A stretch of DNA of 64,000 nucleotides from positions 223,048 to 287,047 of the forward strand of contig JAHYJR010000001.1 in the NCBI GenBank assembly GCA_019429005.1, read 5' to 3'. This document shows, piece after piece, positions 1 to 64,000 of the stretch (positions are counted from its first letter, which is position 1; each line of letters starts with the position of its first letter). The notes beneath the pieces were generated by a model, which saw nothing but the letters and a program-made list of their open reading frames with translations, ran no database searches and was not told where the DNA came from. The translations under genes were made by a program, and so were the position numbers. This DNA is from Nanobdellati archaeon (GTDB taxonomy: Archaea; EX4484-52; GLR71).

Positions 1-875
1 CATTTATCTCCAATAAGTTCTTTACCTTTGAATTCTTCAAGAATTTTAACGGTTTTATCTTGATATTCTAGTTTAGATGCTGCTTTTTTGCTTATGTACC
101 AAATGTCATCATTTATTTTGACTTTTACATAAGTAGCTTGCGGATTAATCCAGATATTTGTAACACCATAAACAGTTTCTGGTCTTAATGTTGATGCAAC
201 AAGATATCCGTCTTTGTAAGGGTACTTTATGCAAGTATATTCCTGAATCGCCAAATCAATCTCATCACCACTTAAGATATCATCTTCACCAACAGCATTT
301 TGATCATTTAAACAGAATAATATTGGATATTTTCCTTTTTCTAAATAATTTTTATCTTTAAGTTTATTGAATTGCCACGTTACAAAAGCATTGTATTCTG
401 TATCTCCTGTTGTGAAACTCCGTCTCCAGTCAATACTTGTTCCAAGTTCATCAAAACCCGTTTTAAATGTTTTTGCAAAATAATTTACAATATTCCATGG
501 TTCTTTAAAGCTTTCAACAATTTTTTTGACGTCATCTTTATTTTTTGTATCTAATGCAACATATTCTGTAAAACGCGTTTTTATTATTTTATCATTATTT
601 TGTATTCCTCTTGATATTGCAAGAACGGGTGTTCCTGTTATATGGAATGCCATCGGGAATAAAACATTATAACCTTTAAGTCTTTTGTATCTTGCAAAGG
701 CGTCACCACATGTAAAGGTTCTTCCATGACCTATGTGTTGTGGTCCATTTGTGTATGGATATGGCACGGTTATGAAATATTTTTTCTGGTTGAAGATAGG
801 GTTTGCTTCAAAAACTTTTTCTTTTGCCCATTTATCTTGCCATTTTTTTTCAATTTTTTTAAAATCCATACTCAT
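1..875 (-). CDS. leuS: Leucyl-tRNA synthetase, archaeal type (N-terminal part; runs off the left edge)
   Basis: Manual translation: MSMDFKKIEKKWQDKW...YFITVPYPYTNGPQHIGHGRTF...FPMAFHITGTP (HIGH motif). AAGGTG SD-like element upstream. Not in the ORF track because there is no stop in the window. Confidence 0.95.
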   Translation of the reverse strand, partial: MSMDFKKIEKKWQDKWAKEKVFEANPIFNQKKYFITVPYPYTNGPQHIGHGRTFTCGDAFARYKRLKGYNVLFPMAFHITGTPVLAISRGIQNNDKIIKTRFTEYVALDTKNKDDVKKIVESFKEPWNIVNYFAKTFKTGFDELGTSIDWRRSFTTGDTEYNAFVTWQFNKLKDKNYLEKGKYPILFCLNDQNAVGEDDILSGDEIDLAIQEYTCIKYPYKDGYLVASTLRPETVYGVTNIWINPQATYVKVKINDDIWYISKKAASKLEYQDKTVKILEEFKGKELIGDK

Positions 876-983
876 TTAAGACACCTTATGTTTGGTTTAT
901 CTATGGATATTTTTAAAATTATTGTTGTTGATGCTTAGAAATTGTTGAATATGTATTATTTAGGGCTAGGCGAGATTTTAGAT

Positions 984-1826
984 TTATAATCCGTATTTTT
1001 TATTGAATCTCGTAATTTTTTGATTAAATCGTTCTGTTTCTTTATCATTTAACATTGTATGTATGGTTTCAAGCCTATCTTTTGCAGTTTCATATAATTT
1101 TAAATCTTGTTCCTGTTTTTTTTGCATATAGCCTAATTCCATTTCAAATCTACTTTTATCTACAGATTGTTTTAGTTCTTGTGAGGTTGGTGTGGTGTCG
1201 CCTATATAGTTATTTAAACTTGGTACTTTTTCAACTTGTTCAAGTTTATATTTAATAGCATTTATGTCATTTTTTTGTTTTTCAAGTGTATTTAATGTAA
1301 TTTTTATTTCTCTTTCTACTCCATAGTGTGTGCTTTTTAATTGTTCTTCTTTTAGTTTTGGGTTATTTATGATTGTATCTAAATCACCAAGATAATTTTC
1401 TGCTGCTTTTTCTTTTTGTTCAAGTTCGGATTGATAAATCGCTTGCTTACTCTGTAGAGAATCTAGTCCGGCCTGAACTGCCTTTTTAGCGTAACAATCT
1501 ACCGTTTTGTTTTTATATTGTATACCCTGTTGATTTAGTTCTATATTATCTTGACGCTTCAATTTTTCATAACCTGATGTTGGCAGTTCTTGTTTTCCCG
1601 CATATTTTTCAGCTTTTTGAACTGTTTGATTGTATGAACTTTCAGCTTTTTGTAATTCAATAAGTGCACCATTAAAAGTTCTATTTGCTGTATTATTTTC
1701 TATAGATAACTCTTCAGCACGTTTTTTTTCATTATTAATTCCCAAAAAGCCTACCGAAACAATAATGGTTAAGGTTACAGAAACAATTTGCATAATTTCA
1801 ACAAATACCAATTCAAGTGATGTCAT
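984..1826 (-). CDS. Hypothetical protein, N-terminal membrane anchor plus long coiled coil
   Basis: 280-aa ORF with a hydrophobic N-terminus followed by E/K/Q-rich helical sequence. Confidence 0.7.
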   Translation of the reverse strand: MTSLELVFVEIMQIVSVTLTIIVSVGFLGINNEKKRAEELSIENNTANRTFNGALIELQKAESSYNQTVQKAEKYAGKQELPTSGYEKLKRQDNIELNQQGIQYKNKTVDCYAKKAVQAGLDSLQSKQAIYQSELEQKEKAAENYLGDLDTIINNPKLKEEQLKSTHYGVEREIKITLNTLEKQKNDINAIKYKLEQVEKVPSLNNYIGDTTPTSQELKQSVDKSRFEMELGYMQKKQEQDLKLYETAKDRLETIHTMLNDKETERFNQKITRFNKKYGL

Positions 1827-2002
1827 AGAAAAATATTGTATTGTTTAGTATATATATTTTATTATAGTTTATCTAAAAGAATTCATCAGGTGCGGTTTAA
1901 TCTTATATACTTTTAATGTTAAATAATTTACATCAGTATTAGTTAAATATTTAAATCATAAGCGTACATTAATTTTATATTAATAAATCGGTGTTTTATT
2001 TT

Positions 2003-2776
2003 ATGGGTCGTGTAATCTGTCTTGTATCGGGTAAAGGTGGTGTTGGAAAAACTACACTTGCGTCCAATATAGCTATGGCATTAAATAATTTTGGAAAAAA
2101 TACAGTTGTCATTGATACAAACCTTACAACACCAAATTTAGGTTTTCATCTTGGTGTACCACTTTATCCTAAAACCTTTCATGATGTTTTGAATGGTACA
2201 GCTACTTATGAAGAAGCAACTTATACACATCCTTCAGGTCTTAGAGTTATGCCTGCTGGAATATCTTTAAGAGATCTTAAAAATACAAATTTATCACAGA
2301 TGGATAACGTTGTTCTCGATATTGCAGATAACCATGACATTGTAATTCTTGACGGTGCTGCAGGTCTTGGAAAAGAAGGTAAGGCGAGTTTAAGTGCAGC
2401 AGATGAAGCTCTTATTGTAACAAATCCACAGCTTCCATCAGTTACAGATGCTCTTAAGACAATAAAAATCGCAGAAGAGCTTGGTACAAAAATACTTGGT
2501 GTGGCTTTAAATCGTTCAAAAAATCATCCTTCCGAATTATCACAAAATGAAGTTGAAGCACTTTTAGGTTATCCGGTTATTTCAATTATACCTGATGAGA
2601 ATCATATTATAGACAGTCTTGCAGCAAAGACGCCTATTGTGGCATTCAAACCAAACACACGTTCAGCTCAAGAGATAAAGAAACTCGCTGCATGTTTAAT
2701 CGGTATTGATTATGACATCCCTGTTCAGAAAGAATATGGATTGTTTTCTAGAATTTTTGGTTTTCTTAAAGGTTAA
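2003..2776 (+). CDS. minD: MinD-family ATPase (archaeal MinD)
   Basis: Deviant Walker A SGKGGVGKTT, DTNL..PNLG motif, C-terminal amphipathic FSRIFGFLKG. ATG at 2003 is preferred over GTG at 1991. Confidence 0.92.
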   Translation: MGRVICLVSGKGGVGKTTLASNIAMALNNFGKNTVVIDTNLTTPNLGFHLGVPLYPKTFHDVLNGTATYEEATYTHPSGLRVMPAGISLRDLKNTNLSQMDNVVLDIADNHDIVILDGAAGLGKEGKASLSAADEALIVTNPQLPSVTDALKTIKIAEELGTKILGVALNRSKNHPSELSQNEVEALLGYPVISIIPDENHIIDSLAAKTPIVAFKPNTRSAQEIKKLAACLIGIDYDIPVQKEYGLFSRIFGFLKG

Positions 2777-2831
2777 GTTTTTAGTTTAACTTTTTTTTAA
2801 AACATTTTAGTTTTTGTATTATACTAAAACC

Positions 2832-3079
2832 TTATTTTCCTATGTTAGTTAATGCATTCAGTGCTAAAAATGCTGCAATAATTAATCCCGAAAACAATAA
2901 TAGTAAAGAAACATTGCTAACTATATCAGTTTGTTATCACAAGTATTATAATAATGCCGATTAAGAGGTAAAGAAACATTGCTAAAGATATCAGTTTGAG
3001 CGAAAAAATAACTAAGCACTAACATTATGCTTGACAAAGTTGTTAAAGACCAATTTTGAGATATAGACTCTTTAGACAT
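2832..3079 (-). pseudogene. Small two-TM membrane protein gene disrupted by a 65-nt internal duplication
   Basis: 31-bp direct repeats at 2903-2933 and 2968-2998. Removing one 65-nt period restores a 60-aa ORF. Confidence 0.5.
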
Positions 3080-3164
3080 AAGTTATAATGGTTTTTTTTT
3101 GTATAAATATTTGTTTATCAAAATTACACCCCACAAATTTAAACCTAAACAACCAATTTATCCT

Positions 3165-4181
3165 ATGCAAGACACAAATAAAGACCTTGAACGTTACACA
3201 AGACAGATGATACTTAAAGGCTTTTTTAAGAAAGATCAGCTAAAGCTTCAAGGATCAAAGGTTGTAATCATTGGTCTCGGTGCCTTAGGGTCTGTCGCGT
3301 CAGAACTTATACTGCGCGCAGGTGTGAAGAATCTAGTTCTTGTGGATAGGGATTTTGTCGAGCGTAGTAATCTGCAAAGACAACTATTATACGCAGAAAA
3401 GCATGTTGGTATGCCAAAGCCAAATGCTGCAAAAGAAGTCTTAAATCAAATTGATACATCTGCTAATATCTCCATATTCGTTACAGATATTAATTCCTCA
3501 AACATAGAATCCATCGTGAATAAATGTGATCTCATACTTGATTGTACAGATAATATGGAAACTCGTTTTTTGATAAATGATGTTAGCCTAAAACATAACA
3601 TTCCATGGATTTATGCTGCAGCTGTGGGTTTTCAAGGAACAACATTTAATATTATACCAGGAAAAACAGCTTGTCTAAGATGTGTTTTCAGCAAAGTACC
3701 ACAAGGTCTTGATACATGTGACACGGCAGGCATCCTTTCAACTGTATCTGTATCAATCTCAGCATTACAAGTCACAGAAGCACTAAAAATCCTCACACAA
3801 AAACAATTTTCAAAAGATATGATATATTACGATGTATGGAATCAAACATTTGAACATTCTAAACTATTGAAAAACAAATCCTGTCCAGCTTGTAATAATA
3901 TTTATGAGTATCTTGATAAAAAAGAACATTCAAAGACAATAACGTTATGTGGTCGTGGTGCTTACCAGATTATACCTAAGGATGCTATAAAATTAAATAT
4001 AGAACTATTGGCTGATAAGCTTTCAAGATTAGGTTCTGTAAAATCATTTAAACCACATCTGATACATTTTAAATTAGAAGATAAAGCCCTCTCTATTTTT
4101 TCAGATGGTCGTGCAATAATAAAAGGTGCAAAAAGTATTTCAGATGCTCGAAGTCTTTATTCTAGGTTTGTTGGCAATTAA
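3165..4181 (+). CDS. moeB: ThiF/MoeB-family (E1-like) adenylyltransferase with C-terminal extension
   Basis: RYTRQ, GLGALGS, DRDFVERSNLQRQ, DCTDN, two CxxC zinc motifs, catalytic-type Cys in TCDTAG. ATG at 3165 preferred. Confidence 0.92.
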   Translation: MQDTNKDLERYTRQMILKGFFKKDQLKLQGSKVVIIGLGALGSVASELILRAGVKNLVLVDRDFVERSNLQRQLLYAEKHVGMPKPNAAKEVLNQIDTSANISIFVTDINSSNIESIVNKCDLILDCTDNMETRFLINDVSLKHNIPWIYAAAVGFQGTTFNIIPGKTACLRCVFSKVPQGLDTCDTAGILSTVSVSISALQVTEALKILTQKQFSKDMIYYDVWNQTFEHSKLLKNKSCPACNNIYEYLDKKEHSKTITLCGRGAYQIIPKDAIKLNIELLADKLSRLGSVKSFKPHLIHFKLEDKALSIFSDGRAIIKGAKSISDARSLYSRFVGN

Positions 4182-4228
4182 AATCAATATAGCTATAATT
4201 TATAAAATTATAATCTTAATTCACTTCC

Positions 4229-4906
4229 ATGGCAAAAGAATTATCAAAAGTATCTAAAAATAAATCCGTTAAGTTAGTGTCATTAATATCGGGCGGTATT
4301 GATTCGCCGGTTGCAACCCACCTTATGCTTAAAAAAGGTGTTGACTTAGTTTTTGTACATATGGATAACAGACCGTTTATAGATGATAGGCCTTTGAATA
4401 AAGTAATGTCTTTACTTGAGCATCTTGCAAAATTACATAAAAAAGATTTGAAGTTATATGTTGTACCTCATGGTCCAAATCAGTCTTTGTTTGCATCTTC
4501 ATGTGATCGAAAACTTACCTGTGTTCTTTGCAGGCGTATGATGTATCGTGTTGGAGAAAATGTTGCTAAATTAGAGAATGCTGATGCGATTTTAACAGGT
4601 GAAAGTTTAGGTCAAGTTGCAAGTCAAACGCTTGATAATCTATTTGTTGAGAAACAAAGTATCGCTACAAGGGTTTTAAGTCCATTAATTGGTTTTGATA
4701 AGGAAGAGACAATAAAAATCGCAAAAGAGATTGGCACATATGAAATATCTATACTTCCTGGAGAATGTTGTAGTCTTACACCGCTTTATCCTGAAACTCA
4801 TGCAAATTTGAAATATGTAGAATCTGAGGAATCTAATATTGATATAACATCTTTACTTGATGAATCTGTTAGTAACGCAAAGATTATTACAATCAAGTTT
4901 AAGTGA
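4229..4906 (+). CDS. thiI: ThiI/TtuI-like sulfurtransferase, PP-loop catalytic domain only
   Basis: SGGIDSPVA PP-loop, CVLC, TGESLGQVASQT, PLIGFDKEETI, ECC. No N-terminal THUMP region (225 aa). Confidence 0.85.
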   Translation: MAKELSKVSKNKSVKLVSLISGGIDSPVATHLMLKKGVDLVFVHMDNRPFIDDRPLNKVMSLLEHLAKLHKKDLKLYVVPHGPNQSLFASSCDRKLTCVLCRRMMYRVGENVAKLENADAILTGESLGQVASQTLDNLFVEKQSIATRVLSPLIGFDKEETIKIAKEIGTYEISILPGECCSLTPLYPETHANLKYVESEESNIDITSLLDESVSNAKIITIKFK

Positions 4907-4945
4907 TTGTTATAATTATTATTTGATGAATGTGTGTTGGGTTAT

Positions 4946-6346
4946 ATGGGTTCTAAAACAAAAAATCAAAAATACCTTAAACCAAAATCAAACACATCCT
5001 TAAATCTAAACTGGAATCATCTGAGTTATCTTATTTTTATCATATCAACACTATTTTTTATTATCCAACGGTATATGGGTCCTCAATGGGATTTTCTTGT
5101 ATATGTTTCAAATGCAAAATACCTTTTTGATGGAGGAACTTATTTTGAATGGTGTCGTTCGCCAATGATCTCTGTGATTATGTATCTTTTAAGTTTCGTC
5201 GGTTGGACTTTATCAGAATATTTTTATCTTATATTTGTATCTATTTTATTTTTTGTTGCGACTGGAAAATTTGCAGAAAAATGGAATCTAGATAAAAACC
5301 TATTTTATCCTTTATCAATGTCATTTTTTGTCTTATTTTTTGGTGCTTCAAACGGTACCGAAATATTATCTGTATCTTTTCTATTACTCTTTTTTGCATA
5401 CATTGAAACAATTTTAGCAGGAGGTTTTATAGCATTAGCATTTTTATCCAGATACACTGTGATAACTTTAGTACCATTTTTGTTGTTGCAACGAAATATC
5501 AAAAAGATATTCTTATCATCTCTGTTATTTTTATTGATTTTATCGCCATGGTTTTTGTATAATTTTTATATGACTGGAAATCCTTTAATGAGCGTTATTG
5601 ATTCTTATTCTCTGAATGTTAAGTATCGTCTTGAATACATGATGCATCCTCAAAACATCAATCATTTTGTGCAAGTTGTAGGTTTATTGGCGCCCCTTTT
5701 TATTATGGGTCTTTATAAATCATTTAGATCTTTAATCTCAAAAGCATCATCTTTTAAAGATATTATTGTCTCTGGATTGAAAAATGTTTATTATAGGGAT
5801 GCGGTTATGTTTATCTTCTTTATTATGACAGTATATTACTATCTTGGCACACCATTTAAAGTCGAAAGATATCTTTTTAATCTGATAATACCTGTGACTT
5901 ATTTTTCAGTTAGGTATTTATCTTCATTTGATTCAAATAAAATAAAATTATTTTTATACCCTATTGTTACATTAAATTTAATTGTAGCATTATTAATTCT
6001 GTTTGTTACAATACCTTACACAACTCAATTTTTATCAGACGATTATTTAGATATTAAGGATTGTCGTCTAATATCAAATGCATGGGCTCCTTTAAATTAT
6101 CGTGATTTTGTGTCAGAACCTGCTCCAAACCCGACAAAACTTTTAGAAAATATTGATAACGGTTACATGTTCCTATATTTTAAATCAATTGGTGAACCGG
6201 AATATATGTTAGATTCAAATTATACAAAACAGTTACCTATAATACGCGAAGCTGACAAATATATAATATTTGGCACAGGTGTTTGTTTGAATCGGCTCGA
6301 TAAATATGAACATTTGTATCTAAGGTCAATTGGTGTATTACCATGA
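4946..6346 (+). CDS. Polytopic membrane glycosyltransferase (GT-C fold, PMT/GT39-like)
   Basis: About 10 hydrophobic segments; WD..VY..NA..L loop, R.P motif, LAFLSRY, PW..YN...GNP, K.ERY. Confidence 0.75.
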   Translation: MGSKTKNQKYLKPKSNTSLNLNWNHLSYLIFIISTLFFIIQRYMGPQWDFLVYVSNAKYLFDGGTYFEWCRSPMISVIMYLLSFVGWTLSEYFYLIFVSILFFVATGKFAEKWNLDKNLFYPLSMSFFVLFFGASNGTEILSVSFLLLFFAYIETILAGGFIALAFLSRYTVITLVPFLLLQRNIKKIFLSSLLFLLILSPWFLYNFYMTGNPLMSVIDSYSLNVKYRLEYMMHPQNINHFVQVVGLLAPLFIMGLYKSFRSLISKASSFKDIIVSGLKNVYYRDAVMFIFFIMTVYYYLGTPFKVERYLFNLIIPVTYFSVRYLSSFDSNKIKLFLYPIVTLNLIVALLILFVTIPYTTQFLSDDYLDIKDCRLISNAWAPLNYRDFVSEPAPNPTKLLENIDNGYMFLYFKSIGEPEYMLDSNYTKQLPIIREADKYIIFGTGVCLNRLDKYEHLYLRSIGVLP

Positions 6347-6975
6347 TACTTGAAGAATTTTATGCGTTAATGTCACATAAGGATTGTGGTGAGTGTGGAT
6401 TTTCTAGTTGTAGGACCTTTGCACGAAAACTAATACGGAAAACTTCAAAAATAGAGGGTTGTAAACATCTTAATATTGGTGCATCTAAGCAGATTAACGA
6501 AATTCTTAAATGTAAAAAAATAATTCTTACAAAAGTATCAATGACTGGTAAAGGTATGCTTGTATTGCAACCTTGTCATTCTAAAGGTAAGCGTATGGCT
6601 GAATTCCAGATTAAACCATATAATGATCTATTTGGTGTATTTGATCTTGAAGCACTTAATACTTGTATCTCTAGTTGTAAGGATTTTACAGATATAAAAA
6701 AATCTATAAATCTTGGTGTAATAACATTTTCATATTTTGAAAAGAAAGTGTTTGTATTTTCAAGCGGTCTTGTTAGGGTAAAACAAGCAAAAAGTCAAGA
6801 AGATATATTAAATGCATCTGGATTTATACTGGAAAAAATAATTGGTTCTCTGATACTTGATGATGATGAACTCCTTTTAGAACACAAAAGTTTTGATTCT
6901 GATTTATTTGAAAATTCAGTCTGGTATCTTTTAAACCTCAAACGGGAAGGTACAAAAATAAAGGATTTAATTTAA
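6343..6975 (+). CDS. Fe-S cluster-binding protein (N-terminal DCGECGxxxCxxFA domain)
   Basis: DCGECGFSSCRTFA...C four-Cys motif; C-terminal VFVFSSGLVRV segment; ATGA overlap with the upstream gene. Confidence 0.75.
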   Translation: MILEEFYALMSHKDCGECGFSSCRTFARKLIRKTSKIEGCKHLNIGASKQINEILKCKKIILTKVSMTGKGMLVLQPCHSKGKRMAEFQIKPYNDLFGVFDLEALNTCISSCKDFTDIKKSINLGVITFSYFEKKVFVFSSGLVRVKQAKSQEDILNASGFILEKIIGSLILDDDELLLEHKSFDSDLFENSVWYLLNLKREGTKIKDLI

Positions 6976-6977
6976 AC

Positions 6978-8186
6978 CTATTTGAAAAATTCAATAGCTT
7001 CAAGAACCTTTTCTGCAAATAATGTAATCTCATTTTTAGTATTATAATAATATGCAGATGCTCTTGCAGATCCCGCAATCTTATTTTTATTAAACCATGA
7101 ATGTACGCAATGTGCACCTGAACGTATCATTATATTTGCAGATTCATCAAGTATCATTGCAATATCGTGCGGACTTATTCCTTCTACATAGAAACTGAAT
7201 ATTCCACCTCTTTGTGTTGAATCAGATGGTCCTATTATATTGACTTTATCTCTAAGCAGTCTTGTTGCAATATTGTTAAGCATGATTTCATGATTTTGTA
7301 TGTTTTCAATACCAATTTTGGTAAGGTAATCTATTGCAGCACCTAAACCTATTATTCCAGGATAATTTTGTAATCCTGCCTCAAATTTCTCTGGAAGTGG
7401 ACTTAATTTATATGAATCATATGTGGTATCAATTACAGTGTCACCACCGACAATAAATGGATCCATCTTTTCAAGCAATTCCTGTTTCCCATATAATACA
7501 CCAACTCCATTTGGTCCGCTCATCTTATGTGATGACATAGCAAAGAAATCAACATTAAGTTTAGTGACATCAATTCTTTGGTGTGGTGTGCTTTGTGCAC
7601 CGTCAAGCATCACAAGAGCACCATAGTCATGTGCAATCTTTATGATTTCTTTTGCAGGTATAGTGTATCCATCAATATTTGATGTATGTACCATGCTTAC
7701 AAGTTTGACCTCTTTTGACATTATGGATTCAAATGTGCTTAAGTTAAACGTATTATCTTTATTTGATTCTATAATTTTATAATTTATGTTAGCGTTTTCT
7801 TTTAATTTAAGCCAAGGCATAAGGTTTGAATTATGTTCTTTATCTGTTGTTATTACAATATCATTCCTTTTAAGACCTAATGAATTTGCCACAAGGTTTA
7901 TGCTTTCAGTTGTGTTTTTTGTAAAGATTATTTCAGAATTATTTTTTGCTCCTAAAAAAGTTTTGGTCTTATCTCGTGCAGAATCAACTTGTTCTGTCAC
8001 GATTCTTGCGAATTTATGTGTTGACCTTCCAGAACATGCAGGATATTCATTATAATATTGATTCATAGCATCAATGACTTGTTTTGGTTTAAGTGTCATG
8101 CATGCATTATCGAGATATACTATTGGTTTATTATTAATTTTTCTTTCAAGTACTGGGAAATCTTTACGAATTTGATTAATGTTCAT
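6978..8186 (-). CDS. sufS: Cysteine desulfurase, SufS/class II
   Basis: IRKDFPVL, YLDNA, EHNSN, DGAQS, SSHK (PLP Lys), RSGAHC (catalytic Cys). Confidence 0.95.
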   Translation of the reverse strand: MNINQIRKDFPVLERKINNKPIVYLDNACMTLKPKQVIDAMNQYYNEYPACSGRSTHKFARIVTEQVDSARDKTKTFLGAKNNSEIIFTKNTTESINLVANSLGLKRNDIVITTDKEHNSNLMPWLKLKENANINYKIIESNKDNTFNLSTFESIMSKEVKLVSMVHTSNIDGYTIPAKEIIKIAHDYGALVMLDGAQSTPHQRIDVTKLNVDFFAMSSHKMSGPNGVGVLYGKQELLEKMDPFIVGGDTVIDTTYDSYKLSPLPEKFEAGLQNYPGIIGLGAAIDYLTKIGIENIQNHEIMLNNIATRLLRDKVNIIGPSDSTQRGGIFSFYVEGISPHDIAMILDESANIMIRSGAHCVHSWFNKNKIAGSARASAYYYNTKNEITLFAEKVLEAIEFFK

Positions 8187-8275
8187 AGCAATCACAAGTT
8201 ATAACACTGTTATATTTTATACGTTACTTTAAATAATTTTTTATTGATTCGCGTCCTAATACTCTTTGTGAGTGT

Positions 8276-8779
8276 ATGCAATCTGAAATCTTTTATAGTA
8301 TCTTACCGTTAAGAACAGCGTTTATGGACAGTTTTATGCATCTTTTAACTGAAAGTTATCTTATATTGATACCTCTATTAATTTTATATTTTGCATACAA
8401 AAAAGATAAGAGCGTCATACCGCTTATAGTTGCAATTCTTTTGACTGTATCTGTTGTAACAATTATTAAGACTGTAGTTGCAGAACCAAGACCTTGTGAT
8501 GTGTTATTGGAATTATATCCTGATGGTTGTACAGATACGGGATATTCATTCCCTAGCAGACATACAGCAATAGTCTTTAGTGTTTTACCCTTTTTTGTAG
8601 GAAATGTATTTTATTTTATAGTATATGGTTTGTATGCTTTATTTGTTGCTTTAACCAGAGTTTATTTTGGTCTTCATTATCCTACAGATATTATCGCCGG
8701 CATGATTTTTGGTTATCTGATTGGATATTTTTGTATTAAACATAAAGAAAAGATTGATTCTATTTTTAATATATACTGA
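8276..8779 (+). CDS. PAP2-family membrane phosphatase
   Basis: K-x6-RP, SFPSRH and TRVYFGLHYPTD motifs. Confidence 0.92.
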   Translation: MQSEIFYSILPLRTAFMDSFMHLLTESYLILIPLLILYFAYKKDKSVIPLIVAILLTVSVVTIIKTVVAEPRPCDVLLELYPDGCTDTGYSFPSRHTAIVFSVLPFFVGNVFYFIVYGLYALFVALTRVYFGLHYPTDIIAGMIFGYLIGYFCIKHKEKIDSIFNIY

Positions 8780-8864
8780 AGAGGGTCGTATTGAAATTAC
8801 AAAAACTTATGACCTTGTAACTAAAAATTGTATAACAAATATTACACCTAAGGCGTAGGATAAT

Positions 8865-10091
8865 TTAATTTTTAATTATCCTAACACTTTTTATTCCTTG
8901 TTCTGTTACGCTATCGATTTCAATGGTAGCGTTTCTTAATTTAATTTTTTCGCCTTTTTTAGGAATCTTTTGAAGTTTATGTATTATGTATCCTGCAATT
9001 GTATCAAAATGATCATCTTTTAATTTAAGATTTAGGTATCGATTTACTTTTGAAATTGGTGCTTTTGCGTCAACTTCACTAATTTTATTATTTATTTTTT
9101 TGATAAATATGCTTTCACCCTTACTTTTATCAAATACATCTCCTACAATTTCATTTAATATATTCTCAACTGTTACAAGACCCGAGACATAACTGTGTTC
9201 ATCTACAATAATAACTAATGGTTGTTTTTTATCTTCAAATTCTGTTAATAATGTATCAATCTTTTTAGATTCTGGTACAAAATATGCTGGTCTTATTATT
9301 TTTTTGATTAATATATCTATATCTTTTTTTTCAATATATTTTAAAGTGTCATCAATATCTAATATACCGAGAATTACATTTGTATTTCCTGAATATACTG
9401 GATATTTTGAATGTTTTGATTTTACAATTATATGAATATTATCTTTTATTTTTGTTTCGCCATCAATGAAGGTTATATCTACTTTTGGTGTCATAATATC
9501 TACAACTTTAGTGCCTTTAAATTCAAGTATATTATGCATCATTTCAGCAGTTTCTCTATTTAAAATACCTTCATTTTTACCAATTGTTACAATTGTTTTT
9601 AGTTCATCTTCAGACAGTTCTATTTCATCTTTTGATCCTAGTATTTTAAGGACAAAATTTGATATATTTTCAAAAAATTTAGTAATGGGATATAATACGT
9701 TTGAAAGTAATTCAATCGGTTTTGCTATATTTAATGCAATAAATTCACTATTTTGCGTTGCAATTGTTTTTGGGATAATCGCACCAAAAACAAGCAATAA
9801 GAATGTCATAACACCTGTTGAGATTCCGACTCCAATTGAACCGAACAATTCTGTAAAAATAATTGTTGCAAGGGCTGTTGCACTTATGTTTACAATATTA
9901 TTTCCAAAGAGTATTGTGATTAGAATCTTATGTGGATTTTTTTTGATTTCGTATAGTGTGTCTGCGCCTTTTTTTTCTTCATGGAGCAATGTTTTTGCTT
10001 TAATCATGTTTATTGACATAATAGATGCTTCTATGGCTGAGAATAAACTTGATAATATTATTAATATAATTAATATAATATATTCTATCAT
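8865..10091 (-). CDS. CNNM/hemolysin-family protein (DUF21 + CBS pair + CorC/HlyC domain)
   Basis: LFSAIEAS, GNNIVN, IIPKT, FVPESK, VDEH...GLVT.E, DTIAGY. Confidence 0.92.
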   Translation of the reverse strand: MIEYIILIILIILSSLFSAIEASIMSINMIKAKTLLHEEKKGADTLYEIKKNPHKILITILFGNNIVNISATALATIIFTELFGSIGVGISTGVMTFLLLVFGAIIPKTIATQNSEFIALNIAKPIELLSNVLYPITKFFENISNFVLKILGSKDEIELSEDELKTIVTIGKNEGILNRETAEMMHNILEFKGTKVVDIMTPKVDITFIDGETKIKDNIHIIVKSKHSKYPVYSGNTNVILGILDIDDTLKYIEKKDIDILIKKIIRPAYFVPESKKIDTLLTEFEDKKQPLVIIVDEHSYVSGLVTVENILNEIVGDVFDKSKGESIFIKKINNKISEVDAKAPISKVNRYLNLKLKDDHFDTIAGYIIHKLQKIPKKGEKIKLRNATIEIDSVTEQGIKSVRIIKN

Positions 10092-10263
10092 AAAAGGACG
10101 CCTTTATTACCTGTTATTTAATAGATTATCTTCAGTTTGTATATATATTAATCTGTTTTATCTTATGTTCTATATTTTTTAAAAAGAAAATGTTAGTTTT
10201 TGTTATAGATATATTTATACAATAATTTTAAAGAGGATTGAAAAAATTATTGAAGAAAAAATA

Positions 10264-11703
10264 TTATTTTTTTCTCCATTTGACGCCTGAATCTGAATCT
10301 TCAAGAATAATCCCGACCGCAGTTAATTGATTTCGTATTTTATCAGCCTTTTCAAAATCTTTTTCAGCTCTTGCAAGTTCTCGTGCATCAACAAGTATTT
10401 TTATGTTATCTTCAAGAATATCCTCTGCCTGTAATGTAATTATGCCAAAGATTGTATCTATTTTTTTGAAAAGTTCAAACACTAGGTGTGCATCCTTTTC
10501 ACTTATGCTCTTTGTATGCATGGCTTTTTTTACATATGTGACAAAATTAAAAAGTTCAGCAAAAGCTTTAGCTGTATCAAGATCATCATCCATCGCATCT
10601 TCAAACGTGTTTTTAAATATCTCAAGAGTATCTTTTAATTCTGTATTGTCTTTGATATCTGTTTTATAGTCTTTTAGATTTATCATAAAATTATTCAGAT
10701 TCTCAACCGTATTTTTAGCTTGTTCTAGCGATTTATCTGTAAGGTTAAGTGCGGTTCTATATGGTACTGATATCAGCATGTATCTTAATGTTAATGGACT
10801 GTATCCTTTTTTCTCTATATCTTTTAATGTATAGAAATTTCCAAGTGATTTGCTCATCTTTGTTCCATTTACAAGAAGATGTCTTAAATGCATCCAATAA
10901 TTTACAAAACGTTTACCTGTAGCACCTTCAGTTTGTGCTATCTCACATTCATGGTGTGGGAATATATTGTCTTCAGCACCTGTGTGTATATCTATAGTAT
11001 CACCTAAATATTTAGTCGCCATAACGGAACATTCTATATGCCATCCTGGGTATCCAACACTCCACGGACTTTCCCATGTCATAATATGTTTAGGGCTATT
11101 TATCCAAAGTGCAAAATCAAATTGGTTCTTTTTATCTTTATTGAATTCAACCCGTCCGCCAGACCCTGCTTTAAGTTTATCTATGGTATTTCCAGAAAGT
11201 TTTCCATAATCTTTGAATTTTGAAACATCATAATATACGGATCCATTAGCGTTATAGGCATAACCTTTATCAATTAGTATCTTTATCATTTCAATGATTT
11301 CTTTAATGTGTTCACTTGGTTTTGGTCTTACATCCGGTTCTTTTAAACCAATCTTTTTTGAATCTGCTAAAAATTCTTTTGTATAATAATCTGCAATATC
11401 CCAAACTGTTTTGTTTTCTCTTTTTGCTGCTTTTTCCATTTTATCTTCTCCAAGGTCCGAACTTATGACTTCATCTTCTGTCATATGCCCGACATCAGTA
11501 AAATTCATGACTTGTTTGACTGTATAGCCTCTGTATTCAAGATATCGTCTTATAAGGTCTGCAAAAGTGTATGCTCTTAAATTACCTACATGCGCATAAT
11601 CATATACTGTAAGACCACAATTATACATTGTCGCAATACCTTCTTTTTGCGTTTTAAAGTCTTCTTTTTTTCTAGTCATGGTGTTATAGAACTTAATTGC
11701 CAT
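10264..11703 (-). CDS. cysS: Cysteinyl-tRNA synthetase
   Basis: YNCGLTVYDYAHVGN, PGWHIECS, FPHHECE, KMSKSLGN. Confidence 0.97.
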   Translation of the reverse strand: MAIKFYNTMTRKKEDFKTQKEGIATMYNCGLTVYDYAHVGNLRAYTFADLIRRYLEYRGYTVKQVMNFTDVGHMTEDEVISSDLGEDKMEKAAKRENKTVWDIADYYTKEFLADSKKIGLKEPDVRPKPSEHIKEIIEMIKILIDKGYAYNANGSVYYDVSKFKDYGKLSGNTIDKLKAGSGGRVEFNKDKKNQFDFALWINSPKHIMTWESPWSVGYPGWHIECSVMATKYLGDTIDIHTGAEDNIFPHHECEIAQTEGATGKRFVNYWMHLRHLLVNGTKMSKSLGNFYTLKDIEKKGYSPLTLRYMLISVPYRTALNLTDKSLEQAKNTVENLNNFMINLKDYKTDIKDNTELKDTLEIFKNTFEDAMDDDLDTAKAFAELFNFVTYVKKAMHTKSISEKDAHLVFELFKKIDTIFGIITLQAEDILEDNIKILVDARELARAEKDFEKADKIRNQLTAVGIILEDSDSGVKWRKK

Positions 11704-11735
11704 ACATATCAACCCTATATTTTTTAAAAATAAAA

Positions 11736-11809
11736 AGCGGAAGGAGAGATTCGAACTCCCGGAAAACCGATCTGCAGTCGGTCACATTAGACCACTCTGT
11801 CACTTCCGC
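11736..11809 (-). tRNA. tRNA-Cys(GCA)
   Basis: Cloverleaf GCGGAAG...ACCGA CT GCA GA TCGGT...GTTCGAATC...CTTCCGC-T. Confidence 0.95.
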
Positions 11810-12105
11810 ATGTTGAACAATTTATAAAATGTATTATTCTTTATTGTAATTATTATTTTAAGCCTATATTTTTTTATATTCATCGTATTAGACTTATTAG
11901 AATTTTATGGTATTCTTATAGAACTTTTCAGGTATTTTTTAAACCTTGTTTTTATTGTTTATACTAATGTATCAATAAAATTTAAGTTTTGTGTCATTTG
12001 ACACAAGAATATATGTTTGTACTGTAACTAATCTTACACCTATTAGAATTAATCTATTCTATTTTTTATCAATTTTAGAATTGTTATTTTCAATTTGATT
12101 TATCT

Positions 12106-12675
12106 TTAATCTAAGATTTTTGCAAGCTTTTTTGCTGTTTCAATTGATTTATCTTCTTTATTTGTAATAATTGTAAGTATTGCATCTGTGAACATAGAAT
12201 ATGCAGCACAAAAAGATCTATTTAATTCTTGATGTCTTTTAATTGCTATAATACTATCATTATCTCGTTTACGATTACTATCGTTTTGTCTACGTTTAAT
12301 TATATCTTTTTCATCTGATTCGATAATGACTATAGTTTTAGGTATTAGGTGTGTAAGGATATCTATTGGTAATCCTGGAAGATAACCGTTTGGTGTTTCA
12401 ATTGTACTGTGTGTGTCTAGTATTATATTTGATATTTCTGATGCTTTAGATATATTTTTTGCTGCAAGTACTTGAATTGTTTTTTGTGTCTCATTATTTA
12501 ATTTTCTCATATCATCTCTTGTTTTTACAAGACTCTCTTTTTTAGCTATGTTAAACATTTCAGTTCCGAACGTTTTGATTATATATTTATTTTTTGTAAG
12601 GTTCATAGCATCATTTATAACTCTGCTTTTACCCACACCTGGAATTCCTGTAACAATAATAATTTTATTTTCCAT
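12106..12675 (-). CDS. adkA: Archaeal adenylate kinase
   Basis: VTGIPGVGKS, RDDMRKL, DTH, GYLPGLP, RRQND..RKRD. Confidence 0.93.
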   Translation of the reverse strand: MENKIIIVTGIPGVGKSRVINDAMNLTKNKYIIKTFGTEMFNIAKKESLVKTRDDMRKLNNETQKTIQVLAAKNISKASEISNIILDTHSTIETPNGYLPGLPIDILTHLIPKTIVIIESDEKDIIKRRQNDSNRKRDNDSIIAIKRHQELNRSFCAAYSMFTDAILTIITNKEDKSIETAKKLAKILD

Positions 12676-12777
12676 ATAAAGTCACATTTATATTTTAAAC
12701 TACTATTAAGAACTATGTTTTGTTACATATATATCTTTATTAAGTTCTGTTAACCAAGTATGATTAGGTTATTATTT

Positions 12778-12882
12778 ATGGATTCTTGGCATGCACTTGA
12801 ACTAAAAAAACAGAAAACTCTTTTTGGTTTTAACAAAAAAGAAAAATCTACATCAGAAAATTCTGATGTTTCTAAATCCTAA
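12778..12882 (+). CDS. Possible 34-aa small protein
   Basis: ATG..TAA ORF MDSWHALELKKQKTLFGFNKKEKSTSENSDVSKS in an otherwise AT-rich gap. Confidence 0.3.
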   Translation: MDSWHALELKKQKTLFGFNKKEKSTSENSDVSKS

Positions 12883-12941
12883 AAATAACTTATACCAGTT
12901 TTTTATTTTTTTTAAAAAAATAGTTTCTTTTTAATCCGTTT

Positions 12942-13061
12942 TTATAATCTGTCGCTTTGAAATTCAATAATTTTATTAATTCTTTTAACTTCATTAAAAT
13001 TTCCAAGTGCAAGCATTTGTTTTTTCATCATTTCTAATTGGTCTCTTGAAATAGATATCAC
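12942..13061 (-). CDS. Possible 39-aa small protein
   Basis: GTG..TAA ORF (M)ISISRDQLEMMKKQMLALGNFNEVKRINKIIEFQSDRL. Confidence 0.35.
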   Translation of the reverse strand: MISISRDQLEMMKKQMLALGNFNEVKRINKIIEFQSDRL

Positions 13062-13190
13062 CCTCTAATTTATACATTTTTTTAAACCTTTTCGTGGATT
13101 TAAAGAAAAAGTTAGATAACGTTAGTATATAGTATACAAAAAAGTATATATAACCACACGATTAATACGTTTATATATTTTGTGGTTATT

Positions 13191-14855
13191 TTATTTTTCA
13201 GATTTAAATTCTAGTTCTAGAACAACAACAGGCACGTCAATATCCCAGTTTGATATAACTTTGGGATGTAATGCACCTATAATTCCAATTTTTTTATTAT
13301 CAACAATTATCTTAGCACCCCTACCTTCCATAAAGTATGGTTTATCACACTCTTCAAATCTATATTTGATTCCAATGTTTTCAAGAAGTCTTTCTGTAAC
13401 TGCTTTAATCTCAGTATAATCTGAATCACTATGTGCGGTTACAGCTGCAAGATGTAATCGCTGTTTTGTTCTTGTATCTGTTTTTACATCTGGTTTGATC
13501 ACATAATCAATATCAAACAATTTTTGTGGGTATTCTTTATGCTTATTGTTTGACAATGATTTGAGTACACTTGGTATTAACCAAGAACGTATCATATTGA
13601 AACTTTTTTCAGTTGATTCTCCAAGGTTTACATGTGGTTGTTCGGAAATATTCATTTTGTTATATTGTTCTTCTTTATTTGTTATTACAAGTGTAAGACT
13701 TTCTTGATATCCAAAACCAATCATTTGTTCTTGTACTGTTTCTTTAAGTTTGGATTCTTCAGTTGTCCCACCTGTTGTCACAACTAGGGGTATAACCATT
13801 TCAATATTTTCAAAGCCATATGCTCTCGCGACATCATCAGCTATATCAACATCATGTAATATATCGGTCCTATATGGTGGAATAAGTATCGTTAGTATGG
13901 TTTTATCTATATTTATGACATCATAGCCCATTTGCTCAAGGTATTTTTTCATTTTTTTTGCATCAATATTGATACCTATAAGTTTATTTACATAATCTAC
14001 ACTAATTTTTCTTGTTTCAGGAGTAAGATCTGGTGTAGTAATAGTTTTGTCTGCGTATTCTATATCCATTGAATATATTTTTCCACCCATATCTGAAAAT
14101 ATTGTTACAAGTATATTGAGTATTACTTTTAGTGCGTTTAAATCACTACCACTGCATTCTATAAATATTTCTTTGGTATCTTCTGTAACTCTTCCACGTT
14201 TTTGTGAATTGATTATTGGTGGCATTGAAAGGATCTCATTGTTTGAATCAATAAATATAGGGTATTGTTTATGTTCTCTCAAAAGATGTGCATATTTCTG
14301 GCCTGTTGGATGTTTATCAAGTATCTCATATCCATTAAGTTCTTTATCAGATTCAAGTGGTACAAATCTGATATCTTTTGGATCTTTTGCAATATAATGG
14401 ATTGGTAGTTTTATTTTTTCAAATGGATATATTCCTATTGCTGCTTTTTTTCTACCTCTTGCAAATGTTGCATGAAGTTTTTCTTGTACCCATATAAGTT
14501 CTTTTATTTTTTTATCATCAAATTCAAGACCTTTGACAATTGCTGCAACTGTATAAGGTCTTACATTTTTAGTTGATTTATCAACTATAACTTTTTCTCC
14601 GGATTTAGTTATTTTGTATTCTTTAAGTCCCGTTTCTATACTCATATAACTTTTAAGTGCTCTTGCAAGACCATAAGTTGATACCATATCAGGACGTTCT
14701 GCTGTGATATCAATTTTAAGTTCATCACCATCAATATCATCTAGTTCCATACCTAAATTAAATAAATTCTCTTCAAGTTCTTTGGTTGTTATATTTTTTC
14801 CAAGTAGTTTCTGTATTTTTGATAATTGTGTGTCAAGTGTAACCATTGTATTCAC
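13191..14855 (-). CDS. pheT: Phenylalanyl-tRNA synthetase beta subunit
   Basis: AERPDM, QEKLH...RGRKK.AIG, LSMPPIINS, PPYRTDILHDVDIADDVA.AYG. Confidence 0.96.
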   Translation of the reverse strand: MNTMVTLDTQLSKIQKLLGKNITTKELEENLFNLGMELDDIDGDELKIDITAERPDMVSTYGLARALKSYMSIETGLKEYKITKSGEKVIVDKSTKNVRPYTVAAIVKGLEFDDKKIKELIWVQEKLHATFARGRKKAAIGIYPFEKIKLPIHYIAKDPKDIRFVPLESDKELNGYEILDKHPTGQKYAHLLREHKQYPIFIDSNNEILSMPPIINSQKRGRVTEDTKEIFIECSGSDLNALKVILNILVTIFSDMGGKIYSMDIEYADKTITTPDLTPETRKISVDYVNKLIGINIDAKKMKKYLEQMGYDVINIDKTILTILIPPYRTDILHDVDIADDVARAYGFENIEMVIPLVVTTGGTTEESKLKETVQEQMIGFGYQESLTLVITNKEEQYNKMNISEQPHVNLGESTEKSFNMIRSWLIPSVLKSLSNNKHKEYPQKLFDIDYVIKPDVKTDTRTKQRLHLAAVTAHSDSDYTEIKAVTERLLENIGIKYRFEECDKPYFMEGRGAKIIVDNKKIGIIGALHPKVISNWDIDVPVVVLELEFKSEK

Positions 14856-16331
14856 CTATATCTCTCTTTTTGGAACTTTGTAAGTTCTCAACCATTCTAA
14901 ATCACATGTTGGTCCAAGTAAATCATGTATACTGTTTTTATTATATACAAGCATAGCAAGTCTTTCTGGTGACAAACCCCATGCAATAACTGGAACATCT
15001 ATATTGAATGGTTCAAGTGCTTCAGGTCTGAATATACCTGAATTTATAAGTTCTATCCATTTACCAAGACCTTCATGGTATGCGAATGCTTCCATACTTG
15101 GTTCAGTATATGGGTTGTATGTAGGTTTAAATTTGATTTTGTCTATTCCAAATTTGGAATAGAATTCTTTTATACTGCTTTTAAGGTTTCCAAGTGTCAA
15201 GTCTTTATCCATAATTAATCCTTCTACTTGGAAAAATTCAGCACCATGTGTTGCATCAAGTGCCTCATTTCTAAAAACTCTATCTATACAAAAATATTTT
15301 GCAGGTGGTTTTATTTTTTCAATTCCAAAATATCTGAATGTTGTTGCAGTTGTATGTGTTCTAAGCAAGACTTTTTTTGCTTCATTATCATCCCATGCAT
15401 AGCCATAACCCTTTGAACCACATTTACCTCCGGTTGTATGTACATTCTTAACCTTATCTACAATTTTTTTATCTGGAAGGTCTCCGATTAATGGTAAATG
15501 AAAAGTGTCTTGTGCTTCTCTTGCAGGATGATCTTGAGGTATAAACATTGAATCCATGCACCAAAACGCAGTCTCAACAAGTGGTCCATTCATCTCTTTA
15601 AAACCCATCTCAACAAACACATCTCGTATACGGTTCATTATAACTCTAAGTGGATGTTTTCGTCCATTATACATTTTTGCAACAGGTGCAACTACATTAT
15701 ATTTTCTAAAAGTCACATTTTTCCATTCACCTGTTGTAAGGTGCTTTGGTGTGAGTCTGCTAATTTCCTTTACAAGTTTAGTTTCATCTGCAACTTTTAA
15801 TCCAATAGCAGTAGCTTTAATTGTTCTTATTGTCCTAAATGTGGATTTAATGAGAGATCTTTTTGTAAGTGTATCAATCATTTTTGAATCTATTTTGATG
15901 CCTTTTTTAATATTTTCAAGTGCGTCTTGAATAATATCTTTAGTTTTAAGGTATTTTTTACCAGTATCTGTTGCAACTACAAGATTATTTTTATCTTTTT
16001 GTATGTCGATAAGACCTTGTTTTTTTGCAAAACCGACACCAACATTTTTATCTTTAATTTTAATCTTTTCAAGTTCTAGGCCATTACCTATAGCTATAAG
16101 AATTTGACGTTCTGGAAGTCCATTTTTAATTATATTTACGCCTTTATCCGAAAGGTCTAAAACTAATTTATCTTCTTCTTTAACATTTGTAAGTTTTAAT
16201 TTTGAAAGTGTCATACTAGCACGTATTACTGCAGCTTGGTCAATATCTGTTATATCATTAAGACAGATATCATTTTTTTCAAGAAGTTTCTTTAATAAAA
16301 GTATTTCATGGTACTGAAGATTGTATTTCAT
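14856..16331 (-). CDS. pheS: Phenylalanyl-tRNA synthetase alpha subunit
   Basis: PQDHPARE.QDTF, LRTHTT, VFRNE..DATH..EF.QVEG, YNPYTEPS, AWGL..ERL. Confidence 0.97.
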   Translation of the reverse strand: MKYNLQYHEILLLKKLLEKNDICLNDITDIDQAAVIRASMTLSKLKLTNVKEEDKLVLDLSDKGVNIIKNGLPERQILIAIGNGLELEKIKIKDKNVGVGFAKKQGLIDIQKDKNNLVVATDTGKKYLKTKDIIQDALENIKKGIKIDSKMIDTLTKRSLIKSTFRTIRTIKATAIGLKVADETKLVKEISRLTPKHLTTGEWKNVTFRKYNVVAPVAKMYNGRKHPLRVIMNRIRDVFVEMGFKEMNGPLVETAFWCMDSMFIPQDHPAREAQDTFHLPLIGDLPDKKIVDKVKNVHTTGGKCGSKGYGYAWDDNEAKKVLLRTHTTATTFRYFGIEKIKPPAKYFCIDRVFRNEALDATHGAEFFQVEGLIMDKDLTLGNLKSSIKEFYSKFGIDKIKFKPTYNPYTEPSMEAFAYHEGLGKWIELINSGIFRPEALEPFNIDVPVIAWGLSPERLAMLVYNKNSIHDLLGPTCDLEWLRTYKVPKREI

Positions 16332-16346
16332 ATAATCATCCTTTTC

Positions 16347-16589
16347 TTAATTTATCATTTTGTAGCTTCCAAAAGTATAAAGTACTGACACCTTCCTTTT
16401 TAACATTTCTAATGCATCATTTATATCTTTTTGTGTTTGTCCTGATTCAATTTTTGTTTTAAGCACATATTCTACTAGTTTCATCCTTTAAGCTATCAAT
16501 TCAAGAATCTTATTATTGATTGTATCAATATATACTCGCACCTCTTCAAGGCTCACATATTTTTTTTGTTGGTTTTTAATCTCTGTCAT
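16347..16589 (-). pseudogene. Chorismate mutase (AroQ/CM type II)-like gene with an internal stop
   Basis: SLEEVRVYIDTINNKILELIA*RMKLVEYVLKTK matches the AroQ pattern L..LR..ID.ID..I..L...R....K. In-frame TAA at 16490-16488. Confidence 0.7.
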
Positions 16590-16839
16590 ATAAATCACAA
16601 TTTAAATTTATTAATTTTAAAGCTATGGCTATAATTAAAAGTTCTTATAAAAATGTCTATTAGTAATGTCTTTATAGCTAAATCTAAGAAAACGTATACA
16701 GGTGCTTTTATGCTTGTATAAATTGGTGGTACATCACATCACGTATTAAATTATTTTGGTTTAAACTTTTTAAATGTTGTTTTGTTTGAAAAGACTAAGT
16801 TTTATAAAATATTTGTAGTAATTATATTTAGGTATATTT

Positions 16840-17283
16840 ATGAGTGATTTAAAAGCAGATTTCCACATATTAACTTTTATCAAAGAACAAGGTTATTCTG
16901 TAGGATTACAGACACTAAATAGTAGGGGTAAACGCTATACTCTCAAAAATTTTGATGATACTTATTTAGTAGTAGAACATGATTCCGATTTAAAGCAAAT
17001 TATGCCAATTGAAAATATGCTTAAAATTATATTTAATACAGATATTTATTCTCGAGATGAATTAATCTTGGCTTTTGAAGCTAATTATGAGATGTTTAAG
17101 GATTTAACCAAATCAGAATTTATAAAACCTCTTATAAATGAAAATATTCATTTTAAAACAATCAGTTCAAGTGAGTATGAGGGTCTTTTGATTGACGCAG
17201 ATTCTCGCGGTCTATTAATTGATATATATAATGCTGAACCTGTATATGTCTTTAACCATGATATCCAATCGATTTATTTTTAA
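16840..17283 (+). CDS. Hypothetical protein
   Basis: 147-aa ORF with ATG start and protein-like composition. Confidence 0.6.
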   Translation: MSDLKADFHILTFIKEQGYSVGLQTLNSRGKRYTLKNFDDTYLVVEHDSDLKQIMPIENMLKIIFNTDIYSRDELILAFEANYEMFKDLTKSEFIKPLINENIHFKTISSSEYEGLLIDADSRGLLIDIYNAEPVYVFNHDIQSIYF

Positions 17284-17306
17284 GAAGATTATTTGATTTT
17301 GAGATT

Positions 17307-18425
17307 TCAATCTTTAACCAAAAATTTATCAAGAACATCTTTTGCTTTTTCACGTTTTTCTTGGTGCTTTTCAAGAAATTTAACAACGCGTTCAGAAAGG
17401 TCTTTTTTACATTCACCACAAAGTATTTTACCCTCTTTACAAGCTTTTTGTCGCTTTTCAAGTTTTGCATCATTTTCTTCAAAAATAAATTTGAAATAAC
17501 TGAATACAGAACAGATTTCTGAATTTCCACCCTTTTTTCTTTGTTCTTCAATACTTGCTTGACCGCCTGTAAATGCTGACATTACTTTCTTTTTTGCAGT
17601 TTTCAAATCATCTGTTGTAAATATGGCTGAATCTGGTTTTGATGCAGACATCTTGCCACCTTCAACAAGTCCAGGCATAAACATTCCTTGAACTGATGCT
17701 GGTTTATAATATCCTAATTTAGGCATAACATCTCTTGCAACTCTGAAATGCGGATCCTGGTCTATAGCATGTGGTATTAGGCAAGGTATGTTTTTACCTT
17801 GTTCTACCGATTCAAGAAATGCAGGTACTGCTTGCATGCTTGTGTAAAAAATCTGCCCCACATTCGTATCGTTTCCAAAACCAAATGTTGCTTTTGCTGT
17901 TGAGAATGTTATCTTTTTGGCAACTCGGGTTGCATGATAATAAAATGTTTTTGCATTATCGTAATCAGAATATATCTTAGTCTTCTTTGGATTGAATCCA
18001 AGCGCAATGACATCAAGTGCATTCTCATATGCAAAATGTTTTGTGGTTTCAATATCTAATTTGCTGTTTGTTAAGAATTTTTCATCATCGGTCATTTGAA
18101 AAAACAATTTAACATCAAATTTATCTTGTAACCATTTTGTTAAAAACCATGGAAATAAATGACCTAAATGTGTATTTCCAGATGGACCACGTCCTGTATA
18201 CAAAAAGAATTTGTTGCCTTTTTCATATTCATCAAGTATCCAGTTAAGGTCACGGTGTGCAAAAAATAAATTTCGTCTTAAGGTTGGATGAAGTTCTCCA
18301 GTATGTTTTTTAATTCTTTCTAATAACTTTTTATCTATAATTTGTACACCGAAATCTTTTACAACTTTATCATAATCTATATCTCCAGTGACTTCCCAGG
18401 GTGTTACTTTGAATTCTTTTGACAT
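17307..18425 (-). CDS. trpS: Tryptophanyl-tRNA synthetase
   Basis: VTPWEV, YTGRGPS..HLGH, AIDQDPHFR, KMSAS. Confidence 0.97.
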   Translation of the reverse strand: MSKEFKVTPWEVTGDIDYDKVVKDFGVQIIDKKLLERIKKHTGELHPTLRRNLFFAHRDLNWILDEYEKGNKFFLYTGRGPSGNTHLGHLFPWFLTKWLQDKFDVKLFFQMTDDEKFLTNSKLDIETTKHFAYENALDVIALGFNPKKTKIYSDYDNAKTFYYHATRVAKKITFSTAKATFGFGNDTNVGQIFYTSMQAVPAFLESVEQGKNIPCLIPHAIDQDPHFRVARDVMPKLGYYKPASVQGMFMPGLVEGGKMSASKPDSAIFTTDDLKTAKKKVMSAFTGGQASIEEQRKKGGNSEICSVFSYFKFIFEENDAKLEKRQKACKEGKILCGECKKDLSERVVKFLEKHQEKREKAKDVLDKFLVKD

Positions 18426-18456
18426 TGTATCACATTGATATGTTATTTAATTCTCA

Positions 18457-19026
18457 TTATTCAAGAACTTCATAAGTTGCTTTGAAACGCTGTATAACTG
18501 TTATTACAGAAAGTATTGCTATCATGTATAATGCATATGTAAGTGATGCACTGAACACATATGTACTTATAGCTCCAACAAATAATATCACATGACGTCC
18601 TGCACGTCCAAGGACACCCCCATACATTCTTTTTTCAGTTAATGCTTGAGCTTGTGTTCCCATGTAAGATACAAGAAGTAATGTTACAAGTGCTATATAT
18701 GCGATATCTGAATTAATCATTGGGTTATATGCTATACCCATAAATATGATTATGTCTGCAACTCTGTCAAATGTATGGTCTAAAAAATCCCCTTTTTTTG
18801 ATGGTATGCCATTTTTCGCAACTTCACCATCTAAAACATCAAGAAAACCGTTAAGTCCAAGAAATATTGCAGCGGGTATGAAATTACCTTTAAAAAATAA
18901 GTATCCTGAAAAGATTCCAGCAAGTAATGATGCAATCGTAATTCTATCAGGGTGTACATCAATTATAAATGGTGTCATTATTCGATTTCTTAAAGTTTTT
19001 TTTTTAGAATTTGTAATTTTTATCAC
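18457..19026 (-). CDS. CDP-alcohol phosphatidyltransferase (archaetidyl head-group synthase family)
   Basis: DVLDGEVA...G..LDH..DR..D signature; hydrophobic. Confidence 0.92.
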   Translation of the reverse strand: MIKITNSKKKTLRNRIMTPFIIDVHPDRITIASLLAGIFSGYLFFKGNFIPAAIFLGLNGFLDVLDGEVAKNGIPSKKGDFLDHTFDRVADIIIFMGIAYNPMINSDIAYIALVTLLLVSYMGTQAQALTEKRMYGGVLGRAGRHVILFVGAISTYVFSASLTYALYMIAILSVITVIQRFKATYEVLE

Positions 19027-19086
19027 CGGTACAAATAAGTTTATTTAAAATTATTTAAATCATTATTTTTATAAATCTATTAAAGC

Positions 19087-19121
<35 letters not shown>

Positions 19122-19160
19122 GTGATTATTAATAATATTTAGTTATACAAGGTTTTCCAA

Positions 19161-20690
19161 ATGTCAGTAAAGAAAAAAGACAATAAATTTCAAGAACAGT
19201 TTATATCATTCTTACAACAGAAAGGTTTTATCTGGGGTCCTGAACCTGAATTATATGGGGGTCTTGCAGGTTTCTATACATATGCACCACTTGGAAAACG
19301 TCTGAAAAATAATGTTGAAAATCGTATTCGTTCAGTCTTCCAAAAAAATGATATGTGGGAAGTTGAATGTCCGACAATTATGCAGAAAGAGGTTTGGCAA
19401 GCATCAGGACATTTAGATAATTTTACAGATCCTTTGGTTGCTTGTTCAAAATGTAATGCTTCATTTCGTGCTGATAAACTTATAGAAGAGAAATACGATG
19501 ACGTTGTTGCAGATGCATTTAGCGAAAAAGAACTTCTTGATTTTATAAATGATAAAAAAATAAAATGTCCTGTTTGTGGTTCTCAATTTATTCAAGAGAT
19601 TAAGCAACATAATCTGATGATGAAAACCACAATCGGCACAAAAATTGAAGCATATAACCGACCAGAAACTGCTACAACAACATATCTTCCATTTATTCGT
19701 TATGTAGATTATTTTAGGAAAAAAATACCCTTTGGTGTTTTCCAGATCGGAAAAGCTTATCGAAACGAGATTTCACCAAGACAGCATGTGCTTCGGATGC
19801 GCGAATTTACGCAAGCTGAAGGTCAGATGTTTATCTTTAAAGAGCAGAAAAATAATTTTGAAAGGTATGATTTAATTAAAGAGTCAAAATTACCTCTTTG
19901 GTCACACCAATTACAAGACACTTCGAAAGAACCTAAAATGATATCAGTTTCAGATGCAATGAAAAAAGGTTATCTAAAGAATCAGGCATATGCATGGTCT
20001 GTTAATTTAGCATATACACTTTTTAGAGAAATCGGAATTCCTGAAGAATATATAAGGCTTCGTCAGCATACGCCTGGAGAGTTAGCATTTTATGCAGATG
20101 ATGCATGGGATCTTGAGATTAAGACAAACAGTTTTGGTTGGGTTGAATGTTGTGGTATTCATGATAGAACTGATTATGATTTAACTCAACATGCAAAAGC
20201 ATCAGGTAAAAAGTTAGAAGCTTTAGATGAGAATAATGAAAAGACAGTTCCAAATATTCTTGAGATTGCTTTTGGAACAGACCGACCTGTATTTGCTCTT
20301 CTTGATATAACATATAATCAAGCAGAGGATCGGACTGTATTATTTGTACCTTATAATCTTGCACCAATACAAGTTGCAGTATTACCACTTGTAAAGAGAG
20401 ATGGTCTTGACACAATTGCAAAAGAGTTGTTCAATAAATTGAACGGTAAATTCATTGCATATTATGATGAGGGTGGTTCTGTTGGTCGGCGTTATGCAAG
20501 GATGGATGAGAAAGGTACTCCTTATATAATTACAACAGATACTGATACACTTACAGATAATAGTGTCACAATTCGTGATCGTAATTCAACAAAGCAAATA
20601 AGAATCCAGCTTGAAGATGTGCCTGATGTTCTTGATAATTTGTTTTCTAGTAAGAAACAATTTGAAGATTTAGGTAAAATTATAGAGTGA
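19161..20690 (+). CDS. glyS: Glycyl-tRNA synthetase (alpha2 type)
   Basis: ASGHLDNF.DP, RPETA, QIGKAYRNEISPRQ..LRMREF.QAE, GRRYARMDE.GTP. Confidence 0.97.
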   Translation: MSVKKKDNKFQEQFISFLQQKGFIWGPEPELYGGLAGFYTYAPLGKRLKNNVENRIRSVFQKNDMWEVECPTIMQKEVWQASGHLDNFTDPLVACSKCNASFRADKLIEEKYDDVVADAFSEKELLDFINDKKIKCPVCGSQFIQEIKQHNLMMKTTIGTKIEAYNRPETATTTYLPFIRYVDYFRKKIPFGVFQIGKAYRNEISPRQHVLRMREFTQAEGQMFIFKEQKNNFERYDLIKESKLPLWSHQLQDTSKEPKMISVSDAMKKGYLKNQAYAWSVNLAYTLFREIGIPEEYIRLRQHTPGELAFYADDAWDLEIKTNSFGWVECCGIHDRTDYDLTQHAKASGKKLEALDENNEKTVPNILEIAFGTDRPVFALLDITYNQAEDRTVLFVPYNLAPIQVAVLPLVKRDGLDTIAKELFNKLNGKFIAYYDEGGSVGRRYARMDEKGTPYIITTDTDTLTDNSVTIRDRNSTKQIRIQLEDVPDVLDNLFSSKKQFEDLGKIIE

Positions 20691-20694
20691 ATTT

Positions 20695-21191
20695 ATGCAA
20701 TCAATACGTTTAAGATATCAAGAAGTTGAAGATGCAGAACGTTTTTTGAGATTATAACTAAATAAGATTTCAAATATCAAATTATACCTGTAAAGACTGT
20801 TGAAGATGAGATTGATTTTTTAAAGCTTAATGATGAAAAGCGAAAAAATAATTTTGAATATAATTATTCAATAATGTATGACGATATTCTTGTAGGTAGT
20901 TGCGGTATTAAGATTGATCAACATAATACTCATATTTGTAGTTTAGGTTTTTTTGTTGACGAAAACTATTGGGGTAAAGGTATTGCAACATATGTTGTAC
21001 CTCTACTTGAGCATATTTGTTTTGAAGAGTTGGGCATTAAACGAATTGAAATAAGGATGTATGTTGAAAATAAAGTAAGTGAGAAAGTTGCAATAAAGTG
21101 TGGTTATACGCAATAATGTGTGATGAAAAAAGCAATAAAACTTGGAAATGAGTTTGTTGATGCTTATCTTTATGCTAAGGTTAAGGTGTGA
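20695..21191 (+). pseudogene. RimJ/RimL-type GNAT acetyltransferase pseudogene
   Basis: Frameshift in the T6 run at 20742-20747 plus premature TAA at 21114-21116. Motifs LGFFV...YWGKGIAT and N..SEKVA.KCG; the frame continues CVMKKAIK...DAYLYA to TGA at 21191. Confidence 0.85.
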
Positions 21192-21308
21192 TTATATCTA
21201 ATTTTTGAAGATGTTTTTATTCCGTTTCTCTGTTTTTGTTATACTTGATTGTTTCATACACCTATTTTTTTAAAATCTTAAGTGACTATTTTACGAAAAA
21301 TATATATG

Positions 21309-21648
<340 letters not shown>

Positions 21649-21685
21649 CGTTATAAAAAAATGTAAAATATCTTTAGTTGATTGT

Positions 21686-22534
21686 ATGAAACAAAACATT
21701 AATAATCATCTCAGTATAATGACAATTTTATTAAGAAAATGTAATTTATATTGTGATCATTGTTCTTCTAATTCTTCGTTTAAACGTGAAGGTTTTGTTA
21801 ATACTGATGATATTTTAAACATATTGGAAGCTTTTGCGCCATATGCCAAGAAAAAACAGCATCTTGTTAGTGGAGGGGAACCAACATTACATCCAGATTT
21901 ACATTATGTATTATCTGCTTCAAACGATTTGGGTTATAAGACATCAGTTGTGACTAATGCGTCTTGGATTGATCTTGATGATATGGGTAAGACTGAAAGA
22001 TTTTTTTATGACACTTTTCCTGAAGATTTAAAGATAACATCATCTTTTGATCTGGAGCATTTCAAGGAAGATCCAATGCTTCTCCAAAGATTATCTGTTT
22101 TACATGATTTAACACATAATCGCAATAAAATTACTATTGATGGTGCATATAATGGCGTTAACGGTATAAAGAAAATACAGTCTTATTTAGACGAAACTAC
22201 ATTTGATTATATGTTGATTCCTATGCAGAGTATGGGGCGGGCAACAAATTTAGTAAATCAGAATATTTTAGATAATAATAAATTATCTTGTCCTAAAGGT
22301 GATAAGAAAGGGTTTGTTATCACTGATGATGGTGTATATTATTGCTTAAGGACTGCTCTTACTTCAAATCCTTGTTTTAAACTTTCAGATAGTTATGATG
22401 TGGAAGAAATATTACATGCTTTGGATTGTTTCAATTCATCTTCAATAAACAGTTCAATCGTATCATTATATGATAATTTATCGCCTCAAGAGATTATTGA
22501 TAATTATCATTATCCTTGTGATTTATGCGAATAG
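21686..22534 (+). CDS. Radical SAM protein with Cys-containing C-terminus
   Basis: CNLYCDHC, SGGEPTLHP, VTNA, GRA, distal C..C..CDLC. ATG at 21686 taken as the start. Confidence 0.88.
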   Translation: MKQNINNHLSIMTILLRKCNLYCDHCSSNSSFKREGFVNTDDILNILEAFAPYAKKKQHLVSGGEPTLHPDLHYVLSASNDLGYKTSVVTNASWIDLDDMGKTERFFYDTFPEDLKITSSFDLEHFKEDPMLLQRLSVLHDLTHNRNKITIDGAYNGVNGIKKIQSYLDETTFDYMLIPMQSMGRATNLVNQNILDNNKLSCPKGDKKGFVITDDGVYYCLRTALTSNPCFKLSDSYDVEEILHALDCFNSSSINSSIVSLYDNLSPQEIIDNYHYPCDLCE

Positions 22535-22652
22535 GATTAACTAACTAAATTTTATAGCCATACCCTGTTATTTTTTAAATAATTTTTATATTATAACTGT
22601 GAGTGTCCCTATCTAGACAATCTATATATTTATGTAACCATAAACGGTTATT

Positions 22653-22822
22653 ATGTTTAAAAAATAATACCAAAATAGTTTAAGTTTATTTTTGATTGTT
22701 GCTTTTATCATAGGTATGTTATAATAAAAAACCTAAATTATTCTGTTTCCTTGTTTATGATAATCTTTTTTACATTGGTAGGTCTCATTTTTGCTTTAAA
22801 TTCAAAGAACTTAACCCAATAA
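22653..22822 (+). pseudogene. Decayed tandem paralog of the 22889-23086 membrane protein
   Basis: MFKK*YQNSLSLFLI...IIG/Y.IIKNLNYSVSLF...LNSK aligns with MLKKQSQIGLSLFLI...IIGY.LLKNLNSSVSLF...LNSK; one stop and one frameshift. Confidence 0.75.
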
Positions 22823-22888
22823 AATATAGGTCTTTTTTAGACTCTATCCAAATAGTCTATCTCTCTCTATTTAGCACTAAATAATATT

Positions 22889-23086
22889 ATGCTCAAAAAA
22901 CAATCTCAAATCGGTTTAAGTCTATTTTTAATAGGTATCGGTGCGTTGATTATTGGTTATGATCTACTAAAAAACCTAAATAGTTCTGTTTCTTTGTTTA
23001 TAGCATCAATCTTTGTATTAATCGGTATCGCTTTATTCTTAAATTCTAAAAAACCGTTAAGGCTTCAAACAAAAATCAAGGTTTGA
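22889..23086 (+). CDS. Small two-TM membrane protein
   Basis: 65 aa with two hydrophobic helices; a diverged paralog lies upstream. Confidence 0.7.
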   Translation: MLKKQSQIGLSLFLIGIGALIIGYDLLKNLNSSVSLFIASIFVLIGIALFLNSKKPLRLQTKIKV

Positions 23087-23639
23087 TCCTTTCAATCCTA
23101 TAATATGTTGCATCGCCTTCTTCATCAACAACAGCAAGAAGTGCTCTTGCACGTATGTTTTGGCTAAGTCTAACATATCGAGACCATTCTTGATATGAAC
23201 TTGTATAGTTCTCAGGTACTGCATGGACATTAAATTTTGTATGTTCTTTAAGGTCTTTTGAACCGCCTTTATACGGATTAACACCTCTATCATAAACTCT
23301 AAAATGTGTTCCAAATTTAAATCCCGATTTAACTATATAACCACGATTTCTAAGGTCTCTATAGACAATATATTTATGTGCAAACTCTTTGTCTATTTTA
23401 CATGCAATCGAATAAAATGTCTTTATATCAATTTCTTTTTTAGCTTTCATTAAGACCATATGTTCTCTTTCAAGAAGAATCATGGTCTCTTCGAGACTAA
23501 GAAGGAGGTATTTTATTTTTTCTTCTTCAATAATTTTACCGAAATATTTTTCCTGGAATATAGGATTCCATTCTTTTTCATTCCATATAACTACTTTGTT
23601 TTCAAGAAGTTCTGCAGTGACTATTGTGTTTTCAACCAT
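23076..23639 (-). CDS. endA: tRNA splicing endonuclease subunit
   Basis: LSLEE, Y.VYRDLRNRGYIVKSGFKFGTHFRVY...EH, AVVDEEGD.TYY, C-terminal RIKP. Confidence 0.93.
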   Translation of the reverse strand: MVENTIVTAELLENKVVIWNEKEWNPIFQEKYFGKIIEEEKIKYLLLSLEETMILLEREHMVLMKAKKEIDIKTFYSIACKIDKEFAHKYIVYRDLRNRGYIVKSGFKFGTHFRVYDRGVNPYKGGSKDLKEHTKFNVHAVPENYTSSYQEWSRYVRLSQNIRARALLAVVDEEGDATYYRIERIKP

Positions 23640-23670
23640 TTAAACCACTTGCGTTTTATATTTTTAGATA

Positions 23671-23744
23671 TGGGGCCAGCGTGATTTGAACACGCGACAC
23701 CTAGATCTTCAGTCTAGTGCTCTCCCAGGCTGAGCTATGACCCC
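23671..23744 (-). tRNA. tRNA-Phe(GAA)
   Basis: GGGGTCA...CTAGA CT GAA GA TCTAG...GTTCAAATC...TGGCCCC-A. Confidence 0.95.
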
Positions 23745-23753
23745 ATATGAATA

Positions 23754-23829
23754 TGGCGCCCCGGGCAGGACTCGAACCTACGACCTCGTGATTAACAGTC
23801 ACGCGCTCTACCTACTAAGCTACCGAGGC
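23754..23829 (-). tRNA. tRNA-Asn(GTT), CCA encoded
   Basis: GCCTCGG...CGTGA CT GTT AA TCACG...GTTCGAGTC...CCGGGGC-G-CCA. Confidence 0.96.
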
Positions 23830-23886
23830 ATAAAGCATTATTTCTAGGCATATTTTTATAAACCTATCTAGATAATGCATTTAATT

Positions 23887-24975
23887 TTACTCTATAAAAT
23901 CTTGTGCTGCTATTTTTTTTGGAAGGTATTCGTTTGCTACAAAATCAAGACTTTTGCTTGCAAGAGCTTGCTGTTCTATTCTGACACCTTTTTCAATCAT
24001 AGTTGTAATTTCTTTTGTCCATTCTTTTGTTTTGAACCATTCATACTTCAAAAGTTGTTTTGCACGTGTTTTATCTACATCTTTGAGTTTTTCTGTAACT
24101 TTTTGTAAACCGTATGTTTCAATATCTGCCATAGTCATACCAATGAATTTTGCAGATGGTGTTGCAAGTCTTCTTGATTCGTATGCAAGATTAACAGAGC
24201 CTGTCTTTACAACAGAATGGATATAATATCCCCAAGGATCACCATCTGTATATGTATATACTGGCAGTTTAAGTCTCTCATGCATTATATGTATAAGTCG
24301 TCTTGCACCTCTTGCAGCCTGACCTCCAAGACCTATTAAAATTGCATGATTTTTAATATGGAATTTTTCTTCAACAAGTCTATCTACCATAGCTTTTGTT
24401 TCAACTACAAGTATGTATTTTGCATTACAACTTACAAATTCATAATCATCTACAATAGATGGTATTGAAAGACCCGATTTACCAAGTTTTGAACAATCAA
24501 TTAAGTCACCCATATCTTTTATGACAATCTCACCAAAAAGGTTTCCTTTACTGTCTGCTTTAAGATGTAGGTGTTCTCTTAATGAATCAAGCATAGTCTC
24601 AAGATCTTCTATCAAAGGATCTGATTCAGTCTGACCTTCAAAAGTATTTTCTTTTGTACCTGGAATAGTATGTTTTAATTCATAATAAAGTTCTCTGATA
24701 CTTGCTGATTTACCCATTTCAAGAAGTTCTTTACATTTTTCAGCAATCATCATGCTTTGCATAAATTTTCTTGTATGTGCAATATTTAGAAAATTACGTG
24801 ATGTTCTTTTATCTCCAAGGAATAAGTAACCCAATTTACTATCAAAATGTACATTTGAAAATGATCTTAAAGGGAGTGTAATTGAAGGGTCTATTGTTGC
24901 TTCTATATCTTTTACTAGCCTTTCAGCATTCTGTTTTATTTTTGCAATTATTTCTTTATCAGTATCAAGTTCCAT
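23887..24975 (-). CDS. top6A: DNA topoisomerase VI subunit A
   Basis: SIRELYY (catalytic Tyr region), Q.ESD..IEDLE, VET, DGDPWG, EQQAL. Confidence 0.96.
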   Translation of the reverse strand: MELDTDKEIIAKIKQNAERLVKDIEATIDPSITLPLRSFSNVHFDSKLGYLFLGDKRTSRNFLNIAHTRKFMQSMMIAEKCKELLEMGKSASIRELYYELKHTIPGTKENTFEGQTESDPLIEDLETMLDSLREHLHLKADSKGNLFGEIVIKDMGDLIDCSKLGKSGLSIPSIVDDYEFVSCNAKYILVVETKAMVDRLVEEKFHIKNHAILIGLGGQAARGARRLIHIMHERLKLPVYTYTDGDPWGYYIHSVVKTGSVNLAYESRRLATPSAKFIGMTMADIETYGLQKVTEKLKDVDKTRAKQLLKYEWFKTKEWTKEITTMIEKGVRIEQQALASKSLDFVANEYLPKKIAAQDFIE

Positions 24976-24989
24976 ATCATATCACCCTT

Positions 24990-26759
24990 TTATATTTCAT
25001 CATCATCATCTTCTGGTTTGTCTCCAAATGTATCTTTTGGACTAGTTTCTTCATCTTCATCATTAAACAGTTCTATTCCTTTACCTTTCATACTCACTGT
25101 TGTATCTCCAATTTTTTCAACTATAAGTTTTTGAAGATTTTTATTTATTGTTTCAGCGTCATGCCCTGTAATACCACTAAGTACTTCAGCAAGTTCTGCA
25201 GCATAGGTTTCGAAAGTTTTCTTTCGTGATTCGGCAAGTCCGACTTTCTTCTTTTTTGATACATATTGAGATAGTTTTCTTGCAGCCTCTTGTAAAGCTA
25301 GTTTAAGTTCTTTTAATATAGGAGGGTATGATGCGATAGCTTCTTTACCTTCGGATGTATAAGGTACCCATACTGATGCAAGATGAACTGAGATTATCAA
25401 AGGTCCTGTTGGTATAGAACCAGAGCTTTGTGATAAACTATATCTTTTCCATTCCATCTGTATTATTGATTTTGTTATAGCACAAGCAGATTGTTCATAA
25501 AGTAGGGGCATTTTATTTGCATATCTTATGATTTTTGCATTACCTTCTTTTTCTATATCACCACCGAAACCCATTGCAACTTCAACAAGGAACGGATGGC
25601 CTTTATAAACCATAGGTGGTCTGCTAACAACTGCAAGAAATTCAGGATGTAATTCTTTTTTAAGCCCTTCTTTCATTGAACTTTCACCAATAGGTGATAA
25701 GCAATCTGTTGGCGGTTTTTGTAATTTTGAGAGTGCAATTTGATCAAGTATACTTTCAGCTTCATCACGAGTTACTGTTCTTGGACTGACTTTCGGGTCA
25801 ACTCCTGCATCCGTACATATCTGTACTGCAGTTCCACGACCAATTCTTGAAAAATCTGTTGTAAGGAATCCTGTAAGATTTCGCGATTTTGTCATTTTAA
25901 GCATTCTTATGAAAAGACCAAGTTCAATACCTTTTGGATGTGGTTTAATGTCTTTTGCAAGTGGTGGAAGCGTTTCAACAACTCTTTGATATTCATGTTG
26001 TTTACCTGTTGGATCAATAAATACGATTTTTGCATAGGGATTTATTATTGCGCTCTGTTTTATGTATTCTTCAATACCTTGTTTTCCTTTTGTGTATTTT
26101 CCTTTAACATCTAATTCAATTCTTACTCCATGACCGTCACCCATAAGTACATTTTCAGATAAAATATCAGGTTCATTTCGTGTGGTATCTATATGAATTT
26201 CATACACGTTTATTTTTCCATCATTTATCCGTGAATAGACTTTTGTTGGTTTTCCTGTTGTAAGCTGTGCATATAAAACAGATGCAGATATACCAATACC
26301 CTGTTGCCCTCTTGATTGTTTAAGGTTAAATTTACCTCCATACAGAAGTTTTCCAAAAACCTTACCAACATTAGCTTTTACAATACCTGGACCATTGTCT
26401 TCAATAATAATCTTAAACTTATTTGCGCCAAGATCCTTTAATTCAACATATATGTTAGGTAATATTCTCGCATCTTCACATGCATCAAGTGAATTATCAA
26501 CTGCTTCTCTAACACAGGTTAAAAGTGATTTTTGAAGGTTTTCAAAACCAAGAAGATGTTTATTTCTCTCAAAGAATTCTGCAATTGATATTTCTCTATG
26601 TTGTTTTGCAAGTTTATCTGCTATGGTTGTTCCAATTGTTGGTTCTATATCATCGTCATCATCATCAAATTGGTTTGTTAAATCAGTTACATCTTCTGTT
26701 TCTGTATTCAATTCACTTTCATTATCTACCATTTCTTCTTCGTTTTCATCTTCAGACAT
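24990..26759 (-). CDS. top6B: DNA topoisomerase VI subunit B
   Basis: ISIAEFFERN, EAVDNSLDA, DNGPGI, QSRGQQGIG, PHPKG, RYANK.PL, YTSEGKEAI. Confidence 0.96.
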   Translation of the reverse strand: MSEDENEEEMVDNESELNTETEDVTDLTNQFDDDDDDIEPTIGTTIADKLAKQHREISIAEFFERNKHLLGFENLQKSLLTCVREAVDNSLDACEDARILPNIYVELKDLGANKFKIIIEDNGPGIVKANVGKVFGKLLYGGKFNLKQSRGQQGIGISASVLYAQLTTGKPTKVYSRINDGKINVYEIHIDTTRNEPDILSENVLMGDGHGVRIELDVKGKYTKGKQGIEEYIKQSAIINPYAKIVFIDPTGKQHEYQRVVETLPPLAKDIKPHPKGIELGLFIRMLKMTKSRNLTGFLTTDFSRIGRGTAVQICTDAGVDPKVSPRTVTRDEAESILDQIALSKLQKPPTDCLSPIGESSMKEGLKKELHPEFLAVVSRPPMVYKGHPFLVEVAMGFGGDIEKEGNAKIIRYANKMPLLYEQSACAITKSIIQMEWKRYSLSQSSGSIPTGPLIISVHLASVWVPYTSEGKEAIASYPPILKELKLALQEAARKLSQYVSKKKKVGLAESRKKTFETYAAELAEVLSGITGHDAETINKNLQKLIVEKIGDTTVSMKGKGIELFNDEDEETSPKDTFGDKPEDDDDEI

Positions 26760-27295
26760 TAAAATTCACCTTCAGTATTTTTGATATTTTCAAGATATTT
26801 ATAAACATTTTTAATCTCTTTATGATTTAATATCATTTCAATAGCATGTTTTGCTTTTGCAACTTCATCTATATGTCCAAGTACAGAAATCGTTTTTCCA
26901 TATACTGCGATTTTTGCACCTGTAAATCGTTCAATATTTTTTTTAACTTTACCACCCGTTCCGATAAGTCTAGCTTTAACACGCGATAATGTATTTTTGT
27001 TTTTTCCAAGCATTGATTCAATAGATATAACGAGGAGATCTGTATCATCTTTTGAAAGTCTTTTTATTTCACTCAAATTAAAGCCCCGTGTGATTGCTAA
27101 AACGCCTTTTTTTGCTTTCCATACATTAAAACCGTCTTCACTACTAATTGTAACTATACCTGTTTCTTCAATATGTATTTTACACATGAATTCTTTTTCA
27201 ATCTCAATTTTTGTATGGCCTTTATCACCTATAAGTATACCAATTCTTGATGGTGATATTCGGACTGTATCTATAATCATTTTATACTTCTCCAT
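26759..27295 (-). CDS. KH-domain pre-rRNA processing protein (aDim2/Pno1-like)
   Basis: RIGILIG.KG, RGF, R.KARLIGTGG, YGKTISVLG. Confidence 0.9.
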   Translation of the reverse strand: MEKYKMIIDTVRISPSRIGILIGDKGHTKIEIEKEFMCKIHIEETGIVTISSEDGFNVWKAKKGVLAITRGFNLSEIKRLSKDDTDLLVISIESMLGKNKNTLSRVKARLIGTGGKVKKNIERFTGAKIAVYGKTISVLGHIDEVAKAKHAIEMILNHKEIKNVYKYLENIKNTEGEF

Positions 27296-27397
27296 ATTTA
27301 TTTATAACCTTTTATTTGTTCAATATAAAAATCTTTGTATCTTACTTTAAATTTTTGGTTACTAAAAAAATAAAAGCCTATCTATATAAGATTTATT

Positions 27398-28498
27398 ATG
27401 GTTACTGGAAATTTATTAAATTGTATTACTGATGCATGTGTTTTTATAGAAAAATTATCATCAAAAAAGATTTGTATTGTTTATCATGATGATTGTGATG
27501 GTGTATCTTCAGCAGCTCTTCTCGTTAAGTATCTCTCAAAAGATAATGATATTGAAACAGTTTCTGTACGAAATGCTCCATCTATAACTGAAGATCTTAT
27601 GTCAATTATATTAAGTAAAAAACCCGATGTTGTTATTATTGCAGATTTTGCTGGAGGTATTGATATTTCAGCAAAAACATTTAGTGAAAATGGAATATTT
27701 ACTCTTGTGTTAGATCATCATGTTCCAGGAATTTATTTATTTCACGAAGATGTTATTTATTCAAATCCTCGCCTTGAAAATTTATCAATGCCAGCATCTT
27801 CATACATTTACGAGATTTTATCTAATATAATTAATATGGATGAGTATCTTTGGATTGCTGCAGCTGGAACTATAGCTGATTTCGGTGCATCGGAAAGACC
27901 TGATCTTGTAAAGGCTTGTATAAAACGTTACCCTGATCTTTTTGAATACGATGGTCTTGATAATTCAAAGTTATTTGATACCTCTTTTGGTTTAATTCCA
28001 AATAGTGTGAGTTATGCAACTGTGTGGGGTGGATATAAGGGTGCCGAATTTGCTCTTAAATGCATGCTTTCATGTAATACGCCTTATGAATTTATTTCAA
28101 AAAAAAATGATGATCTTAAAAAATTATTTGAGAATTATACTGATGTTGAGTCCGAGATTCTAAAGAATGTTGATTTGTTTCGGAAACAACATAAGACTCA
28201 AGGTAAAGTCAAATACATGGTTATTGAATCAGGATATCAAATAAAATCGATAATTTCAACAATTGTTTCTCCTAAAGAAACTGCTTATGTCTTTATAGTT
28301 ATACAGGAAAAAGGTAACGAAATGTCTATGTCTTTAAGAAATCAATCTGGTGATTATAATCTTAATAACATAATACAGCTTGCGTCAAAAGATATTGATG
28401 CACATGGTGGTGGGCATCCAAAAGCATCTGGGGCTGTTGTTTCAAAGAAAGATTATGGTACTTTTTTAGAAAATCTGTTGAATTTAATAAACGGTTAA
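27398..28498 (+). CDS. DHH-family phosphoesterase (RecJ-like, with DHHA1)
   Basis: HDDCDG, AD, LDHH, NP, GTIAD, SLR, GGGHPKASG. Confidence 0.92.
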   Translation: MVTGNLLNCITDACVFIEKLSSKKICIVYHDDCDGVSSAALLVKYLSKDNDIETVSVRNAPSITEDLMSIILSKKPDVVIIADFAGGIDISAKTFSENGIFTLVLDHHVPGIYLFHEDVIYSNPRLENLSMPASSYIYEILSNIINMDEYLWIAAAGTIADFGASERPDLVKACIKRYPDLFEYDGLDNSKLFDTSFGLIPNSVSYATVWGGYKGAEFALKCMLSCNTPYEFISKKNDDLKKLFENYTDVESEILKNVDLFRKQHKTQGKVKYMVIESGYQIKSIISTIVSPKETAYVFIVIQEKGNEMSMSLRNQSGDYNLNNIIQLASKDIDAHGGGHPKASGAVVSKKDYGTFLENLLNLING

Positions 28499-28508
28499 AA
28501 TTTATTAA

Positions 28509-29237
28509 TTAATCAGCTATGATAAATTCATACAAATCAGTTTCATTTGTTTCAACACCTAACGAATTAAAATATTTGACAATATTTTTTACATCTCGTT
28601 TAAGAAATGTTTTTACTTGTGGATGGTTTTTGAGTACTGATTGTCCCATGTCTATAAAGACTGGTTTTTCATCTCTTACAAGTATATTGTATTGACTTAA
28701 ATCTGCATGAACTAGATCAGCATCTTTAAAGAGTATTCTCATCATTTCTTTTACTTCATTAAAAAATACAGTAGGATCTTCAAGAATTGTTTTTGATAAT
28801 TGGTTTGCAATCTGTCCTCCATCTTCAATCATATCCATTATAAGAACATTATTACGTACACAGCGTGTTTTTGGAACACTTAGACCCACAGAATGTGCTT
28901 TTTCAAGATTTCGCATTTCTTTTTGACACCAAGTTTCTACAATTTTTCGTTTGGTTTTACCAATTTTTACAAATCTGTTATCGCCTTGTATATATTGCAT
29001 CATATTTGTAAAACTTGATGTAGCTATCATATAAATTTTAATTATAACTGTATTTCCATTCAAATCTTTTCCAAGAACGATTTTACTTTCTTTTCCCGAT
29101 TTAATTATGCCCATAACTTCATTTATACATTTTTTATCTATCATTTTACCTAAGGTATCTATCGTCAGTTTATCATAGATATATGATCTAATTTTTCGAT
29201 CTTTATCTGCACGTTTTTGTTCAGCCATATGTCTCAT
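28509..29237 (-). CDS. rio1: RIO1 atypical protein kinase
   Basis: SGKES, KIY, GD.RF, W..KE.RNL, LVHADLSQYNIL, IDMGQSV...HP. Confidence 0.95.
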   Translation of the reverse strand: MRHMAEQKRADKDRKIRSYIYDKLTIDTLGKMIDKKCINEVMGIIKSGKESKIVLGKDLNGNTVIIKIYMIATSSFTNMMQYIQGDNRFVKIGKTKRKIVETWCQKEMRNLEKAHSVGLSVPKTRCVRNNVLIMDMIEDGGQIANQLSKTILEDPTVFFNEVKEMMRILFKDADLVHADLSQYNILVRDEKPVFIDMGQSVLKNHPQVKTFLKRDVKNIVKYFNSLGVETNETDLYEFIIAD

Positions 29238-29269
29238 CTTGGCATTTTTAGAAAAAATATAGGCATTAT

Positions 29270-29638
29270 TTAATGCCCTTCGAGATTTTTAAGATATCCT
29301 TTTTCTTGGAGTTGCGGTACTTGATATTTTGTATATTTATATATTATATCTCCACGTTCATCACTTTGTACATCCCAAGGGACTACAATAACATAGGTTT
29401 CTTCTCTAAGCCACATTCTTTTTCGGTATTTTCCAGGGACTCTACAAATTCGAATTTTTTTATCACTACAAACAACTCTTAATTTACCAAAACCTAACCT
29501 TTGTTCTATGATTCCTAGTAATTCATTATTTCTCGGTGTTCTGACTCTTTGCGGTAAAGTAGGATCTACAGTTGTAATCTTTTTTTTATTCTTATTAATT
29601 GCAGGTTTGAATGTTTTTTTATATATTAAAATCACCAA
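29270..29638 (-). CDS. eif1a: Translation initiation factor aIF-1A
   Basis: RVRTP...LG....V.C.D...R.CR.PG......W.R....V.V.PW..Q...GDI...Y. Confidence 0.95.
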   Translation of the reverse strand: MVILIYKKTFKPAINKNKKKITTVDPTLPQRVRTPRNNELLGIIEQRLGFGKLRVVCSDKKIRICRVPGKYRKRMWLREETYVIVVPWDVQSDERGDIIYKYTKYQVPQLQEKGYLKNLEGH

Positions 29639-30337
29639 TTATTTTTTTTTATCTGTAATCGCTATTGTTGTCCGATGTACTTCTTTTCCGTCTATTTGAC
29701 CATATATTTTATATGAATCTTTAAGTACCATATCATATTTTTCATGAAGTTCTCGTGCAATCTTATTTGTAACTTTTTTTGATCCCATCTTGAAATCATA
29801 GCCATTAGGGATTTTTTCACAACTTAAAATAAATGAATTGCGTATTTTTTTACTATATTCAAGTGTTCTTTGTTCTATATATTCTTTAATTTCTTTGTTT
29901 TTATTAATCTTTCCTCTAAGTTGTATTGTTGCTTCAAAATATCCACTTTTAAGTCTTGTGCATTCTGGACAGAATGTTGTTATTATTGTCAATATTTTTT
30001 TTTTCTCATCAAAAAATCCGGATTTTTCACCAGTTATTGTTATGTAGATCTTAACTTTTCCAGTAACATATTGCATTTGTGAAAGGTCATAATCCATATT
30101 AATTTTTGTATCTTTTTCAGCTTTAATATTATCATTAAGGTATTTATCTATTGCTTTTTTTAATGAATCTTTGATAACCCATCTGTTTTTTTCAAAAAGT
30201 TTACCACAGTTACAGATTTCAAGTCTAAGCGGTTCATTTACAACAAACAATTTTTTATGTTCATTATAACATTCATAACATAATGAATCTATTAGTTTAT
30301 CAGTATCTTTACCACATTTAGGACAAAATTTTCTCAT
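29639..30337 (-). CDS. nmd3: NMD3-family protein
   Basis: FCPKCG, LC.EC, C.CG, CPEC...SGYFEA.IQLR. Confidence 0.9.
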   Translation of the reverse strand: MRKFCPKCGKDTDKLIDSLCYECYNEHKKLFVVNEPLRLEICNCGKLFEKNRWVIKDSLKKAIDKYLNDNIKAEKDTKINMDYDLSQMQYVTGKVKIYITITGEKSGFFDEKKKILTIITTFCPECTRLKSGYFEATIQLRGKINKNKEIKEYIEQRTLEYSKKIRNSFILSCEKIPNGYDFKMGSKKVTNKIARELHEKYDMVLKDSYKIYGQIDGKEVHRTTIAITDKKK

Positions 30338-30508
30338 ATAATTAATAATTTTGTTTATTTCTTTTTAATTTTTTCTATAAAAAAAAATAATATGTATAAA
30401 ATAATTATATTTTTAATTTAATATTTAATCTAATAATTATGTTGGTAATTTGAATTATTTCTATTAATTATCTGATCAATAGAATTATAACCTATTTTGG
30501 TTAAATTA

Positions 30509-30802
30509 TCAAATTTTAAAAATAATAATATGTTTATGTCCACAGGTTGTGTGTGCATCATTTTTATTGATTATTTTTATATTAGAAAGTGCATTAATTA
30601 TTTTGTTACCTGTAATATTTGCACTAAAACACGTTTCAATAGCCAAAAGAATCTCTTCAATTGTTGCAGATTCACCCAAATAAAAATGTTCATCTATTGA
30701 AAGAACTATATTATTTTCTTCAAAAACTAGACCAATAAGATCTTTATCACAAACAGCAATAATTGTTCCTTGATCAGTATTATAAGTCTTTAAGAAAAAC
30801 AT
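30509..30802 (-). CDS. DUF424-family protein
   Basis: IAVCD.DLIG...E...FY.G...N..G pattern; usual position next to aIF2-beta. Confidence 0.85.
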   Translation of the reverse strand: MFFLKTYNTDQGTIIAVCDKDLIGLVFEENNIVLSIDEHFYLGESATIEEILLAIETCFSANITGNKIINALSNIKIINKNDAHTTCGHKHIIIFKI

Positions 30803-30805
30803 AAC

Positions 30806-31237
30806 TTAACCAACCTTTGAGATTGGTCTTTTAGCACCACAGGCCATACATTTCATAAAAGTCTGTTTACCTTCTTTCATTATCTTTGTATCGGGTTTCT
30901 TACATTCATGACATAGAACAAAGTCAGTAACATATCTTTTGAATTTTGTGTTTACCATATTTCCAGTTAATTTACCTTTAAATATGATTTTTTGTCGTTC
31001 TATAGTTCCGGGACTTGCAAGTTCTTTTCCAAGATATTTTATAATGTCTTTAGGATCTCTATATATTATTTTTGAAACTTCTAAAAGATTTGATACTTCA
31101 GTTTTAGAACCAACAATAATTGTTTTTAATATTGGCATTTCGAATCGTTCTTTCGTATATGATTCTTCTGGAATCTGTTTTATACATTTTTCTAACAGTT
31201 TGTTGTAATCATATTTTTCGTTTAGATTCTTATCCAT
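30806..31237 (-). CDS. eif2b: Translation initiation factor aIF-2 beta
   Basis: RFE.P, R.P.....L.KEL...G, VLCHECKKPDT...KCMACGA. Confidence 0.95.
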   Translation of the reverse strand: MDKNLNEKYDYNKLLEKCIKQIPEESYTKERFEMPILKTIIVGSKTEVSNLLEVSKIIYRDPKDIIKYLGKELASPGTIERQKIIFKGKLTGNMVNTKFKRYVTDFVLCHECKKPDTKIMKEGKQTFMKCMACGAKRPISKVG

Positions 31238-31294
31238 AATAAAGCACCTTTAGTATATAATGTAAGTATATAATGTAGTATTGTAACTATAATT

Positions 31295-31981
31295 TTATAT
31301 ATCTAATAAACTTATAATGATATCCTTTACCTCATTGAGATTATTAATTACGGTATAAGCTCCATAGTGCATAAGGGTTGATTTATCATCAATTCCACTT
31401 AAGATGCCAATTGTGAGCATGCCTGCTTTTATCCCCGCAATAATATCATTTTGAGTATCTCCTATAACTAAGCATTCTTTGGGAGTGAAACCCATTTTTT
31501 CAGCACATAACAGAAATATGTCTGGTTCAGGTTTTCCATACGTTACATATTCAGGTGTGATTATATAGTCAAAAAGTATTTTATTTTGTTTAAGTATATT
31601 TTCTGCAGTAATTGTAGGTGTACCTGTCCCAATTGAAGTTTTTAATCCTTGTTCTCGTAACCATTTGACTAGATATATATTGTTTTTACTTATTGTGTCT
31701 TTTGTAATTATAAGATTATTGAATTTTTGTATTAGTTTTCGATTCATTTCATCTATATTAGGTGTGTCTTCATTAGTGTTTTTATGATATTTATTAACAA
31801 CCTGTTTTAAAATATCAATGGCAGAAATACCATAATAATGATAAATTTCCGAATCTGTAATGTTTAGACCAATCTCAGTAAACACGGTTTGATATGCTTC
31901 AAGGTATATTGAATTTGTTTCAGACAGTGTGCCGTCAAGATCAAATATAACGGCTTTGATTTTTGTTTTTTTAGGTTTCAT
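31295..31981 (-). CDS. HAD-family phosphatase
   Basis: IFDLDGTL, GKPEPD.F, IGD...DI.AG..AG. Confidence 0.92.
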   Translation of the reverse strand: MKPKKTKIKAVIFDLDGTLSETNSIYLEAYQTVFTEIGLNITDSEIYHYYGISAIDILKQVVNKYHKNTNEDTPNIDEMNRKLIQKFNNLIITKDTISKNNIYLVKWLREQGLKTSIGTGTPTITAENILKQNKILFDYIITPEYVTYGKPEPDIFLLCAEKMGFTPKECLVIGDTQNDIIAGIKAGMLTIGILSGIDDKSTLMHYGAYTVINNLNEVKDIIISLLDI

Positions 31982-32023
31982 ACTCTTTAAGACCTTTTAA
32001 AATTATATAGATTTTTATGTTTT

Positions 32024-32836
32024 TTAAAGAACCCGTAAATTCCCAGCTCTTGGTTCATAACAAGTGCCATCTTCAAGAAGTGCTTCAATAATTTTTTCAG
32101 CTTCTTTTTCAGTAAGTCGCGATTTTTCAATTACGGTGTCATAATCAGCACCATTTCCAGAATCTTCTGTATTAATAATTTCAATTATTTTCATTCGGGG
32201 TGTTATATTTTTTGTTTCAATTTCGTCTTTTATTGCTTCAAAATTCTCATTTTCACAATTAATTAAGGTTTTTGTTTGATTATTATCTTTTTTTTGAGTT
32301 TTAATGATTTTAATTTGTTTTTCTTCTGTTTCTCTTTTTGGTTTAGACTCTGTTTTAATTGTATTTTCAATATTTTCTTTAGCATTTTTCTCGTGAATTA
32401 TATTTTTAGAACTTTTATTTTCTATAATTTCAACATTATTTAGATAGGGGTTTATGCTTTTTGCAATCTCAAGTTTTCGTAATGTTTCAAGATTTGGATT
32501 CTTCACTTCAACAATAATTTCAGGTTGTATATAGACTTCATCATTCCATTTTTTTATTTTTCCAATAACTTCTATAATATATCCTTTATTAATATTTTTG
32601 ATTTTATCTAAATCACTAAATAGTTTACATTGTATTGTTTCTGACCCATCATCAATTGTAATTGTTGCATATCTCCCATCATTTGAGATATATTTGTTTA
32701 TGAGTGTACCAAGAACTCGTACACGGTAAACAGATTCACCTGTTATATGTTTTATAAAATCTATGTTATTATTATCTTTTTCACATTTGTTCTGGAGAAT
32801 ATCCTTGATACGTATTTTTTTTGATGGATGTTGCAT
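32024..32836 (-). CDS. RPA2/RPA32-like OB-fold protein with C-terminal winged helix
   Basis: RVRV.G, IDDGSETI, VIGK, PEII; C-terminal L...G..YEP..G. Confidence 0.85.
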   Translation of the reverse strand: MQHPSKKIRIKDILQNKCEKDNNNIDFIKHITGESVYRVRVLGTLINKYISNDGRYATITIDDGSETIQCKLFSDLDKIKNINKGYIIEVIGKIKKWNDEVYIQPEIIVEVKNPNLETLRKLEIAKSINPYLNNVEIIENKSSKNIIHEKNAKENIENTIKTESKPKRETEEKQIKIIKTQKKDNNQTKTLINCENENFEAIKDEIETKNITPRMKIIEIINTEDSGNGADYDTVIEKSRLTEKEAEKIIEALLEDGTCYEPRAGNLRVL

Positions 32837-32853
32837 AAAATCACATTATTTTT

Positions 32854-34884
32854 TTAAACTTTTTTGATCTTACCATTTCTAGGTTCAAAAAGTTCACCAT
32901 CATTTTTTAATTTGGTTATTATTTCTTCAATTTTAGCATCACTATCTGCAATACCTTCTTCTTGAGCTCTTGCAATGATATCTTCTTTATCTACCATTTT
33001 ATCTAGACTTTCTTCAGTAAGTTCATCAATTATTCTCAATATATCAATAATCTTACCTCTCTGGCTTGTTGTTGTACCTGAAGACATTCTATCTATATCA
33101 AACTTACCTGTCTCAGGATCAATACCAACTTGGTTAAGACAATATGTTAATAGTCTTATCGCTTTATCTGCATCTTTTGCAAGCACTTTTTCTGAAAGTC
33201 TAACACGTGCATTTGCTTCAGAAAGTCTTACAAGTGCTTCAAGTTGTCTTGCCGTCAAAGGTACTGCAGATCGTTCATCATCAGAACCATTCTGATTACG
33301 TATATCAACATAAAATTTTTGAATCTTATCTGTTGCGCCTTTTGTTAATTTTGGACTACAATTTTTTCGTGAATATGCAATAAATTTTCGTAACATATCT
33401 GTCTCAATTGGCGGTTTATCACTTGTAGGATTTTCATGTAGTTTCAGTATGTGTTTAGCAATTCGCGTATCGACTTCTCTATTTGGTATGTCTTTAATTG
33501 GAAATATCAAATCAAAACGACTTATCAATGTATCTGGAAGATTTATCTGGTCTGGTATTGGCATCATTGTATCAAAACGCCCAAATTTAGGATTTGCAGC
33601 TGCAAGAATGATTGTTTTACAACTTAATGTTGCCTGGATTGTTGCTTTTGATACTGTAACTGTCTGTTGTTCCATAGCTTCATGCATAGCACTTCTATCA
33701 TTATCACTCATCTTATCCATTTCATCTATTGCTGCAAGACCGTTGTTTGCAAGAACCAATGCACCAGCTTCAAGAGACCAACCACCTGTAAATTCATCTT
33801 TTACAACAGCTGCTGTAATACCCGCACCACTTGCAGATTTACCCACAATATATTTTCCTTTAGGTGCCAAATCAGACACATATTTAAGCATTTGACTTTT
33901 ACCTGCACCAGGGTCTCCTATAAGTAACATATGGATATCTCCACGGGTTCTAACACCATCTGATCTGACTTTTGTAACGCCGCTGAAAAGTTGTAATGAT
34001 ATTGCTTCTTTAATTTGAAGATGCCCTTCTATGGATGGTGCTATAGAATATTTTAATTTATCATAGATATCCTTATCTGCTGCCATTTTCTTAATTAGTT
34101 TCTCCTCTTCTTTAGTGATTATTATATCTTCAAATTCTGTAACAATTGTTTCTAGGTAATTAGCTTCAAGATATATATCTCTTTTTTTTGTTTCTTTACC
34201 CTGTTCAATCCTTATTGGAACATCTTTGATTATACCTGTTATACTAACTTCATTTCCAGGCACAACCTTTTTTTGGAATGTTGGGTCAACAAGATCATTT
34301 CTAAGGTATACTCCAATTTTTCTAGCTTGTTGTCCGCCTTCAAGCATACCCGGGTTTTCTTCAACAACAATTCTTTGTAAATCTACAAGTCGTCTGTCTG
34401 TCAATTCAAATCCTCGCCTGTTTCCACATTCGCACATGTAAGGCTGTATTAGGTTTGGTTTTGATTGGATCAATGTTATAGTTTGGCTACATGCAGGACA
34501 TTCAAATATTGCAACAGTGATTTCTGGACGTACTTCACTTGCTTGTTTGATTAGACCTTTAATTGCAATAAATTTGTTTATGTGTTTACTTCTGATATTC
34601 TTGATTGGTACCATTTCTGAATTTGGTATGTTTGTAAACCGTACTGCAATTTTTTCTGAAAGTTCTTCATCGCCAATATCAATGTTCGCTATGGCTTCAT
34701 CAGCTGCTAGCAGACATTCTTCAGGTTTTTCAAGAAAATAATCTGCAAGTTCAGGGTCAAAACTCTCAAAATCTTCAAAATCAACAACAATAGGGTTTAC
34801 TGATTGTACAGCTAGGATTAGTTGTTTATAATAGATATCGCTAAAAAAAACTTCAAATTTTCGTAATATATCTGAGTAGTCCAT
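32854..34884 (-). CDS. mcm: MCM replicative helicase
   Basis: Zinc finger CPAC..CECG, GDPGAGKSQ, IDEMDKM, AAANP, SRFD, TARQLE. Confidence 0.97.
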   Translation of the reverse strand: MDYSDILRKFEVFFSDIYYKQLILAVQSVNPIVVDFEDFESFDPELADYFLEKPEECLLAADEAIANIDIGDEELSEKIAVRFTNIPNSEMVPIKNIRSKHINKFIAIKGLIKQASEVRPEITVAIFECPACSQTITLIQSKPNLIQPYMCECGNRRGFELTDRRLVDLQRIVVEENPGMLEGGQQARKIGVYLRNDLVDPTFQKKVVPGNEVSITGIIKDVPIRIEQGKETKKRDIYLEANYLETIVTEFEDIIITKEEEKLIKKMAADKDIYDKLKYSIAPSIEGHLQIKEAISLQLFSGVTKVRSDGVRTRGDIHMLLIGDPGAGKSQMLKYVSDLAPKGKYIVGKSASGAGITAAVVKDEFTGGWSLEAGALVLANNGLAAIDEMDKMSDNDRSAMHEAMEQQTVTVSKATIQATLSCKTIILAAANPKFGRFDTMMPIPDQINLPDTLISRFDLIFPIKDIPNREVDTRIAKHILKLHENPTSDKPPIETDMLRKFIAYSRKNCSPKLTKGATDKIQKFYVDIRNQNGSDDERSAVPLTARQLEALVRLSEANARVRLSEKVLAKDADKAIRLLTYCLNQVGIDPETGKFDIDRMSSGTTTSQRGKIIDILRIIDELTEESLDKMVDKEDIIARAQEEGIADSDAKIEEIITKLKNDGELFEPRNGKIKKV

Positions 34885-35033
34885 TAAAAATACATTCCTA
34901 TTTAATTATTTTAAATCTACCTTATCGTTTTATGTTGATATATTAGATGTTGTCTGTTCTAGTTTATTTTTTTAACTGACTACTGAAGGTGTTAAGTTCA
35001 TCAAATTGATATTAACTTAGAAATATGTGTTTA

Positions 35034-35597
35034 TCAAGATGACGTTAACGAATTGGTATCTTTATTCAGTTTTTCAAGCACAATTTTTAATTTTCCAATC
35101 GCTTCATGTACCATTTCACTGCTTTTTCCACCAGTACATATAACTTTTCCAGATCTGAACAGTAAAAATACAACTTTTGGATCTAAAAATCTTAATACAA
35201 GACCGGGGAATTGCTCTGGTTCGTATTCAGTACCTTCGAGCGTGAATGCTATTTTATTTAGATTAAGTTCTTCTGCGACTTTTGTTGATGCGACCATATT
35301 ATGGACTGTTATGTCTGAATCATGAGGTATTTCAATACCGATGGATCTTATGTCTTCAAGAAGTATATTTATAGCACTTGTTGCTTGTTCAGATGATTTT
35401 GTGCCTGTACATACAATTTTACCCGAATTAAATACTAATGCAGCAGATTTAGGTTCTTTGATTCTATATACAAGACCGGGGAATTGTTCTGGTTCATATT
35501 CAGTACCTTCAAGTTCAAGGGATAATTGTGATAGTGGTATTTTTGTGTTTGTTGTGCATGATGCAACAACATTATGTATCTTTATTTCCTCATCCAT
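35034..35597 (-). CDS. tbp: TATA-box binding protein
   Basis: Two repeats of N.VAS...YEPEQFPGLV.R...PK...L.F.SGK..CTG. Confidence 0.98.
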   Translation of the reverse strand: MDEEIKIHNVVASCTTNTKIPLSQLSLELEGTEYEPEQFPGLVYRIKEPKSAALVFNSGKIVCTGTKSSEQATSAINILLEDIRSIGIEIPHDSDITVHNMVASTKVAEELNLNKIAFTLEGTEYEPEQFPGLVLRFLDPKVVFLLFRSGKVICTGGKSSEMVHEAIGKLKIVLEKLNKDTNSLTSS

Positions 35598-35749
35598 AAT
35601 ATCAGCTTAATTTGTATTTTAGAATATCTAAATTAGAGTATCTATTTTACATATATTTACTAATCTTTAAATTATGTCCGTTATATATGTGTGCACTCGA
35701 AGGTGAATACATTTTATTAAATTTCTTTGTTTTTATAGTTTATTCTTAT

Positions 35750-36289
35750 TTAACCTTTTTTTATAAGTTCTTTCCAATTTTGTCTATAATTATTGAATTT
35801 TTGATTAAATATTTCTTTTTTAGTTTCAGTTATATCTAATTCGAAAAATAGTTTTTTAAGTTCTTGCAATTTAGTCTCTTTATTTTCCTCAGAACACATA
35901 TATTCTAATTCTATTATATACCCATAACCTTTTGTGTTATCAAGTGTAACTGTTACATTTTTCCATAAGTATATAAGACGTTTTCTAAACCATTGTATCT
36001 CTATTGAATATCCAAGTGTTTCAAATATATCCATCATGTTTTGATATTGCGTTTTTTCAATTATGACTTCAATTTCTTTTCGATAGTCATCGTGTATTTG
36101 TCCATTTTTGAGTATTATTTTTGCATTCTTACAATTTTGTTGTAATCTTAAATCATTGTCACCCGTAAAATAAGTCGTCTTCTGAACATCTTTTTCTATA
36201 AATTCGGCATTTGTGTTCATAAAAGTTTTAAGTTCTTCAAATTGTTCTTTTGATATGAAACTACGTATTTCAACTTCAATGTTATTCAT
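35750..36289 (-). CDS. CYTH-domain protein (class IV adenylate cyclase/triphosphate tunnel family)
   Basis: IEVEIR, Q...YF, LRL, R.EIEV, R.R, LD...G.G..IELE. Confidence 0.88.
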   Translation of the reverse strand: MNNIEVEIRSFISKEQFEELKTFMNTNAEFIEKDVQKTTYFTGDNDLRLQQNCKNAKIILKNGQIHDDYRKEIEVIIEKTQYQNMMDIFETLGYSIEIQWFRKRLIYLWKNVTVTLDNTKGYGYIIELEYMCSEENKETKLQELKKLFFELDITETKKEIFNQKFNNYRQNWKELIKKG

Positions 36290-36386
36290 AATAATATTTG
36301 GTTTTTGTTATTTTTTAATTTGTTCTTTTTTTAGAGTTTTAAAAATACTTTTCAGAAACAATTTTATTAATTCAAACCTTTTAAAA

Positions 36387-36809
36387 TCAAGTTCTAGTAT
36401 AACTAATAAGATCTCTTTTCATCTCTTCAAATACATATTTACTGTATTTATACAAATAGGGTTCTAAAAATCCCCGAGGTGCACGACTTTTGATATAATT
36501 TATATTTAATTGAAAGTCTAATGACATTTTTTTTGTAAATAAATTTGTATCCATCTTATCTGCATTATTAATAAGGTTATAATAGCAATCTTGTATATTT
36601 TTATCATATTTTGTGATAAGTAATCCTAATGCTTCTTTTGCAAATATCTTGTCGCCTTTAAGATTATTTATACTTGAAGTTATGCCTTTAACATACCTTT
36701 TAAATAAAGAATTAAATGCTTTTTCGTGTATATATGATTGTGTTTTTATATTTAGATTTATGTTAGTTTTCATGGATTTCATATAAGATTGATAATCCTT
36801 TTTAAACAT
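36387..36809 (-). CDS. Hypothetical protein; probably the 3' remnant of a longer interrupted gene extending towards 37142
   Basis: 140-aa ORF. The same frame continues upstream through in-frame stops at 36848, 37031 and 37109 to an ATG at 37142. Confidence 0.45.
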   Translation of the reverse strand: MFKKDYQSYMKSMKTNINLNIKTQSYIHEKAFNSLFKRYVKGITSSINNLKGDKIFAKEALGLLITKYDKNIQDCYYNLINNADKMDTNLFTKKMSLDFQLNINYIKSRAPRGFLEPYLYKYSKYVFEEMKRDLISYTRT

Positions 36810-37171
36810 TTTTGTCTTTCTTATATCTTGTTTCCAGTGGTAATATTATCTGCTAGCATAATCTTCTGTTCTAGTTTCATCCGAGAAATAATCTTCTATA
36901 CATTCACCTATAACTTTGATACATTCAAATTTACCATTTGCACATTCATATGTCTGGAGCATTTCTGCAAGTTTTGATAGGTCATCGTTTATTTGTAAGG
37001 CCTGTGTTATCTGTATGGAACTAAATCTTCATAAAACAAAAGATGTTCTTTCAGACGTGATTAGTAATGTATATCTTAAACGCACTTGTGAGTGCACCAC
37101 ATTACGTTATGGAGCTGATGTTTGATTGAAATGACAAAACATTTTAAATAATTTGCTCCTCTTGTTATATT

Positions 37172-38431
37172 ATGAATATTTATATTGAGACTTATGGTTG
37201 TTCGGCAAATCAGTCAAATTCCGAGATTATGGGAGGGCTATTATTAAATGCTGGACATAATATAGTTTCTGAAGATGCTGCTGATATTATTATAATTAAT
37301 TCTTGTACTGTTAAATTACCAACTGAACGTAAGATTTACAAGCGTATTGAAAAACTAAAATTTAGTGATAAACTTGTTATTATATCTGGTTGTATGCCTG
37401 AAGTGCAGAAAGATGAAATTTTAAAATTAAATTCAAATGTCTCTTTTCTTGGTATAAATGCGATTGATCAGGTTGTTGATCTTGTCAATTCAATATCGTC
37501 TGATATGAGTTCAGAACTGTTTACAGATATAAAAACCGAACTTGTTGGAAAACCTAAATTACGGACAAATAAAAACATAAATATTGTTCAAATATCATCT
37601 GGTTGTAATTTTGATTGTTCATATTGCGTTGTACGTTCGGCAAAAGGTTCTTTGAAATCATTTTCACCAAATTCAATTATAAATGATATCAAAGAGGGCT
37701 TAGATGCTGGTTGTAAAGAAATTTGGCTTACGTCTCAAGATACTGCTGCGTATGGTACTGATACTGGCATAAGACTTCCTGCTCTTTTAAGAAAAATTTG
37801 TGCAATAAACGGTACTTTTAAAATTCGTTTAGGTATGATGAATCCGCAATCAATAAAGCCTATTATGGAAGATCTTATTGATTCATATTCAAATTCAAAA
37901 ATTTATAATTTTTTACACATACCAGTTCAATCTGGGTCAGATAAAGTTTTGAATGATATGGGTCGCCGTTATACTTCTGAAGAATTTTTAGATATTGTAA
38001 ATAGTTTTAGGTCTAGAATAAAAGATTTGACTGTATCAACCGATATTATTGTAGGGTATCCTACAGAAGATGTATCTGATTTTAATGCGACTGTAGCATT
38101 ATTGGAAGAACTTAATCCCAACATTGTAAATATTTCTAAATATGGTCCAAGACCAATGACTCGTGCTGCAAAGTTGCCCTTATTATCCTTTGATGTTGTA
38201 AAGCAAAGATCTAAAACAATATCCGATCTTTGTTCAAAAGTAACTCTTAAAAATTCAGAAAAAATGATTAATTGGACTGGTTCTGTTCTTATTTCAGAAA
38301 TAGGTCCAAAAGGCGGGTTTATTACAAGAAATGCGTCCTATAAACCAATTTTAATACAAAAGGGTGTTTTAGGTAGTTTTATTGATGTTAAAGTTACTGA
38401 AGTACAAAATGGTTATCTTATAGGCGAATGA
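37172..38431 (+). CDS. mtaB: tRNA methylthiotransferase, archaeal MtaB/e-MtaB (MiaB-like radical SAM)
   Basis: ETYGCSAN, NSCTVK, SGC, GCNFDCSYC, SQDT.AYG.D, R.GMMNP, HIPVQSGS, C-terminal TRAM region. Confidence 0.92.
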   Translation: MNIYIETYGCSANQSNSEIMGGLLLNAGHNIVSEDAADIIIINSCTVKLPTERKIYKRIEKLKFSDKLVIISGCMPEVQKDEILKLNSNVSFLGINAIDQVVDLVNSISSDMSSELFTDIKTELVGKPKLRTNKNINIVQISSGCNFDCSYCVVRSAKGSLKSFSPNSIINDIKEGLDAGCKEIWLTSQDTAAYGTDTGIRLPALLRKICAINGTFKIRLGMMNPQSIKPIMEDLIDSYSNSKIYNFLHIPVQSGSDKVLNDMGRRYTSEEFLDIVNSFRSRIKDLTVSTDIIVGYPTEDVSDFNATVALLEELNPNIVNISKYGPRPMTRAAKLPLLSFDVVKQRSKTISDLCSKVTLKNSEKMINWTGSVLISEIGPKGGFITRNASYKPILIQKGVLGSFIDVKVTEVQNGYLIGE

Positions 38432-38489
38432 TTCTGTTTTCGATAGTTATTTATATTATGTGTGTTATCTAAATTTTACGGTATATTTT

Positions 38490-38639
38490 ATGAATCTTAT
38501 CAATTTTGTTAAATATTGTATTGAACAAGCAAAAGAAGAGTTTTCAATATGGACTTATGATACTACCTTAATAAGTAAAGTTGTACAAATTGTGGGCTTT
38601 ATTGCATCGATGTTTATATTTTACTATTTGTTTATGTGA
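38490..38639 (+). CDS. Small single-TM protein (49 aa)
   Basis: MNLINFVKYCIEQAKEEFSIWTYDTTLISKVVQIVGFIASMFIFYYLFM; below the ORF-track cutoff. Confidence 0.5.
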   Translation: MNLINFVKYCIEQAKEEFSIWTYDTTLISKVVQIVGFIASMFIFYYLFM

Positions 38640-38741
38640 GTTTTTGTTTTCAAAATTCAAATATTAAATTGGTTTATTTTTTTAAATTTTTTATAATCCA
38701 TATGCTTTGGATATTTATCTAAATCTAATGTTTATTTAATT

Positions 38742-39434
38742 TTAAAACATATCTTCGTTCATATCCACCTTAATTCCTGTTTTAGTTATAGTTAAAGGGT
38801 ATGTTCCATTCTTATGGTTTGTACGTCGCATCTTACGAACTTCAATGTTTCTGAAAGCACCATTACCAAGACTCATATAATATAACACAATAACTCCATC
38901 TGCTACAAATTCTTCAACACCATATCTACTAAGTTGTTTAGTATTCTCAGGTATTTCAGAAAGTAATATTGATGTACAACCTGTTTGTTTTAATGCTTCA
39001 ACAAGTTTATACAATTCTTTTCGTATTTTATAACTATTATCAAGATAAAGTCCGAAAAGGCTTATTGAATCAATAACAAGTCTCTGTATTTTATTAACTA
39101 CAATAAGGTCTGTCATTCGTTGAATGATTTCACCAAGTTCAAATGGGTCATAATAAACAATTCTAAATGTTCCATCTTTTTCATATTTATTCAAATCCCA
39201 ACCAAATTGTTTTGCATTTTCTTTAATTTCTTCAGGTTTTTCTTCTAAAGTGATATATAATGAGTTGCTGCCTTCTTTAAGTCCGTGGTTAACAAATTGA
39301 CAAGAAAATGTAGTTTTTCCACAACCAGCACCACCTGTTACAAGTACAACACTACCCTCTGGAATCCCCCCATCTAACATCTCATCAAGACCAATAATAC
39401 CTGTTTTGATTCTTTTAGTTTCTTGTGAAGTCAT
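38742..39434 (-). CDS. KaiC-like/RAD55-family ATPase (single domain)
   Basis: TGI.GLD.ML.GG.P, G.AG.GKT, LEE, IDS, EFVADGVI.L, KMR.T.H. Confidence 0.93.
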   Translation of the reverse strand: MTSQETKRIKTGIIGLDEMLDGGIPEGSVVLVTGGAGCGKTTFSCQFVNHGLKEGSNSLYITLEEKPEEIKENAKQFGWDLNKYEKDGTFRIVYYDPFELGEIIQRMTDLIVVNKIQRLVIDSISLFGLYLDNSYKIRKELYKLVEALKQTGCTSILLSEIPENTKQLSRYGVEEFVADGVIVLYYMSLGNGAFRNIEVRKMRRTNHKNGTYPLTITKTGIKVDMNEDMF

Positions 39435-39481
39435 GATTATAATTAGGCTTTAGCCTATATATCTTTTTTTAAAAAATAGTT

Positions 39482-39511
39482 AGTATCTGGGATTTTTATT
39501 CCCAAGATACT
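39482..39511. other. Intergenic inverted repeat (possible terminator or processing hairpin)
   Basis: AGTATCTGGGA...TCCCAAGATACT, followed on the minus strand by a T-run, downstream of the GGPP synthase gene. Confidence 0.4.
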
Positions 39512-39526
39512 GGTTTAGAATTAAAT

Positions 39527-40531
39527 TTATTTCTGTCTTTTAACAATAAAATTTGTTATTTCAATAAGATCCTCTTTTGATGGTATGTTGAGATTTTCTA
39601 GAATGTCCATAGCTTCATCAAGCATCTTATTTGCAAGTTCTTCAGCATATTTGATTGCTCCTATATGATTAAATTTTTCAATAACCCATTCAACTTCTTC
39701 ATCTGTAGTACTATCTCGTGGTTTATCGAGGATTTCAATCAATTTATCTTTTTGTGTTTCTGACATATTTTCAAGTGCGTATATGACCATTAGACTTCGT
39801 TTACCTTCTTTTATGTCATTTCCAATCATACCGCCTCTGCCTTTTCCTTTAGATAAATCTAAAATATCATCTCTTATTTGAAATGCAGGTCCAATTTTTT
39901 GTCCATACGCAATCAGACTACTTGTAACCTCTTCAGAAGCTCCTGCAATCAATGCACTTCCTGCAACTGACGCACCAAAAAGAATACCTGTTTTTCGCCA
40001 TATCATGTCCATATACTCAGCGACTTTAACATTTTTTTTATTCCTGAAGTTCATATCCATTGTTTGACCTTCAACAATTGTAAGTATCGTATCAGTAAAT
40101 ATTTTAAATAATTTAATACTTTTATCTGCATCTAAACCATTTTTATTTGATTGTAAAATTAATTGATATGCACATGCAAAAAGACCATCTCCTATATTTA
40201 TACCGTGATCCATACCGTATTTAATCCAAACTGCAGGATTATCACGTCTTATTGTATCGCCATCTTCAATATCATCATGGACTAATGTCATATTATGTAT
40301 TACTTCTAATGCTGCTGCAAATGGCAAAGTTTGTTTTTCTTCAGCTCCAAGGGATTTAGCTGCAACAAGACAAAGTATTGGTCTTAGGCGTTTACCTTTG
40401 CTTCCAAGGGCATACCACATACCATCATAAAGATTTGGTATAGATGTTTGTTTTGGTATTATTTTTTCAATTTCAGACTCTATCAAGGGTCCTTTTTCTT
40501 CAATCAGTTTCTCAATATCTATTTTTGCCAT
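39527..40531 (-). CDS. idsA: Polyprenyl (geranylgeranyl) diphosphate synthase
   Basis: GKRLRP, HDDIEDGD..RR, GQ.MD, KT, FQIRDD.LD, G.DI.EGK. Confidence 0.93.
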   Translation of the reverse strand: MAKIDIEKLIEEKGPLIESEIEKIIPKQTSIPNLYDGMWYALGSKGKRLRPILCLVAAKSLGAEEKQTLPFAAALEVIHNMTLVHDDIEDGDTIRRDNPAVWIKYGMDHGINIGDGLFACAYQLILQSNKNGLDADKSIKLFKIFTDTILTIVEGQTMDMNFRNKKNVKVAEYMDMIWRKTGILFGASVAGSALIAGASEEVTSSLIAYGQKIGPAFQIRDDILDLSKGKGRGGMIGNDIKEGKRSLMVIYALENMSETQKDKLIEILDKPRDSTTDEEVEWVIEKFNHIGAIKYAEELANKMLDEAMDILENLNIPSKEDLIEITNFIVKRQK

Positions 40532-40715
40532 ATTTATCACACAAATCTAAAAATAATAGGATTAATATATAAACGTATAATATAATCTATAATATCATAT
40601 TTTTCTCAGTAATTATAAATACCTTGCTATATATATTGACGATTATTCTTTTCTAATTTTTGTTTAAATAAACGTTCTACATAAGTTTAAATAGAATTGA
40701 TATTCAATATAATAT

Positions 40716-41783
40716 ATGAAAGAGCAAGCATCTAAAAACAAACAGATTGATAGTACAATCATATATAGTATACTGCTTACATCTGGAATACTTGTATTAC
40801 TCTATTATGTACTTAAAATGGTACTCTATTTTACACCAGCGATAACCATAGCACTTCTCATAATTTATATAACTCGGCCTATTTATACAAGAGTTGAGAA
40901 AATAACAAAAAGTAAAGCAATTTCTATTTTATTTGCGATGGCTTTGACTATAACAATCTTATTGATATTTGTAGTTTATTTCACATCTTCAATTATTCTT
41001 GAAGCTATACCTTTAGTAACATCTGATTCTTTAAATTCAATATTCTTAAATTATGGTGTTGATATGACCCAATTAAGTATTCAATTGGTTAATTTATTAG
41101 CATCTTTAGATTTGTCTAATATTACTTATGCGAGTATCTTATCTGGTGATTATTTATTACCTATTAAAGGTATTGCTAGTTATTTTATTACGGGTTTTAT
41201 GAATATAGGGTATCTTTTATTACAAGCATTTATGTCACTTATGATTGCATTTTATTGGGTAAAAGATCGTGACAAACTTAAGAAATTCATCTCAGAGATA
41301 ATACCTAAATCAAATCATGAGTTATTAAATAAATTCATATATGAATTTGATATTTCATTAAATCAGATATATATGGGTGTATTTTTTACTGCTATTTTTA
41401 CAAGTATTTTAGCGTATCCTGTATATCTTTTATTTAATTTGCCTTTTTCAACAATTCTTGCAGTAATGACGGGTATCGTATCTATAGTACCTTTGGTGGG
41501 TTCAAGCCTTATTTATACACCTATAACATTAATTCTATTTTTAATAGGTGATTTAAAGAAGGCATTAATTTTCTTTTTTGTTTGTATGTTTGTTATAAGT
41601 ACAATTCCTGATTGGATAACAAAACCATTTATTATGGCTAAAGATCGTAAAACAAATCTTCTTTTAATAATTATAAGTATTTTAGGCGGTCTTGCTGTTT
41701 TTGGAACTCTTGGGGCTTTAATAGGACCTATTGTTATGTCTATATTTACCTCATTTATTTATGCGTATAAACAGAACAAATAA
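40716..41783 (+). CDS. AI-2E family transporter
   Basis: Multi-TM; Y..RP, S.VP.VG, D...KP, GG...FG..G..IGP. Confidence 0.88.
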   Translation: MKEQASKNKQIDSTIIYSILLTSGILVLLYYVLKMVLYFTPAITIALLIIYITRPIYTRVEKITKSKAISILFAMALTITILLIFVVYFTSSIILEAIPLVTSDSLNSIFLNYGVDMTQLSIQLVNLLASLDLSNITYASILSGDYLLPIKGIASYFITGFMNIGYLLLQAFMSLMIAFYWVKDRDKLKKFISEIIPKSNHELLNKFIYEFDISLNQIYMGVFFTAIFTSILAYPVYLLFNLPFSTILAVMTGIVSIVPLVGSSLIYTPITLILFLIGDLKKALIFFFVCMFVISTIPDWITKPFIMAKDRKTNLLLIIISILGGLAVFGTLGALIGPIVMSIFTSFIYAYKQNK

Positions 41784-41831
41784 GATTTTTTTTAAGATAC
41801 ATATTTTGCATATCTTTAATACCAACAAAGT

Positions 41832-42668
41832 ATGAATATATGTATGGTACTTGAATCTTTTTTATCTTCAAAGTCTCTTGAGCGAAAACCTTTTGAGATG
41901 TTTATTTATAGTATATTAATGGCCTCATTTTCTCTTTTTGTATCTTATATCATATTTCCCTCAGCAGCATCTATTGTTTTTGTGTTTTTGATAACGCTAT
42001 CAATTGCTCCTTTAGTATATAATGTTTTGAAAGATGACGAATTGATTGATGAAGAAGATAATCAAGATATGAACTTTTTTGAGACGCATGAAGATGTTCT
42101 TAAAGTTTATGCAAACTTTTTTCTTGGTGTTGTTGTTGCCTTGTCATTTTGGTATACTATGCTCCCTGATGTTCTTGTAAATATTCTTTTTAATACACAG
42201 ATATCTGTTTTTCATTCAATAAGTAATATTGGAACATCAACTGCTTTTGCAACCGCATCTAGTTTTAGTTTCAGTACTATTCTTATAAATAATATTAAAG
42301 TTGCAACAATATCTTTTTTCATGTCATTCTTTTTTGGAACTGGTGCAATTTTCATTTTGAGTTGGAATGCTTCTGTTATATCTGTTTTTATAGGAACTAT
42401 TGCAAAAGGTATGGTACATAAAACGTCTGCTCTTTATGCTTATCTTTATGCATTACCGACAGGTCTTCTGAGTATTGCACTTCATGGCATACCTGAGATT
42501 GCTGCATATTGTATTGCTGGTGTTGCTGGTGGTATTCTCTCTGCAGGCATTATAAGAAATAAAAATATTAATGTGATAATAAAAGATTCACTTTATCTTT
42601 TTGCATTATCTATATTTGTGATTTTTGTATCCGTAATTATTGAGGTTTATATAACCCCAATAATATGA
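41832..42668 (+). CDS. SpoIIM-like (DUF95) membrane protein
   Basis: I..NN..V, WNAS.I, HGIPE..AY..AG..GG, C-terminal IE...TP. Confidence 0.85.
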   Translation: MNICMVLESFLSSKSLERKPFEMFIYSILMASFSLFVSYIIFPSAASIVFVFLITLSIAPLVYNVLKDDELIDEEDNQDMNFFETHEDVLKVYANFFLGVVVALSFWYTMLPDVLVNILFNTQISVFHSISNIGTSTAFATASSFSFSTILINNIKVATISFFMSFFFGTGAIFILSWNASVISVFIGTIAKGMVHKTSALYAYLYALPTGLLSIALHGIPEIAAYCIAGVAGGILSAGIIRNKNINVIIKDSLYLFALSIFVIFVSVIIEVYITPII

Positions 42669-42677
42669 TATTTTGAT

Positions 42678-43001
42678 TTAATTTAAAGCACAATCATTTA
42701 TGTCGACTCTATATCTATCTCTGAATTCTGCAATTTTTCCTTTATTCCAGTTGCTTGTAACAGATAAATATCCAGTTACACGTGTTATGTTATCTATATC
42801 TTTACCTTGTACTGTTTGTGCGAGGATTGTTTTTACATCATTTTTTTCAAGAGCGTCCCATGTAACAAATATTTTTGTATCAAATTTATTGTTTCGGATG
42901 TATATACCTTTGTTTTCTTTATCGTCTAAAGCCCATTCAATATCATTTGTTTCACTAGTTTTCACAATATCTTCCATTTTTTTTTCAATTGATAATTCCA
43001 T
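42678..43001 (-). CDS. Stand-alone NrdD-type glycyl-radical domain protein (107 aa)
   Basis: C-terminal ITRVTGYLS..SNWNKGKIAEFRDR is the class III RNR glycyl-radical loop and tail. It has its own ATG and GGTGG SD. Confidence 0.85.
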   Translation of the reverse strand: MELSIEKKMEDIVKTSETNDIEWALDDKENKGIYIRNNKFDTKIFVTWDALEKNDVKTILAQTVQGKDIDNITRVTGYLSVTSNWNKGKIAEFRDRYRVDINDCALN

Positions 43002-43022
43002 AAATCCACCTTTATAATTTTA

Positions 43023-43038
43023 TTCGTTTTTAACCGAA
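43023..43038. promoter_or_regulatory. TTCG-N8-CGAA inverted repeat, putative MsvR-type operator
   Basis: TTCG tttttaac CGAA between the two divergent genes, about 25 nt downstream of a minus-strand BRE/TATA (AAAAAGATTTAAATA, 43075-43061). Confidence 0.65.
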
Positions 43039-43091
43039 CAAATATATTTGTTTTATAGACTATTTAAATCTTTTTATACAATAATATCTAT

Positions 43092-43844
43092 ATGGTTGAG
43101 AACATATCTTCATTCGAATTGTACGGTGCTGACCGAACTATTGTTTTATTTGATAACAATGTTAAAACTAAAATTATGCATTTTATTTCAAAGTCTGAGC
43201 GAACTTTTGATGAAATTGTAATCTTTGTTAAAAGATCAAAATCAACCGTTTCAGATATTTTAACTTCTATGGAACAATCAGGACTTATTATTTCTAAACG
43301 TGATCCTTTGGATAAACGCAAAAAAACATATCAGAGTTGTGCTGTATCTATAGGGATTTCATCAAAACCAACTCCAGAATTGTATCATACTGCAATTAAA
43401 GGTGTCGGTAAATCTATTGACACATCTTTTACTTTTATGAATTCTATTTTCAAATCAATGCGTTATGTTTATTCTTCTTTTGGTGTTGATGTTTCTTCAG
43501 CATTGAAATTGATGGGGCTTAATGTGGGTATTGAAATATCACGACAGTTAAAATCTTCATCTTTAGAGAGTTTGCTTTTAGAAATTGTTGATTTTTGGGA
43601 TAAACATCAATTAGGTTATATGAAAGTAATTTCACAGAATCCTCTTACTTTGATTATTGAGGACTGTTATGAGTGTTCAGGTATGGATAATGTTGGTAAG
43701 ACTCTTTGTGTTTTTGATGAAGGTATGTTAATCTCTATATTTGATAACCGGCTTGGATTATCATCAACAGTTAAAGAAGTAGAATGTTTTGGAACTGGTT
43801 TTGAACATTGTAAATTTATAGTGCTTTTTGATAAAAATATTTAA
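43092..43844 (+). CDS. ArsR-HTH + V4R domain regulator (MsvR-like)
   Basis: N-terminal wHTH (KSTVS..L..ME..GLI....DP.DKRKK.Y); C-terminal V4R DCYECSG...LC..DEG...E.EC.G.G...C.F. Confidence 0.88.
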   Translation: MVENISSFELYGADRTIVLFDNNVKTKIMHFISKSERTFDEIVIFVKRSKSTVSDILTSMEQSGLIISKRDPLDKRKKTYQSCAVSIGISSKPTPELYHTAIKGVGKSIDTSFTFMNSIFKSMRYVYSSFGVDVSSALKLMGLNVGIEISRQLKSSSLESLLLEIVDFWDKHQLGYMKVISQNPLTLIIEDCYECSGMDNVGKTLCVFDEGMLISIFDNRLGLSSTVKEVECFGTGFEHCKFIVLFDKNI

Positions 43845-43915
43845 TAGGTCATGGATTATATAAATTGCTGATAATAGGGGTAATCATATATACTTATCTA
43901 ATATATATTATTACC

Positions 43916-44290
43916 ATGCTTGAAATTGTAATTACTTTCACCCTTTTTGTAGTTCTGGTTATACTTTGGACTATTGATATGGCAGAAACTGTGAGTTTTG
44001 TTGATCGTGAAGGTTTGGATGTTGAGCAGAATCCTGTTGCAAAGTTTTTTTTAAAGCACAGTGATATGGATTTTATTATTTTTAAAATAGGGGATCTGAT
44101 TTTTTTAATATTGATTATATACTACATACGTGCCTCTAATATCTTTATGGCAGACGTATTGCTTTTTATTTTTATATTAATTTATATTATAACTGTTGTT
44201 CATAATTATATTACTATAAAAGAAACCCAAAAAGAAGAAACAAATGTTAAGAACATCATGCAATTTGATTTTAATTATATGTCAATTTAA
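43916..44290 (+). CDS. Small membrane protein (DUF5658-like)
   Basis: D...T.......E.NP......K...N pattern across 3 TM helices. Confidence 0.7.
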   Translation: MLEIVITFTLFVVLVILWTIDMAETVSFVDREGLDVEQNPVAKFFLKHSDMDFIIFKIGDLIFLILIIYYIRASNIFMADVLLFIFILIYIITVVHNYITIKETQKEETNVKNIMQFDFNYMSI

Positions 44291-44350
44291 ATTGTTATTT
44301 TTATAATTATATACTTATAAAATTCAAAATATATAACATATTTGGGTTTT

Positions 44351-45388
44351 ATGGCATTTTTTAGAAAAAAAGAAAAAGAAATATTTGATCAAATTGGTAT
44401 TGACAAATATGGTGATGTAATTTTAAAAGTTAAAGATAAATCTATGGTATATTGTGTACTCAATTTTAATTCTAAACATATAAAATCAATACTTTTGAAT
44501 AATTCAAATATGCGATCGGAGTTTATACATTTTTTGTTAGATTTATGCGATATTTCAGATTTCAAAGTGTTTATAAAGGATAATAATAATCCTTTTTATG
44601 CTGATTTTGATAATAAATTTTCAACTTGTTTTGAATATGATACTTTTGATAAAAAGCATATTGTTGTTGATGATGTACCTCTAGCACATTCAATAATTAC
44701 AGCATTAGTTGGTAATGCGAAAATATCTATTGATGATGATGTTATCATAAAAAAACCAGATTATACATTTTATAGAGAATACGCAAAGGCTACAAATAGA
44801 TTATTTGAAAAAAGTGTAAATAGTACAGATTTTATAGATATTTCAAAAATTAAGACAAATAAGTTAAAATCTACAAAATTAAATAAAGAAGAATATATCT
44901 TTTTGGATTTTACTGCTTTAACTCGTAATGCTGATGATTTTCTTGCACTTTTTAAAGATGCTACTGATAACATACATTTAGTTCCAATAATACCTAAAGA
45001 TCCTTATGTATTAGGTCTGAGGTCTATAAACTCACTTCAAGTTACGGGTGTTTCTCCTAATGTACTCAAAAACGCATTAAACGATATAGATTTAGACAGT
45101 CATACTGAATTATATCTATTAAACGATATTTTGAAAAATAGTTCTTATTCTATAAAGTCTATGTTTTTTCAAGGTATTTGTGATAATAATTCTAAAGCCC
45201 ATTTATGGAAACCAATTGATGCTTATTTAAATATAATTAATTCAGAGTCTGGTTATTCTGAAATATTTAATGCACCCATTGATTTAGCTTTTGGTTTAGC
45301 ACATATTGATGATGTTGAAATATATTGTAAATCCTTAAATGTTAAAACATCTATTACTATTCCAATAGATGAGCAACTATATGTTTGA
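44351..45388 (+). CDS. Hypothetical protein
   Basis: 345-aa ORF with no motif recognised. Confidence 0.7.
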   Translation: MAFFRKKEKEIFDQIGIDKYGDVILKVKDKSMVYCVLNFNSKHIKSILLNNSNMRSEFIHFLLDLCDISDFKVFIKDNNNPFYADFDNKFSTCFEYDTFDKKHIVVDDVPLAHSIITALVGNAKISIDDDVIIKKPDYTFYREYAKATNRLFEKSVNSTDFIDISKIKTNKLKSTKLNKEEYIFLDFTALTRNADDFLALFKDATDNIHLVPIIPKDPYVLGLRSINSLQVTGVSPNVLKNALNDIDLDSHTELYLLNDILKNSSYSIKSMFFQGICDNNSKAHLWKPIDAYLNIINSESGYSEIFNAPIDLAFGLAHIDDVEIYCKSLNVKTSITIPIDEQLYV

Positions 45389-45397
45389 ACTTTTTTA

Positions 45398-45476
45398 TCT
45401 CTGGTTCATTGGGTGTTCACATCGTCACAGAGATTAACTCTCAGACATTTAGATTAAAATCATCACCTTTAGAGAA
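45398..45476 (-). ncRNA. C/D box sRNA immediately 3' of tRNA-Arg; D guide complementary to the 23S A-loop
   Basis: C GTGATGA (45466-60), D' CTGA (45444-41), C' GTGACGA (45428-22), D ATGA (45409-06), terminal TCTCT/AGAGA stem; 10-nt guide GTGAACACCC matches 23S at 50244-50253. Confidence 0.85.
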
Positions 45477-45479
45477 AAG

Positions 45480-45577
45480 CGAGCCTGAAGGGATTCGAAC
45501 CCTCGACCCCTGGATATCTTCTGGATAATATATTATCATTAGAAGTCCAGTGCTCTATCCAACTGAGCTACAAGCCC
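45480..45577 (-). tRNA. tRNA-Arg(TCT) with a 24-nt canonical 37/38 intron (45516-45539)
   Basis: CTGGA CT TCT A^[intron]^A TCCAG; the intron AGAAG pairs with CTTCT (BHB-type). Confidence 0.93.
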
Positions 45578-45623
45578 TTATTCTATTTTCATTATATTAA
45601 TATCTTTTTAAGTTTTCCGATAT

Positions 45624-46415
45624 CTAAAGCCATTTTTTGAAATCGGTTGCATCATATTCTCGATTTGGACTTTCACAGATAATTATAATCTCTCTAGTAT
45701 CATTTTTTAACAGTTCTGCAAGATATTTAAAATTTGGTTCTTTTGAAGCTATTGGTGTATGTTGTTTTTCATTTCCTTCAGTATATGTAACACAACTCAT
45801 GTGTATATGTAATGTTTTGAATTTTGAGAACTGATCAAGAACGTTTTTAAAATCCTCTTTTGTTTTCAATCCTCCGTCTGTGAATGCATGTATATGTCCA
45901 AAATCAATAACAGGGCATAATTTTTCATTATTTTGACATAGTTTTAAAATCTCATCAACTGTCCCAAAAGATTTTTGTCTTCCTGTTGTTTCAACACCTA
46001 TTTTTACATCATTTGCATAATTGTCTGTTATGTCACGCAAATTTTTTTCTATTAATCTATATACATCACTAGGGTTTCTTTCAGAATACAAACCAGGATG
46101 TATAACTACAATATTTGCTCCTAAAACATTAGCGATTTCAATATTTAGTATTAGTGTATTTTTGCTATTTTCAAGAATTGATGTATCTTCTGATGCTAAG
46201 TCAATGTAGTAGGGTGCATGGCATGTTAACGTAATTCCAAACTTTTTTGCGATTTGACTAATATTTTCAGCTTTTGTTTTATTGATATATATTTTTTTAA
46301 CAAATGAAATTTCAATGTGATTAAGATCTAATTCTTTCATTCTTTCGATGCCAGAAGTAATATTATTATTTTTTGAAGATAACGGAATATCTGCAATACC
46401 GATTCTTATCGTCAT
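45624..46415 (-). CDS. nfo: Endonuclease IV (AP endonuclease family 2)
   Basis: HAPYYI.L.S, HPG, ETTG....FGT..E, DFGH.HA, H.H.S, E..H, ICESP..E.DA. Confidence 0.92.
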   Translation of the reverse strand: MTIRIGIADIPLSSKNNNITSGIERMKELDLNHIEISFVKKIYINKTKAENISQIAKKFGITLTCHAPYYIDLASEDTSILENSKNTLILNIEIANVLGANIVVIHPGLYSERNPSDVYRLIEKNLRDITDNYANDVKIGVETTGRQKSFGTVDEILKLCQNNEKLCPVIDFGHIHAFTDGGLKTKEDFKNVLDQFSKFKTLHIHMSCVTYTEGNEKQHTPIASKEPNFKYLAELLKNDTREIIIICESPNREYDATDFKKWL

Positions 46416-46435
46416 ATCAGAACCTATAATAGTTT

Positions 46436-46600
46436 TTAAATTATAAGCATCTTTTTCATCAATATTTCAAGAACTATAACTATAGAGATACCAATTATAA
46501 CATGTTCTGGTTTAATTTGTATAGTTTCTTTATAATCATCAAAATATCGTACAAGACCTGCTGTGCTGCTTGGTAGGTTAACTTGTTTCTTTTTTGCCAT
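46436..46600 (-). CDS. secG: Preprotein translocase subunit Sec61-beta
   Basis: MAKKKQVNLPSSTAGLVRYFDDYKETIQIKPEHVIIGISIVIVLEILM; 54 aa, below the ORF-track cutoff. Confidence 0.92.
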   Translation of the reverse strand: MAKKKQVNLPSSTAGLVRYFDDYKETIQIKPEHVIIGISIVIVLEILMKKMLII

Positions 46601-46650
46601 ATATATCATTCCTTATTTTGTATTTTTGTTTAAGTTTTTATAAATGTGTG

Positions 46651-46902
46651 ATGGGGCGAGTAAGCCTCCTTCTGTTTTTGTGGCATTTGACTATGCGTGT
46701 TTAACACTTGCTTCAGGAAAGATGCCCGTTTCACAGAATTCTTTGCAAACTTCTGCTGTAAAGCGTCATAATACTGCAAAGGTCTTTCGTTTCTGTTGCA
46801 TTGCTCAGGTTCTCACCAGCCCATAATGGGTTCCACTTCTGATTTAACAGTTGAAGGGAGGACTTTCCTCAGATATAAATACCCGAAGCCACACTGCCCC
46901 TT
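46651..46902 (-). ncRNA. rnpB: RNase P RNA (compact, about 250 nt)
   Basis: GAGGAAAGTCCTCC and AAAACAGAAGGAGGCTTA (P4 halves), GCAACAGAAAC, GTGAAACGG, P1 GGGGC/GCCCC, P2 GTGGC/GCCAC. Confidence 0.93.
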
Positions 46903-46905
46903 CTA

Positions 46906-46978
46906 TATCCTATTAGACTTGATAGACAAATCTGCAACATTTATGTCGCGTGTAGGATAACTTACCTGAAAGATAAGT
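46906..46978 (-). ncRNA. Unassigned structured RNA in the RNase P RNA leader
   Basis: Four helices of 6-7 bp; three G-U pairs are all consistent with the minus strand. Confidence 0.5.
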
Positions 46979-47057
46979 AATATATTATATTTTTATAATT
47001 TTATATAATTTACCTAATTTAATGATATATATTATAAGATTTAGATGATATATAGAG

Positions 47058-47170
47058 TATATAGATAAAATCCAGATAATATATAGATAAAATCCAGATA
47101 ATATATAGATAAAATCCAGATAATATATAGATAAAATCCAGATAATATATAGATAAAATCCAGATAATAT
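47058..47170. repeat. Perfect tandem repeat, 5 x 22 bp (TATATAGATAAAATCCAGATAA)
   Basis: Seen directly; no spacers. Confidence 0.95.
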
Positions 47171-47257
47171 CTAAATGATATATCGGAAATTTTTAGATCA
47201 ATATCTGTTTTAGATATTATACAGAACAAAGTAATAATTAAAATATAGTGTGTTTTT

Positions 47258-48022
47258 ATGAAATATTCATTAGGTTATTACAAGATAAAGCTTTTTTCAA
47301 AGCAGACAGGGTATCTTGATAATATTAAAGGCAAAACTGTGTTTGAACTTGGTGCTGGAAGTGGCGGTTTTACACGTTTTTTGCTTGAAAATGGTGCTAA
47401 AGTCAAAGGTATTGAAATATCTGAAAAAGAATTTAAAAGTGGTTTAGATACTATTGATAACAAGGATTTTTCTCTTGTTTTTGGCGATGCGCGTTCAATC
47501 GACACAAAAAAAGTAGGAACTTTCGATATTCTTATAAATGATCTTTATCTCCCACCCCGAGATAGTATTGAAATTACTTCAAGGTTGGCATCAAATCTGA
47601 AAACAGATGGTCTTGTAATCCATGTTCTTAAGCGTGATAAAATCAATATGGGTAATTATGACATAATATTTAATTCAATAAAAGATAATCTCGAATTAGT
47701 TGATATAATAAGACCTCCGACAGGGAATGTTGAAACCTATTTTGTATTTAAGCGTGGTAAGACTAATTATTCAGATTATCTATCAAAAATATCTAATTTT
47801 ATTAGGAATATGCTTGACACGATTAATCATATTGAAGACCTTAATGATACAACCAAAGGTGTAAAATTCAATTTTTCTTTTGAATATCTCTTAAATAAAG
47901 ATGAGATTAAAAAGAAGATTTGTCCGTTTGTGACGTCAAAGGGTGTTGAATACATACTTCTGCGTAAAGGCCATGATTTTCAGCTGCATACTTCTGTTGG
48001 TAATAGATTTTTTGATGTTTGA
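47258..48022 (+). CDS. FtsJ/RlmE-like SAM-dependent 2'-O-methyltransferase
   Basis: YK, ELGAGSGGFT, ND, VLK, ETY fit the K-D-K-E tetrad; extra C-terminal region. Confidence 0.75.
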   Translation: MKYSLGYYKIKLFSKQTGYLDNIKGKTVFELGAGSGGFTRFLLENGAKVKGIEISEKEFKSGLDTIDNKDFSLVFGDARSIDTKKVGTFDILINDLYLPPRDSIEITSRLASNLKTDGLVIHVLKRDKINMGNYDIIFNSIKDNLELVDIIRPPTGNVETYFVFKRGKTNYSDYLSKISNFIRNMLDTINHIEDLNDTTKGVKFNFSFEYLLNKDEIKKKICPFVTSKGVEYILLRKGHDFQLHTSVGNRFFDV

Positions 48023-48073
48023 TATAAATTTTATTTTTTTTAAAAAAGAAAAATAGTTTAAACCTAAAAAGGC

Positions 48074-48685
48074 TTAAACTGAAGGCTTGTATGTCTCATT
48101 GAACTCTTTTAATGCGATTCTATACACTTCATCCTTTGTTGGCGGTGTAACAATAAAATCGCCCATTTTTGCAATCATCTCTTCACCCCATGGTGCTTCG
48201 AAATGGAATGATTCTCTGTCTTTATATCCTATAAGTTCCATAAGATTCTCATCAATCTGTACAGCATTGACTTCGCCTATTGGTTGATATATATTATCTT
48301 TATAATTTATAAACTTGTCAATTGTCTGTTTTATATCATCTATTGTATATTTATTTTGTAATACTGATTTAGTCATATTTTCGAAAGCGATTTCTCCTGT
48401 AATTTGTTCATATCTTGCTTCAAACTTATCAGCACTGACAATATATTCTTCTTTAGCTTCAGTCTGATTTTGAACAATATAATCTCCGTCTTTAGCAACA
48501 TTTTGTGTTTCGATTCCATCTGATGTTGTTGTTATAATCTTTTCACCGCCCTTTGCAACAATTGCAATGACTGGTATATATTTTTCATATTGGACGCCAT
48601 CTGCGTCAATCAGAGGTAAAAATAGATTTAATGCCTCTTTCTGGGACAAATAAGTCCCAACCAATTCAGTTGTAGTTTCGCTCAT
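48074..48685 (-). CDS. Protein with two PGDYG-like repeats
   Basis: A..GDYIV......E.Y.V....F...YE and A..GDFIV......E.Y.I....F..TY. Confidence 0.75.
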   Translation of the reverse strand: MSETTTELVGTYLSQKEALNLFLPLIDADGVQYEKYIPVIAIVAKGGEKIITTTSDGIETQNVAKDGDYIVQNQTEAKEEYIVSADKFEARYEQITGEIAFENMTKSVLQNKYTIDDIKQTIDKFINYKDNIYQPIGEVNAVQIDENLMELIGYKDRESFHFEAPWGEEMIAKMGDFIVTPPTKDEVYRIALKEFNETYKPSV

Positions 48686-48798
48686 ATTAATCACTTACGG
48701 GCAATAATAACCCATAAGTTGATTAGTTCTTGGCGAAAGATATATATACTGTATAAATTATATATATATTTTAATCAAATATAAATAAAGTGTTCTGT

Positions 48799-49806
48799 AT
48801 GAAAAGAAAGATAATTCATTTAGGTCCATCTTATGCGATATCGCTTCCAAAAAAATGGGTAGATCGCTATAATGTATATAATATGTCAGAAATAGATGTG
48901 GAAGAAACAAAAGATGGTATTCTTCAGATTTTACCAATATCTAGTTCCAATGTTGCAAAGGATATAGAATTTAAAATTAATAAAGACGAATCTATAAATC
49001 ATATTTATTATTCAAAAATTTATAGAGCTTATGCACAAGGGTATAAAAATATTACGCTCATAGGTGATTTTTCTCAAGAACAGTTTAAAGTTATGTCAAA
49101 AGTACAAAAAAAATTAATAGGTCTTGAAGTTATAGAACAAACTGAAAGAAAAATAATACTTAAGGATTTTATGAATTTGGAGGATGTTGATATAGATACG
49201 TTCATGAATCGTGCTTTTAACAATATAATTGGCATGGGTATAGAACTAATCACAAAAATAAAATCTGGTGAAGTTCTTGGTGATAAGCTCAAAGATATGG
49301 ATTCTATATCTAATCGCGGTCGAAAATTAATAAATCGTTATGTAACTATAGCACTTTATGATTCAAATTATATGAAAAAACTGAATAAAGATACTTCTGA
49401 ATTAATTATAATTGCAAAAGTTACAGAAAATATACGACAAATCGGTTATGAACTTGTGGATATCAGTTTTAATTTGAATGAAGTCGAGACAAGACATATG
49501 AAAGAGTTTAATATCGCAGGTACGAAACGTGATAAAAATATTGATTCCTATATAATACAATTTTTGACTGCGTGGTTGGTTTATATAAAAGAGGTAAGAT
49601 CTGTTTTTTTCAAAAAAGAGATATCTAAAGCTACGGATATGTATATTAATAAGCATTCATCCGATTTAACGAAATTGCGTTATAATTTTCAAAAGGCTTT
49701 TAATGAAACTAATATAGATTTAAAACAGATAATTAATATTGAAAATTGTTTTATATCATTAATCTCAAATAGTTCTAATATTGCAAAGCATTCAATTATA
49801 TTATAA
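48799..49806 (+). CDS. AbrB-domain + PhoU-like phosphate uptake regulator
   Basis: RKII.LG.SY.ISLPKKWV, AY..GY..I, LIGLEVIE. Confidence 0.85.
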   Translation: MKRKIIHLGPSYAISLPKKWVDRYNVYNMSEIDVEETKDGILQILPISSSNVAKDIEFKINKDESINHIYYSKIYRAYAQGYKNITLIGDFSQEQFKVMSKVQKKLIGLEVIEQTERKIILKDFMNLEDVDIDTFMNRAFNNIIGMGIELITKIKSGEVLGDKLKDMDSISNRGRKLINRYVTIALYDSNYMKKLNKDTSELIIIAKVTENIRQIGYELVDISFNLNEVETRHMKEFNIAGTKRDKNIDSYIIQFLTAWLVYIKEVRSVFFKKEISKATDMYINKHSSDLTKLRYNFQKAFNETNIDLKQIINIENCFISLISNSSNIAKHSIIL

Positions 49807-49920
49807 TGAATATTTACAATTATTAATTTTAAAACTAATTAGAAATAAATTGTATTTTAAAGAATCTTAAAAAAAGTATTTTTTAAAATACGAATATTTC
49901 ATAGGTCTAATTTTCAAAGC

Positions 49921-52850
49921 TTGCACAGATGTTTTTTCGGATTGTTAGTATTAGTGGACTGAATACGTTACCGCACTTACATCCCTAACCTATTAAACCT
50001 GTCTTCTTCAGGTATCCTATATCTATTTTTAAGGGTTGATTCAGGCTTAGATGCTGTCAGCCTTTATCAGTTATGGCGTAGCTACTCAGCATGCCCTGTT
50101 GGACAACTGATGCACCAGAGGCCACGATTCCATGTTCCTTTCGTACTGGTGGAACCTTCCTCTCAGATATTTTACACTTCTAGCAGATAGTAACCAAACT
50201 GGCTCGCGCCGTTCTAAACCCAGCTCACGATCCTCTTTAATGGGTGAACACCCCCACCCTTGGCTGCTTGTGCACAGCCAGGATGAGAAGAGCCGACAGC
50301 GAAGTAGCAAGCCTGGAGGTCGATATGAACTCTCGCTCCAGACAACTCAGTTATCCCCGGGGTAGCTTTTCTGTCACCTAAAGGCCTCAGAAAAAAGCCA
50401 TTTAGGATCGTTAGGCCACGCTTTCGCGGCAAGATTCTTCGTTGATCAGAATCCTATCAGACATACTTTTACCCTTACGCTCTACGACCGATTTCTGTCC
50501 GGTCTGAGTATATCATTGGGCACTCCTGATTTATTATTAGGAGTGTACCGCCCCAGTCAAACTGCCCATCAGTAGTTGTCCTCTTATAGAGTGAGAAACA
50601 CGATTCGAAAAGGGTAGTGTTACATTGTTGACTCCATATACATTGGCATGTATACTTCGATGTCTCCTACCTACACTATACAATTCAAACTATGTTTCAG
50701 CTACAGACTGCAGTAAAGCTCCACGGGGTCTCCACTTCCCGCTAGAAGTCTCTAGCTTGTGCACTAGAATGGCGGGTTCGCCAGGTTCCAGTCTAAGACA
50801 GTGGGGATCTCGTTACTCCATTGAAGCAGGTCGACAATTAATCGACAAGGGATTACGCTACCTTAAGATCGTCATAGTTACGACCGCCGTTTACCAGAGT
50901 TTATATCGGTTGAACCCGAATTTCACTTACTGGCACTGGGCAGGAGTCACTGACTGTACAAATCCTTACGGACTAGCAGTCAGCTATGTTTTTACTAAAC
51001 AGTCGGACCCCCCTTGACATTGAAATCTACAGTTCTTATTAAAAATAAGGCTATAGACACTCCTTATACCGAAGGTACGGAGCTAATTTGCTGAATTCCT
51101 TAGACTCGGATTCTCCTGAACGCCTTAGATTACTAATCTAGGGGCACCTGTGATGGTTCTCGGTACGATTACAAAAAATCCTTTTTAGTTTCTTTTTCAC
51201 GGACTCCAAGATTCTCCTGAATTCTCCATAAGGAGAACTATTCTTGATTTCACCTACTTCTCGTCATTACGACTCTCCATAGGTTTATACAATTAACATA
51301 AGCTTGCGCTCGTGTCAAGATATCTGGAAGTGTCAGAAACTAAACTAGCGTTGCCGCACGTATTTTTGTAGTACAGGAATATTAACCTGTTTCCCTTTCT
51401 TGGATGACAATTTACAGATCCAATTAGGATCGACTAACTCCCAGTTGACGAACATTGCTGGGAAAACCTAGCCCTTATGGCGATCGGGATTCTCACCCGA
51501 CGTTATTGCTACTACCGACGAGATTCTCTATTAAAAAAGGTCCACAGGATCTTACAACCCTGCTTCTACCCTATTATAATGCCTTCTTACTGAATCACAT
51601 CTTAAAAGATGTGCCCTAAAGTATCGGTGATTTACTTTAGCCCCGTCCATTTACGACGCCCTAAACCTAGATAGGTGAGCTATTACGCTTTCTTTAAAGG
51701 ATAGCTGCTTCTAAGCTTACCTCCCTATTGTTTTAGGTCTAAGACTATCTTACGATTACACTTAGTAAATACTTTGGGACCTTAACTTTAGCCTGAGTTG
51801 TCCCTCTCTAGGATACCGAGCTTACCCCGGCACCCTCACTTCTGGCTTCTACAATGTTTTTGGATTCGGAGTTTGGCAGAACACCGACCGGTTTCCCAGC
51901 CTAAATGCTCAATCAGTATCTCTACCCCAAAAACTATCTCCACCAAAGCTGAGCTACGGCACATTTCAGAAGGAACCTGCTATTGCCAGGTTCGATTGGC
52001 TTTTCACCCCTTACCCCAGGTTACCCGAATACACAATAATACCGGTTCAGACCTCCATGCAGTTTTCACCACACTTCATCTTACCCAGGGCAAGATCACC
52101 TGGCTTCAGGTGGTACACCCGTGATTAATCGCGCTATTAACACGACATCCCTCACATGCAAGCATGCTGCGGATTTTTGGTTTCCCTCTGGCTTCGAAAT
52201 TACATTTCTTAACCTCACCACGAATGTACACTCCTCGTCCCGTTTTTCGAAACGTACAATATAACTCTGTGATCAAATCACTTTTAAGCCATATATGTCT
52301 ATAACCATACAGTTTCAGGTTCTTTTCACTTCCCGCTAAGGATACTTTTCAACTTTCCCTCACGGTACTTAGTCCACTATCGGTCTCAGTTAATGTTTAG
52401 GTTTAGGAGTTTCTGACTCCTATATTCCACCAGGAATTCCAACCTAGTGTACTCTTTTTCAGAAGCAATCTTTTACAAACTCATCTACGGGACTATCACC
52501 CTTTATAGTATGCCGTTCCAGACAACTTTGACGATCTGTATGAAGACTGTATTCTTCTGATACCACATTTCCCTAATATTTCTAATAGGGATTCGGCTTG
52601 ACCTCTACCGTGTTCGATCGACTTTACTAACGGCATCGTTTTTACTTTCTTTTCCTGCGGGTACTAAGATGATTCAATTCTCCGCGTTTCTCTTCCCTAA
52701 TGGGAATACTCTTACGAGTTAGATGCTTATTCGGAAATCTCTGGATCACAGACTACGTGCGTCTACCCAAAGCTTATCGCAGCTTGTCACGTCCTTCATC
52801 AGTTACCTGAGCCGAGCCATCCCCTGTATGGCGTTGCAACATCTGTGCAA
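49921..52850 (-). rRNA. 23S rRNA (ends approximate)
   Basis: Reverse complement of conserved PTC, A-loop and sarcin-ricin (AGTACGAAAGGAAC) sequences; terminal helix TTGCACAGATGTT/AACATCTGTGCAA flanked by a BHB processing stem. Confidence 0.97.
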
Positions 52851-53018
52851 ATTACTTAAATTAGACCTATGATTCGCATTTCACAATCCTGACTGATTGC
52901 GATTGAAACCAACCTATATTTTCATATAGATTGATGTTAACTTGATTTTATGAATTTGTTAACTATTTTTATTTTGGTTTATGTTAACTATGAATGCTTT
53001 GTTAACTATGATGTTAAA

Positions 53019-53127
53019 TGGACCCTGCGCGATTTGTTCAGTAGATTTGTTTTAAAAACAAAATCTTCTTTTGAACGCGCGGCCTCCGCCTTGCAAGGGC
53101 GGCGATCTACCACTGATCTAAGGGCCC
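53019..53127 (-). tRNA. tRNA-Ala(TGC) in the 16S-23S spacer with a 37-nt T-loop intron (53034-53070)
   Basis: GGGCCCT...CCGCC CT TGC AA GGCGG...GCGCG TTCAA^[intron]^AT CGCGC AGGGTCC-A; G3:U70 present. Confidence 0.93.
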
Positions 53128-53220
53128 ATAATATAATGGTATATTATGTTTTTTGGAAGGAATATAGTGCTCGATTAAACCTTGTTTAAGGGTTTTTGAC
53201 TTCCCTATTTTTTATTCCAT

Positions 53221-54693
<1,473 letters not shown>

Positions 54694-54888
54694 TGGCAAG
54701 GTTTAATCGAGTTTCACTTTCCTTCTTCTGGCTTATAAATATAAGCCAACATGATATTCCAATATAGTGGATATGTATACCTCATAGGAATTCAGTATGA
54801 CACAACTATACTTGGTCTGTTTTGTTGTATTTAGAACTCATTTACGGATTTGTAAATGATAGAACAATACTCATTTTTATATCAAATC

Positions 54889-54903
54889 TTTATATATCTT
54901 TTC
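54889..54903 (-). promoter_or_regulatory. Putative BRE/TATA promoter of the rRNA operon
   Basis: Minus strand GAAAAG-ATATATAAA about 200 nt upstream of 16S. Confidence 0.45.
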
Positions 54904-55019
54904 AGTGATTTGATGTGTTTTTTTGTATTCTTTTTGTATTACTTTAATCTGCTCTGTAACTTTATATATGTATCAGTTCTATGTCTGTTTTTTGAATATT
55001 TTTTGTGGTTTTATAAAAG

Positions 55020-55093
55020 GGCGGGGACCGGGATTTGAACCCGGGTTTGAAGATCCACAGTCTTCAAGCATAACCAACTAGCTCACCCTCGCC
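55020..55093 (-). tRNA. tRNA-His(GTG), G-1 encoded
   Basis: GAAGA CT GTG GA TCTTC; G-1:C73; one A-C mismatch in the acceptor stem. Confidence 0.92.
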
Positions 55094-55294
55094 ATAATAT
55101 TGTATGTTATATATTAAGTTGATTAAATCTTTTTATTATTGCTTGTTTTTATATATTATTTATGTTTTTATACTTTATTTAACTTTATTTTTGATTATTT
55201 TTAATTATGTTTTTATCATTTGATTTTAAATTATATATTATATGTTTTATTTTATTGTTTATTTCTCAAAAAATTAGTTGTCTAAAAAGATTTA

Positions 55295-55636
55295 TTAAAA
55301 TAAATCTGGATTTTGTTCTTTGTATAGCTCTATAGTCCTACCTAATTCTTGAAATGTATCAAAACTTTGTTCGGCTATACAATCATTCATCATATTTTCT
55401 TTTGCTCTTAATACTCGTTCATAGTCTTTTTTAGTTATTATTGGTTCAATATCTGCTGGATTTTGTTTTTCATATAAATCTATAGTTTTACCAAACGCTT
55501 GAAATGCCCCATAACCTTGTTCTGCTATACAATCTGTTATCATAGATTCTCTTGCATAAATAGCAGATCCATAGTCTTCTTTAGTTATTATTGGTTCTTA
55601 TGAACCTTTTCCAAAAAAATATTTTAATATTGACAT
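55295..55636 (-). pseudogene. Two-repeat small protein gene with an early in-frame stop
   Basis: MSILKYFFGKGS*EPIITKEDY...DCIAEQ...YEKQNP / EPIITKKDY...DCIAEQ...YKEQNP; TAA at 55600-55598. Confidence 0.7.
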
Positions 55637-56006
55637 TTTGTATTATCTCCTATAATTTGTATTTTTTGTTATATATTAATAATGATACTATTTATTAGTG
55701 ATTAATAAATATAAACCTTTTATTTTACTTATATTTTCTAATCTGTTTTATCTCTGTTTAAATTAGTTTTATATCTATATTGTATCTGGATTTAATTGAG
55801 AATTCGTTTTTGTATTTAAAATGTTTTACTTTTGAATTATAATTATTTAAATGTGTTTTATATATTATAATTATATATTCTTTTTATTATTGTTTTTCTG
55901 TTTTTATAAAATTAATTCTTATTAAAACATATTATTTGTTTTCTATTAGTTTGATTTTTAATGGTGATTCCAATTGTGCTATTTGTGTAAATGAACCTAT
56001 TTCAGT

Positions 56007-56228
56007 TTAATTTATAATAATTTTATACTTTTTTGATTGTGTTGTACCTTCACGAAGTCTATAAATTGTTTTCAATATATCTCATAATGGCGATGTTATT
56101 TCTGGTGTTAATAAGTGTGCAGATAATTCCCCAACTGACATATTATTAGGTACTTTGAATTTGTGTCCTGTTTCAAATTCAATTATAACTGTATTTTTAT
56201 CACCTAAAGAATCCTCTGTAATTGTCAT
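56007..56228 (-). pseudogene. Possible small or interrupted hypothetical gene
   Basis: 48-aa ORF to TGA at 56084-82; the frame stays open for 24 more codons. Confidence 0.3.
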
Positions 56229-56289
56229 ACATTTATCTTGATTCTATTTTATATAAATAATATTGTTATATATAGTTTTTAAGAATTAG

Positions 56290-56375
56290 TGCAGGGGAAG
56301 GGATTTGAACCCTCGTACCTACTAAAGGACTGAGTCCTAAGCCCAGCGCCGTTGACCAGGCTTGGCGACCCCTGC
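56290..56375 (-). tRNA. tRNA-Leu(TAG)
   Basis: GCAGGGG...CTGGG CT TAG GA CTCAG, long variable arm, GTTCAAATC...CCCCTGC-A. Confidence 0.95.
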
Positions 56376-56480
56376 ATTATCATGTTTATTGTATTGTTAA
56401 TTAAAATTAAATATAATGTATAACTTTTATATCTTTTATCCTATTGTTATATGTTTTGTATTGTCTATATAAGAATAAAA

Positions 56481-56759
56481 TGGTGCTCCCGCCGGGATTT
56501 TCACGACGACTTTATACAAAAGTTGATTACTTAAGCAACTCTGTGTTAATACACAGGTGGTTAGTAATCAGGTACTCCATTTACACAGATTTGATAATTA
56601 ATATTGATTTTCATCAACTTGTTTAATATTAACTGTGTATTGGTGGAGAACCTGTCGATTTGAACCCGAGTCCTCGGCTATCTTTGGCATACTATCCGTT
56701 GGGACAGACACCTAAGCCACGAAAGGCCGAAATGATTGGCCGGTCTACACTACAGGAGC
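56481..56759 (-). tRNA. tRNA-Glu(TTC) with two introns: 40 nt at 37/38 (56680-56719) and 161 nt at 59/60 (56498-56658); CCA encoded
   Basis: Exons 56759-56720, 56679-56659 and 56497-56481 join into a complete cloverleaf; BHB TTCA-AAT / TGAA-AAT at the second intron. Confidence 0.9.
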
Positions 56760-56773
56760 ACACGATTATGTTT

Positions 56774-56977
56774 TTATGCTTTATTTATTTTAAATTGTGC
56801 GATATCATCTATTAAGTCTATGTGTGTTATAAACATATTTCTGCAACAATATCTTGTTATTTTTAATTCATCAAGCACTAGTTTTGGATTCTCTTTTTTA
56901 CTTACTTTGTCTGTGAACTTTTCCCATTTACCTGCAATTGGAGTCCCACATGTTATACATCTTATTGGTATCATCAT
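56774..56977 (-). CDS. rpoN: RNA polymerase subunit N (Rpo10)
   Basis: MIPIRCITCG...LDEL..TRYCCR.M...H.D. Confidence 0.97.
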   Translation of the reverse strand: MMIPIRCITCGTPIAGKWEKFTDKVSKKENPKLVLDELKITRYCCRNMFITHIDLIDDIAQFKINKA

Positions 56978-56984
56978 TTGGATC

Positions 56985-57389
56985 TTACCTCTTACTTGAC
57001 TGTCTCTTTGCTCTTGGTCCTTGACTAGAACTTGATTGTTTGTGTGGTTCTGTTCTTCTAGGATCATAAACTAATAAGCTTCTATCATACTGTATGAACA
57101 TGTTTTTTATGGCATCGTCTTTTGTAATTCCAACGATACCTCTTGCAATAGCTTGTCTTGCAGCCTCAACTTGGCTAGTAATACCACCACCATTTGTTAT
57201 GATGTTTGCATCTATTGTATTTGCAAGGTTTCCACTGAGTAACAATGGTTCCATAATTTTGAGTTTTAAGAATTCTGGCTCAAATACATTTAGGTTTATT
57301 TTATTTATTCTGATAGTACCTGTACCTTTCTTGATTATTGCTCTTGCAACAGCTTTCTTTCTTTTACCCGTTGTATGTATTGAATCCAT
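56985..57389 (-). CDS. rps9: 30S ribosomal protein uS9
   Basis: GKRKKAVARA, GGG...Q..A.RQAIARG, YDRSLLV.DPRR.E, GPRAKRQ.S.R. Confidence 0.97.
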   Translation of the reverse strand: MDSIHTTGKRKKAVARAIIKKGTGTIRINKINLNVFEPEFLKLKIMEPLLLSGNLANTIDANIITNGGGITSQVEAARQAIARGIVGITKDDAIKNMFIQYDRSLLVYDPRRTEPHKQSSSSQGPRAKRQSSKR

Positions 57390-57397
57390 AATTATCA

Positions 57398-57814
57398 CTA
57401 TATTTTAGCACCAAGCCATTCTGTAATTTCAAGAATTGTCATGTATTTTTTATTTTTAAGTTTATCTTTATGTAATTCTTCAAATTTTTCAGTATCGCCT
57501 TTTACATTTTCTGGTTGACCTATATAAACTTTAAGTCTTTTATATGCTGCTTGACCTGAACTTTTTTTGATTGGCAACATTCCTCTAACTGATCTTCTAA
57601 CCATTTTATCCGCATCTCTAGGTTGGAAAGGCCCTGTCGCAGGATGACCTCGTTCTCTTCGGGTTTTACATTTATCAAATATGTCTTTTTTAGATCCTGT
57701 TATAATCATTTTTTCAGCATTTATAATTGTGATTTCTTCACCATTTAAAAGTCTTTTTGCAATGATTGATGCTGTTCTTCCTACTATTGTGTCTGTACCG
57801 TCTATTATAATCAT
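57398..57814 (-). CDS. rpl13: 50S ribosomal protein uL13
   Basis: IIDG....GR.AS..AK.LL.G...INAEK..ITG, GP..PR, RR.VRGMLP. Confidence 0.97.
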   Translation of the reverse strand: MIIIDGTDTIVGRTASIIAKRLLNGEEITIINAEKMIITGSKKDIFDKCKTRRERGHPATGPFQPRDADKMVRRSVRGMLPIKKSSGQAAYKRLKVYIGQPENVKGDTEKFEELHKDKLKNKKYMTILEITEWLGAKI

Positions 57815-57833
57815 AAATATCAACAAATCAAAT

Positions 57834-58199
57834 TCAAGCAAGTATTTTTATATTTTTCCCCTTTGGGTTCTGTTTAATCATTTCTTGCAGTGTTATATAT
57901 GTGCTTTTTGCATCATTAATCTTTTTAATTGCAGATTCTGATGCATTCCATGCCGAAATTGTTACTTCTTTTGTTAAAGTTCCAACTGCTAGCAATTTTC
58001 CTGGAACAATAACGTAATCGCCTTTATTTGTGTATTTTTCTATTTTTGCGATATTCACAACAGGTCTTATTCTTGAAGATTTATTTAATCTCTCTGCTAT
58101 ATCTTTCCAGATATTAACTTTATTGTCTTTTGATGCTTTTATTAATATATTTACTATATTTTTTGTTATTGGATTTGTAGGTCCTGTTGGTTTTCCCAT
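57834..58199 (-). CDS. rpl18e: 50S ribosomal protein eL18
   Basis: TNP, IW.D.A.RL....R.R..VN..KI, VPGKLL..G, S.SA..KI. Confidence 0.96.
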   Translation of the reverse strand: MGKPTGPTNPITKNIVNILIKASKDNKVNIWKDIAERLNKSSRIRPVVNIAKIEKYTNKGDYVIVPGKLLAVGTLTKEVTISAWNASESAIKKINDAKSTYITLQEMIKQNPKGKNIKILA

Positions 58200-58485
58200 A
58201 AAAAGCTCCTCCTTTTGGTTTCCCTCGCACGGAAATTAGATAATTTCTATACTTAGAGTAAAGAATACTCTCATTAATTAATAAACTGTAATTTAGTTAA
58301 AAAAATAACTTTATATATGTTTTGTACCTTTTGTTATTCTATTTATTTTTGTTTATTTGTATCTGTTTGTTAATTAATTATTGTGTTTTATAATCTTATT
58401 ATATAATTTTATGTTTATGTTGTATTATATGTTTTATTTTTGCTTTTTTTAATTTTTTTATTTTAAATCGGATTATTTTTTCTTT

Positions 58486-58600
58486 TTATCTTATAATTAT
58501 TTATCTTATAATTATTTATCTTATAATTATTTATCTTATAATTATTTATCTTATAATTATTTATCTTATAATTTTTTATCTTATAATTATTTATCTTATA
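58486..58600. repeat. Tandem repeat, about 7.7 x 15 bp (TTATCTTATAATTAT)
   Basis: Seen directly, with one variant unit, in an ~800-bp AT-rich intergenic region. Confidence 0.93.
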
Positions 58601-59004
58601 CGTATTATACAATAATTTATTTTTATTTATTTTATTTTTTCAAATCTATGTCTTGATTTATCTATTAAATATTATCTAAATATATCATATTGTTTATGTT
58701 AATTTTATATGTCTAATTGTTCAGTTAGTATGTACTGAAGTATTGTAATTATCTGAAGGTGTATGTTTTTAAGTTTAAAATGAACTATAATTCACTGAAC
58801 TATTTTTATGTATTTAATATATTTTGATTAAATTCTTGTGTCTTATTGTATCAAATATCTTATTGATGGGCTATATTATTTTGTCATCTTTTTGTGTTTT
58901 ATAATTACGTTTTATTTATTTTATTTGGCTTATTTAAATTTATTTATTGAATTTAAGTCCTTGTGTGATTAAGTTATATATACAATGTTGTTCATATTAA
59001 TCTT

Positions 59005-59769
59005 ATGCGTGTAATCTCTATAGTTTCAGGAAAAGGTGGTGTTGGTAAAACTACTGTTGTCGCAAATCTTGGGACTATTTTGGCTTCAAAATTCAATAAA
59101 AAAGTAATACTTGTTGATTGTAATATAACAACCCCGCATCTTGGTCTATATATGGGTATCCATCAGCATTCTATTACGTTAAATCATTTAATGCGTAACG
59201 AGTCAGAGGTTTCTGAGGCTGTATATGTTCATCCTAGTGGTGCAAAAATAGTACCAGCCTCATTATCTTTGAATGATCTTGATGGTATAGATATGATGCA
59301 TCTTAAATCTGTTGTTAATTCTATTAAAGTAACTTATCCTGATACTGATTTTATAATTTTAGATTGTGCTCCGGGGTTTGGTCGGGAAGCTATGGCAGGT
59401 ATGCGTTCTGGTGATGAGGTTCTTTATGTAACAACGCCTTATTTTCCTATTGTAATTGATATTGTGAAGTGTGTGCATGTTGCAGAAGAACTCAATCTTG
59501 AAAATATTGGTTTACTTATTAATATGAAAAAAAATAATAAACATGAGCTTACAGATGCTGAAATTGGAAATATTACAGAACTTCCTGTTGTTGGTTCGAT
59601 TGCACTTCATCATGATGTATTAAATAGTCTTCATAAAAAGATACCTGTGTGTGTGACCAAACCGAATTCAAAAGTAAGTAAACAATTTATAAAATTAGCG
59701 TCCTTAATAACTGGTGAATCTAGTCCAAAGGTTACGTTTTTAGATACTGTTTTTGGATTATTTGATTGA
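59005..59769 (+). CDS. minD: Second MinD-family ATPase
   Basis: SGKGGVGKTT, DCN.TTPHLG, DCAPG.GRE, C-terminal FLDTVFGLF. Confidence 0.9.
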   Translation: MRVISIVSGKGGVGKTTVVANLGTILASKFNKKVILVDCNITTPHLGLYMGIHQHSITLNHLMRNESEVSEAVYVHPSGAKIVPASLSLNDLDGIDMMHLKSVVNSIKVTYPDTDFIILDCAPGFGREAMAGMRSGDEVLYVTTPYFPIVIDIVKCVHVAEELNLENIGLLINMKKNNKHELTDAEIGNITELPVVGSIALHHDVLNSLHKKIPVCVTKPNSKVSKQFIKLASLITGESSPKVTFLDTVFGLFD

Positions 59770-59824
59770 CTTATTAGATTTTATTGATGTATATTATTTA
59801 TGTTATGTTTATGTGGTTGTTTTT

Positions 59825-60823
59825 ATGGGTGATGATTCGAATATGAAAAAAAAGAATGAATTATCTTGTGATGATGATAAAGATAGTATGATTTATCGCC
59901 TTATCTCTGAAAAGAAGGAACTTGAAGAAAAAAATAAACGTTTTGCATCTATTTTAGAGGTTGTAACGAAAAAGATGTCAACATTAAATTCTAATCCAAC
60001 ACAAGCATTAAATGATAAAGTTATTGACGATTTGGTAAATCGGATATCTTTAAAATTGTCAACACAGAAGTCTAATACAAGTAATGTATTGAATGATGAA
60101 CTTATTGAAGACTTGGTAAATCAGATATCTTTATTAAAAAAACGTGTTAGTTCTATTGAACATATACTAGAAAAAGCAAATATTGAATCAAACTTTGAAC
60201 AAATAAATAAGACTCTTTCTAAATTGAGTCTTGGTTTTGAAACTATTGAAAATAGTTTATCTAGGTTGGATAAAGTTAGTGTTATTGAAAATAAACTTAA
60301 TGATATCGAAGATTTGATTAGGATACACAAACGTACGGGTGATAATCCTTTTGGTATGTTGGGTCGTATTGGTAAAGACTCAAATTCTATTAATATTGAA
60401 GCTCCAATTAGTGCTATGCGTAACAATGTTATATCGCAATCAGCTGTTAGTAGTACTGGTTTAAATCTAATTAATAAAACTGTTGATAATCCCTCTCTTA
60501 ATAACTCTAATCTGAGTGGCACTAATTTGGATAATTCTAACCTTAACAATACAAATCCTAATATTATTACATCTAATGATACTAACTCTAACAAATCAAA
60601 CATTGATAACAATAACACTCTTGATAACTCAAATGTAGATTTAGAAAAATTCAAAGAATTGGATTCTATGGTTGATCTTCTTTCACAACAGATTGATCTT
60701 AATTTAGGTCATAAAGATGTGGTACCTTCAGATCGTCAAGGTATTACTAATTTTTCATCTAAAACTATTTCTGATCTATCAAATCATATGAAATTTCTTG
60801 CAAAAAAACTATATAAATCATAA
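59825..60823 (+). CDS. Coiled-coil protein with an Asn-rich low-complexity region
   Basis: Heptad pattern; internal repeat LND..I.DLVN.ISL; N/S/L pentapeptide-like tract. Confidence 0.7.
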   Translation: MGDDSNMKKKNELSCDDDKDSMIYRLISEKKELEEKNKRFASILEVVTKKMSTLNSNPTQALNDKVIDDLVNRISLKLSTQKSNTSNVLNDELIEDLVNQISLLKKRVSSIEHILEKANIESNFEQINKTLSKLSLGFETIENSLSRLDKVSVIENKLNDIEDLIRIHKRTGDNPFGMLGRIGKDSNSINIEAPISAMRNNVISQSAVSSTGLNLINKTVDNPSLNNSNLSGTNLDNSNLNNTNPNIITSNDTNSNKSNIDNNNTLDNSNVDLEKFKELDSMVDLLSQQIDLNLGHKDVVPSDRQGITNFSSKTISDLSNHMKFLAKKLYKS

Positions 60824-60932
60824 TTCTTTCAAAAAAGTCTATTTTTTAAACACGTTTTAACACATTTACTGCTACTGTTATTTTTACTGATACTTATATC
60901 CGTATATATTTTTCATTGTTTTTTTATCTAAT

Positions 60933-61292
60933 TTAGAATATATCTGTATTTGTATCTTTTTTACGATACTGTTCATTATGTTCATTGAGTTTTTCATTTA
61001 ATTTTTGTATATCTGAATGTAATAATATGACTTCTCGCATGAAAATATCAGCATCATATTTGCTTAATATTTGAATTATGCTCTCAGCATCTTCCATACG
61101 TGTGATTATAAGACCTCTTTGTACCTTTATGTGTGGGTATTTTGTTAAAAAGCCTTCTCGTGTATATGTATATTTTCCTTTATTTGATTTGTCCTTGTAT
61201 CCATAGAATTCTCTACAAAAACGATTGATTTTTGCATGATTATTCTTGTTTGCTACACTGAAAGAGATTAGCACGCCCGTCTGCATTTTCAA
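60933..61292 (-). CDS. Small hypothetical protein (RF.RE.YGY.D.S..GKY.Y.R.G.L motif)
   Basis: 119-aa ORF; predicted beta-alpha-beta pattern. Confidence 0.7.
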   Translation of the reverse strand: MKMQTGVLISFSVANKNNHAKINRFCREFYGYKDKSNKGKYTYTREGFLTKYPHIKVQRGLIITRMEDAESIIQILSKYDADIFMREVILLHSDIQKLNEKLNEHNEQYRKKDTNTDIF

Positions 61293-61494
61293 AACACCTA
61301 TTTTTCTATACTGATACTTGTTATCAGTAGTTTTTATGTCTTTCCTAAACCTTTATTAACTATAAAATCCAATACATCTTATATATTAATATAAGTATAT
61401 ACTTAAATCGAATTTGTCATGAAGATTCGGTATAGTTTACTGTATTATTTGTGTTTTTGCAGCTTTTAAGATATCTATAGATTTGGGAATAAAT

Positions 61495-64000
61495 ATGGTA
61501 AAAAATCGAGTCAAAAATACACAAAAATATAGTTTTTTTTCTCTAAATAAGCGCGTTAATTTAAATAGAAAATCTCAGGTTTCGCTAAAATCTCAGGCAA
61601 CTACTGTTTCAATAATGTTTGTAATTGTTTTCATTTTATTACAATATCTTTTTGTTGCTTTAAATGCTGATAATATGACTTTTGATAACACATCAAAAAT
61701 TACTGGTGCGTTTTTAAATTCTGTTGAAAATCTTAGTGTTCCTAATGAGTCTAATATAACTGAAACGTCTCAAGATCTGTATGGAAATGTAAGTGTTACA
61801 AATCAGACTCAAAATGTATTTGACAATAGTTCGAATCAATCTGGACTGAATCAGACTATTATTGAATCAAATAACACAAACAATCTTAATTTCACTCTAA
61901 TTGATGGTGTTGGCTCAAATCAAACTGATATTATAAGTAATATAGAAGATAATGTTTCAAATATTACGGTTCCTGTTGTATTAACAAATTTAACAAATAA
62001 TACTAATACAACAAATGTGACAAACACAACAAATGTAATAAATGTAACAAACACAACAGATAATATATCTTCGAATCAAAAAAATCTGATAAATGTGAGT
62101 GGTACAACACCTAGTATTTCTCAAGTGACAATTGTGGATGTCTTGTTACCTCGTATTATTGAAATGACTAAAGATTTTAACATCACAACAATTATGAACT
62201 CAATATATACAAATTCAAGAATAACTGCAATACTTTCAATATCTGATTTATTCAGCACAAAAGATAATCTTACTAAGGTTGTTTCAATTCTTATCAATAA
62301 TTCACAAACAATTGTTTGGACTTTAAACCCAACAACTTGTGGTAATTTTACCTATGATATTACGGCCTTTTTAAATGGTACAAATGATTCTCGTAAAGGC
62401 AATATTCAAGTTGATTGTCCTTTGATTCCTTCAATTCAGTTGAATGTGTCAGTAATTGATAATGGTACTTCAAAAACGCTTGAGATTTACGGCCACGTAT
62501 TTGATTTAAATACTGGTGATGATGTTGCAGCAGACGTTACTGCAGAAGTTTCAGAAGAAACAGGTAATATACTATTTATCGGCACAAAATATACTGAAGG
62601 ACCTTTCTATTTTGATTTCTTGATGCCAAAAGACGCTTATGGTCAATATTGGATAGATGTATCTGCAAATACTACTTATGGTAACATAAAAAACACAACA
62701 ATTGTAACTGTTGGGAATCTGATCCAATCAACACTTAGTATTCTTGACCTAAAAAAGAATTATAATCTTGGAGATATCATATTATTTTCAATTAATGGTT
62801 TATTTGCACAATTTAATATTTATATGATATCTCCTATTGGCGATATTATTGAATTAACTATACAAGAAGATTTATCTGGATATTTTGTGTCTTTTGACAC
62901 AAAAGACGGTTTTATACCTGGTGTTTATACGCTTATTGTCGAGAATCTGAATTCAAATGGCGTCGTTCTTGATTCATTAGCAACTGAATTTGCGCTTGGT
63001 CTTGTAAATATTAATTCTGAAAATGCCATTTATAATATTTGTACTGATGCAAAAATTAATCTTGCCGTTTTCTCACCAAATAGCACACCTGTAACAAATG
63101 CGACAATCACTGTTGAACTGATATCACCTAATGGTTTAATTAAATATCTATCTACCGTTTATGATACTGTTGAAGATAATCTTGATGGTACTTATATCAT
63201 AACATATGGTGCTGATTTACCTGGAACTTATACAATGAGTGTCTCAGCGATATCAACTGAGCATTCTGTGGATGATGTTTATGAAACAACATTTGAGGTC
63301 AGGGATTTGGATTGCAATAAAACCAATGAAACTGAACTTTTGGTTGAAAATATTGAAATTGTTCAAGGTCTTGCAGAGGTTGGAAAACCTGTTAAGTGGT
63401 ATAAGACAATACGTGTTCAAAACATAGATGATTATGATGTGGAGAATAGGGGAATTGATGCGGATATACCTTTATTATCAAACAATATAATTGTTAAAGA
63501 AAAAGACAAAATTCCATCTGGAAACATGTTTTCAATAGCTTCTTTAATCACTAACGCAATTAAATCTACTGATTCAAAATGGAATGAATCTCTAATTAAA
63601 TCAAATGAGATAAAAGAGTATGTTATAGAATATGAAACACCTGCACCAACTATGGCTATTAAGAAAGTTCCTGAAAATGAACTGCCATCAAATACTAATT
63701 TTTATGATACAATAAGGATTCATCATGATGACGAAAATGGTAGTGTGCATTATATGAATGTTACTGTCAGGATGCCTTATTCTGAAAAGTATGATAAACT
63801 GATGAAAAATGGTTTTATTGACCTTCTGTGGTTAGGCGGTACTGAGGCATTTTTTAATCAACCAACATCCATCATGAACGACGCACGATTTAATGTAACT
63901 TTTGAGGATTCAGATGGTAACGGTGTTGATGATACAATTGTGTTTATGGTTCCTAAACTTTCTGGCAGTGATTATGGGTTGGCAGGGTATAGTTGTTTAG
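61495..64000 (+). CDS. Large secreted/surface glycoprotein (over 835 aa; runs off the right edge)
   Basis: Open frame from ATG 61495; basic leader with RKSQ/KSQ then a hydrophobic helix, KITGAF, many N-x-S/T sequons, Ig-like beta pattern, DSDGNGVDD loop. Confidence 0.88.
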   Translation, partial: MVKNRVKNTQKYSFFSLNKRVNLNRKSQVSLKSQATTVSIMFVIVFILLQYLFVALNADNMTFDNTSKITGAFLNSVENLSVPNESNITETSQDLYGNVSVTNQTQNVFDNSSNQSGLNQTIIESNNTNNLNFTLIDGVGSNQTDIISNIEDNVSNITVPVVLTNLTNNTNTTNVTNTTNVINVTNTTDNISSNQKNLINVSGTTPSISQVTIVDVLLPRIIEMTKDFNITTIMNSIYTNSRITAILSISDLFSTKDNLTKVVSILINNSQTIVWTLNPTTCGNFTYDITAFLNGTNDSRKGNIQVDCPLIPSIQLNVSVIDNGTSKTLEIYGHVFDLNTGDDVAADVTAEVSEETGNILFIGTKYTEGPFYFDFLMPKDAYGQYWIDVSANTTYGNIKNTTIVTVGNLIQSTLSILDLKKNYNLGDIILFSINGLFAQFNIYMISPIGDIIELTIQEDLSGYFVSFDTKDGFIPGVYTLIVENLNSNGVVLDSLATEFALGLVNINSENAIYNICTDAKINLAVFSPNSTPVTNATITVELISPNGLIKYLSTVYDTVEDNLDGTYIITYGADLPGTYTMSVSAISTEHSVDDVYETTFEVRDLDCNKTNETELLVENIEIVQGLAEVGKPVKWYKTIRVQNIDDYDVENRGIDADIPLLSNNIIVKEKDKIPSGNMFSIASLITNAIKSTDSKWNESLIKSNEIKEYVIEYETPAPTMAIKKVPENELPSNTNFYDTIRIHHDDENGSVHYMNVTVRMPYSEKYDKLMKNGFIDLLWLGGTEAFFNQPTSIMNDARFNVTFEDSDGNGVDDTIVFMVPKLSGSDYGLAGYSCL

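Follow-up and report, generated by a model that had tools for sequence, protein, structure and literature searches.

In bacteria, 2'-O-methylation of U2552 in the 23S rRNA is performed by RlmE/FtsJ (RrmJ), a stand-alone methyltransferase with a presumed role in the accommodation of the A-site tRNA. This role is partly stated in excerpts of a 2021 review (PMC7994747). For archaea, guided modification of U2552 is predicted in five species in excerpts of the study by Dennis et al. (PMC4644070), and sRNA10 of Nanoarchaeum equitans carries a guide, AGUGAACACCCU, whose predicted methylation site is this very uridine of the A-loop (GGGGUmGUUCACC) (Randau 2012, PMC3491384). Sections of the latter paper also describe the N. 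equitans dicistrons tRNA-Val-sRNA8 and tRNA-Gly-sRNA3, for which processing by RNase Z was proposed (PMC3491384), and sections of the 2021 review add a tRNA-Ser dicistron in I. hospitalis and a tRNA-Pro dicistron in T. tenax (PMC7994747). In plants, dicistronic tRNA-snoRNA genes are processed by RNase Z (Kruszka et al. 2003, as cited in sections of PMC7994747). Concerning the fold of these RNAs, excerpts of Ashraf et al. indicate that in archaeal C/D k-turns the 3b:3n position tends to U:U and the 4b:4n position is a strongly conserved G:C (PMC5689011). Among the literature matches listed, none joins DPANN with box sRNA.

We describe here a previously unrecognised RNA gene, now annotated, in an archaeal genome of 1.08 Mb (15 contigs, 29.7% GC, completeness 93.6%, contamination 1.1%), labelled G000. 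The window, the whole stretch of 64,000 nucleotides that was analysed, corresponds to C11:223048-287047 of this genome; the RNA features discussed below all lie on its minus strand and are given in its coordinates. Taken together, our data are in agreement with the hypothesis that the element, about 65-76 nt long, functions as an archaeal box C/D guide RNA, transcribed, processed and acting as proposed below, a reading to which we assign a probability of about 0.82. It shares with sRNA10 of N. equitans, an archaeon with an active C/D system, the predicted A-loop uridine and a small-genome DPANN setting, whereas the guide of sRNA10 is in the D' position, its boxes are the canonical GUGAUGA/CUGA and it is not listed beside a tRNA; in G000 the guide is in the D position, the boxes are AUGAUUU/AUGA and the sRNA stands behind tRNA-Arg. 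As in the known archaeal tRNA-C/D sRNA dicistrons, the sRNA is directly downstream of the tRNA and an RNase Z cut would generate its 5' end, but the tRNA is here an intron-containing Arg-UCU, the guide target is another one and the precursor is a putative one. The plant genes have the same layout and the same proposed enzyme, but they are eukaryotic, driven by Pol III, and involve other tRNAs and other targets, and RlmE/FtsJ modifies the same nucleotide as a protein-only system. Nothing here overturns current understanding, since sRNA-guided U2552 methylation and tRNA-sRNA dicistrons are already in print; the mildly unusual feature is the clade-wide U:A replacing the conserved G:C at position 4b:4n of the k-turn, the one departure of this family from the rule of Ashraf et al.

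The tRNA-Arg(UCU) gene occupies positions 45480-45577 (98 nt; 57.6 bits with the Rfam tRNA model). ARAGORN reported it as tRNA-Arg(tct) i(39,24) when introns were allowed, and in default mode, in which they are not, no tRNA-Arg was called at these positions. The intron of 24 nt (45516-45539, from ARAGORN -i and the sequence) is in the canonical 37/38 position, the anticodon is at 45541-45543 and the discriminator is the G at 45480; the gene ends in ...GCUCG, followed by CUUUU, and CCA is not encoded. Among the 33 tRNAs detected in the genome, this is the sole tRNA-Arg(UCU). The order of the neighbourhood is RNase P RNA (46649-46904; Rfam, 164.8 bits) - sec61-beta - (AP endonuclease) - tRNA-Arg - sRNA, the ORFs being identified from Pfam matches, and the order from RNase P RNA to sRNA was also found in two relatives. 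The 23S rRNA (49925-52846) and the 16S rRNA (53221-54693) were both located with Rfam. The idea of a guide encoded within the very rRNA operon that it modifies was considered and is unsupported, opposite-strand genes intervening in G000; in one relative, a TTTTTATTTTT run is located after the 3' end of the 23S, ahead of the RNase P RNA.

The box C/D sRNA, delimited from the sequence, a strict architecture scan and a family comparison, extends over positions 45399-45474 including its terminal stem (CUCU-AAA-GGU / ACC-AGAG), and is separated from the tRNA discriminator by a spacer of 5 nt, CUUUU (45475-45479). The initial annotation had placed a complete C-D'-C'-D element about 4 nt past the discriminator, a description borne out by the 5-nt spacer and the conserved architecture. 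From 5' to 3', the strand CUCU-AAA-GGU is followed by a G, then by box C, AUGAUUU (45457-45463), a RUGAUGA variant having U as its sixth base, whose register was fixed by the 24 distinct family members described below. The D' guide UAAUCUAAAUGU (12 nt, 45445-45456), which is an orphan in this genome according to the sequence and a target search, precedes box D', CUGA (45441-45444), and the linker GAGUUAAUCUCU (12 nt) joins the latter to box C', GUGACGA (45422-45428); on the family comparison, C1 of box D' pairs with G6 of box C'. Then come the D guide UGUGAACACCCA (12 nt, 45410-45421), whose position 5 counted from box D is the A at 45414, and box D itself, AUGA (45406-45409), a variant of CUGA by family comparison. 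The strand ACC-AGAG closes the stem and is followed by AU and an A-run. It had been claimed that the sRNA ends at this A-run, a T-run on the plus strand. The run is present as described, but it is no terminator here since it lies on the RNA-sense strand; the plus-strand T-run comes after the stop codon at which the convergent ORF 44342-45388 ends.

Both guide spacers are exactly 12 nt long and the internal D' and C' boxes are present, which corresponds to the archaeal C/D architecture. A D' guide of 15 nt had been proposed at first, implying that box C is GUGAUGA; this does not hold, the register of the family giving AUGAUUU and a 12-nt guide. The literal consensus RUGAUGA/CUGA is departed from at two positions in boxes C and D. 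When examined as a k-turn, AUGAUUU/AUGA retain the tandem GA/GA and U.U positions, and the 4b:4n pair is U:A, thus Watson-Crick. The minimum free energy fold recovered the terminal stem together with a small hairpin within the D'-C' linker. In energy this fold does not stand out (z = -0.90, matched by 29 of 200 shuffled sequences), as expected of an RNA whose k-turns depend on proteins. With Rfam, no C/D family reached its gathering score over the sRNA, the best matches below threshold being SNORD91 (18.5 bits for 51), SNORD72 (17.4 for 43) and sR38 (14 for 50).

The predicted target of the D guide is GGGUGUUCAC (50244-50253), in the A-loop (helix 92) of the 23S rRNA. The perfect complementarity announced by the initial annotation was found again, with 10 consecutive Watson-Crick pairs out of 10, at a site that is unique in the 23S, GGGTGTTCAC occurring there once (50253-50244). 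A45414, in fifth place upstream of box D, is opposite U50250, nucleotide 2597 of the 23S, which is the predicted site of 2'-O-methylation. In an alignment with the E. coli 23S (A-loop context GGGTATGGCTGTTCGCCATTTAAAG in E. coli, GGGTGGGGGTGTTCACCCATTAAAG in this genome), U50250 faces the first U of CUGUUCGCC, nucleotide 2555 of the 2,907-nt copy used. The standard E. coli numbering, which we take to run over 2,904 nt, is 3 nt shorter, so that nucleotide 2555 would be U2552; U50250 is thus the equivalent of U2552, and the claim that the D+5 rule selects this uridine agrees with the alignment. None of the 14 genomes from which a 23S was recovered (G000 and 13 relatives) differs in its A-loop target. 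Owing to this invariance, the D guide is unable to show guide-target covariation.

The pairing between the D guide and the 23S is, taken alone, weak and merely suggestive, because 263 of the 20,302 12-mers (1.3%) that precede any [AC]TGA in the genome have likewise at least 10 perfect rRNA pairs covering position 5. A loose C/D scan (any C box, D box, 3-bp stem and 9-bp rRNA match) gave 100 matches against 76 with reversed rRNA decoys; being uninformative in a genome of 30% GC, it was dropped for a strict one requiring both box pairs, spacers of 11-13 nt, a Watson-Crick 4b:4n in both motifs and a 3-bp closing stem. The strict scan returned three loci in the genome, one of them being the sRNA (45399-45474), and none in the reversed genome. 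In our reading it is conservation, and not the rRNA match, that settles the genuineness of the sRNA.

When the region was compared by BLAST with 40 relatives of the same order, the C'-guide-D segment was matched 170-260 nt downstream of the tRNA matches. The D guide core GUGAACACC is conserved in 32 of the 41 genomes of the order: the exact pattern GTGAACACCNNMTGA was found in these 32 genomes (G000 included), once in 30 of them and twice in the two others, and the reversed-pattern control in none of the 41. Among the 34 exact matches, 31 end in ATGA and three in CTGA. Completeness is 68-90% in the nine genomes where no match was found. Thirty loci of the family were fetched, of which 28 could be parsed to the full architecture (the exceptions being L144 and L160), resulting in 24 distinct sequences. 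The register was set first with 17 distinct relatives and then with the 24, and consists of a box C AUGAUU[U/A/C], guides of 12 nt and a box D AUGA.

In the 24 distinct sequences, the C6:D1 pair (4b:4n) is always U:A and C5:D2 (3b:3n) always U.U, and the C'6:D'1 pair is Watson-Crick throughout (G:C in 16, U:A in 8). The three pairs of the terminal stem, -2:+1, -3:+2 and -4:+3, are likewise formed in 24/24, each with two or three pair types (C:G 18 and U:A 6; G:C 22, A:U 1 and C:G 1; G:C 20, U:A 3 and A:U 1). When the 3' partner was slid by one position, the first stem pair was formed in 1/24 sequences and C6:D2 in 0/24; the GC-rich second pair was still formed in 19/24. The 24 sequences being related, these counts are not independent events, yet several distinct compensatory types are observed, and in this comparison the terminal stem and the box pairs of the sRNA covary across the order. 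This conserved architecture, with its covarying stem and box pairs, upholds the earlier identification of the element as a genuine box C/D sRNA. A single-copy guide family is thereby defined across a DPANN-type order, with a dual predicted target (helix 69 and A-loop) in most members.

Regarding its expression, the sRNA would be transcribed from the promoter of tRNA-Arg(UCU) and would form the 3' trailer of that tRNA's precursor. On the same strand, the stem lies 5 nt past the discriminator and box C 16 nt past it, which leaves no room for a promoter of the sRNA. A TATA-like TTAATATAA is found 15-23 nt upstream of tRNA-Arg, as at other tRNAs of this genome. The tRNA-sRNA spacer contains a T4 tract alone (CUUUUC), and many of the other tRNAs of the genome are followed, as judged by eye, by T5-T8; the CUUUU tract could terminate some of the transcripts. 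The simplest reading is that tRNA and sRNA are transcribed together and that RNase Z cuts the product. An RNase Z is encoded in the genome (343.6 bits for a cut-off of 292.95), and this enzyme would cut after the discriminator G45480, releasing a trailer that begins with CUUUUCUCU.

The linkage to a tRNA varies within the family. Upstream of the sRNA, tRNA-Arg(UCU) is found in 14 of the 30 loci (G000, genus g3 with all of its 8 genomes, and 5 genomes from genus g8), tRNA-Gln(CUG) in one, and no tRNA in the 15 others. Eight of the 14 linkages are ARAGORN calls and six were established by eye, these six tRNAs having introns in the D- or T-arm. In g3 a T-rich spacer of about 29 nt lies between tRNA and sRNA, against one of about 60 nt in g8, so that the arrangement of G000 is the most compact. 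The sRNA could then be functional and nevertheless transcribed independently of the tRNA, with neither a dicistron nor a role for RNase Z. This explanation is in agreement with the half of the family loci that have no tRNA immediately upstream, with the TATA-like sequences recognised by eye about 25-30 nt before the sRNA in several loci, and with the T5-T7 runs in the tRNA-sRNA spacer of the sister genus, which resemble terminators. Several unlinked relatives having TATA-like boxes of their own, the sRNA is not tRNA-dependent in general. For G000 itself, independent transcription seems unlikely, since the promoter would have to sit inside the tRNA gene, whose sequence is constrained, and the single TATA-like box nearby is the one upstream of the tRNA. 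Co-transcription with tRNA-Arg remains our preferred reading for this genome.

Once released, the RNA would be bound by L7Ae at the terminal C/D k-turn and at the internal C'/D' k-turn; Nop5 and fibrillarin would then assemble, and exonucleases would trim the RNA to the protected ends. The D guide would pair with the 23S A-loop, and fibrillarin would 2'-O-methylate U50250, the A-loop's first nucleotide, opposite the fifth base of the guide. The genes of the three proteins, which the initial annotation had left to be confirmed, are all encoded by the genome with scores above the Pfam cut-offs: fibrillarin with 292.9 bits, Nop5, immediately upstream of fibrillarin, with 164.5 bits, and a protein of the L7Ae family with 88.5 bits.

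In yeast, a protein and a guide are redundant at the site equivalent to U2552. An alternative would be that the sRNA of G000 is real but that a stand-alone protein does the methylation at this position, or provides a backup for it, the guide being redundant or acting mainly as a chaperone of rRNA folding. No canonical RlmE/FtsJ was found in G000 or in the 40 relatives (Pfam FtsJ, best score of 35 bits among the 41 genomes), and the same profile was above its cut-off in 14 of 14 control genomes. The candidate in G000 is the ORF 47258-48022, located 1.7 kb from the sRNA in the same RNA-gene neighbourhood, which is the best FtsJ match of the genome and exceeds the Pfam cut-off (33.1-33.6 bits for 24.1). 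However, this match covers profile positions 5-100 of 181 and is limited to the SAM-binding half. With NCBIfam, no family came near its cut-off for this ORF (the TlyA subfamily gave 27 bits for 185.8, KsgA and Erm being similar), and its best matches by sequence among solved structures are the KsgA/Dim1 dimethyladenosine transferases (E = 5e-4). Its AlphaFold2 model, obtained from an alignment of two sequences, has a mean pLDDT of 32.1 and is too poor for a fold search. The ORF has one homologue among 5.8 billion database proteins and none in the 40 relatives, which keep the same guide. The order-wide conservation of the guide argues for selection acting on the guide, and the substitution or backing of the sRNA by such a protein is very improbable. 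Guided methylation by the sRNA, as proposed above, would explain how an archaeal genome of 1.08 Mb with no recognisable RlmE could modify the near-universal A-loop uridine.

In contrast to the D guide, the D' guide of G000 differs from that of most of its relatives. A classification by eye assigns the D' guide to variants of AAGAUCGUCA or AAGACCGU[A/C]A in 19 of the 24 distinct sequences. The relatives' guide GAAGAUCGUCAU forms 11 bp with AUGACGAUCUUA in the 23S of G000 itself (nt 1972-1982), which is the 3' strand of helix 69 (50864-50875), and the N+5 rule falls on C1976, the C at 50871. This cytidine is aligned with nucleotide 1921 of the E. coli 23S copy, presumably C1920 in the standard numbering. 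In most relatives, the D' guide would thus target the C1920-equivalent cytidine of helix 69 for methylation. Three relatives having both an sRNA and a 23S of this type were checked (G002, G006 and G014), and in them GAUCGU guides face ACGAUC in the 23S of the same genome. In G022, the one relative with ACGGUC in its 23S, the guide is GACCGU and the 23S carries CUCUGACGGU, followed by an intron, which constitutes one compensatory change between guide and target. For covariation between guide and target in relatives, proposed as a test of the initial annotation, the invariant A-loop is uninformative; an equivalent compensatory change is this one, between the relatives' D' guide and helix 69.

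Helix 69 is unchanged in G000, whose 23S has likewise ACGAUC, but its D' guide bears no relation to the guide for helix 69. The absence of a convincing target for this guide, already noted for the window, extends to the rRNAs (16S and 23S), the 33 tRNAs and the RNase P RNA of the genome, the best matches having 9 pairs including 2 G-U, in the 16S, the 23S and a tRNA. Elsewhere in the genome the guide has four exact 11-mer matches, which is about the number expected by chance from our own estimate based on composition. A search of the genome for another helix 69 guide identified no replacement; a candidate on contig C12 at nt 17901 was rejected, being weak and having no convincing boxes. The suggestion that the ORF 47258-48022 could be a TlyA-like replacement of the lost guide is likewise unsupported speculation, resting on the 27-bit match far under its cut-off and on an ORF specific to G000.

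The D' guide of G000 is, as judged from this comparison, a decayed half whose ancestral complementarity to helix 69 (C1920 equivalent) has been lost. The helix 69 guide is also missing in G001, G016 and family f5, and the whole offers an example of guide plasticity, in which the A-loop guide is frozen and its partner has disappeared on at least four occasions. That the element is a mere chance resemblance, or a C/D sRNA turned into a decaying, non-working pseudogene, as the loss of the ancestral target, the non-consensus boxes and the lack of an Rfam family at threshold might suggest, is scarcely credible given that boxes, spacings of 12 nt, terminal stem and D guide have all been preserved in agreement with the consensus of the family, that 32 genomes have one and the same D guide core, that the non-consensus boxes are the norm of the family with a Watson-Crick 4b:4n preserved, and that the loss of D' alone is shared with relatives which all keep the D guide.

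What is documented here is a U:A form of the C/D k-turn, natural and present throughout the clade, that motif-based finders would miss. The association of a box C AUGAUUN with a box D AUGA gives U:A at 4b:4n of the terminal motif, a position at which G:C is reported to be retained in archaeal and human C/D RNAs, and the internal C'/D' motif alternates between G:C and U:A by compensatory change. Besides, the guides found so far in G000 number three, with predicted targets in the rRNAs: (i) the A-loop U2552 (10 bp), (ii) the 16S C1402 equivalent (11 bp including one G-U) and (iii) the GGGG region of the P-loop (8 bp). In bacteria, the A-loop U2552, the 16S C1402 and the P-loop sites are modified by stand-alone enzymes. 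We tentatively raise the possibility, which we favour less than its contrary, that an order-level DPANN-type clade has fixed a non-canonical terminal k-turn and that the C/D system of G000 has been pared down to a few guides for core sites. If this were true, sRNA finders demanding CUGA would miss much of the DPANN repertoire, and the clade would constitute a natural test of the effect of 4b:4n on L7Ae-dependent folding.

The distribution of the guide beyond the order was examined by a pattern scan over one genome per prokaryotic species, which gave 57 loci, 5 of them in records labelled as bacteria (Mycolicibacterium, Aestuariivirga, Gemmatimonadales, Gemmatimonadota and Campylobacterales). 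Four of these five look like chance matches, with a GC-rich and box-free context. The fifth, L085, labelled Campylobacterales, is probably mislabelled, since it is a complete AUGA-type sRNA with a DPANN-family sequence. The other labels are Woesearchaeota, Nanohaloarchaea/Nanohalarchaeota, Nanoarchaeota, 'Nanobdellati', Altiarchaeota, Undinarchaeota, Aenigmatarchaeota, Methanosarcinales and Thermococcus. In these records the A-loop guide is found in the D or in the D' position, mostly with the canonical CUGA.

The C/D sRNAs of Thermococcus (L069, L080, L104 and L113) have the D guide CGUGAACACCCU and score 41.6-43 bits with the Rfam family sR3. They resemble the sRNA of G000 in the D position of the guide, in the A-loop target sequence and in overall size, whereas their boxes are the canonical G:C type AUGACGA/CUGA, their D' guide is AUAGCAAGCAUG and the fetched upstream flank contains no tRNA. 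The name sR3 was not retained for the guide of G000, as the match of the Thermococcus RNAs to this family rests on the boxes and not on the guides. Records bearing DPANN-type labels, and a few whose labels look doubtful, are the only ones in which the AUGA-type form occurs.

The sRNA belongs to a same-strand cluster in which the genes for the RNase P RNA, sec61-beta, tRNA-Arg(UCU) and the sRNA follow one another in a conserved order (window 45398-46904, minus strand). The same order is found in two relatives' loci, L023 (840-1720) and L018, and an extra ORF of the AP-endonuclease family lies within the cluster of the window's genome. Among the members, which come from two families of the order, the cluster is located between 57 nt and 3 kb downstream of the 23S gene. 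At the other end, the plus-strand T-run (45388-45396), at which the initial annotation had the guide element end, directly follows the stop codon of a convergent ORF (44342-45388), and it is more likely the terminator of this ORF than a signal of the sRNA. In the relative G001, a partial second copy was observed (locus L145, 1-340, minus strand), comprising the 3' end of the sRNA and its downstream flank (...AAACACCCUAUGAGUCU...GGAUACUAAUAUUCUAAAAC); the intact sRNA lies about 130 nt upstream of this partial copy, and the arrangement suggests a local duplication.

The RNase P RNA and 23S genes flank a plus-strand ORF for a putative SAM-dependent methyltransferase of 254 aa (47258-48022). Its match to FtsJ is weak and covers half of the FtsJ profile, and its top sequence matches in the PDB are KsgA/Dim1. 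No homologue was found in the 40 relatives, and the large protein database returned a single one, 67% identical.

The tRNA-Arg(UCU) of the window's genome is interrupted by a single intron, inserted at the canonical position 37/38. In genus g3, the orthologous tRNAs were seen to contain non-canonical introns of 25-110 nt in the D-loop or T-loop (L010, L014, L016 and L039-L042), the insertion site varying among close relatives. ARAGORN predicts a tRNA-Thr(cgt) at locus L095 (Candidatus Nanohalalkaliarchaeum) whose 198-nt intron would enclose the A-loop-guide C/D element, an arrangement reminiscent of intron-encoded C/D sRNAs; the Rfam search at the gathering threshold reported no tRNA at this locus.

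An intron was also observed in the 23S gene of three relatives (L052 in G022, L050 in G024 and L051 in G019), where about 780 nt split the 3' strand of helix 69; the last bases before the intron are ...CUGACG[G/A]U, and CUUAAGGUAGCG opens the 3' exon. The insertion point falls within the target site of the D' guide in the A-loop-guide sRNA family. The start of the intron could pair with the 5' exon in a group I intron-like manner, and the intron contains an ORF whose protein sequence includes LAGFADGEG..., which, judged by eye, looks like a LAGLIDADG homing endonuclease.

Two other C/D sRNAs of canonical architecture were found in the genome outside the window. The first (contig C8, nt 110316, minus strand; boxes AUGAUGA/CUGA) has a D guide forming 11 bp, one of them G-U, with 16S ACCGCCCGUCAA, its N+5 nucleotide (opposite the fifth guide base upstream of the box) being the equivalent of E. 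coli C1402. The box pair AUGAUUA/AUGA is present twice in the second (contig C11, nt 122787, plus strand), whose D' guide forms 8 bp with the CUGGGGCGGU region of the 23S P-loop.

Follow-up and report, generated by a model that had tools for sequence, protein, structure and literature searches.

Noncanonical introns at the T-loop site 59/60 of archaeal tRNA genes are known from Candidatus Micrarchaeum ARMAN-2 (tRNA-Cys and tRNA-Pro(GGG)) and from the Thermoproteales, and their excision by EndA is described in the portions of the literature drawn on here (PMC3239211, PMC5829648). In ARMAN-2 tRNA-Cys such an intron measures 13 nt (PMC3239211), and the lengths quoted for archaeal tRNA introns in general are 11 to 129 nt in the corresponding part of a 2014 review (PMC4090602) and "less than 100 nt" in a passage of another review (PMC4033280). 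According to the same part of the review, archaeal tRNA introns circularize, and the one in tRNA-Trp serves as a guide RNA (PMC4090602). The transposed ("translocatable") tRNA introns of the Thermoproteales (Fujishima et al. 2010, as relayed in excerpts of PMC4033280, PMC4390854, and 10.64898/2026.10.13.758758) are related introns in different isotypes, implying copying between tRNA genes, and the excerpt of 10.64898/2026.10.13.758758 treats the Thermoproteales as the sole positive control for such copying.

We examined a tRNA-Glu(UUC) gene in a window of 64,000 nucleotides (the whole stretch of DNA that was analyzed) from a DPANN-type archaeon with a genome of ~1.1 Mb, 30% G+C, and 93.5% completeness. 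As far as the published excerpts go, its larger intron has the same site (59/60), the same hBHBh' logic, and the same placement of the T-loop UUCA in the central helix as the T-loop introns of ARMAN-2 and the Thermoproteales, in which a 37/38 intron can likewise co-occur in the same gene. In contrast to those introns, it is 161 nt long and has a conserved multibranched fold. We consider it probable that this is a working gene, the only one for tRNA-Glu(UUC), and that its T-loop intron is spliced and belongs to a mobile lineage of structured introns that occupies site 59/60 of different tRNAs; within that lineage it would be diverged and now single copy, and its conserved fold would have a cis role in splicing.

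The preliminary description had called the locus a two-intron tRNA-Glu(UUC) gene at positions 56481 to 56759, and these boundaries proved exact, on the minus strand. Pre-tRNA position 1 corresponds to window position 56759 on that strand in the precursor numbering used below. The gene, its neighbors, and the splicing endonuclease encoded in the window are as follows.

56774-58199, minus strand: cooriented upstream genes for L18e, L13, S9, and RpoN; the RpoN stop precedes the tRNA by 14 nt
56720-56759, minus strand: exon 1 (precursor 1-40); acceptor 5' strand, D arm, anticodon stem 5' strand, and loop through position 37
56680-56719, minus strand: intron 1 (precursor 41-80); 40 nt, canonical site 37/38, strict hBHBh'
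56659-56679, minus strand: exon 2 (precursor 81-101); position 38, anticodon stem 3' strand, variable region, T stem 5' strand, and T-loop 54-59
56498-56658, minus strand: intron 2 (precursor 102-262); 161 nt, T-loop site 59/60, strict hBHBh', four-way junction
56481-56497, minus strand: exon 3 (precursor 263-279); T-loop position 60, T stem 3' strand, acceptor 3' strand, discriminator A, and encoded CCA
56289-56375, minus strand: tRNA-Leu(UAG), directly downstream of tRNA-Glu(UUC)
23076-23639, minus strand: EndA splicing endonuclease; 187 amino acids, single PF01974 match (93.7 bits), the only one detected in the genome

The Glu-Leu tRNA pair was present in six family loci, namely, those extending past tRNA-Glu.

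Both introns are bounded by a strict 3-4-3 bulge-helix-bulge (BHB) motif, by direct reading and by motif scan: two 3-nt bulges on opposite strands, a 4-bp helix between them, flanking helices, and cleavage after the second bulge nucleotide. At 59/60 the motif consists, just as had been claimed, of GGG/CCC, UUCA/UGAA, two AAU bulges, and CGAC/GUCG; at intron 1 it consists of UCGGC/GCCGA, a central helix CUUU/AAAG, the bulges CGU and AUA, and GGC/GCC. It is important to note that strict 3-4-3 motifs flanked by 3 bp, with G-U pairs permitted, are not rare, occurring 1.5 times per shuffled 279-mer and five times in the real precursor; the evidence therefore lies in the exact restoration of the cloverleaf and not in the motif alone. 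ARAGORN reported nothing on the precursor, but after in silico removal of both introns it returned a tRNA-Glu(ttc) of 78 nt with a canonical cloverleaf, and with its intron option it reported the 40-nt intron once intron 2 was removed. A nested third BHB candidate in the motif scan (precursor 189 to 242) was at chance level, and a 17-codon ORF seen by eye inside intron 2 was taken as chance.

A cloverleaf that forms both BHBs lies 10.6 kcal/mol above the minimum free energy (MFE). Default ARAGORN and the Rfam tRNA model both missed the locus, and BHB-1 was not favored in the unconstrained thermodynamic ensemble (pair probability of ~0 at 37°C), observations that would suit a decaying, unspliced pseudogene. 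However, no second Glu(UUC) gene was found in the genome (36 tRNA-model matches, 33 ARAGORN genes, and two exon searches), and GAA, which no other glutamate tRNA of the genome can read, made up 10,081 of 12,585 Glu codons (80%) in 380 long ORFs. Moreover, both BHB motifs are strict and the exons are intact: the first 28 nt of exon 1 are identical to the intronless paralogue tRNA-Glu(CUC), and the sole mismatch, the U13-U22 pair, also occurs in the D arm of that paralogue. We thus regard a pseudogene as extremely unlikely; from its sequence, the precursor would have to be spliced and presumably is spliced in vivo. Each of the 15 sequencing runs listed for the locus contained a share of 0.05 or less of the sampled words, and no RNA run was among them. 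Standard tRNA finders miss essential genes in genomes such as this one: five of its tRNAs, the sole Glu(UUC) among them, either escaped detection or were recognized just in part.

The epsilon2 and (alpha-beta)2 types of EndA are tied to noncanonical introns. In contrast, the genome examined here encodes an apparently single, short EndA, which by its size would be of the homotetramer type, and because the 59/60 motif is strict, it should be cleavable by such a short enzyme. The RtcB ligase is encoded on another contig (PF01139, 584.5 bits). We propose that the single EndA would cut both BHB introns and that RtcB would join the exons and probably the intron ends as well, as in other archaea.

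The four-way junction that had been proposed for the 161-nt intron was recovered in full, with every helix named earlier present in both the MFE and centroid folds: a long arm with a GAAA cap, a second arm with an internal loop, and an ACUUU/AAAGU hairpin. Its helices are placed as follows.

56654-56657, minus strand: h' helix 5' strand CGAC; intron-internal BHB helix that closes the junction, paired with GUCG at 56504-56507
56570-56653, minus strand: long arm; AGGU.CUCCA/UGGAG.ACCU, UACACAG/CUGUGUA, and GAAA-capped tip; probability 0.86-0.99; compensatory pairs
56525-56569, minus strand: arm 2; GAUUACU/AGUAAUC base, internal loop, and CUGUGU/ACACAG top
56509-56523, minus strand: arm 3; short ACUUU/AAAGU hairpin; probability 0.53; partly kept in homologues

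The MFE of the intron was −43.5 kcal/mol, compared with −23.6 ± 3.3 kcal/mol for 200 dinucleotide shuffles (z, −6.1), none of which folded as low. In the ensemble of the full precursor at 37°C, intron helices had pair probabilities of 0.86 to 0.99 (arm 3, 0.53), the BHB-2 helices 0.56 to 0.63, and the T stem 0.80. T-loop introns were present in five tRNAs of this genome (37 to 161 nt), five being what remained of 14 script candidates after nine were judged by eye not to be tRNAs. In the other four, folding is unremarkable (z, −0.4 to −2.6), and strong folding is thus not a general requirement at 59/60.

We then compared the intron with the 42 genomes of the order, which make up the whole class. 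A blastn-type search with the 161 nt gave short AT-rich matches only (best E value, 8.9e-4 over 41 nt), blastn-short gave no second copy in the intron's own genome, and a 20-mer from the intron had no match in viral contigs. At the blastn level the intron is therefore without relatives in the 41 other genomes, which would fit the possibility, raised beforehand, that it is unconserved; a covariance model and a permissive alignment, however, identified homologues. The model built on the 161-nt intron (R3) matched in only 3 of the 42 genomes: its own and two of one sister genus, where the matches are 59/60 introns of tRNA-Pro(GGG) (33.4 bits, E value of 1.8e-4 per genome, in G008; 26.8 bits, E value of 0.0065, in G004; such E values are rough by the tool's own statement). 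These homologues are full length (161 to 165 nt). In a sequence-only alignment with the BHB ends trimmed and a scoring scheme suited to 59% identity, z was 8.0 to 8.9 and none of 1,000 shuffles was as good; under a harsh scoring scheme, the local alignment reached only P values of 0.019 and 0.085.

The covariation check suggested with the first description was run on these homologues, and the junction is kept in them through compensatory changes. RNAalifold on a MAFFT alignment returned the same junction, in which 13 of the 52 pairs were compensatory. When the intron's own MFE structure was projected onto the alignment, 83% of cells were paired (30 to 39% when slid) and 8 of 49 pairs were compensatory (1 to 2 when slid; 0 of 500 shuffles reached that number), for an alignment of three sequences of which two are 91% identical and one supplied the tested structure. 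The h' helix is kept, although one of its G-C pairs has become G-U and a single A-C mismatch is present. In arm 2, the base helix is kept with three compensatory pairs; a fourth falls in the top helix, which is mostly not kept, and the loops and the top of arm 2 are the least conserved parts of the intron.

A different account is that of an old, vertically inherited intron, enlarged by local duplications and palindrome expansion, with the fold a by-product and the likeness to tRNA-Pro a convergence forced by the splice motif. In keeping with it, 59/60 introns are widespread among the tRNA-Glu genes of the order, so that the position could be ancestral; this intron is single copy here, and the ACACAG/CUGUGU heptamer occurs twice within it, although the homologues have no matching repeat at the aligned columns (read by eye) and the repetition is at about chance expectation. 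Forced convergence fits poorly with a similarity that is full length and survives trimming of the motif-constrained ends, and more than 50 other 59/60 introns of the same genomes had no R3 match. Further, the helices are maintained by compensatory changes, and the orthologous tRNA-Glu(UUC) genes of the sister genus either are intronless or have another member of the family. We find purely vertical descent highly unlikely, and from these alignments intron 2 is most likely a relative of introns at the same site in other tRNAs of the sister genus.

That genus (g3) also carries an ~100-nt T-loop intron element, with 58 matches at an E value of ≤0.001 and 2 to 14 copies per genome in all eight genomes. 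Among 20 inspected copies, 17 sit at 59/60 of many different tRNAs. The copies do not track host-tRNA orthology, and 12 of the 24 pairs of the element's structure are compensatory. The element and the 161-nt intron share the 59/60 site and a UGAA-carrying 3' end, and orthologous tRNA-Glu(UUC) is a host in four g3 genomes where the locus is complete and in a fifth where the contig end truncates it. The 161-nt intron departs from the element in its 5' stem and has two additional arms. The long introns of G004 and G008 scored 48.7 to 55.4 bits on models of the ~100-nt element and contain its core. The 161-nt intron itself scored 11.7 bits with model R2 of that element (E value of 1.8, rank 2 in the window) and was not matched by R2 genome-wide, where a different locus came out on top; in a sequence test against the ~100-nt element, 40 of 200 shuffles scored as well. 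Since this direct link is not significant, the intron is connected to the element only transitively, through the long-variant intermediates, and by that route its long arm and the core arm of the T-loop introns in the sister genus are probably homologous. A weak match of R1, an earlier model of the element, to the long arm (13.8 bits) was not confirmed by the better model R2 and was not counted as evidence, and one 20-mer of the element that matched in viral contigs was a chance match, the rest of the element being absent.

The preliminary description had suggested that the intron might be mobile, and this part stood in comparison, through the homologous 161- to 165-nt introns at 59/60 of tRNA-Pro(GGG), but not within the genome itself, where the intron is single copy. 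Related introns occur across isotypes (Glu-UUC and Pro-GGG) between genomes and not within this genome alone: among eight of its introns (five T-loop, three canonical), none of 28 pairs was significantly related (lowest P value, 0.015), and its five T-loop introns had no significant relatedness to 25 distinct standard copies of the sister genus. Its own tRNA-Pro(GGG) is intronless. With no second copy and unrelated introns elsewhere in the genome, mobility is not shown in this genome at present. Different hosts in the two genera also fit an ancestor that had both copies, followed by differential loss.

Movement at the DNA level, by a hairpin-ended miniature transposon of the IS200/IS605 type that targets the T-loop and is tolerated because it is spliced, is in our estimation improbable. 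Insertion is always after the same short target, TTCRAA, the element is rich in hairpins, and of the 20 copies inspected in the sister genus, 3 are not in tRNAs, nor is one further partial copy. In addition, direct repeats of the gene's 3' end follow tRNA-Glu at other loci, a pattern expected from integration events. An exon-anchored metagenome scan for a 140- to 170-nt gap gave two loci, both an intact tRNA-Glu followed by a repeat of its 3' end and without an intron, and a scan of genome contigs for a 95- to 125-nt gap gave seven loci, of which four were known sister-genus introns and three were tRNAs with a 3'-end repeat. However, the Y1 transposase (PF01797) was not detected in the host genome or in the five most element-rich genomes (68 to 92% complete) and was detected in only 2 of 10 family genomes. 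Every tRNA-borne copy carries the matching UGAA strand and bulges, which amounts to adaptation at the RNA level, and the helices covary as RNA pairs, G-U included.

The strongly folded intron had also been suggested to be guide-like, and we weighed a stable, probably circular RNA with a job in trans (guide, decoy, or regulator) that the junction serves. Several observations are in keeping with such an RNA. The fold is very stable for its composition, its compensatory conservation extends across genera and host tRNAs, and simple hairpin introns of 32 to 50 nt suffice at the same site elsewhere in the order (15 of 16 fetched tRNA-Glu/Asp loci), so that the extra arms are not needed for the BHB. 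The genome encodes fibrillarin and Nop5, the C/D proteins, and the tRNA-Trp intron with its nested box C/D guide is likewise a long archaeal tRNA intron that, in the reviewed excerpt, sets a precedent together with intron circularization (PMC4090602). Unlike that intron, the 161-nt intron has neither a complete box set nor above-chance complementarity to 16S or 23S rRNA, and the guide-like function was not borne out. A motif scan of the intron confirmed the earlier reading that no complete C/D or ACA motif is present: it has one C-like box (precursor 143), which aligns with a helix strand of the homologues, one CUGA (precursor 189), and no C' or D' box, and ACA occurs only at precursor positions 105, 122, 124, 138, 214, and 216, never 3' of arm 2. 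A K-turn of the H/ACA type was absent by eye. The longest complementarity to 16S and 23S rRNA was 9 and 10 nt, within the range of shuffled sequences (averages of 8.2 and 9.1, with up to 12 and 13), and neither rRNA contains a complement of the two pocket strands that had been put forward as pairing sites. No Rfam family matched the intron at its gathering threshold or at an E value of ≤10, the best subthreshold match, on the opposite strand, reaching 18.1 bits where the threshold is 65.3. The loops and the top of arm 2 are where conservation is lowest, and both the host tRNA and the presence of the intron differ between close relatives, which suits a dispensable element better than a needed RNA. 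A function in trans is therefore, in our judgment, quite unlikely.

Somewhat more probable, yet still unlikely, is a lineage that moves at the RNA level: a portable splice-site half with a conserved junction would be excised, circularized by RtcB, and returned to the T-loop of any tRNA by a reversed endonuclease/ligase reaction or by recombination with a copied intermediate, the 161-nt copy being old and immobilized. If this were true, the fold would be conserved for the life cycle or for a stable circular RNA, beyond splicing alone.

Under the preferred reading of a spliced, diverged member of a mobile T-loop intron lineage, one half of the splice motif would travel with the intron, made up of the UGAA strand, the bulge nucleotides, and the inner CGAC/GUCG helix, and the near-universal T-loop UUCAAAU would supply the other half. 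With the second half provided by the T-loop, the same intron should be spliceable from any tRNA. The four-way junction most likely holds the two distant splice-site strands together and stops the insert from disturbing tRNA folding. Such a cis role in splicing competence would be a need of any selfish insert in an essential gene. Circularization and the cis role assigned to the fold are proposals made here, as is the way in which the intron would have moved.

Like the transposed introns of the Thermoproteales, as these are portrayed in the excerpts cited above, the introns described here are related in sequence across isotypes. They differ in that the tRNA-borne copies use one site, the T-loop, are long (~100 to 165 nt) with a covarying structure, and belong to a DPANN lineage, and in that the member in the genome examined is single copy and diverged while the multicopy state is found in the sister genus. 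The locus bears on how protein-spliced archaeal tRNA introns reach new sites. Together with its relatives, it would constitute a second clear case of copying between tRNA genes, in a different superphylum and with useful properties: a single target site, introns above the 11- to 129-nt range, a covarying structure, and members at different stages, from a recent burst in one genus to an old single copy in this genome. Comparison and in vitro splicing could thereby address target choice, the structure that is required, and turnover.

The window contains archaeal 16S and 23S rRNA genes and an RNase P RNA and is thus archaeal; it belongs to a genome of 1.08 Mb in 15 contigs (29.7% G+C; completeness score, 93.5%). 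A tRNA-Glu(UUC) gene with two introns lies on the minus strand at window 56759-56481, exactly where the preliminary description had placed it. The gene was missed by default ARAGORN and by the Rfam tRNA model.

Parts of the tRNA-Glu(UUC) precursor (minus strand; position 1 = window 56759)
1-40, exon 1
41-80, intron 1 (40 nt, site 37/38)
81-101, exon 2
102-262, intron 2 (161 nt, site 59/60)
263-279, exon 3, with an encoded CCA at its end

Excision of both introns in a script gave a sequence that ARAGORN reports as a 78-nt tRNA-Glu(ttc), and excision of intron 2 alone gave a tRNA-Glu with a 40-nt intron. Both splice sites carry a strict 3-4-3 bulge-helix-bulge (BHB) motif, the one at 59/60 matching its earlier description in every detail. 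Such motifs commonly arise by chance (1.5 per shuffled precursor; five in the actual precursor), and therefore the evidence rests on the exact restoration of the cloverleaf. The restored cloverleaf is identical to the intron-less tRNA-Glu(CUC) paralogue over the 5' 28 nt, the T arm, and the acceptor. A third 3-4-3 motif (window 56518-56571; precursor 189-242), with a GAGU/ACUU helix and AU-rich flanks, would excise the second arm of intron 2; we rejected it as being at chance level and incompatible with the long arm.

This tRNA-Glu(UUC) gene must be functional. No second Glu(UUC) gene was found among 36 tRNA-model matches in the genome, among 33 ARAGORN genes (intron option on), or by two exon-based searches, and GAA makes up 10,081 of the 12,585 Glu codons counted across 380 ORFs with a length of 300 codons or more. 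The genome encodes a single splicing endonuclease (EndA; 187-aa ORF, window 23076-23639) together with the ligase RtcB, fibrillarin, and Nop5. The gene does stand at the end of a ribosomal protein operon, as had been proposed: L18e, L13, S9, and RpoN lie upstream on the same strand, with 14 nt between the RpoN stop and the tRNA, and tRNA-Leu(UAG) lies downstream.

The 161-nt intron folds as the four-way junction originally described. The CGAC/GUCG helix that closes the junction is at the same time the inner helix of the BHB, and the three remaining branches are a long arm, a second arm interrupted by an internal loop, and a short hairpin. The minimum free energy (MFE) is -43.5 kcal/mol, compared to -23.6 ± 3.3 kcal/mol for 200 dinucleotide shuffles (z, -6.1; -5.3 with a separate shuffle set). 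When the whole precursor was modelled as an ensemble, pair probabilities were 0.86 to 0.99 for the arms, 0.53 for the short hairpin, 0.56 to 0.63 for both T-loop BHB helices, and 0.80 for the T stem. The anticodon-loop BHB was not favoured in this unconstrained ensemble, which we take as a shortcoming of the thermodynamic model when applied to tRNA bodies and not as an argument against splicing.

A guide-like function for the excised intron, suggested in the preliminary description, found no support. As stated there, complete C/D and ACA motifs are absent: the intron has one C-box-like heptamer and one CUGA, without C'/D' boxes and with no ACA after the second arm. The C-box-like stretch aligns with a helix strand in the apical hairpin of homologues (see below); it is a decayed helix rather than a box. 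The longest complementarity to rRNA was 9 nt (16S) and 10 nt (23S); shuffled introns averaged 8.2 nt (maximum, 12) for 16S and 9.1 nt (maximum, 13) for 23S. The two "pocket" strands of the second arm, proposed earlier as a check, have no complement in rRNA.

A genome scan for T arms split in two by an insert returned 14 candidates, 9 of them plainly non-tRNA and 5 of them tRNAs with an insert at 59/60.

Inserts at 59/60, and two other tRNA introns, in the window's genome (G000)
C4:151998-152140, tRNA-Gly(UCC), 73-nt insert, outside the window
window 56759-56481, minus strand, tRNA-Glu(UUC), 161-nt insert
window 53020-53127, minus strand, tRNA-Ala(UGC) in the 16S-23S spacer, 37-nt insert
C13:106494-106628, tRNA-Asp(GUC), 62-nt insert, outside the window
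C13:106755-106902, tRNA-Lys(CUU), 75-nt insert, outside the window
C10:61783-61970, tRNA-Gly(CCC), 111-nt anticodon-loop intron, outside the window
C4:151829-151991, tRNA-Trp, 87-nt intron, outside the window

The other four 59/60 inserts are weakly structured (z, -0.4 to -2.6), and no sequence similarity was found in the 28 pairs among eight introns of the genome (five at 59/60 and three canonical). The tRNA-Gly(CCC) intron has a strong fold (z, -3.95); that of tRNA-Trp does not fold above chance (z, +0.66), and clean C/D boxes were not seen in it by eye. Standard finders gave only partial matches for tRNA-Gly(UCC), tRNA-Asp(GUC), and tRNA-Lys(CUU). The tRNA-Ala(UGC) intron was missed by ARAGORN, and we read its 3' bulge as 4 or 5 nt depending on register, i.e., a relaxed motif, which would be notable if the sole EndA is of the strict type.

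Across the order (here the entire class; 42 species genomes), introns of 32 to 50 nt occupy site 59/60 in 15 of 16 fetched tRNA-Glu and tRNA-Asp loci, the sixteenth ending at a contig edge. In the sister genus, g3, tRNA-Glu(UUC) carries a 99- to 121-nt intron at this site in four genomes, and a fifth locus ends at a contig edge; one g3 genome and another genus, g2, have the gene without an intron. Thus, 59/60 is a habitual intron site of the lineage. Introns at this site are also documented in ARMAN-2 (PMC3239211).

The tRNA-Glu introns of the four g3 genomes were used to build a covariance model (R1), which gave 11 to 19 matches in each of five g3 genomes. We inspected a further 20 copies, and 17 of them lie at tRNA site 59/60, in Gly, Ser, Arg, Leu, His, Lys, Gln, Thr, and probably Tyr tRNAs.

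Example copies of the ~100-nt element in g3 (from loci L052 to L077)
L054:1501-1600
L058:168-267
L065:159-258

The other three are partial and lie outside tRNAs, and one locus has an extra partial copy. The partial copies (L067:157-255, L071:163-259, L072:164-253, and L060:198-288) have the element's two hairpins without the splice-motif ends and lie outside tRNAs, immediately 3' to an ORF or a tRNA. They may be terminator-like hairpins or a trace of the modules' origin at the DNA level. Over 25 distinct copies, 96% of cells were paired, 12 of 24 pairs had compensatory changes, and the covariation score was 0.438, compared to 0.203 for shuffled alignments (0 of 500 as high) and 0.03 to 0.12 for slid structures. 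Mean copy identity was 68% for the same host tRNA in different genomes (n = 12), 71% (up to 97%) for different hosts in the same genome (n = 58), and 70% where neither was shared (n = 140); host-tRNA orthology does not predict copy identity. A second, better model of the element (R2) found 58 copies at an E value of ≤0.001 in all 8 g3 genomes and nothing at that threshold in the order's other 34 genomes, the window's included. The element represents a structured intron in a burst specific to this genus, and it looks like an intron family actively copying between tRNA genes. Spread by a DNA transposon is not supported: the Y1 transposase PF01797 was detected in 2 of 10 genomes of the family but neither in the window's genome nor in the five most copy-rich ones.

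Several further features were observed at these loci. In the g3 tRNA-Glu introns (L024 to L027, alignment A1), the 5' strand beside the splice bulge has two possible partners, an adjacent strand (forming a hairpin) and the intron 3' tail (forming the splice-motif helix); both change jointly between species, so this pairing may be a conformational switch. Contig L024, which carries a g3 archaeal tRNA-Glu and intron, was deposited as a Campylobacterales bacterium and is probably mis-binned. At L007 (about 1680-1790, minus strand), L021, L022, L023, L028, and L029, a direct repeat of the tRNA-Glu 3' end lies 100 to 170 nt downstream; this repeat, present in g3 and in unrelated archaea, is the hallmark of an earlier integration event at the tRNA. 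Downstream of tRNAs at L007, L069, and L075 (g3), a motif recurs that includes a hairpin resembling an anticodon arm.

The window's intron is not demonstrably direct kin of the ~100-nt element. R1 scored 13.8 bits on its long arm, and R2 scored 11.7 bits (E, 1.8; second rank within the window); the genome-wide element search was topped by another locus, and a sequence comparison with the element was null (40 of 200 shuffles equally good). It is akin to a long variant in g3 tRNA-Pro(GGG). A single-sequence model of the 161-nt intron (R3), searched in the order's 42 genomes, had only two matches beyond its own genome, both end to end.

Matches to R3 in g3 genomes
G008, C72:15081-15241, 33.4 bits, E 1.8e-4 per genome
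G004, C43:20082-20246, 26.8 bits, E 0.0065

Both are 161- to 165-nt introns at 59/60 of tRNA-Pro(GGG), which has no intron in the window's genome. These g3 tRNAs (L078:1406-1500 and L080:1406-1500) also have a D-loop intron of ~35 nt, and neither intron is at 37/38. In a MAFFT alignment made without structure, 94 of 158 columns were identical (59%). After the ends constrained by the splice motif had been trimmed, and with 1,000 shuffles, z values for G008 and G004, respectively, were 8.9 and 8.4 (global +1/-1; 0 shuffles equal), 8.2 and 8.0 (local 5/-4; 0 equal), and 8.6 and 4.8 (local +1/-1; 0 and 1 equal); under harsh local +2/-3 scoring, 19 and 85 shuffles were equal (P = 0.019 and 0.085). 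RNAalifold recovered the same four-way junction from this alignment, with 13 of 52 pairs compensatory. The projected MFE structure of the window's intron had 83% of cells paired (30 to 39% when slid) and 8 of 49 pairs compensatory (1 or 2 when slid; 0 of 500 shuffles as high), in a test on only three sequences, of which two share 91% identity, with the structure taken from one of the three. The G004 and G008 introns scored 48.7 to 55.4 bits with the models of the ~100-nt element, and therefore the long variant includes the core arm of that element. Within the order, no blastn-level relative of the 161-nt intron was found; nor was a second copy in its own genome, the intron itself in viral contigs (by an intron 20-mer), or a relative in an exon-anchored metagenome scan (140- to 170-nt gap). 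A search of sequencing runs returned no RNA run for this locus. The structured two-intron gene is as initially reported, and the suggestion that the intron is mobile draws its support from comparison across genera and not from copies within this genome.

Introns of this kind, the 59/60 site, multi-intron tRNAs, and copying between tRNAs are already known (PMC3239211, PMC5829648, PMC4033280, PMC4090602, and PMC4390854). Published lengths for archaeal tRNA introns are 11 to 129 nt (PMC4090602) or "less than 100 nt" (PMC4033280), in contrast to 161 nt here. Our search of the DPANN/Nanohaloarchaea and mobile-intron literature found no description of such a structured T-loop intron family, which does not prove its absence from print. 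The present introns differ from the known ones in length, in having a conserved branched fold, in using a single target site, and in the lineage that carries them.

The anatomy accounts for the site. To the splice motif the intron contributes its inner helix, its UGAA strand, and the nucleotides of the bulges, and every tRNA contributes UUCAAAU and the T stem; with the halves of the motif so divided between intron and T-loop, one intron could be spliced from any tRNA. The strict motif alone would suffice for the cleaving enzyme, consistent with the single 187-aa EndA. We infer that the fold has most likely been retained because it keeps the two splice strands together across a distance of 160 nt and insulates the rest of the tRNA; it may instead serve movement or a putative circular RNA. 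We read the 161-nt intron as a diverged member, present in one copy, of a long, junction-shaped T-loop intron lineage that has occupied two or more kinds of tRNA gene and is tied in g3 to the actively copying family.
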